Shown here: positions 1 through 13,971 of the stretch, piece by piece
Layout of the letters: each line of letters begins with the position of its first letter
Position numbering within the stretch: position 1 is the first letter of the stretch
Source: a virus
Taxonomy: Duplodnaviria; Heunggongvirae; Uroviricota; Caudoviricetes
Virus record (IMG/VR): IMGVR_UViG_2693429728_000012
Span: 1-13,971 of that record
DNA length: 13,971 nucleotides
Direction: 5' to 3' (one strand)
The notes under the pieces: model-generated
The model's input: the letters and a program-made list of their open reading frames with translations, nothing else
Told to the model about the DNA's origin: nothing
Databases searched by the model: none
Position numbers and translations under genes: made by a program

Positions 1-699
<699 letters not shown>

Positions 700-1263
700 T
701 TAAGCCTCACTGATTACGGTATGAACCTTAGCTATAGGTTTTATATCACTAATATCACATTCAAATGAAAAACCATCCCCAGATACCATTGCTCTTTTGA
801 CTGGTATCAAATTGATTTTTTTAATACTCAGTTTTCCTTCTATATCCACCAACCATTGACCATCAGAAATGGTAGTGTCTTCTCGGTCACAAATGTAAAC
901 ATGTTGGTTAATTTTTATCGCTAATGCAGATTTTATTTCATTGAGAAGAAAGACTGGATCAATCTTGTGCGTTCCAAGTGCAATAGCCTCTCCATTTTTT
1001 AGTTCGCGAGTTTCAACGTCTACCAAAGAGTTGACTGCTGTGGTTTTTAACTCACCTTTCCCTGATACCAGCCAATCAATTGAAGTACCAGTTTCTACAA
1101 CGCATTGAAGTACCCAATCTGCTGGAAAAATGTCACGCATGTAGCGGGTTGCCATTGTGCTCTTTGAAACCCCTAAGTGGTCGCAAAGGGCCTGACGAGT
1201 GGTGAAACCATACGCCTCAACCAAACGTTCAATCACTTTCTTTCCGCCGCTATTGAAATTCAA
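700..1263 (-). CDS. cI: Phage 186-type CI immunity repressor (HTH N-domain plus C-terminal oligomerisation domain)
   Basis: ORF 700..1350; HTH-like segment ERLVEAYGFTTRQALCDHLGVSKSTMATRY followed by WLVSGKGE and a C-terminal SDGQWLVDIEG block recalled as 186 CI-like. Start uncertain: TTG at 1263 has a GGAGGA Shine-Dalgarno; alternatives are GTG 1236 and GTG 1350 (no SD). Stop TAA at 700-702. Confidence 0.75.
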   Translation of the reverse strand: MNFNSGGKKVIERLVEAYGFTTRQALCDHLGVSKSTMATRYMRDIFPADWVLQCVVETGTSIDWLVSGKGELKTTAVNSLVDVETRELKNGEAIALGTHKIDPVFLLNEIKSALAIKINQHVYICDREDTTISDGQWLVDIEGKLSIKKINLIPVKRAMVSGDGFSFECDISDIKPIAKVHTVISEA

Positions 1264-1290
1264 GAGTCCTCCAAAACAATCTAAATTGCA

Positions 1291-1319
1291 TTGACAGATT
1301 CCAAAAGCGATCTTAAAGT
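1291..1319 (+). promoter_or_regulatory. Candidate rightward lytic promoter (pR-like) for apl-cII-early operon
   Basis: TTGACA (1291-1296), 17-bp spacer, TAAAGT (1314-1319), about 90 bp upstream of the apl start. Its position is compatible with the face-to-face pR/pL arrangement known for 186. Confidence 0.35.
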
Positions 1320-1409
1320 TGACCTCGAAGTCTTCTTTTGGAGCCTTCACAACTAATCACGATAAACAACGGCTCGCCACAAGCCGAATTAAAGAAGGAA
1401 TGTTGCACC

Positions 1410-1631
1410 ATGAACCCAAACATTTCAATCACTCTGAACACACCACACGTCACAATTGAGCGTTATAGCGAACTTACTGGTCTTTCTATCGACACAATCA
1501 ACGATATGCTGGCTGATGGCCGCATCCCTCGGCATCGTCTCCGGAAGGACAAAAAAAGAGAAAAGGTAATGATCAACCTTGCTGCTCTTACCGTTGATGC
1601 ACTTACTGATTGCAATGTTGTATTCAACTAG
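1410..1631 (+). CDS. apl: Apl/Cox-like small DNA-binding protein (excisionase / lytic-switch repressor)
   Basis: 73-aa ORF starting at ATG 1410 with AAGGAA Shine-Dalgarno 9 nt upstream; divergent from cI; basic, small, first gene of the rightward operon as in 186 (apl) and P2 (cox). Confidence 0.7.
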
Positions 1632-1663
1632 TTCCATTTTGGGATATATCAGGGGTGTCGACT

Positions 1664-2173
1664 ATGTTTGATTACCAAGTTTCCAAACATCCACATTTTG
1701 ATGAAGCCTGTCGTGCATTCGCGTTGCGCCACAACCTGGTGCAACTGGCAGAACGTGCAGGCATGAATGTGCAGATTCTGCGGAACAAGCTGAACCCAGC
1801 TCAACCTCATTTATTAACCGCACCAGACATCTGGCTGCTTACCGATCTGACTGAGGATTCAACGCTGGTAGATGGTTTTCTGGCACAGATTCATTGTCTG
1901 CCATGTGTACCAATTAATGAGGTGGCAAAAGAGAAACTGCCACATTACGTCATGAGTGCAACCGCAGAGATCGGGCGTGTTGCTGCAGGTGCGGTTTCTG
2001 GCGATGTAAAAACCAGTGCAGGCCGTCGTGATGCGATCAGCAGCATTAACTCTGTTACACGACTGATGGCGCTGGCTGCTGTTTCATTGCAGGCCCGTTT
2101 ACAGGCTAATCCTGCGATGGCGAGTGCGGTTGATACCGTGACTGGCCTCGGTGCTTCATTCGGTTTGCTGTGA
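1664..2173 (+). CDS. cII: CII-like lysogeny-establishment transcriptional activator (186 CII family)
   Basis: 169-aa ORF from ATG 1664 (AGGGGTG Shine-Dalgarno at 1651-1657), the same length as 186 CII; N-terminus [19 protein letters not shown] and position immediately after apl. Confidence 0.75.
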
Positions 2174-2180
2174 GGTGCTT

Positions 2181-2477
2181 ATGCTTACGAAAGAACCATC
2201 ATTTGCATCGCTGCTGGTAAAGCAAAGCCCGGCAATGCACTACGGTCACGGCTGGATCATGGGTGAGGATGGTAAACGCTGGCATCCGTGCCGTTCACAA
2301 GATGAATTGCTGTCTGAATTGACCACGAGAAAATGGAGAAAGTCCAAATGTATGCGGCAGAAAGTGAAGTGGTTTATCAGTTTCGTTACAGAGGGGAGAG
2401 TTATTCAGTACCTGAAGATGATTTGCTCTGTTGCTATCCGTCGTTGTCGGGCGATGGTAGCTACTTTTTCACGCTAA
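2181..2477 (+). CDS. Hypothetical early protein (position of 186 fil/dhr-type small genes); 3' end uncertain
   Basis: ATG 2181 with GAGGTG Shine-Dalgarno directly after the cII stop. N-terminal half (…HGWIMGEDGKRWHPCRSQDEL) looks protein-like; the C-terminal part overlaps the next ORF in another frame and looks less so. Confidence 0.4.
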   Translation: MLTKEPSFASLLVKQSPAMHYGHGWIMGEDGKRWHPCRSQDELLSELTTRKWRKSKCMRQKVKWFISFVTEGRVIQYLKMICSVAIRRCRAMVATFSR

Positions 2478-2572
2478 AGGATGGAACCTTTATACGTGGT
2501 GAAAAAGTACAAGAAGTGATGCGTATAAAGACATCACCTCTTGAACGTTATCGGCGAAGTATTTATCGGTAA
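2348..2572 (+). CDS. Hypothetical small early protein
   Basis: ORF 2333..2572; ATG 2348 has GGAG 9 nt upstream. Translation MYAAESEVVYQFRYRGESYSVPEDDLLCCYPSLSGDGSYFFTLKDGTFIRGEKVQEVMRIKTSPLERYRRSIYR is compositionally protein-like. Confidence 0.45.
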   Translation: MYAAESEVVYQFRYRGESYSVPEDDLLCCYPSLSGDGSYFFTLKDGTFIRGEKVQEVMRIKTSPLERYRRSIYR

Positions 2573-2811
2573 CGATCTATCAGTGTCTGTATCAGATGAG
2601 TGAATTCTTGTTGTTTAACCGAACCTAAAGGAAGTTTGTTTAATTCTTCGCGGAGGAGCTCAAAAAATGCAGATTGATTTGCTGAGTCAGTTCGAAATAA
2701 GGAGTGGATCAGACCTGAAACAAGAATTCGTTGAACAGCAACCTCATCGCGAAGACTGGAGATCTCGTTTTCAAGTTGCTCTATACGCTCTCTTTCAACC
2801 GGGTTCAACAT
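2563..2811 (-). CDS. Hypothetical 82-aa helical protein encoded antisense to the early operon
   Basis: ATG at 2811 with AAGGA Shine-Dalgarno 7 nt upstream; translation MLNPVERERIEQLENEISSLRDEVAVQRIL… is clean and heptad-like. The competing plus-strand ORF 2667..2903 also has an SD (GAGGAG), so only one is likely real. Confidence 0.35.
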   Translation of the reverse strand: MLNPVERERIEQLENEISSLRDEVAVQRILVSGLIHSLFRTDSANQSAFFELLREELNKLPLGSVKQQEFTHLIQTLIDRYR

Positions 2812-2892
2812 TGATGATTCCTTCTAGCTATCAATATGTTGGTAATGGATCATATCAAAAATTTTTTAGTAGATGTGTTGTGGGATGCATAA

Positions 2893-3234
2893 ATGGCTAT
2901 TGAAGGCACTGCGGCGACTGTTCCATTAAGCCCCGGTGAACGCCTGAATGGACTTAATCACATTGCGGAGTTAAGGGCGAAAGTTTTTGGCCTGAATATT
3001 GAGTCAGAGCTTGAGCGGTTTATTAAAGATATGCGTGATTCACGGGATATTAATAGCGAACAAAATAAACGGGCACTGGCTGCCATATTCTTTATGGCAA
3101 AAATTCCAGCTGAACGTCATAGCATCAGCATTAATGAGCTGACCACTGACGAAAAGCGGGAGTTGATTAAAGCAATGAATCATTTTCGTGCAGTGGTGAG
3201 CTTATTTCCCAGACGGCTAACCATGCCGAATTAA
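2893..3234 (+). CDS. Hypothetical early-operon protein
   Basis: 113-aa ORF with a protein-like sequence throughout (…AELRAKVFGLNIESELERFIKDMRDSRD…); same orientation as the operon. Confidence 0.55.
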   Translation: MAIEGTAATVPLSPGERLNGLNHIAELRAKVFGLNIESELERFIKDMRDSRDINSEQNKRALAAIFFMAKIPAERHSISINELTTDEKRELIKAMNHFRAVVSLFPRRLTMPN

Positions 3235-3301
3235 CCAACTAATGAAATTAATGGCGTAAACCCGCCGGGCATCCCTTTATCTAAATTCAGGAGAATTGAT
3301 T

Positions 3302-3535
3302 ATGCGTAATATTGAAACCCTCTCGACCAAAACCGGACCGGATGACGCAGGGCTTAATATTTTACTGACAGAGGCTCGTCTGGAAGAACGCCGGGCAAGG
3401 GCTGAAGCAATGGCAGCTCGCCTTGATAGCCTGGCGTGTCATATCACATCCCGCCAGCTAACCCACGTCGAAGCGGCAGAACTGCTTCGTGTGACTGCTG
3501 AAGCAATCCAGAACGAAGCGCAGGAGATCCACTAA
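3302..3535 (+). CDS. Hypothetical small early protein
   Basis: ATG 3302 with CAGGAGA Shine-Dalgarno 7 nt upstream (the ORF track starts at TTG 3296); stop TAA overlaps the next ATG (TAATG). Confidence 0.6.
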   Translation: MRNIETLSTKTGPDDAGLNILLTEARLEERRARAEAMAARLDSLACHITSRQLTHVEAAELLRVTAEAIQNEAQEIH

Positions 3536-3762
3536 TGGCTGATGCAATGGATCTCGTACAGCAGCGCGTTGAAGAAGAACGCCAACGCCATATCCGTGCT
3601 GCCCGTGCCAAAACGCCGGGCGTGTCCCGCGTGCTTTGCATTGAGTGTGAAGCGCCAATTCCGCCAGCACGCCGCCGTGCCATTCCGGGTGTGCAGCTTT
3701 GCATTACCTGTCAGGAAATCGCAGAGCTGAAAGGCAAACATTACAACGGAGGTGCTGTATGA
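3535..3762 (+). CDS. TraR/DksA-family C4 zinc-finger protein
   Basis: 75 aa with CIECEAPIPP…CITCQ (CxxC-N17-CxxC), a typical phage TraR-like zinc finger; AGGAGA Shine-Dalgarno; translationally coupled on both sides. Confidence 0.8.
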   Translation: MADAMDLVQQRVEEERQRHIRAARAKTPGVSRVLCIECEAPIPPARRRAIPGVQLCITCQEIAELKGKHYNGGAV

Positions 3763-4616
3763 GCACCATCCTGAAATGGGCGGGAAATAAAACTGCCATA
3801 ATGTCCGAACTGAAAAAACATCTTCCTGCTGGCCCGCGACTGGTTGAACCTTTCGCGGGTTCCTGTGCTGTGATGATGGAGACGGATTATCCCAGCTATC
3901 TGGTTGCGGATATTAATCCTGATTTAATCAACCTCTATAAAAAGGTTGCCGCTGATTGTGAATCGTTTATATCTCGCGCCAGAGTTTTATTTGAGATCGC
4001 AAACAGGGAGGTGGCTTATTACAACATAAGGCAGGAGTTTAATTACTCAACTGAAATTACTGATTTCATGAAAGCGGTATATTTCCTGTATCTCAATCGT
4101 CACGGTTACCGTGGTTTATGTCGCTATAACAAGAGCGGGCATTTCAACATTCCCTACGGTAATTATAAAAATCCGTATTTCCCTGAAAAAGAAATTCGCG
4201 CATTTGCAGAAAAGGCCCAGCGAGCAACGTTTATCTGCGCCAGCTTTGATGAAACGCTGGCGATGTTGAAGGCGGGGGATGTGGTGTATTGCGATCCGCC
4301 GTATGACGGTACGTTTTCCGGCTATCACACTGACGGCTTCACTGAAGATGACCAGTATCACCTGGCATCTGTTCTTGAACATCGGTCATCAGAAGGACAT
4401 CCGGTCATTGTTTCTAACAGTGACACATCCCTGATCCGTTCGCTGTATCGCAATTTTACTCACCACTACATCAAGGCAAAACGCAGCATCGGTGTGGCAG
4501 CTGGCGAGGGTAAATCAGCAACAGAAATCATTGCTGTTTCCGGGCCGCGCTGCTGGGTGGGATTTGATTATTCGCGTGGCGTGGATAGTTCTGCCGTGTA
4601 CGGAGTACGTGCATGA
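3759..4616 (+). CDS. dam: DNA adenine methyltransferase (Dam-like, N6-adenine, orphan)
   Basis: ATG 3759 (ATGA overlap with the upstream stop, GGAGG Shine-Dalgarno). AdoMet motif EPFAGSCAV near the N-terminus and catalytic DPPY (YCDPPYDG); N-terminus [11 protein letters not shown] is typical of Dam-family enzymes. Confidence 0.85.
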
Positions 4617-7027
4617 GTCATGCCGATATGAACAACTGCTGCAGCTTTAACGAAGCTGCCGCATCGTTCTCATGGAACAGCCCGAAAAAGGCCATTAACC
4701 CTTATCTGGACCCGGCGGAAGTTGCGCCGGTTTCTGCGCTTTCAAACCTGATCACTCTGTACGCTACTGATAACGAGCAGGAACAACTGCGCCGCGAGGC
4801 ACTGAGTGATCAGGTCTGGGAGCGTTATTTCTTTAATGAATCCCGTGATCCTGTCCAACGCGAAATGGAGCAGGATAAGCTCATTAGCCGGGCAAAGATG
4901 GCGCATGAGCAGCAGCGTTTTAATCCAGACATGGTCATTCTGACTGACGTCAACGCCCAGCCTTCCCATATCAGCAAGCCGCTGATGCAACGTATTGAAT
5001 ATTTCAGCAGCCTGGGCAGGCCAAAGGCTTATTCCCGCTATTTGCGTGAGACGATTAAGCCATGTCTGGAACGACTGGAGCATGTACGCGACAGCCAGCT
5101 ATCTGCATCTTTTCGTTTTATGGCAAGCCATGAAGGGCTGGACGGTCTGATGATCCTGCCTGAAATGAGTCAGGATCAGGTGAAACGCCTGTCTACCCTT
5201 GTCGCTGCGCATATGAGCATGTGTCTTGATGCCGCTTGTGGTGATTTGTACGCCTCCGATGATGTTAAGCCAGAAGAAATCCGCAAGACATGGGAAAAGG
5301 TGGCTGCAGAAACCCTGCGACTGGATGTCATACCGCCAGCGTTTGAGCAACTCCGCCGGAAAAGAAACCGCCGCAAACCTGTGCCTTATGAACTCATTCC
5401 GGGTTCGCTGGCGCGTATGCTGTGCGCCGACTGGTGGTATCGGAAATTATGGAAGATGCGTTGCGAATGGCGGGAAGAGCAGTTGCGTGCTGTCAGCCTG
5501 GTCAGCAAAAAAGCATCTCCCTATGTCAGCTATGAAGCCGTGATGCATAAACGTGAGCAGCGCCGTAAGTCGCTGGAGTTTTTCCGTTCTCATGAACTGG
5601 TGAACGAAGACGGCGACACGCTGAACATGGAGGATGTGGTAAACGCCAGCAGCAGCAACCCGGCGCATCGCCGCAACGAGATGATGGCCTGTGTTAAAGG
5701 CCTGGAGCTTATCGCGGAAATGCGTGGTGACTGCGCCGTTTTCTACACCATCACCTGTCCGTCACGTTTCCATTCCACGCTAAATAACGGCAGGCCAAAC
5801 CCGACCTGGACCAACGCGACAGTAAGACAAAGCAGCGATTATCTGGTCGGCATGTTTGCTGCATTTCGTAAGGCTATGCACAAAGCCGGGTTGCGCTGGT
5901 ATGGCGTGCGGGTGGCTGAGCCGCATCATGACGGCACAGTTCACTGGCACCTGTTGTGTTTCATGCGCAAAAAAGACCGCCGCGCCATTACTGCATTGTT
6001 GCGTAAGTTTGCCATCCGTGAAGACCGCGAGGAGCTGGGCAATAACACGGGGCCACGCTTTAAGTCTGAGCTGATAAACCCGCGCAAAGGAACGCCGACA
6101 AGCTACATTGCGAAATATATCAGTAAGAATATTGACGGGCGTGGTCTGGCTGGCGAGATCAGTAAGGAAACAGGTAAATCCCTGCGTGATAACGCTGAAT
6201 ACGTTAATGCCTGGGCGTCTCTGCATCGTGTTCAGCAATTCCGCTTCTTTGGCATTCCGGGGCGTCAGGCTTACCGTGAACTGCGATTGCTGGCTGGTCA
6301 GGCGGCAAGGCAACAGGGTGACAAAAAAGCAGGTGCGCCGGTACTGGATAACCCGCGCCTTGATGCCATCCTGGCTGCTGCTGATGCTGGTTGTTTTGCC
6401 TCCTACATCATGAAGCAGGGCGGCGTACTGGTTCCCCGCAAATATCACCTCATCAGAACCGCTTATGAAATCAACGAAGAGCCGACCGCCTATGGCGATC
6501 ACGGTATTCGTATTTATGGCATCTGGTCACCCATTGCAGAGGGCAAGATCTGCACTCATGCAGTGAAGTGGAAAATGGTTCGTAAGGCCGTTGACGTTCA
6601 GGAGGCGGCAGCCGACCAGGGCGCTTGCGCCCCTTGGACTCGTGGCAATAACTGTCCCCTTGCTGAAAATTTGTACCAACAAGGGAAAGACAAATCAGCT
6701 GATGGAGATACCAGAACGGATATCACCCGTATGGATGACAAGGAGTTGCACGATTACCTGCACAGTATGAGCAAAAAAGAGCGCCGGGAACTGGCAGCAA
6801 GATTACGCCTGGTTAAACCGAAACGACGTAAAGACTACAAACAGCGAATTACAGAGTATCAGCGTCAGCAGCTCGTCTATGAACTGAAGTCCAGAGGATT
6901 TGATGGCAGCGAGAAAGAAGTCGATTTGCTCCTTCGCGGTGGCAGTATTCCATCAGGAGCAGGCCTGCGTATCTTCTATCGGAACCAGCGTCTGAAGGAA
7001 GATGATAAGTGGCGGAACCTGTATTAA
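4613..7027 (+). CDS. A: Replication initiator endonuclease A (P2 gpA-type HUH rolling-circle nickase)
   Basis: 804-aa ORF, ATG overlapping the dam stop (ATGA). HUH motif HWHLLCF ([11 protein letters not shown]) and tyrosine motif YIAKYISK; size and position match P2/186 gene A. Confidence 0.9.
6627..6648 (+). other. Candidate rolling-circle origin (nick site) inside the A coding sequence
   Basis: gcgccccttggactcgtggcaa resembles my recollection of the P2 ori nick region (GCGCC..GGAGTC..TG.CAA), which lies in the 3' part of gene A; here it is about 84% into A. Recalled, not verified. Confidence 0.3.
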
Positions 7028-7121
7028 TTACGCGGGTTAACAATTCGTGCTCTTAATAATACCAGGCATATCAGGCTGATGAACGTAAAAAAACGTTTTA
7101 CATCAGTAAGATTATTATATA

Positions 7122-7137
7122 CTGTAAATATAAACAG
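7122..7137 (+). promoter_or_regulatory. LexA operator (SOS box) overlapping the promoter of the downstream small-ORF/dinI-like pair
   Basis: aCTGTAAATATAAACAGtg is a full CTGT-N8-ACAG match to the LexA consensus. It overlaps -10-like hexamers (TATACT 7118-7123, TATAAA 7129-7134), about 45 bp upstream of ATG 7181. Confidence 0.7.
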
Positions 7138-7180
7138 TGGTTATGTATACAGTATTGCTTGTGGTGTCATAGGAGGAAAG

Positions 7181-7369
7181 ATGCAGGACTATTTTTTGGA
7201 GTCTTTGAAGCTCCAGCGCATTGATTTTTTTCTTAAGCTTGTAGCGGCTAGTGAGTGTAGTGATGAAGAGAAGGGGCTGGCTCTGCAGTGGGTTTCTGAA
7301 CTGACAGATGAACTCATGGCAAAAATCAGAACCCACGAATACAACCGCTCAATGGATGTCATCAGCTGA
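7181..7369 (+). CDS. SOS-regulated small protein (possible N-terminal part or partner of a Tum-like antirepressor)
   Basis: 62-aa ORF from ATG 7181 with a strong AGGAGGAAAG Shine-Dalgarno. The ORF-track start at 7079 runs through the promoter and LexA box, so the internal start is preferred. Confidence 0.5.
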   Translation: MQDYFLESLKLQRIDFFLKLVAASECSDEEKGLALQWVSELTDELMAKIRTHEYNRSMDVIS

Positions 7370-7379
7370 GGTGACTTTT

Positions 7380-7613
7380 ATGCGCATTGAAATAATGATC
7401 GATAAAGAGCAGAAGATTAGCCAGTCTACCCTGGACGCCCTTGAATTCGAGCTTTACCGCAATCTGCGCCCCCTATATCCAAAAACGGTAATTCGTATCC
7501 GCAAAGGTAGCTCTAACGGTGTGGAACTTACCGGATTGCAACTGGACGAAGAAAGAAAACAAGTGATGAAAATTATGCAGAAAGTGTGGGAAGACGACAG
7601 CTGGCTGCATTAA
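7380..7613 (+). CDS. DinI-like protein (DinI/Tum C-domain family)
   Basis: ATG 7380 with GAGGTG Shine-Dalgarno. MRIEIMIDKEQKISQSTLDALEFELYRNLRPLYP…KVWEDDSWLH follows the E. coli DinI pattern (MRIEVTIAK…AGAIDALAGEL…ETWESADDW), recalled from memory. Confidence 0.75.
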   Translation: MRIEIMIDKEQKISQSTLDALEFELYRNLRPLYPKTVIRIRKGSSNGVELTGLQLDEERKQVMKIMQKVWEDDSWLH

Positions 7614-7621
7614 GAAACGTT

Positions 7622-7660
7622 GCCCCCAAGAGGATTCATTCGAATGGGGGCTAGTTTGGG
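7622..7660 (+). terminator. Possible terminator after the dinI-like gene
   Basis: GCCCCCA…(palindrome CATTCGAATG)…TGGGGGC followed by TAGTTTGGG; the stem is GC-rich but the loop is large and the T-tract weak. Confidence 0.3.
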
Positions 7661-7798
7661 CAATGAGTGAAATAAGGCGTAAGGTGGGTGGTCATTTTGA
7701 TAAATGATCGTCCGCTTTGTGCCAGAAGCGAACGTTTCTTCTGCTATCTTTCGTCAATTAACGAATGGCAGACTAATTTGCAACGGATAATCTGAATT

Positions 7799-7825
7799 TT
7801 GTAAGATTATGGGTATTCCTATAAT
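7799..7825 (+). promoter_or_regulatory. Candidate sigma70 promoter for the KAP NTPase gene
   Basis: TTGTAA (7799-7804), 15-bp spacer, TATAAT (7820-7825), in an AT-rich intergenic region upstream of ATG 7935; spacer is shorter than optimal. Confidence 0.25.
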
Positions 7826-7934
7826 ATTTACCAATAATAACCTTACAATGTACACTACCTATTGAATTTTCCATAGTTGGCCTTTGGCTCTACTTACCAT
7901 CTATGTTTATGTATTTTATCAAAATGGACTAAAA

Positions 7935-9827
7935 ATGCACAATACGTACATCAAAGACTATATAGAATATTACCTTAGCCTTAAAACTGAACCTCAATAC
8001 GCCATTATGCTTAAAGGTGCTTGGGGATCAGGTAAAACTTGGTTCATTGAACGAGTTCTTGAAGAATATAAGCAAAAGCATTCAGAGTTCAAATTTCTTA
8101 AAGTGAGTTTGTATGGCGTCAACTCTATTGAGCAGATTGAAGATGAGTTCTATCGTCAACTTCATCCTATTCTATCAAACAAAGCCCTTATCTTTGGTGC
8201 AAATGTACTAAAAAATACGCTTAAGGCTACTTTCAAGATCGATTTCAATGGCGATAATAAGTCTGACGTAGATGTCAATGCCAGTGTCCCCACCATTAAT
8301 CTTAGCGACTTTAGCAGAGAACCAGATGGTTTTGTGCTGGTCTTTGATGATATCGAGAGAGCTGGTATAGATTTACCAATCTTATTTGGATATATAAATC
8401 ACTTTGTAGAAGTAAACGGATACAAAGCGATCCTGGTTGCCAATGAAGAAGAAATAATCAACAGAGAAAAGCGAATAAATAATGATGATGAGAAATCTAG
8501 CAGTGAATACATAAGAACAAAAGAAAAGCTTGTAGGTAAAACATTTGAAGTAACGTCAGATTTACATAGTGCTTGTAATATTTTCTTGGGCGTAATTAGT
8601 AGTTTACACGTAGCTAATATATTTAAAGAAGATATGCAGACCATAGAACACCTCTATGTGTCGGCGAAATATAATAATCTAAGACATTTGAGGCAGTTCT
8701 TTCTTGATGTACAACGCATCATTTCCCTTTTGGGAGATAAATATGTCAGCAACGACGATTTTATGAAAGTATTTTTCCAGCAGTTATTAATTTTCTCGAT
8801 GGAGTACCGGGGAGGGAACCTTAACTACGAGGATTTCAATTCAATCGGCAATGTAAATTATAGTATGTTTTTAGATAAAGGGCGTGCCAAAACTAAGTAT
8901 GATATGATCGTCGAGAAATATTCATCACCTGTATTAACCGAGACGTTACTGGATGGTGCGTACTGGAGAGAGCTAATCTGTGATGGAAAGGTAACGCATG
9001 ATCTTCTCGCTCAGCTGGATATTACGCGATTTTTTAGAAGCACCGATGCCCAAGCATGGGAGTATTTGTGGAACTATCGAGAACTTAATGAAACTATTCT
9101 TAATGAACAGTACGCCATTGCCAAGGATAATCTATTTTCAGGTAAGATCACTTCCTTAGGTGAACTCCTGATGACCGCGAGTATTTTGCTGGCATTGGCG
9201 AAAGAAGGTTTAACCACAGATGCTGTTGATGACATTATAAATGAGACAAAACATCATATAGATATTTATTACAATGGATTAGGACCTGAAGATATACATC
9301 AGGAGTATGCGCAAAGACATTATAATGAGTTAATGGCATGGCGTGGCTTTGGTTTTCTTGACAGGGATAGCGATGAATTCAAACTCATTATTGAGCATAT
9401 TAAGATAGCGCAGAAGAAACGGTTTGATGAATCAATTCCGGAGTTTGCATTGAAGTTCAGCGATGAGTTGCAAAGAGGAAATTTATCGTTTGTATCTGAA
9501 TTGTGTCATTCTAATAATAGGCAGCTAAATCTTCATAACGTGCCTTTTTTACACTTGGTTTCTCCTGAAGTTTTCATTGAAAGCTATAGGAAACTTGACC
9601 CAATCATCATGAGGAAACTGGCATTTAGCTTGAGGGATCGTTATTCTGATAGGGATGCCAGAACCAGACTGACCGAAGAATACAACTGGTTGATTAGCCT
9701 AAAAGAGATAGCTGTAGATTTCACTCAAAACGCAGCCAATAACTCCTTTCAGGTTTTTCATGTAAAGTTTTTTATTGACTATGCACTAACTAATGCAATC
9801 AAATTATTTACTGAGGGAACTGATTAA
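7935..9827 (+). CDS. KAP-family P-loop NTPase (full length, about 630 aa), probable accessory/defense cargo
   Basis: Walker A GAWGSGKT near the N-terminus and Walker B VLVFDDIER about 120 aa later, with a long alpha-helical C-terminal region. First in-frame ATG is 7935 (the ORF track begins at TTG 7884). Strongly AT-rich compared with flanking A and Q/P genes. Confidence 0.85.
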   Translation: MHNTYIKDYIEYYLSLKTEPQYAIMLKGAWGSGKTWFIERVLEEYKQKHSEFKFLKVSLYGVNSIEQIEDEFYRQLHPILSNKALIFGANVLKNTLKATFKIDFNGDNKSDVDVNASVPTINLSDFSREPDGFVLVFDDIERAGIDLPILFGYINHFVEVNGYKAILVANEEEIINREKRINNDDEKSSSEYIRTKEKLVGKTFEVTSDLHSACNIFLGVISSLHVANIFKEDMQTIEHLYVSAKYNNLRHLRQFFLDVQRIISLLGDKYVSNDDFMKVFFQQLLIFSMEYRGGNLNYEDFNSIGNVNYSMFLDKGRAKTKYDMIVEKYSSPVLTETLLDGAYWRELICDGKVTHDLLAQLDITRFFRSTDAQAWEYLWNYRELNETILNEQYAIAKDNLFSGKITSLGELLMTASILLALAKEGLTTDAVDDIINETKHHIDIYYNGLGPEDIHQEYAQRHYNELMAWRGFGFLDRDSDEFKLIIEHIKIAQKKRFDESIPEFALKFSDELQRGNLSFVSELCHSNNRQLNLHNVPFLHLVSPEVFIESYRKLDPIIMRKLAFSLRDRYSDRDARTRLTEEYNWLISLKEIAVDFTQNAANNSFQVFHVKFFIDYALTNAIKLFTEGTD

Positions 9828-9890
9828 CATTTTGTTGATTAACATAGGTAATATTATTAGAAGTACTAGACATGGTCAGTAAAATTATTA

Positions 9891-9924
9891 AAGTCCGCTT
9901 CGCTCGAAGCGGACTTTGTGCTTT
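9891..9924 (+). terminator. Rho-independent terminator downstream of the KAP NTPase gene
   Basis: Perfect inverted repeat aagtccgcttcg-ct-cgaagcggactt followed by tgtgcttt. Confidence 0.6.
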
Positions 9925-10045
9925 ATAAAAACGAGAGTTTTGTTTTTCAAGCGGTCATTCGGTTACGGGATTTCACTTCCCCCGTAAGTGCATGACTATG
10001 CCGCATGAGATCGCATGATCGTTTGCGGATCGTTTTTGCCAAGGT

Positions 10046-10067
10046 CCGCCAGAACTGGCGGGCTTTT
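10046..10067 (+). terminator. Second rho-independent terminator (or 3' end of a small transcript)
   Basis: ccgcca-gaac-tggcgg, a 6-bp GC stem with tetraloop, followed by gctttt. Confidence 0.45.
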
Positions 10068-10112
10068 GCGTAGATCATGCAGGTGCATGAAAACCACTAC
10101 ATAAAGTGGGCA

Positions 10113-10131
10113 GGCGTGGCGGGGATACGAG
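10113..10131. other. Candidate cos site (cohesive-end sequence) of a P2/186-like phage
   Basis: GGCGTGGCGGGGA matches the start of the 19-nt cohesive end I recall for 186/P2 (GGCG[T/A]GGCGGGGAAAGCA…), and it sits between the A-side cargo and Q where cos is expected. Downstream bases diverge from the recalled sequence. Confidence 0.4.
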
Positions 10132-10289
10132 CGCGCGCAACGAGGTGAAATAGCAAAACTCGGCACAGCCTACGGCCCGCTAGCGGCTTCAAATTGAAAT
10201 GGTGAGGTGCAGCAGCAAAAAAACCGCCCCACAGGAAGTTGTTGAGGTTGTTTATTGAGGGAATTGGCTTAAGCGGTAAAACACAAACA

Positions 10290-10318
10290 TTGCAACTTGT
10301 GCATGAAATTGATACATT
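10290..10318 (+). promoter_or_regulatory. Candidate promoter for the 223-aa unknown gene
   Basis: TTGCAA (10290-10295), 17-bp spacer, TACATT (10313-10318), about 30 nt upstream of ATG 10351, which has a GGGGTG Shine-Dalgarno-like sequence. Confidence 0.25.
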
Positions 10319-10350
10319 GTGCGTAATGTGTCTATATTGCGGGGTGTTTT

Positions 10351-11022
10351 ATGGCTTTCAGAGCGGAAGAAGCAGCAGCATCGAATTTCGAAAATGCTTA
10401 CAGATATCTAGTTCCACAAGGTTCAAATCAGGAGATGCGTTCGAAAGTTAGGGCGAAGCTCAAAGAAATTGTTGAAGAATGTGGGCCAGTAGTGGATGGG
10501 TATCCAGCATGGCACCCTTTTTTGCTGGAAAGAGATAAAGCTATTTGGGCGCCTATGACTCCCAATAATACTCCTAGCTTTAAATACCTGGACCACACGG
10601 TCTATTTCAGGAACGGCATTCTTACCTGTCCTTATGGTCATGGGGTTGATGAATTTATAGCTGGTATAAAACGTCTAAAGCACACGGATGCCCATTTCTC
10701 TATTGAGAAGATTGATGACGTTGTGCTTTATAATGACAACGCCGTCCCGTTGTTAATAAAATGCCATTGGCTTATTTCGGAAGATATGGAAGAGGATGGC
10801 ACCATTCCAGCAAAAGCAGCAATTGGATTGATGCTTGAAAGCGAGGTTCCTAACTGGCGGCATGCAGTTTATTGTGAAAATTGGGAAGATATGCGCGGGC
10901 AGTTGATGGGATATCCGCACGGTGCCAGATCATCTCTATTTGTTAATCAGCAGACAGGACAGAAAATGAAAAACTTCTGGAATCAGCTGATTAAGACCGG
11001 AATTCTTGGGGAAGAGCGATAA
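10351..11022 (+). CDS. Hypothetical 223-aa protein of unknown function (cargo gene between cos and portal gene)
   Basis: Clean ORF with a protein-like sequence and no motif I recognise; has its own putative promoter and a downstream hairpin; convergent with Q; moderately AT-rich. Confidence 0.7.
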   Translation: MAFRAEEAAASNFENAYRYLVPQGSNQEMRSKVRAKLKEIVEECGPVVDGYPAWHPFLLERDKAIWAPMTPNNTPSFKYLDHTVYFRNGILTCPYGHGVDEFIAGIKRLKHTDAHFSIEKIDDVVLYNDNAVPLLIKCHWLISEDMEEDGTIPAKAAIGLMLESEVPNWRHAVYCENWEDMRGQLMGYPHGARSSLFVNQQTGQKMKNFWNQLIKTGILGEER

Positions 11023-11035
11023 TTTCTTGAGGCTT

Positions 11036-11066
11036 AGCTGCGCCTTTAACAAGCAGAGGCGCTGCT
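11036..11066. terminator. Bidirectional terminator candidate between the convergent 223-aa gene and Q
   Basis: gcgcct-ttaacaagcag-aggcgc, with an inner agcag/ctgct stem, followed by tttttaaattt; lies in the 52-bp gap between two convergent stop codons. Confidence 0.4.
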
Positions 11067-11074
11067 TTTTAAAT

Positions 11075-12124
11075 TTAGCTATCGTTGTTTGTGTCTATTC
11101 CCAGCGTGTAGGGCTCGAAGCGGATCACCTCTTTACCTAGCCAGTAATTCAGCTCCTGCAGCCGCTTTTGCAGCGGCATCAGTTCATTGCGGACGAAGAC
11201 ACGGCTCGCTTTTTCCACATCCCCAAAACCCCCAACATTATTCGGCATAATCCCCATCATTTGCGGTGGCACACGATGCGCCGCCATCATGTCATCCCGG
11301 CTCACGTTCTTGATGTTCAGAAACTCATCCTTCGCCGCGACTTCTGACAACGGGATGATCTGAAGCCCGTCCTTTTTGCCGTTAGGCGAGTACATAAACA
11401 GATTGCGGAAGTTACCTGGTCCTTTGGCGCTTTTCATCGCATTGCGGAGGTTGTTCACATCCTCCTGGTTTTGCGCGGCATCGGTCATGTACATGATGAA
11501 GCCTGCATGACTGCCGTTAATGTAATACTTTCGGCGGAACAGCGTGGCGGACTCGTTGAGCAGGGCTGACGGAATGGCAGAAAGATAACCTGGCAGGCCG
11601 TAGATCTCCTGGTTGATGTCCGGTTCCATCAGATGAAAGATGCTGCCTTTCGTAAACTGATACGGCTGCGTGGTCATGCCGTATTGCACAAACCAGTAGG
11701 TATCCAGGTCTAACCCGCGTCGGGTGTATTTTGCCAGGGCCGGTTCAAGGACGATAACTTCACCGAAGCGGTTCGTGCGTTTCTCCAGGTAGGCGTTACC
11801 AAATACCAGATAGTCCTGCACAAAACGTGAAAAAGCCTGCTGGCTGAGCAGCGGGTGAGGGATGTAGGTGCTGGTCAGAATGTTGCACTTTACTGCAATC
11901 GGGGAACTGTGATGCACGGCGGCGCGAAAGGTGCGCGCCAGCCCGTCGAAACTCACTGGCGGCTCATACCAACGATCTGTCTGTACGCATTCCACATAGT
12001 CCAGCAGTTCGCGGCGGTCCAGAACAGGAACGGGATCACCGAAGCTGAATGCTTCGGCTGAAGTCTGGCTTTTATGCTGGATCTGGTTCGTCGACGCAGC
12101 GCGGTTCTTCTTACTCTTTCCCAT
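11075..12124 (-). CDS. Q: Portal (capsid portal/head completion) protein, P2 gpQ-like
   Basis: About 349 aa, N-terminus MGKSKKNR…; size, orientation and adjacency to the terminase match P2 Q. ATG 12124..12122 overlaps the P stop (TGATG); the ORF-track start at 12127 is TTG. Confidence 0.85.
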   Translation of the reverse strand: MGKSKKNRAASTNQIQHKSQTSAEAFSFGDPVPVLDRRELLDYVECVQTDRWYEPPVSFDGLARTFRAAVHHSSPIAVKCNILTSTYIPHPLLSQQAFSRFVQDYLVFGNAYLEKRTNRFGEVIVLEPALAKYTRRGLDLDTYWFVQYGMTTQPYQFTKGSIFHLMEPDINQEIYGLPGYLSAIPSALLNESATLFRRKYYINGSHAGFIMYMTDAAQNQEDVNNLRNAMKSAKGPGNFRNLFMYSPNGKKDGLQIIPLSEVAAKDEFLNIKNVSRDDMMAAHRVPPQMMGIMPNNVGGFGDVEKASRVFVRNELMPLQKRLQELNYWLGKEVIRFEPYTLGIDTNNDS

Positions 12125-13890
12125 CAAAAAATCTCCACAATATTGCTGGTATTGGCGGACTCGCCCTGCAGCGGTTCGTTAAACAGTGCGTGCATGGTTG
12201 CCCAGGCCAGATCGGCATGGCTGGCTTCTTCGCTGCGGCTGGCTTCATAGGTCGGGCGGTTGCCGCTGGCGGTGGTGGCGCGACGGATTGCCATAAATGA
12301 CTGCGCTATGTCGGTGTGTCCGGCGTCAAACTCCAGACGGCGGTGACTGATAATGTCGTAGGCCTTGAGTACCAGGGCGTTTTTAACGTTGGGGTTGTAG
12401 ACAAACTCCCGGACGGCTGGAAAAAACGCTTTCACGTTCTCGTAAACCCCGTGACCAACGCCGGTTGAGTCGATACCGATATAAGTCACGTTGTACTGTT
12501 CGGTAAGTTTTTTGATGGCGTCAGCCTGGGCGCGGAAGTCCATCCCGCGCCACTGGTGACGCTCAAGAATGCGGAACTTACCACCCGGCACGGCTGGCGG
12601 TGCCACCACCACGCATCCAGCGCTGTCGCCGTTTTGCGTACCTTTTGCCGGGTCATAACCGATCCACACTTCGCGCCAGCCAAACGGGCGCAGTGCCAGT
12701 GCATGAAAGTCGGTCCAGACTTCCCAACTGTCCACCATGCACGCCTGCAGCTCGCTGAGCGGAAACACGGACGCGAGATCGTCCACAAACTCGCACATCA
12801 GCAGGTTCTGGTATTCGTCCGGGCTGTACTCCATGCGTAGCTGGTCGAGGTCGAACAGGTTACAGCCGCCGCGCACCGCATCTTCCACGGTGACTATCTG
12901 GCGGTACTGCCCGTCTGCGCACAGCAGGCCGGGGGCTAGATTGCTGTGGGACAGGTCGATGTCCACCTTATCGGCTTTGTTGCGCCCACGGTTGAACAGC
13001 GCACCGGACCAGAACGGATAAGCACTGTGTGTCAGACTGGATGGCGTGGAAAAATAGGTTTGTCGCCATTTTTTGTGAATAGCCATACCGGAAGCCACTT
13101 TGCGCAGCTCCTGGAATTTCGGTATCCAGAAATATTCATCCAGATACAGGTTGCCGTGGTAACTCTGGGCCGTGCGGGCATTGGTGCCGAGGAAGTAAAG
13201 CGTGGCCCCGTTAGGAAGCACCATCGGATCGCCTTTCAGCTCCACCTCCACTTCTTTGGCAAAGTCGATGATGTACTGTTTAAAGACGTGGGCCTGAGCC
13301 TTGCTGGCAGAAAGGAAAATCTGGTTACGCCCGGTCAGCAGGGCGTCAATCAGGGCTTCACGGGCAAAGTAAAAGGTCGCGCCGATCTGGCGTGACTTCA
13401 GCAGGTTGCGGATGCGGTTGGTTTTTCCGGCTTCCCACCAGTGGCGCTGGTAGTTGAACATAGAGGAATTGAAGATTTCTTCCAGTTTCTCAATCTGTTC
13501 ATCGGTGAAAACATTCTTTTCCGGCTGACGACGTGGGCCTTTGTTGCGGTTGGCAACGTTAGGGTTTAAGTCGGCTTCGTTGCCGCCATTGTTAAACTTG
13601 CCGATCCGCGCGTGGCGCTCAGACTGGCGTGCCAGCAGGTCAATTTCTTTGAAATCTTTCCCTTCTTTGTGCTCCTTCATAATGAGCTGGCAGTAGCGTG
13701 CGGCGGTGGTGAGCTGCATCTGATCCAGCGGCCCATAGTCACCCCACTTGTCGCGTTTTTTCCAGCTGTGAACGGTTGCAACTTTCTCGCCCAGCATTTC
13801 AGCAATGCGGGCGACGCGGTATCCCTGAAAGTACAGCAGCATGGCCTGCCGACGGGGATCGAGGTCTGCGGGTGTCAGTGTGGTGTTCAT
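12124..13890 (-). CDS. P: Terminase large subunit (ATPase/nuclease), P2 gpP-like
   Basis: 588-aa ORF from ATG 13890; size and position upstream of Q are characteristic of P2-like terminase P, and the sequence is protein-like throughout. Confidence 0.85.
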   Translation of the reverse strand: MNTTLTPADLDPRRQAMLLYFQGYRVARIAEMLGEKVATVHSWKKRDKWGDYGPLDQMQLTTAARYCQLIMKEHKEGKDFKEIDLLARQSERHARIGKFNNGGNEADLNPNVANRNKGPRRQPEKNVFTDEQIEKLEEIFNSSMFNYQRHWWEAGKTNRIRNLLKSRQIGATFYFAREALIDALLTGRNQIFLSASKAQAHVFKQYIIDFAKEVEVELKGDPMVLPNGATLYFLGTNARTAQSYHGNLYLDEYFWIPKFQELRKVASGMAIHKKWRQTYFSTPSSLTHSAYPFWSGALFNRGRNKADKVDIDLSHSNLAPGLLCADGQYRQIVTVEDAVRGGCNLFDLDQLRMEYSPDEYQNLLMCEFVDDLASVFPLSELQACMVDSWEVWTDFHALALRPFGWREVWIGYDPAKGTQNGDSAGCVVVAPPAVPGGKFRILERHQWRGMDFRAQADAIKKLTEQYNVTYIGIDSTGVGHGVYENVKAFFPAVREFVYNPNVKNALVLKAYDIISHRRLEFDAGHTDIAQSFMAIRRATTASGNRPTYEASRSEEASHADLAWATMHALFNEPLQGESANTSNIVEIF

Positions 13891-13936
13891 GGCACAAACC
13901 TACAGCCTTGAATGAAGGCTTTCCCCGCCTGCGGTT

Positions 13937-13954
13937 TGTGTGGTTGTCGGTACA
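13937..13954 (-). promoter_or_regulatory. Candidate P2-type late promoter activator site (Ogr/B-type TGT-N12-ACA dyad) upstream of P
   Basis: Minus-strand reading TGTACCGACAACCACACA is TGT-N12-ACA, centred about 55 bp upstream of the P start codon; P2 late promoters carry such a dyad near -55. Confidence 0.35.
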
Positions 13955-13971
13955 AATACCGCGCATTGTTT

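Follow-up and report, generated by a model that had tools for sequence, protein, structure and literature searches.

The window, by which we mean the whole stretch of 13,971 nucleotides that was analysed, represents an E. coli prophage of the 186-like type (Peduoviridae). The apl-like gene, CII, Fil, DUF5347, DUF2732, TraR, Dam and gpA all lie on its plus strand, in agreement with the rightward operon described in the original prediction (Table 1). Between Fil and DUF5347, two ORFs overlap on opposite strands: a leftward one, here called ORF82, and a rightward one, ORF78. Both were found where they had been predicted, and the Shine-Dalgarno sequence claimed for each was also there; that of ORF78 reads GGAGGAG and is located 8–9 nt before the ATG. 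ORF82 and the DUF5347 gene are divergent and are separated by a spacer of 81 nt with a GC content of 31%.

Table 1. Features of the window at and around the ORF82 locus.
Feature	Position	Strand	Remarks
CI repressor	700–1350	leftward
apl-like gene	1338–1631	+
CII site (pE of the window)	1664–1690		perfect, ATGTTTG-N13-CAAACAT
CII	ends 2173	+
Fil (cell-division inhibitor)	2181–2477	+	Pfam Phage_186_Fil over residues 15–61 of the 108-aa ORF
ORF79	2333–2572	+	small early-operon gene; phrog_4312, E 1.8e-48
Hairpin (2543–2510), then TACTTTTTCA	2500–2543	-	13 bp, about -20 kcal/mol
Presence/absence cassette	2554–2869		316 bp, AT-rich; ORF82 promoter (candidate), Shine-Dalgarno and coding sequence
ORF82	2563–2811	-	82 aa, ATG start; PHROG 26925
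ORF78	2667–2903	+	78 aa, ATG start; antisense to ORF82
Shine-Dalgarno of ORF82	2819–2823	-	AAGGA, 7 nt before the ATG
Extended -10 promoter-like element	2849–2857	-	TGATATGAT, position-conserved
DUF5347 gene	2893–3234	+	Pfam PF17282, E 1.8e-33; next in the operon
DUF2732, TraR/DksA zinc finger, Dam	between DUF5347 and gpA	+
gpA replication endonuclease	4613–7027	+
PDC-S49 / KAP NTPase	7884–9827		P2-like defence hotspot gene
Portal and large terminase	right end of the window	leftward

A third small gene, ORF79, meets ORF82 from the left, and in the window the 3' ends of the two genes overlap by 10 nt. ORF79 also overlaps the annotated Fil ORF. Alignment and frame statistics indicated that the conserved domain of Fil ends near position 2333 and that the rest of the ORF is non-conserved read-on; pN/pS was 0.19 in the ORF79 frame, whereas it was 1.67 in the overlapping Fil frame. 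The true start of ORF79 is likely the ATG at 2348. ORF79 was also considered as a counterpart of Dhr of phage 186, and this was rejected as no similarity was found.

The length of ORF82 alone is uninformative, because the window holds many off-frame or spurious ORFs of similar size; it is conservation that raises ORF82 above a chance ORF. The two overlapping ORFs had been put forward as competitors, and the choice between them was expected to follow from which strand is under purifying selection. We calculated Nei–Gojobori statistics for all six frames in four lineages that are 67–74% identical in DNA; over the comparison as a whole the range is 67–78%. In the ORF82 frame pN was 0.17–0.21 and pS 0.58–0.84, which gives a dN/dS of 0.12–0.18 where dS is defined, the synonymous sites being near saturation, and third-codon positions hold 33–51 of the 65–81 pairwise differences. 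The frame is free of stops and has a constant length of 82 aa across the compared lineages, whereas the five other frames each contain 2–10 stops in every lineage compared. In the ORF78 frame dN/dS was 1.5–2.4; a value above 1 is expected here because the second codon position of ORF78 faces the wobble position of ORF82. ORF82 is also predicted independently as a hypothetical protein by PGAP (WP_001556502 / WP_000934004; in E. coli KS-NP019 and in E. coli W, which carries the cassette around 961.6 kb of NC_017664) and has a PHROG of its own, PHROG 26925, of unknown function, which it matches with an E-value of 1.6e-57, residues 1–82 lying on profile positions 1–82 of 82. The comparative evidence thus shows that ORF82, and not ORF78, is a genuine protein-coding gene under purifying selection, placed backwards in a pR-type early operon, and it settles the strand ambiguity. 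The leftward gene inside a rightward early operon, which had been suggested as an unusual arrangement, is therefore upheld, and a unidirectional 186-type early operon can host a conserved backward gene.

As RefSeq and PHROGs already list the hypothetical protein, the existence of ORF82 is not new, and the gene stands out for its rarity more than for any surprise it holds. What is new here is the comparative proof of its coding strand, the boundaries of the cassette that carries it, the conserved promoter-like element and the invariant pairing with ORF79.

It could be argued that the true gene is ORF78, which lies in the orientation of the operon and has its Shine-Dalgarno sequence, and that the leftward ORF is an antisense frame open by chance. 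We consider this extremely improbable. It is refuted by the frame statistics given above; moreover, no family match was found for ORF78 in Pfam, PHROGs or NCBIfam, its protein shows no conservation among lineages in which the ORF82 proteins share 65–71% identity, and the ORF crosses the 2869/2870 boundary of the indel that is described below. ORF78 is not a conserved protein and appears to be at most a translated spacer.

A translated spacer might nevertheless be useful. If both strands were translated, ORF78 could carry ribosomes over the 320-nt antisense cassette to DUF5347, an anti-polarity or coupling role in which its product would be irrelevant. The ATG of ORF78, which requires that Ala48 of ORF82 be encoded by GCA, is kept in all six lineages of the E. 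coli/Klebsiella clade, and GGAG or GAGG stands 8–10 nt upstream in five of them, L031 being the one without. The frame is open through spacers of 76–81 nt where these were measured, and in the five lineages with a mapped start of DUF5347 its stop falls in the range from 4 nt upstream to 37 nt downstream of that ATG. The probability that the ORF78 frame is open was 0.14–0.46 per lineage by codon resampling and 0.04–0.14 per lineage by within-gene shuffling of synonymous codons, and the product of the lineage probabilities was 4e-4 using background codon usage; the sixth lineage behaved as predicted for ORF78. Taken by themselves, the simulations made chance seem an unlikely explanation. However, antisense windows of other genes in the same loci, used as controls, were also free of stops in all lineages (CII, 49 and 47 codons; DUF5347, 41 codons; TraR, 72 codons). 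The conservation of GCA is weak evidence, because 3 of the 15 four- or six-fold degenerate codons of ORF82 are invariant anyway. In addition, the pattern is absent in more distant lineages, and dN/dS in the ORF78 frame is above 1. The empirical antisense control removed most of the signal, so a selected role of this kind was set aside, and we keep it as an improbable reading.

Protein searches with ORF82 returned full-length homologues of 65–71% identity from Lelliottia, Klebsiella and metagenomes, and a profile search added proteins of 79–86 aa with 28–54% identity from Pantoea, Pectobacterium and Pseudescherichia. Clustered at 90% identity, the family consists of 23 clusters from Escherichia, Klebsiella, Lelliottia, Pseudescherichia, Pantoea and Pectobacterium; PHROG 26925 is a small Enterobacterales family. 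ORF82 occurs in IMG/VR prophage contigs. No homologue was found among 50,697 deposited phage genomes, among 72,556 plasmids, in a scan of GTDB representatives or in two single-protein scans of viral contigs. In the literature we found no mention of the ORF82 protein accessions, of its PHROG or of any function of DUF5347.

The helical character that had been noticed in the ORF82 sequence was borne out by structure prediction. From an alignment of 22 sequences, AlphaFold2 predicted helices at residues 4–41, 43–57 and 65–81 with a mean pLDDT of 87.5, and the composition is acidic (13 D/E against 10 K/R). ORF82 is a small and acidic protein, predicted to be helical throughout and to begin with a long helix, and it is probably a dimer. 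The predicted three-helix fold is similar in shape to AroQ but lacks the catalytic residues. An identity as an AroQ chorismate mutase, which would call for a significant structural match together with active-site residues, was rejected. Foldseek found no significant match in PDB or BFVD. A similarity to TetR-type proteins appeared in a PDB profile search with an E-value of only about 0.02 and was judged spurious. No match to ORF82 was found in Pfam, NCBIfam or PADLOC.

We then turned to the signals from which ORF82 might be expressed. When the regions upstream of ORF82 in different lineages were aligned, conservation was confined to islands within an otherwise variable spacer of 31% GC: the start of DUF5347, the sequence TGnTATGAT or a close variant 44–46 nt before the ATG, the sequence TGATAGC, and the Shine-Dalgarno sequence, which in other lineages is a purine-rich motif at the same place (AGGG, GGGGA or GAGGA). 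The second island resembles an extended -10 promoter. In the window it is TGATATGAT, its 5' end lying 46 nt upstream of the ATG with 37 nt from the motif to the start codon, and it is one of only three matches to TGNTATNAT on both strands of the window. TGnTAnnnT was found at -44 to -46 in seven lineages (the window, L007, L008, L012, L031, L047 and L048). A strict scan for sigma-70 -35/-10 promoters gave none for ORF82, and there is no recognisable -35 beside TGATATGAT. An extended -10 promoter needs no -35, which accounts for the negative result of the two-hexamer scan.

Activation by CII was considered as well. A palindrome at 2836–2862 resembles the CII site; it has two mismatches, is found only in this lineage, and overlaps the -10 element rather than preceding it as would be expected of a promoter of the 186 pE type. 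A CII-dependent promoter for ORF82 was therefore rejected.

On the other side of the gene, a terminator scan revealed a hairpin that begins 20 nt past the ORF82 stop codon, inside the coding sequence of ORF79, with a fold z of -3.5. The stem was found in 8 of 10 ORF82 lineages, with its sequence changed yet still pairing, and its imperfections are mostly G-U pairs on the leftward strand. A clear T-run follows it in the window and in L041 only and is thus not conserved. The same stem was also found in phages with ORF79 only, and it need not have evolved to terminate transcription of ORF82. For both reasons a role as terminator of ORF82 is no more than plausible, and we regard the hairpin as a candidate for ending the leftward transcript or stabilising its 3' end. 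A search of positions 2200–3100 against Rfam gave no RNA family.

Comparison with close relatives showed that ORF82 is part of an indel. In L001 and L002, whose flanks are 91–96% identical to those of the window, the alignment covers 2101–2553 and continues from 2870/2893 to 3400, with approximately 16–40 nt between the two parts. The site was found in three states: Fil leads straight into DUF5347 in Salmonella phage SE479_1PHIH2, ORF79 is added in E. coli p13P477T-2 and Klebsiella phage 4LV2017, and the window has ORF79 and a further 316 bp with ORF82 and its upstream signals. The GC content of this cassette is 38.6%, against 50–56% in core genes (gpA, 52.6%; portal, 53.3%; terminase, 56.1%), and resembles that of the window's other accessory genes. 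The cassette was present in 65 of 5426 complete E. coli genomes, always at an identity of at least 98.7%, and ORF79 DNA in 596 of them.

Morons, such as bor of lambda, are independent and often oppositely oriented units between operon genes and are expressed from the prophage. The suggestion in the original prediction that ORF82 might be a moron fits these results: it is present or absent between collinear close relatives, its GC content is low and unlike that of the neighbouring core genes, it runs opposite to the operon, and it has a promoter-like element upstream and a hairpin downstream as its candidate signals. Unlike typical morons, it is situated in an early regulatory operon rather than in the late region, and it always travels with a specific partner in the operon sense, ORF79. 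ORF82 is best placed among the morons, as an uncharacterised one that is unusual both in where it lies and in the partner it has.

This partner provides the strongest clue to the function of ORF82. An ORF79-like gene was found convergent with every ORF82 homologue examined, in 11 lineages, with 3' ends that either overlap by 4–10 nt or are separated by up to 7 nt. The homology of the ORF79 partners across lineages was supported by BLASTP E-values of 2e-10, 4e-10 and 8e-24, and the two proteins diverge in parallel (paired identities of 56% and 40%, 35% and 38%, and 33% and 28%). The pair was found in at least four operon settings. In Escherichia, Klebsiella and Lelliottia it stands between Fil and DUF5347, in Pantoea-type loci and L047 between CII and Fil, and two further arrangements without Fil were seen in L035 and L045. 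Since it occupies different positions in the operon, the pair behaves as a two-gene module, its genes having been inherited, and having changed position, together. Their synteny strongly suggests a functional pairing of ORF82 with ORF79. It also gives PHROG 26925 and phrog_4312, both uncharacterised, a concrete and testable link in function.

Two observations argue against a strict dependence of the two genes. In E. coli, ORF79 without ORF82 is about nine times commoner than the pair, so ORF79 does not need ORF82. Conversely, in two decayed Pantoea prophage remnants (L043 and L044) ORF82 is intact and only a broken copy of ORF79 is found, 48 nt away; ORF82 may therefore act independently of ORF79.

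Both observations speak for a possible, if unlikely, alternative in which ORF82 is an autonomous moron for lysogenic conversion or defence, acting in phage exclusion or as a modifier of host physiology. Its place beside ORF79 would then reflect the shared ancestry of one insertion or a reliance on the hairpin as a terminator. P2-family prophages carry the exclusion genes tin, old and fun, which are expressed in the lysogen, and the low GC content of ORF82 is like that of the other accessory genes in the window. ORF82 resembles old, tin, fun(Z) and the hotspots in belonging to the same phage family and in being a non-essential accessory gene that varies between relatives. It differs from the P2 exclusion genes in its location in the early operon, in its much smaller protein and in having neither sequence similarity nor a PADLOC match. 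The last point also argues against a stand-alone defence system, for which 82 aa without an enzymatic motif is small, and the pair has moved among its positions in the operon without separating.

The convergent arrangement raises the question whether it is the transcription of ORF82 that matters rather than the protein. The 186-type early operon is a classic model for interference between convergent promoters. Like pR/pL and pE of 186 and paQ and oop of lambda, the candidate leftward promoter of ORF82 faces rightward early transcription, and transcriptional interference is therefore to be expected. The leftward promoter could serve as a convergent brake that separates the immediate-early genes (apl, cII, fil and ORF79) from the replication genes, acting by transcriptional interference or antisense RNA at the position of tR1 in 186, with the protein secondary. 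According to the GenBank annotation of phage 186, convergent interference is already used at pR/pL, and the terminator tR1 is present at the equivalent boundary, after dhr. The conserved promoter-like element lies exactly at this boundary, and the ORF82 transcript would be antisense to the last 10–60 nt of ORF79. On the other hand, the dN/dS of ORF82 and its conservation down to 28% identity show that the protein is selected, which sets it apart from 186 pR/pL and pE and from paQ and oop; it also differs from 186 pE in having no conserved CII site. Furthermore, the Pantoea-type pair precedes Fil and so does not occupy a boundary equivalent to tR1, and no Rfam match was obtained. We therefore regard a function at the transcription or RNA level as quite unlikely.

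Most probably ORF82 is a gene of the moron type that the lysogen expresses and whose function, which we infer, is linked to that of ORF79. The reading that we favour, with slightly more confidence than doubt, is that ORF82 is a separate leftward unit, made in the lysogen, which modulates an early protein of the ORF79 class as an antidote or immunity protein. It would be transcribed leftward from the -35-independent extended -10 element, and the transcript would end at the hairpin in ORF79. We propose that in the lysogen CI represses the rightward early promoter, so that nothing would oppose the leftward promoter and the prophage would produce ORF82, as is usual for a moron. Once the prophage is induced or a cell infected, early transcription from the opposite direction would collide with the ORF82 unit and lower its expression while ORF79 is being made. 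ORF82 might most plausibly bind another protein rather than DNA, and the best candidate for its target would be an early protein of the ORF79 class. In this last and speculative step, the ORF79-class protein could come from leaky early transcription of the prophage itself or from a superinfecting relative, and ORF82 could guard against either. Leaky transcription of the early operon has been reported in a lysogen of a 186-like Salmonella prophage (PMC7067206). The intact ORF82 next to a broken ORF79 in the two Pantoea remnants is consistent with a benefit of ORF82 to the lysogen.

An antidote-like role invites comparison with toxin–antitoxin systems. ORF79 and ORF82 are small, adjacent and co-inherited, their overlapping 3' ends give limited antisense complementarity, and ORF79 sits where 186 carries the host-takeover genes fil and dhr. 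However, the classical layout does not apply, because the two genes are convergent rather than co-directional and co-transcribed, and a type II system was rejected on this ground and also by similarity, as neither protein has a match in Pfam, NCBIfam or PADLOC. A type I system was rejected as well: the antisense unit encodes a selected protein, ORF79 is not hydrophobic and there is no Rfam match. A further difference from toxin–antitoxin systems is that either gene may be found where its partner is missing or broken.

A more elaborate form of the antidote idea, which we regard as doubtful, is that ORF79 and ORF82 constitute an undescribed convergent switch of 186/P2-type prophages. The early effector ORF79 would be expressed only when pR fires, the helical ORF82 antidote of the lysogen being silenced by collision with transcription from pR; superinfection immunity would be a possible outcome, and ORF78 might perhaps stay translatable in order to carry ribosomes across to the replication genes. 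If this were true, the expression of the two genes would be state-dependent and mutually exclusive, and it might provide immunity to the ORF79 of superinfecting relatives.

Unless ORF79 and ORF82 turn out to form a new module for regulation, switching or immunity, the locus has modest biological importance. The practical consequences concern annotation. We noticed that RefSeq records of E. coli call ORF82 correctly but miss ORF79, the Fil ORF being over-extended across it.

When the 3' end of ORF79, the small rightward early gene that meets the leftward 82-aa gene ORF82 tail to tail, was examined, a stem-loop was found within its final 60 nt. The same structure was seen at the equivalent position in lineages L001, L002, L007, L008, L012, L031, L041, L044 and L047, and phages without ORF82 also carry it. 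It is kept despite differing stem sequences (e.g. GTGATG/CATCAC, GTGATA/TATCAC and GAGATAC/GTATCGTC); not all of these changes are synonymous in ORF79, and on the leftward strand most of the imperfect pairs are G-U. The stem-loop may be a leftward terminator, an RNA processing site or a pause site.

In RefSeq E. coli records, the 'Fil family protein' is annotated with 98 aa, so that about 48 of its final codons overlap ORF79, which is itself left unannotated there. Across five lineages, the pN/pS ratio was 0.19 in the ORF79 frame and 1.67 in the frame of the Fil extension. ORF79 is thus the real gene in the overlap, and the tail of Fil, which arose with the insertion of ORF79, is read-on sequence that is not conserved. 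In lineage L008, fil is interrupted by an in-frame stop, and ORF79 and ORF82 are both intact.

The palindrome ATGTTGGTAATGGATCATATCAAAAAT, which overlaps the -10 element of ORF82, differs from the 186-type CII operator ATGTTTG-N13-CAAACAT by one mismatch per half-site; a perfect match to this operator marks the pE promoter of the window. If the palindrome were a real CII site, the ORF82 promoter would be occluded by CII. It was not kept in the other ORF82 lineages in our cross-lineage comparison, and it is therefore probably a chance match.

Coordinates of the features described in this part
Feature	Window position	Basis or remark
Perfect CII operator match	1664-1690	marker of pE
Region of Fil and ORF79	2181-2572	RefSeq annotation and frame statistics
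ORF79 3' stem-loop	2510-2543	
CII-like palindrome	2836-2862	match to 186-type CII operator
96-aa ORF	7079-7369	no family match
DinI-like ORF	7308-7613	Pfam DinI, E 6.5e-22
KAP-family P-loop NTPase, 647 aa	7884-9827	match to PDC-S49, a candidate defence protein in PADLOC (E 1.2e-160); GC 36.5%

The KAP-family NTPase gene sits between gpA/DinI and the portal gene, where P2-like phages have their tin/old-type accessory hotspot. The DinI-like ORF follows gpA, where phage 186 has its Tum/DinI SOS operon, and is overlapped from upstream by the 96-aa ORF.

The Fil/DUF5347 flanks were found in 92 deposited phage genomes among the 50,697 records searched, none of which carried an ORF82 homologue, whereas ORF82 was present in 65 of the 1230 E. 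coli genomes whose prophages have these flanks (~5%). This difference may be a sampling effect, or perhaps a hint that prophages with ORF82 are seldom recovered as free phage.

The cassette carrying ORF82 was also present at 100% identity in NZ_CP026085.1 and NZ_CM135829.1 (about 4.83 Mb), both labelled 'E. coli DH5alpha'. Since a 186-like prophage is unexpected in K-12 derivatives, these labels may be wrong.

In the Pantoea genomes (L043 and L044, about 100-2000 and 4977-6528), the ORF82 homologue is still intact within decayed prophage remnants. Flanking these remnants, we noticed a retron-type reverse transcriptase that has a Retron_Ec48 effector, a CdiI_2 immunity gene, and a second RVT_1 gene in the place expected for CII and CI. 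This is a small defence-gene island on what is left of a 186-like prophage.

Follow-up and report, generated by a model that had tools for sequence, protein, structure and literature searches.

A split tum operon behind two predicted LexA boxes as the probable SOS-induction module of a Fels-2-type prophage

The viral DNA analysed here (Caudoviricetes; positions 1 to 13,971 of IMG/VR record IMGVR_UViG_2693429728_000012) is a stretch of 13,971 nt that we call the window. At 7120-7613 it carries what is very probably the SOS-induction operon of a Fels-2-type prophage (Felsduovirus, P2/186 family), in which one gene, tumA, encodes an antirepressor and a second, tumB, an accessory protein. The module is the split tumA/tumB subtype known from PSP3 and Fels-2, not the fused form of phage 186.

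Results

Architecture and setting

A LexA operator, a 62-codon ORF and a DinI-family ORF make up the module, and all three are found at 7120-7613, with replication gene A on one side and the cargo region on the other, in a prophage of the 186/Fels-2 type. The window reads from an immunity repressor gene (cI, 700-1350, minus strand) through the genes for CII, a DUF5347 protein, a DksA-type zinc-finger protein, a Dam methylase and replication protein A (GpA, 4613-7027) to the tum module and about 3.4 kb of cargo; it ends with the portal (11075-12127) and terminase (12124-13890) genes, both on the minus strand. As in 186, the module lies downstream of gene A and the phage encodes a 186-type CI (Pfam PF07022 and PF16452), and the antirepressor and DinI-like parts that are fused in the 186-type module are separate here.

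On the plus strand, tumA (7181-7369) runs from an ATG at 7181 to a TGA at 7367-7369 and encodes 62 residues. The Shine-Dalgarno sequence read upstream of it, AGGAGG at 7171-7176, is kept in relatives as AGGAGG(G). Also on the plus strand, tumB (7380-7613) starts with the ATG at 7380, ends with the TAA at 7611-7613 and encodes 77 residues; a Shine-Dalgarno-like GAGGTGA (7368-7374, containing GGTGA) precedes it and overlaps the tumA stop codon. Relatives have GGGG or AGGG at this position, with 9-12 nt between stop and ATG. The two ORFs were originally described as lying in different frames, with a stop at 7369 and a restart at 7380, and this is what we find, the spacer being 10 nt. An alternative tumB start at ATG 7356 (85 aa) was rejected: it has no ribosome-binding site and is not conserved, and DinI proteins begin with MRIE. 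Also set aside was a terminator-like hairpin at 7358-7375, over the tumA stop and the tumB ribosome-binding site, with a z of only -1.2 against shuffled sequences and a junction that is not conserved.

On the 3' side of tumB, a G+C-rich hairpin at 7622-7651 (plus strand; RNA fold -19.5 kcal/mol, z -2.15) lacks a proper T-run. It is possibly a partial terminator, since 186 has one, t95a, at the same position after tum. Homology with Fels-2 stops at about 7611, near this hairpin.

The second gene encodes a DinI-family protein

That the second gene is DinI-like, as originally proposed, is borne out by a match of its product to the Pfam DinI family (PF06183) at E 3.4e-22, with 79 bits against a Pfam gathering cut-off of 24.2 and coverage of profile positions 1-63 of 63. 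TumB is 41% identical to residues 71-145 of 186 Tum (BLASTP, E 5e-24), matches E. coli DinI (1GHH) over its full length (residues 1-75, E 5.7e-6) and is identical at 76 of 77 positions to the Fels-2 and E. coli HS proteins. The acidic C-terminal WEDDSW motif is kept. These likenesses suggest that TumB would bind RecA filaments and modulate their co-protease activity.

The first gene is related to the N-terminal part of 186 Tum

BLASTP returned no alignment between the 62-aa ORF and 186 Tum, so we rely on profile methods for their homology. With hhalign, a profile of 28 diverse TumA homologues matched Tum residues 3-44 with a probability of 94.9% and an E of 4.5e-8. The ORF matches phrog_698 (E 3.6e-38), phrog_8554 and phrog_1993, and the N-terminal 70 residues of Tum match the same three PHROGs, including phrog_698 at E 5.9e-6; identity in the matching region is about 21%. 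These results support the view that tumA encodes an antirepressor and that its product is a homologue of the N-terminal part of Tum. When both ORFs were aligned to Tum, as the original split-Tum reading called for, that reading held, the N-terminal part being recovered by profiles and the C-terminal part by BLASTP.

TumA is predicted to fold as a hairpin of two helices (pLDDT 88). Foldseek matched the model to generic helical hairpins only in the PDB (E > 0.4), and a sequence search of the PDB with the family gave no match. A representative search with TumA yielded only 66 clusters, almost all of short stand-alone proteins, and no fused protein of Tum length was among them. The window protein is identical at 61 of 62 positions to both STM2728 of Fels-2 and ECHS_RS04495 of E. 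coli HS.

Two predicted LexA boxes overlap the tumA promoter

The best-scoring LexA site in the window, box 1 (distal; 7120-7139, assigned to neither strand), has the sequence TACTGTAAATATAAACAGTG. Its core, CTGT-N8-ACAG at 7122-7137, is the sole exact core match in the window; with one mismatch allowed in the 8-base core there are 2 sites against 4.25 expected, which is not above chance. The original description of a full-consensus operator holds for this core but not for all 20 bases, of which 17 agree with the LexA consensus. Sites were scored by heterology index (HI) with a matrix rebuilt from 26 E. coli LexA sites, which gives approximate values and does not exactly reproduce published ones. 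By this matrix box 1 has an HI of 4.7 on the plus strand and 3.7 on the minus strand, the best in the window; no site in 100 shuffled windows reached this score, which falls in the range that the same matrix gives for recA and lexA. A LexA box lies upstream of tumA in 31 of the 32 relatives with a readable upstream region.

The original prediction overlooked a second predicted site, box 2 (proximal; 7135-7154, likewise without strand; CAGTGGTTATGTATACAGTA), which overlaps box 1 by 5 bp. It is the second-best site in the window, with an HI of 9.4 or 8.2 depending on strand, a score expected 0.04 times per shuffled window, and it deviates from the CTGT/ACAG core at two positions. Its right half, TACAGT, is kept in the Enterobacteriaceae clade and its flanks vary. 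The two top-scoring sites of the window are thus offset by 15 bp and share their inner ends.

Colicin operators have the same layout. When the 71-nt operator region was compared with plasmids by BLAST, the matches lay directly upstream of colicin N and cloacin genes, with 86-88% identity over about 43 nt, and the operator TACTGTAAATATAAACAGTGGTTATGTATACAGTATT aligns column for column with AACTGTATATAAAACCAGTGGTTATGTGTACAGTATT of colicin N. All of these operators consist of two 20-bp LexA boxes with a 15-bp offset and a common CAGTG; those of the colicin type drive bacteriocin genes, whereas the one here drives a prophage antirepressor. Common descent and convergence under LexA constraint are both compatible with the 43-nt likeness. 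Colicin double operators bind two LexA dimers, which results in very tight repression (PMC2994835), and LexA would likewise occupy both predicted boxes here.

A consensus scan called no plus-strand promoter upstream of tumA. Our promoter call rests on a layout like that of the annotated p95 of 186 and on conservation across 24 relatives. The plus-strand -35 hexamer TTTACA at 7097-7102, preceded by an A-tract at 7087-7093, is the counterpart of that of p95. The -10 region at 7118-7125 (plus strand) may be read as TACTGT (7120-7125, 17-nt spacer) or TATACT (7118-7123, 15-nt spacer), and it overlaps box 1; in p95 a -35 is followed after 18 nt by a -10 TACTGT that forms the first 6 nt of the LexA box. 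Aligned, the 24 relatives show conserved islands (TTTAC, TATACTGT, ACAGTG, TACAGT and AGGAGG) with variable sequence between them; TATACTGT, at the -10 region, is almost invariant, and the spacer between -35 and -10 varies. We infer a transcription start from this promoter. At the level of sequence, a LexA operator overlaps the antirepressor promoter as expected of a Tum module, and this part of the original prediction is upheld: box 1 begins with the -10 TACTGT, as in p95.

More distant relatives from Tatumella, Pantoea and Erwinia (L027-L034) have a single LexA box, about 40 or about 96 nt upstream of the tumA ATG, and for this reason the double box seems to be characteristic of the Enterobacteriaceae (Fels-2) clade. 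Most of these relatives have no DinI-like gene.

The split is conserved and under purifying selection

The original prediction left open whether the two ORFs are a natural two-gene variant or a disrupted tum, and the evidence favours the first of these and disposes of the second. A frameshift or stop that had broken a once-fused gene would leave a non-inducible or decaying prophage; the different frames, the 10-nt gap and the failure of BLASTP to relate the first ORF to Tum speak for such an event. The distribution of the split form argues otherwise. The 673-nt region is 97.8% identical to that of Fels-2 (STM2728 and STM2726.1), and phage records from Klebsiella, Salmonella and Escherichia contain it as well. 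Of 5426 complete E. coli genomes, 1125 have the module; at 95-99% identity the split form occurs in about 1000 E. coli genomes and in phages of Klebsiella and Salmonella. The exact 62-aa TumA sequence is indexed in > 55,000 assembly blocks.

Conservation was gauged in 33 relatives at species level, spread over about 15 genera of Enterobacterales. The tumA gene is intact in 32 of them. Its spacer to tumB is 9, 10, 11 or 12 nt, so that all three relative frames occur across genera while both ORFs stay intact, and each ORF of the window has its own ribosome-binding site. Further, dN/dS is 0.07-0.08 for tumA and 0.06-0.07 for tumB (17-32 species-level relatives), a sign of strong purifying selection on both. 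The sole relative with a broken tumA (L035) has lost its LexA boxes too, which is what decay looks like. The tumB frame is open from before 7308, and a +1 shift could yield a fused protein; programmed frameshifting or readthrough to a TumA-TumB fusion was rejected because the spacers of the relatives fall in all three frames.

To judge from the sequences, then, the two-gene arrangement is a natural variant and not a disrupted tum: many genera keep it, and selection on both ORFs is purifying (dN/dS about 0.07). The same conclusion follows from the annotation of tumA and tumB in PSP3, from the split described for Fels-2 and PSP3, and from the loss of induction on deletion of the gene in E. coli HS, the near-identical prophage of which is inducible and needs the 62-aa gene. 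The reading as a broken tum, which conservation has already refuted, retains hardly any probability.

Genetic evidence from E. coli HS

The Phollow study (Nat Microbiol 2025; PMC12055606 / PMC11195241) made an in-frame deletion of "tum" (ECHS_RS04495) in DuoHS, a prophage of strain HS. Loss of the 62-aa gene abolished induction and lysis by mitomycin C, and mitomycin C induction of the HS prophage was found to need both this gene and a cleavable LexA (PMC12055606 / PMC11195241). In the delta-tum primers, GTGGTGTCATAGGAGGAAAGATG is followed directly by TGAGGTGACTTTTATGCGCATTG; these two parts match 7161-7183 and 7367-7389 of the window exactly, and the primers fuse the ATG and TGA of ECHS_RS04495. 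The gene deleted in HS was therefore precisely this 62-aa ORF, and the DinI-like gene was left in place.

TumB appears dispensable for induction

Tum of 186 contains both parts in one polypeptide, and it could be supposed that TumA and TumB associate non-covalently and are both needed to inactivate CI. The DinI-like gene lies directly downstream of tumA in about 20 of the 33 relatives, where the spacers of 9-12 nt suggest translational coupling, and the HS experiment shows tumA to be necessary, not sufficient. Against such a two-chain Tum, about 12 of the 33 relatives lack a DinI-like gene within 2.5 kb of a tumA that is itself intact and LexA-boxed, and in another three the copy is truncated or frameshifted. 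In PSP3 the antirepressor activity has been assigned to the upstream gene (PMC3121763), and the free DinI-like fragment of 186 is annotated as a modulator of induction, not an effector. We consider a two-chain Tum unlikely. Since about 15 of the 33 relatives have no tumB or a decayed one and yet retain tumA with its LexA box, the partner seems dispensable, and we regard TumB, on this phylogenetic pattern, as accessory to induction and not required for it.

The repressor and its pairing with TumA

The product of cI is 33% identical to 186 CI (E 6e-37). The ORF as listed has a GTG start and 216 codons; alignments with CI proteins of relatives begin only near residue 29, so that translation probably starts inside the listed ORF. 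CI is the presumed target of TumA. Overall the window variant is 45% identical to HS CI (N-terminal domain 70%, C-terminal domain 30%), and as it differs from the HS protein, the action of TumA on it would be an extrapolation.

Identical TumA adjoins at least five CI variants (188-210 aa) in otherwise complete-looking prophages. Among these variants the N-terminal DNA-binding domains are 59-76% and the C-terminal domains 25-45% identical, and the N-terminal domains have a long conserved stretch in common. This pattern fits, and does not prove, a contact of TumA with the conserved N-terminal domain of CI and the cross-induction of co-resident relatives.

Among E. coli matches to the tum module with its cargo gene, the closest, in E. 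coli 2014C-3011, is 99.6% identical over 7028-7700 and differs from the window in having a 210-aa-type CI and an extra DUF3850 gene. These differences mark the window prophage as a mosaic of left and right arms. The repressor could be mismatched: the operon would be SOS-induced, but TumA would not inactivate the window CI, and the prophage would fail to respond to its own module, which might instead cross-induce co-resident relatives. The mosaic left arm and the other CI of that best whole-module match speak for this, as does the limited identity of the window CI to the other variants found beside identical TumA (59-70% N-terminal, 25-32% C-terminal). We think a mismatch very unlikely: the presence of identical TumA beside at least five CIs is hard to explain unless it is active on all of them, and their N-terminal domains share the conserved stretch.

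The cargo region

Between tumB and the portal gene, 7614-11074 is a hypervariable cargo slot by comparison with L040-L049 (10434 to about 14000). The gene after tumB (7884-9827, probable start ATG 7935) encodes a KAP-family P-loop NTPase (PF07693, E 3.6e-21) that matches the PADLOC candidate defence family PDC-S49 (E 1.5e-160) and occupies the orf97 slot of 186 and Fels-2. According to the 186 record, plasmid-expressed orf97 blocks 186 infection. Elsewhere the cargo beside identical TumA comprises an AAA+ ATPase with an S8 peptidase, a GAPS4-type PDDEXK protein, GmrSD, a reverse transcriptase with an SMC-like ATPase, DndB or a trypsin-like protease. Such variability fits the known P2-family defence hotspot.

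A non-coding gap of 520 nt (9828-10350) precedes a 223-aa ORF (10351-11022) that has no match in Pfam, PHROGs or PADLOC. Inside it lies a weak LexA-like palindrome (10490-10509, TAGTGGATGGGTATCCAGCA) with an approximate HI of 10.9-11.4, marginally better than the mean best score of shuffled windows (11.99).

Discussion

We propose the following course of induction. LexA would sit, in the undamaged cell, on the two overlapping boxes at 7120-7154, over the -10 region and the likely start site of the promoter that lies downstream of gene A. DNA damage would activate RecA and bring about the self-cleavage of LexA, whereupon the tumA-tumB promoter would fire. TumA would then bind the 186-type CI stoichiometrically and stop it from binding its operators, releasing the lytic promoter. 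TumB, as a free-standing DinI-family protein, would probably bind RecA filaments and modulate the SOS signal. Tum of 186 acts by sequestering CI, and the biochemistry of direct CI binding is known for full-length 186 Tum only; we infer the same direct contact for TumA in Fels-2-type phages.

The nearest known systems are the same module: STM2728/STM2726.1 of Fels-2 in Salmonella LT2 and the tum gene of DuoHS (ECHS_RS04495) with ECHS_RS04500 in E. coli HS. Both share with the window the double LexA operator, the place after gene A and the 10-nt spacer, and they differ from it in their cargo 3' of tumB, an orf97-like gene in place of the KAP NTPase, and in the CI variant. In PSP3, too, tum is split, follows gene A and is preceded by a LexA box. 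Its GenBank record describes tumA as "similar to 5' end 186 tum; UV induction of prophage" and tumB as "similar to dinI and 3' end of 186 tum", and the Fels-2 record cites PSP3 TumB. PSP3 TumA is only 22% identical to the window protein, and its genes are in frame, with a stop codon and 3 nt between them, whereas those of the window are out of frame. PSP3, like 186, has a single LexA box where the window has two.

Phage 186 resembles the window in the LexA box over the -10 of a promoter downstream of gene A and in the family of its CI. Its Tum, of 146 aa, joins both parts by a linker of about 25 residues, in place of which the window has a stop codon and a spacer, and orf97 lies downstream in the same operon as tum. 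An internal GTG start, preceded by a GGAGG of its own, yields the DinI-like half of Tum as a separate product as well, and the 186 record annotates this free fragment as modulating SOS induction. A further parallel is found in the dinI-gfoA/gftA operons of Gifsy-1/2/3, which are LexA-repressed, pair a small antirepressor with a DinI homologue and bring about induction without repressor cleavage (PMC3121763). These operons differ from the module here in having dinI first, in the sequences of their antirepressors and repressors, which are unrelated, and in belonging to lambdoid phages. Lemire 2011 (PMC3121763) described tum as split by a stop codon in Fels-2 and PSP3; the same paper placed the antirepressor activity of PSP3 in the upstream gene, a statement that rests on a personal communication and is cited here second-hand.

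Both the mechanism and the split architecture are thus already published, and they have been tested genetically in a near-identical prophage, so that nothing new follows from this instance in those respects. What our analysis adds are testable refinements: the operator is double and colicin-like, the DinI-like partner is dispensable across relatives, and one TumA is paired with several CIs. Neither the double operator nor cross-induction by one TumA of prophages with many CIs was found stated in the literature searched, Bunny et al. 2002 excepted from that search. We tentatively suggest, with rather more doubt than conviction, that in the Fels-2 clade the double colicin-type operator may act as a tight lock, with late firing or firing in a small subpopulation, and that an invariant TumA may inactivate many CIs by way of their N-terminal domain. 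Were this so, a single SOS event would cross-induce co-resident Fels-2-like prophages with differing CIs.

Through this module, prophages of a very common family in E. coli, Klebsiella and Salmonella sense DNA damage, and about one fifth of complete E. coli genomes contain it. It is of relevance to antibiotic-triggered phage release, and also to annotation, as tumA is still a "hypothetical protein" in RefSeq.

Follow-up and report, generated by a model that had tools for sequence, protein, structure and literature searches.

A KAP-family P-loop NTPase gene in the cos-proximal cargo slot of a P2/186-like Escherichia coli prophage as a candidate anti-phage defence gene

What does a long AT-rich gene do beside the cos site of a P2-like prophage, in a place where P2 itself keeps exclusion genes? 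The window studied here, a stretch of 13,971 nucleotides (IMG/VR record IMGVR_UViG_2693429728_000012), belongs to a P2/186-like E. coli prophage (NC101/NGF1). An earlier note on this DNA had described a full-length KAP-family NTPase gene in the position of the P2 old/tin hotspot and had put it forward as a candidate single-gene defence or exclusion system. The interval gpA–cos–gpQ is the hotspot that carries old and tin in P2 (PMC9122126), and the position holds: the gpA gene (PF05840, E 5e-126) lies upstream at 4613-7027, the portal gene Q lies on the minus strand at 11075-12127, beyond the cos block, and the KAP gene sits between them beside cos, where the DNA content differs from one related prophage to the next.

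The left flank of the slot is a DinI-like gene on the plus strand at 7308-7613 (Pfam DinI, E 6.5e-22; PGAP calls a shorter CDS, 7380-7613), which is the last conserved phage gene. The right flank is a conserved cos block at 9987-10141, with homology to the empty-site relative L004 and to many prophages; within it, GGCGTGGCGGGGATACGAG at 10113-10131 is presumably the cos core, judged by the 186/P2 cohesive-end sequence. Because flank homology to L004 breaks at 7623 and resumes at 9987, we set the variable cargo segment, the A-side slot of the P2/186 cos-proximal hotspot, at 7624-9986 (2.36 kb between the DinI-like gene and cos); the limits given earlier, 7614-9930, were close and needed small shifts at both ends. 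At 36.8%, the GC content of the cargo is below that of gpA (52.6%) and of portal plus terminase (55.1%), which agrees with the earlier description of it as more AT-rich than the phage core. Repeats or transposon ends flanking the cargo were searched for and none were found. With the region 7000-11100 as a query, partial matches were obtained in 1260 of 5426 complete E. coli genomes, the sampled rows of which were mostly dinI-side and cos flanks, and the KAP gene is carried by only 46 of the 5426. This survey of presence and absence, which the note had proposed, reveals a slot that is polymorphic among prophages and sometimes empty, as in L004.

The gene occupies 7935-9827 on the plus strand and encodes a protein of 630 residues. 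The list of open reading frames begins it at a TTG (7884-9827), whereas the true start is the ATG at 7935: PGAP annotates the identical CDS in E. coli NGF1 as a ‘P-loop NTPase fold protein’ (WP_000552033.1), and this ATG and the N-terminus are kept in four diverged copies. Pfam KAP_NTPase (PF07693) matches residues 4-262 over model positions 3-289 of 293 (E 3.6e-21; 76.1 bits, against a curated gathering cut-off of 20). Walker A (GAWGSGKT, residues 28-35, plus strand 8016-8039) and Walker B with the ER motif (VLVFDDIER, residues 134-142, plus strand 8334-8360) are both intact, as the note had read them, and W30, G31, G33, K34, D138, D139, E141 and R142 do not vary across 98 homologs.

The HMM searches suggested in the note returned not only the KAP_NTPase model but also PADLOC PDC-S49, a defence-candidate model, which covers residues 2-624 of 630 over model positions 5-615 of 624 (PDLC05031, E 1.5e-160), with further matches to PDLC05029 (E 2e-152) and PDLC05030 (E 2.2e-88). 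This family is broad, with 3,876 clusters at 50% identity (E<=1e-30) across Proteobacteria. Other collections add little: the NCBIfam profiles gave no meaningful match, the sole PHROGs match was phrog_4740, annotated ‘unknown function’, and a sequence-profile search of the PDB gave none. Among 50,697 phage records, a DNA search with the cargo segment found no match, while tblastn of the protein found just two weak N-terminal matches.

The gene lies within a module that has its own leader and terminator. At the upstream edge there is a weak hairpin on the plus strand (7709-7734; dG -10.4 kcal/mol, z -1.5), which is not significant alone and is also present in the Serratia copy. Conservation starts in all four diverged copies at an invariant block, AATTAACGAATGG, at plus-strand positions 7756-7768. 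A putative promoter region follows at 7799-7849 on the same strand, read from the sequence and from the alignment of diverged copies: TTGTAA-15 nt-TATAAT is seen by eye at 7799-7825, and a -10-like TACAAT at 7844-7849 appears as TATAAT or TAAAAT in the diverged copies. The earlier claim that the gene has its own promoter stands as far as these boxes go, but a sigma-70 consensus scan of the plus strand over 7614-7935 found no site. The strong terminator that had been noticed was borne out, as the stem of the plus-strand hairpin at 9889-9918 pairs perfectly over 13 bp (dG -20 kcal/mol, z -5.8), none of 200 shuffles folded equally well, and the T-tract is modest. Conservation among the diverged copies ends just past this hairpin.

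The module is mobile as a whole. Gene, leader and terminator are found together in cargo slots of lambdoid prophages of Serratia and Edwardsiella, and the equivalent slots of relatives hold AbiTii, RES and HNH genes; in Providencia, a homolog occupies the site where a neighbouring prophage copy carries AbiTii. Other E. coli carry a third, diverged PDC-S49-like gene in the second slot of the same hotspot. All five copies compared keep an intact reading frame of 630 codons, with protein divergence up to 24% and dN/dS of about 0.21-0.36; the gene is under purifying selection. The C-terminus evolves faster than the NTPase, and positive selection there is not supported, as dN/dS stays below 1 throughout and is only relatively higher than in the NTPase.

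We found no conserved partner gene, in agreement with the earlier reading of a single gene: the neighbours differ in four E. coli prophage variants and ten distant loci. In E. coli the gene is bordered by the DinI-like gene, cos and a 223-residue protein without a Pfam match. This last protein, encoded by ORF223 across cos, was rejected as a partner because the KAP gene has four different neighbours at that site and the slot of ORF223 varies independently. Embedding in BREX or RM loci was seen in none of the ten homolog loci sampled.

Structure prediction gives an AAA+/ORC-like NTPase with a lid, followed by an all-alpha, solenoid-like C-terminal domain (residues 267-630, plus strand 8733-9824), which is the faster-evolving part. 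The note had proposed to look here for an effector domain, and none appeared; the domain is a generic alpha-solenoid with no enzyme or effector fold, and neither a winged helix nor any other DNA-binding domain can be detected in it. A conserved Lys-ladder/Asp-rich insert (residues 76-125, plus strand 8160-8309) separates helix alpha2 from the Walker B strand; it is polar, charged, of low model confidence and without a transmembrane segment, and it sits where canonical KAPs have membrane helices. A transmembrane insertion in the protein was rejected, as the top Kyte-Doolittle 19-residue window reaches 1.49, below the threshold of 1.6, and falls within a buried high-confidence helix. N170 and R250 are the putative sensor-1 and sensor-2 residues. 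The closest structural neighbours are the DNA-binding AAA+ proteins ORC/Cdc6, TnsC and MuB, with similarity limited to the generic AAA+ core and lid.

It is worth comparing the protein with Reve, a single-gene KAP-like system of the P4-satellite hotspot that blocks Drexlerviridae (NAR 2026, PMC13586616); plaquing of seven Drexlerviridae was cut to 2.5e-6 to 2.5e-2 with Reve on pFD425 (PMC13586616). By hhalign, the PDC-S49-type family profile and the Reve family are related at 99.3% (E 1.4e-20) over 532 columns, with query 27-612 aligned to template 55-600 and thus both NTPase and C-terminus covered. The N-terminal and C-terminal matches of hmmsearch against Reve are collinear, and the sole PADLOC match of Reve is PDC-S49 (E 2.5e-11). 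The relationship is not close at the level of ordinary sequence searches: identity in the profile alignment is 13%, BLASTP aligned only 49 residues of the Walker A stretch (35% identity), and the homolog search for Reve returned 48 proteins whose identifiers are all distinct from those of the KAP search. These profile comparisons suggest that the two proteins are remote homologs along nearly their whole length.

Taken with the genomic context, this homology argues that the gene is probably a stand-alone, prophage-borne anti-phage defence or exclusion gene of the soluble KAP kind and a distant sister of Reve. The PDC-S49 match and the remote homology to Reve both speak for the candidate that the note had named. 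Such a reading is not new, as the family and the exact protein are already catalogued. PDC-S49 was nominated from members inside BREX, DISARM or type I RM loci (Payne et al., bioRxiv 10.1101/2024.01.29.577857) and is a computational defence candidate only, and Rousset 2022 (PMC9122126) lists WP_000552033 as a P2-hotspot occupant in this exact arrangement, which is absent from the validated systems reported there. Our literature search found no experiment on this protein or any PDC-S49 member and, in main texts, no mention of PDC-S49 or WP_000552033; the portion of the supplements of Payne et al. available to us does not describe PDC-S49. Since it is a catalogued PDC-S49 member and a distant relative of Reve, the gene is a credible yet unsurprising candidate.

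Mechanistically, the protein most likely works as a switch or oligomer that depends on NTP, is set off by phage and has no catalytic effector; the trigger, the oligomerisation and the effector step are what we infer here. A lysogen would express the gene from its own leader, and the fast-evolving C-terminal solenoid would sense a product of the infecting phage. Upon recognition, the AAA+/STAND-like NTPase at the N-terminus would switch to an assembled, NTP-bound state, with the involvement of K34 (Walker A), D138/D139 (Walker B), N170 (putative sensor-1) and R250 (putative sensor-2). As the protein has no catalytic effector domain, the assembly by itself would halt the infection. This last step might take place at the inner membrane, as in T7 exclusion of the PifA type with leakage and abortive infection, and we hold this version tentatively. 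PifA is a KAP protein without transmembrane helices that excludes T7 through membrane leakage (PMC13001434). EF_KAP and three metagenomic KAP NTPases, all from Firmicutes or gut metagenomes, protect against phage as single genes, with Walker B and the C-terminal region both required, and EF_KAP, the one KAP NTPase checked for abortive infection, was not abortive (PMC13552941; PLoS Biol 2026), which argues against a PifA-like step. Action directed at DNA rather than at the membrane would also fit the structural neighbours, which are DNA-binding AAA+ proteins.

There is a small chance that the PDC-S49 clade represents something more. In it, the membrane hairpin of KAP proteins would be replaced by the flexible Lys-ladder with a DxDxDG-like acidic loop, and as there is no enzymatic effector either, the mechanism may be an undescribed, effector-less form of immunity. 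An ATP-driven ring or filament may coat or clamp phage DNA or sequester a phage protein; alternatively, the protein may be a metal-dependent membrane-docking switch. If true, E. coli would provide a tractable system in which to study the action of KAP NTPases, a question dating from 2004.

Two other explanations of the locus have to be weighed. In one, which we consider unlikely, defence would act through nucleic acid: upon infection the NTPase would polymerise on or clamp phage DNA in an ATP-dependent manner, like ORC/Cdc6, MuB or TnsC, with the Lys-ladder insert touching the DNA, so that replication or packaging is blocked and the cell survives. The structural neighbours invite this explanation; however, the likeness consists of the generic AAA+ core and lid, which is common to NLRs, Apaf-1 and RdrA as well, and the C-terminus shows none of the DNA-binding folds sought.

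In the other, also improbable, the gene would serve the prophage or the host in a role other than anti-phage defence, for instance as a regulator of complex assembly, in lysogenic conversion or stress, or as an anti-satellite or anti-defence factor. Several of the ten homolog loci sampled are lone chromosomal genes, lying among housekeeping genes in Burkholderia, Methylophilus and Pseudomonas, and one homolog stands in a setting like an ICE or plasmid leading region, with RadC, an ArdA-like antirestriction gene and PsiA; these settings speak for such a role. On the other hand, the slots otherwise hold defence genes (old and tin in P2; AbiTii, RES and HNH in relatives), the only validated relative, Reve, is a defence protein, and the gene is patchy and horizontally mobile. 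It is very improbable that the gene is decaying or neutral cargo, acquired as AT-rich DNA and now non-functional, for while its base composition is foreign and no strong consensus promoter is seen, the frame has kept its length under purifying selection, the catalytic motifs are all invariant, and the non-coding leader and terminator are kept across genera.

If the defence gene that we favour is active, the working single-gene systems of the P2/P4 hotspots would gain a further member, and a very large candidate family, of about 3,900 clusters at 50% identity, would receive its first functional support. This family would also be tied to Reve, and soluble KAP-like NTPases would have been recruited to cos-adjacent hotspots on at least three separate occasions. 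How the protein stops infection would be informative on KAP NTPases generally, because it has no recognisable catalytic effector. As the result of a genome scan, it is a sound, ordinary annotation and not a surprise.

Comparison with known systems sets the protein apart from several neighbours. The PADLOC models of Tmn (YobI family), QatA and RdrA gave no match at E<=0.01; the transmembrane helices at the P-loop domain that mark canonical KAP and YobI (Tmn) proteins were not found, and Tmn has a transmembrane hairpin which this protein does not. QatBCD or RdrB genes, as expected for QatABCD or RADAR, are not present beside the gene, and the protein does not have the STAND/Avs combination of an effector, a STAND NTPase and a repeat sensor (TPR, WD40 or LRR). 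P2 old and tin share the cargo locus and the logic of a prophage-borne exclusion gene beside cos, whereas they have no sequence or domain relation to the KAP protein, in which neither OLD-type ABC ATPase nor TOPRIM domains were found.

PifA is likewise a single-gene KAP NTPase without transmembrane helices on a mobile element, the F plasmid. Membership of its family was rejected, as the PADLOC PifA model matches only residues 18-57, 40 residues around Walker A (E 0.005, 13.4 bits). The triggers of PifA are T7 gp1.2 and gp10, and they are not transferable to this protein. EF_KAP and its kin are alike by description, with a KAP NTPase fused to a C-terminal region without a recognisable domain, but EF_KAP has transmembrane helices and the present protein has none. 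PDC-S49 members are likewise single genes of about 620 residues with a KAP NTPase and a helical C-terminus; the family was put forward on the strength of members inside loci of BREX, DISARM or type I RM, whereas this gene is prophage cargo. Reve is experimentally validated against Drexlerviridae while the KAP protein is a candidate, and Reve does not have the Lys/Asp-rich insert. The two are nevertheless similar in architecture (586 against 630 residues), both are soluble products of AT-rich single genes, the top fold matches of each are of the ORC type, and both genes reside in cos-adjacent hotspots of the P2/P4 pair.

The KAP gene between the DinI-like gene and cos, in a defence hotspot, is a single gene from a family of defence candidates; it is intact, under selection and horizontally mobile. 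A single long ORF with a mechanical start at TTG 7884 fills this space; the true start is ATG 7935 (plus strand, to 9827), because the PGAP CDS (WP_000552033.1, labelled "P-loop NTPase fold protein") begins there and the ATG and N-terminus are kept in diverged copies, giving a product of 630 residues. The KAP-family assignment made earlier from the sequence was confirmed by a Pfam KAP_NTPase match at residues 4-262 (E 3.6e-21). Both Walker motifs, A (GAWGSGKT, residues 28-35) and B (VLVFDDIER, 134-142), are intact, as the earlier note had read them, and their key residues are invariant in an alignment of 98 full-length homologs with 26-33% identity to the KAP protein as query. The AT-rich composition and the strong terminator that it had described were also found: the cargo segment has a GC content of 36.8%, whereas gpA stands at 52.6% and the portal and terminase genes together at 55.1%, and a hairpin at 9889-9918 with a 13-bp perfect stem (dG -20 kcal/mol, z -5.8) closes the gene. 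Set against a relative with an empty slot, the cargo runs from 7624 to 9986, close to the proposed extent of 7614-9930. The proposed promoter stood in part: by eye, TTGTAA-15 nt-TATAAT is visible at 7799-7825 and a -10-like TACAAT, which is conserved, at 7844-7849, whereas a consensus scan of the plus strand 5' of the KAP gene found no sigma-70-like promoter. Across genera, the non-coding leader (7756-7934) shows a conservation similar to that of the coding sequence, with a mean column identity of 80% in the alignment; it includes an invariant block AATTAACGAATGG at 7756-7768 and a two-codon mini-ORF ATGGACTAA at 7923-7931, immediately before the start codon; it may contain regulatory elements.

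The window holds two ends of a 186/P2-like prophage, the early/replication one and the packaging one; at the DNA level it shares 99.9% identity with prophages in E. coli NGF1 and NC101. A CI repressor (700-1350, minus strand) is accompanied by the early-end genes for CII/CP76, Fil, DUF5347, DUF2732, a TraR/DksA zinc-finger protein and Dam methylase, and by the replication endonuclease gpA (4613-7027); past cos lie the portal (11075-12127) and large terminase (12124-13890) genes, both on the minus strand. The DinI-like ORF (7308-7613, plus strand) matches PHROG 189 only over the C-terminal part of that profile (positions 64-148 of 151). It may be a Tum-like, SOS-linked antirepressor and not a plain DinI, since the phage 186 antirepressor Tum is DinI-related and located in the corresponding region of 186.

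Rousset et al. 2022 defined the cos-proximal gpA-gpQ region, where P2 old and tin lie, as a hotspot of anti-phage systems (PMC9122126), and the KAP gene is located there, in agreement with its earlier placement in the P2 tin/old hotspot. Their supplementary table already has the exact arrangement WP_001154434 + WP_000552033 + WP_000885505 + WP_001217575 and lists KAP_NTPase 69 times (PMC9122126). A presence/absence survey bore out the expected variability of the locus across related prophages. Part of the 7000-11100 query is matched in 1260 of 5426 complete E. coli genomes; in the sampled rows, the matches fall mostly on the dinI-side and cos flanks, and in most the intervening slot is either empty or occupied by unrelated genes. 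The KAP gene itself is found in 46 of the 5426, invariably as a single chromosomal copy, with alleles in three groups of about 99.6-99.9%, 94% and 90% identity. In E. coli MS20659 (NZ_CP082073.1, 938241-943564), an IS30 insertion splits the corresponding 4.1-kb region in two and the KAP gene is intact.

Cos divides the hotspot into two slots. The Q-side slot carries a 223-aa ORF in the window (WP_000885505.1, 10351-11022, plus strand, between cos and the portal gene) and a 97-aa protein, an HNH-containing trio or a RES-family protein in other KAP-carrying prophages; the KAP gene is therefore without a fixed partner. Searches of the 223-aa ORF against Pfam, PADLOC, PHROG and NCBIfam, and by tblastn against phage records, gave no match. 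It has 203 homologs of about 222 aa across Gammaproteobacteria (39-88% identity among the 120 listed), a promoter-like site of its own (TTGATA-18 nt-TATATT, 10309-10338) and, at 11040-11062, a hairpin resembling a terminator; it is a candidate for cargo or defence that does not depend on the KAP gene. In other E. coli P2-like prophages, that of YD786 (NZ_CP013112.1, locus L015) among them, the Q-side slot holds a diverged PDC-S49-like KAP NTPase (L015 5017-6861, E 7.3e-28). Its annotated start in YD786 runs into the cos-homologous block and has probably been placed too far upstream; the A-side slot of this prophage is occupied by an 883-aa protein (L015 2267-4918) in which HsdR_N, P-loop and S1 domains are recognised.

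Copies with 76-78% protein identity are found at other cargo positions of lambdoid prophages, in Serratia (beside int at icd) and Edwardsiella, where the gene moves together with some 180-240 bp of its leader and with the sequence that follows it, through the terminator hairpin. A Providencia homolog (28% identity) lies beside DUF1367 in the nin region, with AbiTii at the corresponding place in the neighbouring prophage copy. The two neighbouring lambdoid copies in this P. rettgeri locus (L011 9219-11830 and 18681-20271) have in common an antiterminator Q - RecA_dep_nuc - DUF1367 block, and the adjacent slot is a like-for-like swap of the KAP homolog and the AbiTii-domain gene. Further homologs occupy an ICE/plasmid leading-region-like setting or small integrase or recombinase islets, lie beside an IS, or stand by themselves in the chromosome. 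The 44%-identical homolog of Pantoea sp. EA-12 (L019 336-7803) sits amid RadC, an ArdA-like antirestriction gene, a group II intron RT, SRAP and PsiA, a setting that looks like a conjugative-element leading region, unusual for a defence candidate. In the integrase-bounded islet of one distant homolog (L018 10001-13130), a 423-aa gene with no Pfam match begins 8 nt ahead of the KAP homolog's stop codon and may be a lineage-specific partner. A decaying gene is made very unlikely by an overall dN/dS of 0.21-0.36 among the copies compared and by the 630 codons kept in 5/5 of them. Across genera, dN/dS is 0.18-0.28 for the NTPase and 0.33-0.41 for the C-terminus; by these sequence comparisons, the gene is under purifying selection, with its C-terminus evolving faster.

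The match of the KAP protein to PADLOC PDC-S49 is full-length (E 1.5e-160). PDC systems, labelled "phage defence candidates", were derived computationally from genes lying inside BREX, DISARM or type I RM loci, and entered PADLOC as untested candidates. Among the papers searched, none mentions PDC-S49 or WP_000552033 in its main text; the defence-candidate family in PADLOC and the protein's entry in the published hotspot table are both already known. The PDC-S49-type family comprises 3,876 clusters at 50% identity (E<=1e-30), and nearly all of the best 150 are about 600-650 aa, a uniform architecture.

AlphaFold2 with the family alignment gave a pLDDT of 84 for the whole protein, and residues 265-630 alone reached 92.8 (pTM 0.82). 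The C-terminal effector domain that the earlier note suggested looking for by structure prediction was not found; the protein combines an NTPase switch with a scaffold-like C-terminus without an enzyme domain. Its oddest feature is an insert at residues 76-125 (8160-8309), between helix alpha2 and the Walker B strand, which is polar, whereas canonical KAP proteins and YobI have transmembrane hairpins at this position. The insert has a pLDDT below 50, yet it is as conserved as the P-loop core, with H77, P78, a lysine ladder (K83, K93, K97, K101) and an acidic DxDxDG-like loop (D103, D107, D111).

We infer that the gene would be expressed in the lysogen, that the C-terminal solenoid would recognise a phage product, and that recognition would lead to an NTP-dependent assembly serving as an effector in its own right. 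How such an assembly might act can be read in several ways. It may be directed at DNA, in an ORC/MuB/TnsC-like manner, or may achieve non-abortive sequestration, as reported for EF_KAP (PMC13552941). Membrane action via the conserved insert is the version we favour, tentatively and as a rather unlikely final step, because of the analogy with PifA, the only mechanistically studied KAP protein without transmembrane helices (PMC13001434).

PifA is not a close relative, as its model matches the KAP protein only around Walker A (E 0.005), and the PADLOC models of Tmn, QatA and RdrA gave no match. In 2026, a remote homolog, Reve, and other KAP NTPases were validated (PMC13586616, PMC13552941). Reve, a single-gene protein with KAP P-loop similarity, was named in a NAR paper that assayed uncharacterised genes from P4-satellite hotspots; it reduced plaquing of 7/7 tested Drexlerviridae to between 2.5e-6 and 2.5e-2 and did not consistently protect against lambda, other siphoviruses tested, T5-like phages or P1 (PMC13586616). 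Its sequence (586 aa) was translated from the synthesised fragment before Syst.20 in Dataset E1, equal to UnknownSys7 on plasmid pFD425 (PMC13586616). Pairwise BLAST aligned only the Walker A stretch, the KAP family HMM gave collinear matches at both ends of Reve, and profile-profile comparison of the two families gave 99.3% probability (E 1.4e-20, 532 columns); the single PADLOC match of Reve is PDC-S49 (E 2.5e-11). The KAP protein is thus homologous to a validated defence protein, and the idea of a single-gene defence or exclusion system is supported by this homology, the PDC-S49 match, the hotspot position and the lack of a fixed partner. Unlike the KAP protein, Reve is without the insert at residues 76-125. 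Taken with Reve and the YD786 Q-side gene, the KAP gene indicates that soluble KAP-like NTPases have been recruited repeatedly to cos-adjacent P2/P4 hotspots.

Follow-up and report, generated by a model that had tools for sequence, protein, structure and literature searches.

A predicted cos site of the Fels-2 type in the non-coding gap of a P2-family prophage of Escherichia coli

Results

Gene content of the window and its non-coding gap

The window, that is the whole stretch of 13,971 nucleotides that was analysed, is part of a Fels-2-like prophage of the P2 family (Peduoviridae) in E. coli. Its gene products were assigned by protein-family scans and the genes follow each other in the order Dam, gpA, DinI, KAP-NTPase cargo, a 523-bp gap, an orphan ORF, portal Q and terminase P (Table 1). 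The 1.7 kb surrounding the gap are 99.9% identical to the corresponding DNA of E. coli NC101, NGF1 and 22 further complete genomes (n = 24), and in these near-identical chromosomes RefSeq annotates no features between the KAP NTPase gene and the gene for a hypothetical protein at 10351-11022.

The gap had been described as about 430 bp lacking credible ORFs. Indeed, no annotated or credible gene lies inside it, but it extends from 9828 to 10350 and measures 523 bp. A 43-aa and a 56-aa ORF on the minus strand extend across it but were rejected as genes, their frames being open in only 51/117 and 61/117 related loci, respectively. Several public phage records carry 'hypothetical protein' genes, and in one instance a DinI gene, over the block described below as the cos module (Yersinia phage MLG42 at 3018-3161, NC_049342, MK433578 and PV052273). 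Since the frames are not conserved, these gene calls are probably over-annotation.

Table 1. Genes and sequence features of the window. Signed positions are counted from the putative top-strand nick, nucleotide 10113 being +1.
Feature	Coordinates	Position from nick	Strand	Evidence or remarks
Dam-family methylase	3699-4616		+	TIGR00571, 321 bits
Replication protein gpA	4613-7027		+	protein-family scan
DinI-like protein	7308-7613		+	protein-family scan
KAP P-loop NTPase	7884-9827		+	protein-family scan
Two-way terminator hairpin of the KAP NTPase gene	9889-9918		both strands called	13 bp, ∆G -20 kcal/mol, z = -5.8
Whole conserved putative cos module	9985-10149		+	sole part of the 9828-10350 gap with homologues elsewhere
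Distal box 1, TGCAT	9989-9993	-124	+	65/105 phage loci, 8/9 satellite loci; P2, 186, P4
Distal box 2, CGCAT	10002-10006	-111	+	85/105 phage loci, 9/9 satellite loci
Distal box 3, CGCAT	10012-10016	-101	+	90/105 phage loci, 9/9 satellite loci
GATC-N7-GATC pair	10017-10031 (sites 10017-10020, 10028-10031)	-96 and -85		specific to the Fels-2-type lineage
Second hairpin with T-run	10041-10067		+	∆G -20.9 kcal/mol, z = -4.06 (fold 10041-10066)
Palindrome GCCAG-AA-CTGGC, hairpin core	10048-10059	about -65 to -54	+	family form GCCAG-NN-CTGGC
Proximal inverted box ATGCA (TGCAT on minus)	10077-10081	-36	-	75/112 loci, -40 to -31 bin
Proximal direct box TGCATGAAAACC (TGCAT-N-AAAACC)	10084-10095	-29	+	104/105 phage loci, 9/9 satellite loci
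Left nick flank AAAGTGGGCA	10103-10112		+	equal to the terminal 10 nt at the right end of 186
Left nick flank core AAG(C/T)GGGC(A/G)	10105-10112	-8 to -1	+	family register
19-nt cohesive-end sequence (putative cosN) GGCGTGGCGGGGATACGAG	10113-10131	+1 to +19	+	homology to 186, SEN8
Right nick flank CGCGCGC, family (T/C)GCGCGC	10132-10138	+20 to +26	+	near-invariant
Portal (Q)	11075-12127		-	protein-family scan
Large terminase (P), gpP	12124-13890		-	protein-family scan

A conserved module between variable cargo genes

When 111 related loci were compared with the window by BLAST, nearly all of them matched 10073-10142 and between 38 and 50 also matched 9985-10072, with almost no homology outside 9985-10150. 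Over approximately 9987-10149 the window shows 92-97% identity with Fels-2-like phages of E. coli, Klebsiella and Salmonella. The interval originally proposed as the packaging region, 9931-10240, does hold this conserved module but includes unrelated cargo-side DNA on both sides. Ungapped identity to the window over -30 to +26 amounts to 80% for 186, 75% for P2, 75% for P4 and 96% for SEN8, so that the homology to the 186 and P2 cos regions that was to be looked for by alignment is present; past -130 and past +27 identity falls to 25-35%, the random level. According to the passages of PMC5694545 and PMC9594776 that cite Ziermann and Calendar 1990, a core of about 55 bp is common to P2-type phages and P4. 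The window agrees with this, in that identities of 75-80% are found over -30 to +26, the flanks are random and 10073-10142 is near-universal.

The cos site of P2-like phages has been described as a conserved island between gpA and gpQ, surrounded by a hotspot of variable genes that are often directed against phages (PMC9122126). Here too, variable cargo directly flanks the conserved block, homology ending at 9985 and 10150, and the block lies between the gpA-side accessory region and the convergent Q and P genes, a layout equal to that of 186, P2, Fels-2 and SEN8. The KAP NTPase directly to the left gives a full-length match to the PADLOC candidate defence family PDC-S49 (E = 1e-160); it also matches a PHROG of unknown function. 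On the other side, between cos and the portal gene, a 223-aa ORF (10351-11022, plus strand) is preceded by a promoter-like site at 10309-10338 and corresponds to the RefSeq hypothetical protein WP_000885505.1. Searches of Pfam, NCBIfam, PHROGs, PADLOC, PDB and 50,697 phage records gave no match to it. The slot between cos and Q is empty in 186 and P2 and filled with unrelated genes in Fels-2 and SEN8. Being orphan cargo of a cos-adjacent hotspot, the 223-aa ORF is a candidate accessory or defence gene.

The predicted cut site and 19-nt cohesive end

The right end of 186 stops with ...AAAGTGGGCA and its annotated cohesive end begins with GGCGTGGCGGGGA. The window has the same junction: GGCGTGGCGGGGA, the sequence singled out as cos-like in the original prediction, stands at 10113-10125 and is identical to the first 13 nt of the annotated 186 end. 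The 19-nt cohesive-end sequence was therefore placed at 10113-10131. When the right and left ends of 186 are joined, they read ...CATAAAGTGGGCA / GGCGTGGCGGGGAAAGCAT / TGCGCGC and align base for base with ...CATAAAGTGGGCA / GGCGTGGCGGGGATACGAG / CGCGCGC of the window. Bases 1-19 of the GenBank record of 186 (GGCGTGGCGGGGAAAGCAT) are annotated as cos, the notes in the records of 186 and PsP3 place the top-strand cut at the 5′ end and the bottom-strand cut at the 3′ end of the 19-mer, and the P2 record annotates cosL and cosR. Cutting of the P2 and 186 cos by terminase yields 19-nt 5′ cohesive ends, and P4 is packaged via the same site (annotations of the 186 and PsP3 records; reviews including PMC9122126, PMC5694545 and PMC9594776).

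The 19-mer of the window matches the 186 cos at 15 of 19 nucleotides; the differences fall on four of the six positions 14-19. It recurs exactly as positions 1-19 of Salmonella phage SEN8 (Felsduovirus), whose last base aligns with nucleotide 10112 of the window. There it is annotated as 'putative cos site', the sole annotation that we found for this subtype. The sequence 10113-10131 is also homologous to the P2-family 19-mer GGCG(A/T)GGCGGGGAAAGCA(C/T) and is the commonest of nine variants, occurring in 42 of the 120 IMG/VR loci used for comparison. These loci were gathered with a pattern covering -7 to +13 of the nick, so that invariance over those positions is a matter of construction. The near-invariance of the right flank and of the proximal direct box is real, because both lie outside the search pattern. 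Taken together, the junction matches the annotated cos of 186, P2, PsP3, P4 and SEN8, as anticipated by the proposal that this is a packaging region made of cos and terminase recognition repeats.

The nick flanks show two-fold symmetry when both strands are read directly, the top strand having GTGGGCA and then the cut, the bottom strand GCGCGCG and then the cut. A symmetric pair of nuclease subunits with cuts 19 nt apart would require just such an arrangement. By homology, the top-strand cut would fall between 10112 and 10113; the bottom-strand cut, placed by alignment alone, would fall between 10131 and 10132. A different 19-mer, GGCGTGGCGGGGAGAGCAT, was seen in five of the nine P4-like satellite loci and in 0/105 phage loci of the IMG/VR sample, and the ATACGAG type of the window in none of the nine satellites (recognised by sid, delta or psu genes). 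This distribution may reflect matching between helper and satellite, or simply sampling.

YGCAT boxes in fixed register

At least five copies of GCATGA or its complement had been noted in this segment. There are exactly five in 9990-10090, four on the plus strand (9990, 10003, 10013 and 10085) and one on the minus strand (10075), as against about 0.08 expected in 101 bp (Poisson P ~3e-8). From the alignments, these repeats read as the local spelling of a set of YGCAT boxes, the copy at 9990 overlapping distal box 1. The distances of the YGCAT boxes from the nick, -124, -111, -101 and -29, are identical in the reference genomes of P2, 186 and P4, and the repeats keep a fixed register across the 120 related loci including P4-like satellites, in keeping with a packaging region. 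Phage loci (105) were those with P2-type genes, satellite loci (nine) those with a P4-type sid, delta or psu gene and no phage genes. The phased-YGCAT criterion (9989, 10002, 10012 and 10084 in the window) was derived in the present analysis and is not a published one. In the proximal direct box TGCAT-N-AAAA is near-invariant and part of the core common to satellite P4, and the positions of the inverted ATGCA box have a high information content in the family alignment.

P4-type satellites have been reported to share with their helpers only the cos region (PMC9122126). No other comparative observation speaks as strongly for the boxes being part of the packaging signal as the presence of all four in register in satellites. 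Because of their fixed distances from the nick in P2, 186, P4 and the phage and satellite loci, the YGCAT boxes are probable terminase recognition elements; a requirement of the distal boxes for packaging is suggested by the comparative evidence. A full-text literature search, which did not extend to Ziermann and Calendar 1990, gave no usable description of TGCAT boxes or of the DNA end that is packaged first.

The 10-mer GTGCATGAAA of the proximal box (10083-10092) recurs 216 bp downstream at 10299-10308. This second copy lies in non-conserved cargo DNA, directly next to the -35 hexamer (10309-10314) belonging to the promoter-like site of the 223-aa ORF; about 0.1 repeats of this type are expected by chance in 500 bp.

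Hairpins, palindromes and a pair of GATC sites

The tandem terminators of the original prediction are both there as hairpins, but a consensus terminator scan calls the first only and makes no call at 10041-10067. The first hairpin, 9889-9918, bounds the cos module without being part of it and is not conserved in the 111 related loci. The second is followed by only TTTT, three T of which pair with an upstream AAGG in the minimum-energy fold, and this is probably why it escapes a terminator call. Among 102 unique sequences its GCCAG/CTGGC core occurs at a fixed distance from the nick in about half. Variants of the arms are found (GCCAT, CCGGC, GCGGC and ATGGC) for which the opposite arm does not compensate, and no covariation was detected in the hairpin among these sequences. 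A terminator-like form with at least 7/8 pairs and a T-run is present in 23 of the 102, all of them in the lineage of the window. The second hairpin is thus a family palindrome at the DNA level, which has been extended to a terminator-like form in this lineage only. In the stretch of Fels-2 that leads from the last upstream gene to the cut site it is the sole candidate plus-strand terminator, and in 186 a separate terminator, t95b, is annotated a short way upstream of the boxes. It is plausible that the second hairpin also shields the cut site from transcriptional read-through.

Two other structures were set aside. The perfect 10-bp palindrome CCGCTAGCGG noted originally exists at 10177-10186, but such palindromes are at chance level in the window (10 observed against 14 +/- 4 expected) and this one lies outside the conserved 9985-10149 module in unrelated DNA, so that it was rejected as part of the cos element. 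A minus-strand 'terminator' at 10109-10094 is weak (-6.2 kcal/mol, z = -1.9) and built of the conserved nick-flank motif.

One feature alone is mildly unusual, the GATC-N7-GATC pair, which is located between the distal boxes and the palindrome with its two sites one helical turn apart. GATC occurs at 10009, 10017, 10028 and 10073, four sites in 68 bp with 0.26 expected (P = 1.6e-4). Across 119 loci the pair is all-or-none: both sites were found in 45, neither in 73 and one site in a single locus. It is kept across 11 different 7-nt spacers, and its two sites are present in 40 and 41 of the 43 unique sequences of the lineage. Of the Dam-positive loci 20/24 have the pair, compared with 3/26 Dam-negative loci (those with enough DNA in which no Dam gene was found). 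This association, although strong in the raw numbers, is confounded, since it follows the lineage and has exceptions both ways, and it should be taken as a hypothesis, not as a finding.

Discussion

Given the homology of the junction, the register of the boxes and the position between the gpA-side genes and Q, we are almost certain that the stretch is an ordinary cos (DNA-packaging) site of an integrated Fels-2-type P2-family (Peduoviridae) prophage. Sites of the P2/186/P4 type, the Fels-2 subtype included, are a long-known class of element.

The homology, position and register of the elements suggest a packaging mechanism in which we infer the binding of proteins to the elements, the exact bottom-strand cut and the terminator activity. 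After induction and replication, the phage terminase would recognise the module 9985-10138 and introduce two nicks 19 nt apart, at 10112/10113 in the top and 10131/10132 in the bottom strand, in each case immediately 3′ to a G(C/T)G(C/G)GC(A/G) half-site of the strand that is nicked. The product would be a linear genome with 19-nt 5′ cohesive ends. Recognition would most likely occur via the phased YGCAT boxes, with direct boxes at -124, -111 and -101 spaced by about one helical turn and an inverted and a direct box paired at -36 and -29. As seen from the portal and terminase genes the boxes lie beyond the nick, in other words in the right-end part of the mature chromosome. A further element at a fixed distance is the GCCAG-AA-CTGGC palindrome, and the hairpin and short T-run of this lineage would probably also stop rightward transcription before it reaches the cut site. 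The boxes could be bound by the small subunit gpM, which is encoded outside the window, or by gpP through its helix-turn-helix-like N-terminal domain. This domain, Pfam Terminase_5, comprises residues ~11-68 of gpP and is matched weakly by sigma-70 region 4 and a small-terminase model, and on account of it the large subunit may itself help to read cos DNA. The IHF consensus WATCARNNNNTTR, allowing at most one mismatch, has no match in 9985-10150 and is not enriched in the window.

The hairpin at 10041-10067 could also be understood in terms of transcription alone. The original prediction had kept open a small RNA gene, the transcript of which would start somewhere in 9920-10040 and end at this hairpin, with RNA function accounting for the conservation. 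A strong hairpin followed by TTTT, an RNA fold of 9985-10075 that is better than that of shuffled sequences (z = -3.1) and 92-97% conservation of the block within the lineage would fit such a gene. However, the z-score of the fold comes from the one hairpin, the plus strand between the hairpins (9920-10045) has no sigma-70-like promoter, the only good site in the scan being the one at 10309-10338 that serves the downstream ORF, and an Rfam scan of the whole window at E <= 1 gave no match anywhere in the 9828-10350 gap. Moreover, conservation is tied to the register of the nick and is common to P2, 186 and P4, whose hairpin lacks the T-run or is absent, and the changes in the palindrome arms are non-compensatory in a structure that is terminator-like in only 23/102 unique sequences. 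We find a small RNA gene hardly credible. Another reading is that of a transcriptional insulator: the hairpins at 9889-9918 and 10041-10067 would end the rightward early and cargo operon, the repeats would be incidental and the ~55-bp core alone would package. Both hairpins are stable, Fels-2 has no other plus-strand terminator from its last upstream gene to the cut site, 186 has t95b just upstream of its boxes, and a 55-bp core common to P2 and P4 is on record in the literature (PMC5694545 and PMC9594776). A terminator role leaves unexplained, however, why the three distal boxes hold their exact positions in satellites and helpers that are otherwise unrelated, and the T-run is absent from most of the family. 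In addition, one study saw the transduction of P2 cosmids rise more than 10,000-fold when the cos flanks were longer (PMC9594776). We therefore consider it rather unlikely that the segment is an insulator with a minimal core, and an insulating function would add to the cos reading and not replace it.

Even as a cos site, the sequence could have decayed in a cryptic prophage to a remnant that can still be recognised but is not cut any more. Only 14 kb are visible and the prophage could be defective elsewhere, and at 10026, 10045 and 10107, three positions that are well conserved otherwise, the window departs from the lineage consensus. Against this, 186 likewise has a T at the position of 10107, no box is damaged and neither is either nick flank or the 19-mer, the ORFs of gpA, portal and terminase have their full length and match their families strongly, and the same arrangement is present at 99.9% identity in 24 complete E. 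coli genomes. Decay of the site seems distinctly improbable to us.

We have also considered whether the GATC pair makes packaging depend on the methylation state of the DNA, in a lineage that usually encodes its own Dam. This could come about through methylation-dependent binding or cutting by terminase, as at P1 pac, or through SeqA binding to hemimethylated GATC DNA. Enterobacterial hosts carry Dam anyway, and we know of no cos phage for which methylation control of packaging has been described. We regard such a dependence as improbable.

A cos site at 10113-10131 would fix the mature-genome ends of this E. coli prophage and account for the 523-bp 'empty' gap, and the KAP NTPase and the 223-aa orphan would thereby be placed as cargo in a known cos-adjacent hotspot. 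Beyond annotation its importance is small. The map of boxes kept in fixed register by helpers and P4 satellites could serve as a practical guide for the design of P2- or P4-based cosmids, and would predict which elements a Fels-2-type helper can mobilise.

Comparison with known packaging sites

The P1 pac site is a cluster of Dam-methylated GATC-containing hexamers and is controlled by Dam. It resembles the present site in that a phage with its own Dam methylase has clustered GATC sites within its packaging signal. P1 is an unrelated phage, however, and packages by the headful rather than from cos, and for the cos of the window a role of methylation would be a hypothesis only. The likeness to lambda cos (cosQ-cosN-cosB) concerns the architecture, a partially two-fold-symmetric nicking site next to a phased array of short repeats that presumably positions the terminase. 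The sequences are not homologous, overhangs are 19 nt in the type of the window and 12 nt in lambda, and the module of the window has no IHF consensus site. The analogy with cosB is imperfect, because the array, unlike cosB, is separated from the terminase genes by the nick.

Much closer are the sites of 186 and PsP3 (Eganvirus) and P2 (Peduovirus), with cos between the gpA-side accessory genes and the portal gene Q, the left flank AAAG(T/C)GGGC(A/G) and the right flank GCGCGC, and, in 186, the same first 13 nt of the cohesive end. The YGCAT boxes of 186 and P2 are at -124, -111, -101 and -29, as in the window. The window differs from these two phages in positions 14-19 of the cohesive end, which are TACGAG as opposed to AAGCAT in 186 and AAGCAC in P2, in having CGCAT and not TGCAT as boxes 2 and 3, and in carrying an extra gene between cos and Q; in 186 and P2 the GATC-N7-GATC pair is missing and the palindrome is not extended to a terminator-like form. 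The putative cos of Felsduovirus (SEN8, Fels-2) has the identical 19-mer, the GATC pair and the hairpin, and SEN8 is 96% identical to the window over -30 to +26 and 87% identical over -130 to +26. Differences are limited to the flanking cargo genes, and the annotation of the SEN8 site is itself 'putative'.

P4 has a P2-type 19-mer and no terminase genes, using those of its helper. Satellites are the only elements in this comparison that otherwise share nothing with these phages. P4 has the four YGCAT boxes, a remnant of the palindrome, the nick flanks and the GCGCGC right flank at distances identical to those in the window.

Follow-up and report, generated by a model that had tools for sequence, protein, structure and literature searches.

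The window that we analyzed (the whole 13,971-nucleotide stretch of a Caudoviricetes virus record, IMGVR_UViG_2693429728_000012, from a P2-like E. coli prophage) contains, between a P2-type cos region and the portal gene Q, a single ORF in the ORF listing, which we call gene X (Table 1). The ORF begins with an ATG, a start backed by the N-terminal sequence MAFRA[DE]E that is common to the whole family, and runs convergently with Q across a 52-bp gap; its product, X, is predicted to be a soluble cytoplasmic protein of ~25 kDa. The span 10240–11074 singled out in the earlier note comprises this ORF and its flanks. Positions 10081–10139 gave a gap-free alignment to the 59-bp cos annotated in Escherichia phage Cartapus, with similarity stopping at 10139. 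In E. coli prophages that have the KAP gene found on the other side of cos but lack X, similarity was lost at about 10138–10156. GC content was 0.43–0.44 across gene X, compared with 0.52–0.60 in the flanking genes Q and P.

Table 1. Features of the gene X locus and its surroundings (positions in the window).
Feature	Position	Strand	Remarks
Replication gene A	4613–7027		Phage_GPA
KAP NTPase (PADLOC candidate PDC-S49)	7884–9827		Other side of cos from X
P2-type cos region	10081–10139	.	Left edge of variable slot
cos core, GGCGTGGCGGGGATACGAG	10113–10131
Variable cos–Q cargo slot	10140–11074	.	Here filled by the X cassette
Promoter candidate A	10290–10318	+	−35 TTGCAA (10290–10295), 17-nt spacer, −10 TACATT (10313–10318)
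Putative operator site 1, TTGTGCATGA	10297–10306	+	Pattern TYRYGCRYRA
Promoter candidate B	10309–10338	+	−35 TTGATA, 18-nt spacer, −10 TATATT; from scan, 10/12 matches
Putative operator site 2, TTGTGCGTAA	10317–10326	+	Exactly 20 bp from site 1
SD-like GGGG	10341–10344	+	GAGG in relatives; 6 nt ahead of ATG
Gene X	10351–11022	+	223 aa, 25.5 kDa, pI 5.8; identical to WP_000885505.1
Intrinsic-terminator-like element	11036–11071	+	Hairpin 11036–11066 and TTTTT 11067–11071; directly before Q stop codon
Portal gene Q	11075–12127	−	Pfam Phage_portal; stop codon at 11075

More than 200 full-length homologues of X were found, with family matches numbering 203 in 90%-identity protein clusters and 288 in 50%-identity representatives. 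Nearly all are 215–230 amino acids long and make up the main, short clade; a long sister clade of 311 amino acids has a C-terminal extension without a Pfam domain. Conserved motifs of X are MAFR (residues 1–4), GP (45–46), YPxWHP (51–56), DH (81–82), CPY (93–95), E176, W178 and GxPxGxRSSxF (187–197), and the dN/dS of the gene was 0.04–0.16, indicating purifying selection. Gene X is a real gene under purifying selection that belongs to an uncharacterised family, and the family's promoter and operator sites move with it among phages, plasmids and integrative elements.

Differing cargo lies between the same cos and Q in sister prophages, as expected from the earlier note, which had placed X in a variable slot beside cos, and mapping of presence and absence found X swapped among near-identical prophages. 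The slot holds DUF4145 in Cartapus, a 97-amino-acid ORF in a second prophage (L012), and a ParA-like gene plus SIR2 in a third (L013), and other genes fill it even in sister prophages whose P and Q are 97–100% identical. Across P2-like prophages identity drops in step, from 100 to 55% for X and from 98 to 62% for Q. Sitting between A and Q and adjoining cos, the X slot is part of the known gpA–gpQ (old/tin) hotspot of P2-like phages. Genes found as alternates in the slot or as neighbors of X include SIR2, a PD-Lambda-5-like protein, PDC-M03, a type II REase, Thoeris and an Abi family protein. On the P2 map the A side of cos holds old and tin, whereas X lies on the Q side. X nevertheless occupies the same class of locus beside cos as old, tin and the cargo of Rousset et al. 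(PMC9122126) and, like hotspot cargo, has its own promoter and atypical GC content and is swapped among otherwise similar prophages, but it has no sequence or fold similarity to old (an ATPase-TOPRIM nuclease), to tin or to any listed hotspot system. The supplementary locus table of Rousset et al. (2022) lists exactly this protein as 'hypothetical', and we found no sign of it among the systems tested in that study (PMC9122126). Recognisable defense genes make up only about 21% of the hotspot's cargo groups (10.1101/2024.10.15.618418), and partition systems and toxins are likewise present there (10.1101/2024.10.15.618418; PMC9122126).

Two candidate promoters of sigma-70-like type precede gene X. 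Candidate A has a predicted start near 10325, which would place the SD within a leader of about 25 nt (as read from the sequence), and its hexamers and the downstream GAGG are kept in P2-like relatives despite divergence of the remaining intergenic sequence. Candidate B fits the family-wide layout (anchored consensus, 69 loci), with its −35 between operator sites 1 and 2 and its −10 past site 2. When compared with the consensus sequences for Ogr, LexA, CRP and FNR, the region yielded no convincing Ogr-type late promoter (TGT-N12-ACA) or LexA, CRP or FNR box, each candidate being either a misfit to the sequence or unconserved, and an Rfam search over 9700–11300 found no RNA family. The hairpin downstream of the gene had a centroid energy of −15.9 kcal/mol, by itself an ordinary value (z −0.58); the pattern of a stem followed by a T-run was enriched in the X region (7 sites versus 1.1 expected). 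The ORF, the promoter-like sites and the hairpin with its T-run bear out the earlier description of a clean gene that forms a separate transcription unit and converges with Q; that description rightly named promoter-like elements but missed a conserved operator array within the promoter.

We propose that gene X may be a self-contained accessory cassette, or 'moron', that combines a promoter under operator control with one gene and a terminator. The moron concept reportedly goes back to Juhala and Hendrix, and lambda bor is an example. Like the morons of temperate phages, X has a promoter and a terminator serving one gene alone (at the level of consensus patterns), a base composition unlike that of the flanking phage genes, and an insertion point at a module junction, and it is present in some close relatives and absent from others. 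It departs from typical morons in bringing an operator array along and in occurring as well in ICEs, genomic islands and conjugative plasmids in several phyla.

The two putative operator sites are 10-bp palindromes that overlap the X promoter, and they form the sole such pair in the window, where 0.05 were expected. Upstream of X homologues, 71 of 121 regions contained a core pair at 19–24 bp, as opposed to 1.2 in shuffles. The two sites of a pair stood exactly 20 bp apart in 89 cases and 40 bp apart in 36. Strict arrays numbered 35 in 1.99 Mb of flanking sequence, every one of them no more than 160 nt upstream of X, and across phyla the array stands ahead of X homologues carried by phages, ICEs, plasmids and islands. 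Its type tracks the protein clade rather than the host: GC-centred 20-bp pairs occurred at 75 of 118 short-clade loci and 0 of 16 long-clade loci, whereas ACGT-centred pairs occurred at none of the former and 8 of 16 of the latter. The ACGT-centred array of the 311-amino-acid clade is spaced at 18 bp, and the site type expected for the long-clade N-terminus is TTACGTAA; the IncFII plasmid clade retains the GC-centred pair.

Because the array is confined to X promoters in the flanking sequence searched and its site type changes with the clade, X probably represses its own transcription, binding as a dimer to the conserved palindromes over its own −35 and −10 elements. We infer DNA binding only from the co-travel of gene and array and from their clade covariation. 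This covariation represents one switch between clades. The arrangement resembles that of autoregulated dimeric repressors, namely the phage CI/Cro-type OR regions and the RHH repressors omega, ParG and CopG, in which tandem palindromic operators are interleaved with the promoter: in each case palindromes overlap the −35 and −10 elements, two or three sites recur at a fixed interval of roughly two turns of the helix, and the type of site follows the protein clade. X showed no recognisable HTH, RHH or winged-helix domain. Self-repression would keep X low and constant in the lysogen, whatever element carries it.

Searches of Pfam, PHROGs, PADLOC and NCBIfam returned zero matches to X. With PADLOC v2 there was no match up to an E value of 1, and thus no similarity to a known or candidate defense protein; Pfam searches with all 42 alignment members of the family (E up to 10) gave scattered noise only, and tblastn against 50,697 sequenced phage genomes found zero matches. 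The top sequence-profile match in the PDB, the CBS region of AMPK gamma (E 0.11), was dismissed as chance, and a profile of the N-terminal 48 amino acids matched only designed repeat proteins there, nothing meaningful, leaving the idea of an RHH N-terminus unsupported. AlphaFold produced a confident model of an alpha/beta fold (pLDDT 90.7, pTM 0.88) with no counterpart among PDB and BFVD structures, the two libraries to which 'no known fold' refers here. The lack of an assignable motif, already apparent in the earlier note, therefore held up in the family and profile searches, as well as in the remote-homology and structure comparisons that the note had named as checks. Neither the accession WP_000885505.1 in the full texts searched nor X in the DefensePredictor supplements (text form) was found.

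Several readings of the conserved residues were considered and fell. These were an ADP-ribosyltransferase R-S-E motif, a 2H phosphoesterase HxT motif, PD-(D/E)xK, a His-Cys box endonuclease, and a Zn site formed by H55, H82, C93 and C138; motif order or spacing was wrong, the fold did not match, and C93 and C138 were replaceable. A Cys-based site in X is doubtful because these two cysteines are not invariant in the wider family. Conservation suggests, weakly, that the invariant N-terminus (M-x-F-R plus two helices) is the DNA-reading part of X and, again weakly, that the remainder (H55, D81-H82, C93, E176 and S194-S195) forms a catalytic or ligand-binding pocket.

The family occupies diverse positions in mobile elements: between cos and Q in P2-like prophages, between lysis and terminase genes in lambdoid prophages, and within the head cluster of one Mu-like prophage. 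A search for conserved neighbors at 81 loci found no neighbor family at more than 12. At 12 of the 81 genome loci X belongs to a Tn4371-like ICE, where a large ParB_N protein is encoded no more than about 450 bp away and DUF932 and RadC come next; the long clade adjoins ParB_N and Toprim/DUF7146 genes in Sphingomonas and sits in Morganella on a primase-bearing (DUF927/Toprim) island whose gene order is P4-like in appearance. About 200 plasmids carry a homologue, 158 of them conjugative, and in IncFII plasmids X adjoins repA rather than oriT. In cos phages X adjoins a genome end, and in an Acinetobacter island its homologue lies next to YefM/YoeB. A decayed P2 remnant in Serratia retains an intact X, its portal, terminase and gpA genes being truncated. 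Finding ThsA and ThsB 1.3 kb upstream of X in one ICE prompted a test of a Thoeris partner, which was rejected because the arrangement was confined to 4 near-identical ICE copies and a backbone DUF736 gene lay between.

On balance we favor, at somewhat less than even chance, an explanation in which gene X is a self-repressed moron cassette with a single-protein function in genetic conflict. That this function is the exclusion of, or defense against, incoming phages, given by the element to its host and exerted by the single protein, is a more tentative proposal, and among defense, anti-defense and regulation it is defense that is marginally favored. Two observations speak for a benefit to host or element, the intact X of the Serratia remnant and the defense-type genes among its slot alternates and neighbors. 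Counting against the defense reading is the small share of recognisable defense groups among hotspot cargo. The ICE neighbors (ParB_N, DUF932 and RadC) and the IncFII repA fit establishment or anti-defense roles of X equally well.

X might instead be a counter-defense or establishment factor that helps an incoming phage, ICE or plasmid to beat host immunity or to settle, after which self-repression would silence it. We consider this rather unlikely. The neighbors of X in the Tn4371-like ICEs, those of the long clade in Sphingomonas and Morganella, the many conjugative plasmids with a homologue and the placement at a genome end in cos phages all speak for it, and tight negative autoregulation would suit a gene expressed in a burst and then turned off, a pattern known for some leading-region and early genes. 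However, X matched no known anti-defense family in the libraries searched and nothing in the sequenced phage genomes, and it is intact in the Serratia remnant, which is non-inducible and in which counter-defense lacks an obvious use. Its position beside repA rather than oriT in IncFII plasmids and, in the window, its convergence with the late operon and housekeeping-type promoter also argue against such a role.

Less probable still is a mobile transcription regulator whose large domain senses a ligand and which controls host or competitor genes beyond its own promoter (lysogenic conversion). The array, its clade-specific site type and its fixed spacing are those of a dimeric regulator, and a lone perfect site, TTATGCGTAA, lies at 3300–3309 of the window. 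Yet every strict array in the flanking sequence sits at X's own promoter, single sites in the window do not exceed the chance level (4 versus 1.46 expected), and a spread over many phyla would demand conserved targets in every one of those phyla. The invariant polar residues (His, Asp-His, Ser-Ser and Glu) over a 180-amino-acid domain look more enzyme-like than sensor-like, and the absence of a detected HTH, RHH or winged-helix domain weighs against a regulator as well.

Improbable, in our judgment, is an addiction or retention module in which a self-repressing DNA-binding part and a growth-inhibiting domain are joined, as in a fused toxin-antitoxin, so that loss of the element is penalised. 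A tightly autoregulated single-gene cassette that is retained in a decayed prophage and lies beside repA or YefM/YoeB would be compatible with this reading. Against it, X is a lone gene without an adjacent toxin and antitoxin, a conserved neighbor, or an evident labile and stable pair; it is dissimilar to all toxin and antitoxin families in Pfam, PHROGs, PADLOC and NCBIfam; and it is freely swapped among near-identical prophages, which effective addiction should resist.

The earlier note had raised the idea that X acts together with the KAP NTPase across cos, and the co-occurrence data contradict it, making a two-gene system very improbable. All 24 of the 24 complete E. coli genomes with X also carry the KAP gene, and the two appear as one block in the table of Rousset et al. 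(PMC9122126), but these 24 copies represent one near-identical prophage lineage (≥99.3% identity). The same KAP gene and cos are found without X in at least 21 further genomes, in which the slot is filled by the 97-amino-acid ORF or by the ParA-like gene plus SIR2. Conversely, X occurs in IMG/VR P2-like contigs with at least 9 other gene contents on the gpA side (among them the PD-Lambda-5-like protein, PDC-M03, a type II REase, HicB and several unknowns), and no KAP gene lies near the homologues carried by lambdoid and Mu-like prophages, ICEs and plasmids. Co-occurrence of the two is thus not conserved, and PADLOC classes PDC-S49 as a single-gene candidate. X is independent of the KAP NTPase, each being found without the other: the two are alike in being single-gene cargo of the same hotspot in the same prophage, and unlike in being unrelated proteins that are inherited separately on opposite sides of cos.

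That the ORF is spurious, or encodes a diverged P2 structural or packaging protein, has a negligible probability: position beside cos, Q and P is all that suggests it, whereas purifying selection, hundreds of full-length homologues (many outside phages), the confident fold model and absence from the majority of P2-like phages (of 5,426 E. coli genomes, 1,248 match the flanks of X but 24 have X itself) speak against it. PHROG and Pfam searches found no homology to P2 virion or terminase proteins, and X is strongly conserved, so that both findings named beforehand as fatal to its candidacy as cargo failed to appear.

The gpA–gpQ hotspot of P2-like phages has already yielded new immune systems, and most of its cargo is unannotated. 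From this pool X emerges as a well-defined candidate, a single, partner-free gene whose conservation extends from E. coli prophages to ICEs and conjugative plasmids, IncFII plasmids included. The operator array at its promoter is a new finding, and its conservation provides both an experimental handle on X and a means of finding the cassette in genomes. A bolder and rather unlikely extension of the favored reading is that X stands at the head of a new class of mobile modules made of one polypeptide, in which a previously unseen fold joins a new sequence-specific DNA-binding element (the invariant M-x-F-R N-terminus, which would read palindromes of the TTATGC/GCATAA type) to an enzyme-like domain, X remaining self-repressed until an invader releases or activates it, and that this constitutes a new way of excluding phages or plasmids, or of counter-defense, in a module portable among elements (phages, ICEs, plasmids) from many phyla. 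If X does act in defense or counter-defense, it would bring the field a new fold and possibly a new mode of DNA recognition. If it does not, it still shows that a cargo gene can bring its own regulatory circuit into elements and hosts that differ widely.

The earlier note had described the gene that lies between cos and the portal gene Q, here called X, as a clean ORF with promoter-like elements, a downstream hairpin and an orientation convergent with Q, and all of these features were seen at 10351–11022 and in its flanks: promoter-like hexamers are present 5′ of X, and the 52-bp gap that separates X from the convergent Q contains the hairpin. Full-length homologues number in the hundreds, pairwise dN/dS against P2-like relatives is 0.04–0.16, and across P2-like prophages the identity of X drops in step with that of the portal (from 100 to 55% for X and from 98 to 62% for Q). 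The GC content of X is 43–44%, compared with 52–60% for Q and P and 33–40% for the KAP gene. X is a real gene. A spurious ORF and a P2 structural protein were both excluded.

Features of the window around X and its putative regulatory sites
Feature	Position	Strand	Remarks
Dam methylase	3699–4616		Pfam
Replication gene A	4613–7027		Pfam
KAP-family NTPase	7884–9827	+	Pfam; full-length match to PADLOC single-gene candidate PDC-S49, E 1e-160
cos	10081–10139		aligns base for base with the cos annotated in Escherichia phage Cartapus
Promoter candidate A	10290–10318		TTGCAA-17-TACATT; conserved with GAGG/GGGG SD in P2-like subgroup
Operator site 1 (putative)	10297–10306		TTGTGCATGA
Promoter candidate B	10309–10338		TTGATA-18-TATATT; matches family-wide layout
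Operator site 2 (putative)	10317–10326		TTGTGCGTAA
Gene X	10351–11022	+	single ORF, 223 aa; identical to WP_000885505.1 'hypothetical protein'
Hairpin	11036–11066		followed by TTTTT; in X–Q gap
Portal gene Q	11075–12127	-	Pfam
Terminase gene P	12124–13890	-	Pfam

Positions 7620–11080 share 99.9% identity with strains such as NC101 and NGF-1, and the window is a portion of an E. coli P2-like prophage. The likeness to the Cartapus cos stops abruptly at 10139. The KAP NTPase also matches phrog_4740, and just 3′ of its stop a perfect 13-bp inverted repeat (AAAGTCCGCTTCG/CGAAGCGGACTTT, 9889–9918), which has a terminator-like score on both strands, probably serves as the KAP terminator. Outside the window, the NC101 prophage (L001) has two further cargo slots, one with a second KAP-family NTPase adjoining the integrase (804–2135) and one with a hypothetical gene of 250 aa (22053–22805) that lies in opposite orientation and separates the virion morphogenesis gene from baseplate gene V, a position that we take to be the P2 orf30 site.

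The interval between cos and Q constitutes a cargo slot of its own. X had been placed in a variable region, and what lies between this cos and Q does differ in other P2-like prophages: a DUF4145 protein in Cartapus, a 97-aa ORF in an E. coli prophage that shares the KAP gene, and a ParA-like gene together with a 264-aa SIR2 protein (with ThsA/LmuA/Dsr1-like PADLOC matches) in the E. coli MIN6 prophage (L013 6152–8028), a sister prophage that likewise shares the KAP gene. The ParA-like and SIR2 genes may constitute an unnamed two-gene defence candidate.

The suggestion that X and the KAP NTPase act together was contradicted by their co-occurrence, as each occurs without the other. Among complete E. 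coli genomes, just 24 of 5,426 had X, and these all represent one near-identical prophage lineage, KAP gene included; KAP and cos but no X were present in at least 21 others, and many E. coli P2-like prophages have near-identical KAP copies beside differing cos–Q cargo. Among IMG/VR P2-like contigs in which X adjoins Q, the gpA side of cos had at least nine different contents, including a PD-Lambda-5-like protein, a fused PDC-M03, a type II restriction enzyme, HicB and several unknowns. Because KAP occurs without X, and X beside such varied gpA-side contents, the two are clearly independent modules. Nor is the X cassette bound to one side of cos, since in another IMG/VR P2-like contig (L112) X lies on the gpA side (X at 8001–8660, cos at 8785–8831) and a 246-aa gene fills the cos–Q slot.

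The gpA–gpQ interval is the published old/tin hotspot (PMC9122126; 10.1101/2024.10.15.618418). In a supplementary table of PMC9122126 the arrangement seen here is given, X being labelled 'hypothetical', and the main text names just three of eight additional working cloned systems, X not being among those three. The class of hotspot cargo, or morons, is already known, and X is already catalogued as 'hypothetical'. We conclude with confidence that X makes up an autonomous accessory cassette of one gene, and that the hotspot in which it lies is one known to hold anti-phage genes.

No motif had been assigned to X in the earlier note, and we likewise obtained no match when X and 42 relatives were compared with the Pfam, PHROG, PADLOC and NCBIfam models, or when the family profile was compared with PDB sequences. 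When 1.84 billion representative proteins were searched exhaustively with an HMM, just 288 clusters were returned, nearly all of 215–230 aa. AlphaFold2, supplied with a 42-sequence alignment, gave a model (pLDDT 90.7, pTM 0.88) in which two N-terminal helices are predicted to precede an alpha/beta domain that has four strands and additional helices. Foldseek found no match to this model with E below 0.1 in PDB or BFVD; because the comparison covered those two libraries, it is within them that the predicted fold is unmatched. Among 244 family members, G45, Y51-P52-x-W54-H55-P56, W178, G187-x-P189 and S195 are at least 95% conserved, D81-H82, C93-P94-Y95, E176, S194 and F197 are 90–94% conserved, and the N-terminal M1 and F3 are 86–89% conserved. 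The conserved polar residues form a pattern suggestive of an enzyme or a ligand pocket. The protein (25.5 kDa, pI 5.8) is mildly acidic and, as read from its sequence, soluble, with no obvious signal peptide or membrane segment by eye. There are two sister clades, one of ~311 aa with a C-terminal extension (the long clade, >835 clusters) and one of 282 aa found by tblastn on ~200 plasmids, 158 of them predicted to be conjugative. The definition of the X family and its unmatched predicted fold are new here.

Alignment of the regions 5′ of X and its homologues revealed a conserved element: 10-bp palindromes (TYRYGCRYRA, ideal TTATGCATAA), two or three in number and with an exact spacing of 20 bp, that interleave with the promoter's -35 and -10 hexamers. 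The two putative operator sites of X are the sole such pair in the 13,971-base window, where 0.05 were expected. A core pair spaced at 19–24 bp occurred in 71 of 121 non-identical upstream regions, compared with 1.2 in dinucleotide shuffles (maximum 5), and the spacing histogram had 89 pairs at 20 bp, 36 at 40 bp and almost none between. All 35 strict arrays lay within 160 nt 5′ of X, with none elsewhere in 1.99 Mb of flanks from 127 loci; X is the only gene that constantly accompanies the array. Single sites in the window were not above chance (4 versus 1.46 expected), and we therefore gave no weight to a perfect one (TTATGCGTAA, 3300–3309) at the start of an ORF at 3296–3535.

The plasmid clade retains the pair at 20 bp (L170 8826–8835 and 8846–8855). 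Upstream of the long clade, in contrast to the short clade to which X belongs, the palindromes are of the TYACGTRA type and 18 bp apart. GC-centred pairs at 20 bp occurred in 75 of 118 short-clade regions and 0 of 16 long-clade regions, and ACGT-centred pairs in 0 and 8, respectively, so that the split by site type was complete. Because both clades are found in Enterobacterales and Alphaproteobacteria, site type tracks the protein and not the host. Also new here, then, is a putative clade-specific operator array that travels with X across phages, ICEs and plasmids.

As no DNA-binding domain is recognizable in X, we infer self-repression, which we consider fairly probable, from these upstream sequences: on the simplest reading, an X dimer would bind the palindromic sites and, once bound, would repress its own promoter. 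The candidate DNA reader is the N terminus, where M-x-F-R and two helices are common to all clades and the residues that follow vary between them (MEFRxP in the long clade versus MAFRA[DE]E in the short). Promoter candidate A would yield a leader of ~25 nt, and candidate B would start transcription at or past the SD; the two putative operator sites overlap the core promoter whichever is used.

The X family is firmly placed in many kinds of mobile element. One genome from each of 185,579 species yielded 166 matching stretches, spanning Alpha-, Beta- and Gammaproteobacteria, Verrucomicrobiota, Bacteroidota and others, and no gene family neighboured X at more than 12 of 81 loci. Homologues with 40–60% identity lie between the lysis genes and terminase of lambdoid prophages of Klebsiella and Pectobacterium, within the head cluster of a Roseibium Mu-like prophage, in a Marinobacter island beside mercury-resistance and pyocin genes, in an Acinetobacter island with DUF932 and YefM/YoeB, and beside an Abi family gene in an Aeromonas plasmid-collection record that also has a terminase; some adjoin integrases. 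Long-clade homologues include one of 319 aa in Morganella morganii (L150–L152 7001–7960), at the edge of a Zn-ribbon/Toprim/DUF927 primase island that adjoins the host speF operon and looks P4-like from gene order alone, and one in Sphingomonas whose neighbours encode ParB_N and Toprim proteins. On the single IncFII plasmid examined (E. coli NZ_CP021538.1, L170 8826–9732), the 282-aa homologue, with N terminus MFRANEE, is directly 3′ of repA. Tn4371-like ICEs account for 12 of 81 genome loci; here the homologue, again of 40–60% identity, has DUF736 on one side and, on the other, a large ParB_N protein and then DUF932 and RadC. Four near-identical copies of the X-bearing ICE, in one of which ThsA is split, have a complete Thoeris pair (ThsB and TM-Macro ThsA) 1.3 kb from X, with a backbone gene between. 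This pair (L033 7243–8688, also L035 and L037, disrupted in L040) is low-GC cargo of Tn4371-like ICEs of several genera and comprises a 191-aa TIR ThsB and a 278-aa TM-Macro ThsA (E 1e-127 to the PADLOC model), the latter split in the Variovorax copy.

A decayed P2-like remnant in Serratia marcescens, in which gpA (448 aa), portal (179–193 aa) and terminase (367–377 aa) are truncated, retains an intact X (L095–L097 8001–8669) whose neighbours are HicB and an Eco57I-like methylase/restriction gene; X is clearly under selection even in a dead prophage. This retention, the hotspot itself and the defence-type alternates and neighbours lead us to favour, tentatively, an exclusion function that protects the host or the element. 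A role in counter-defence or establishment, which the ICE and plasmid contexts would fit, seems unlikely, and that X is a mobile regulator is more doubtful still. A retention module is less probable than either. Rather than a demonstrated new mechanism, X is a good and experimentally tractable candidate.
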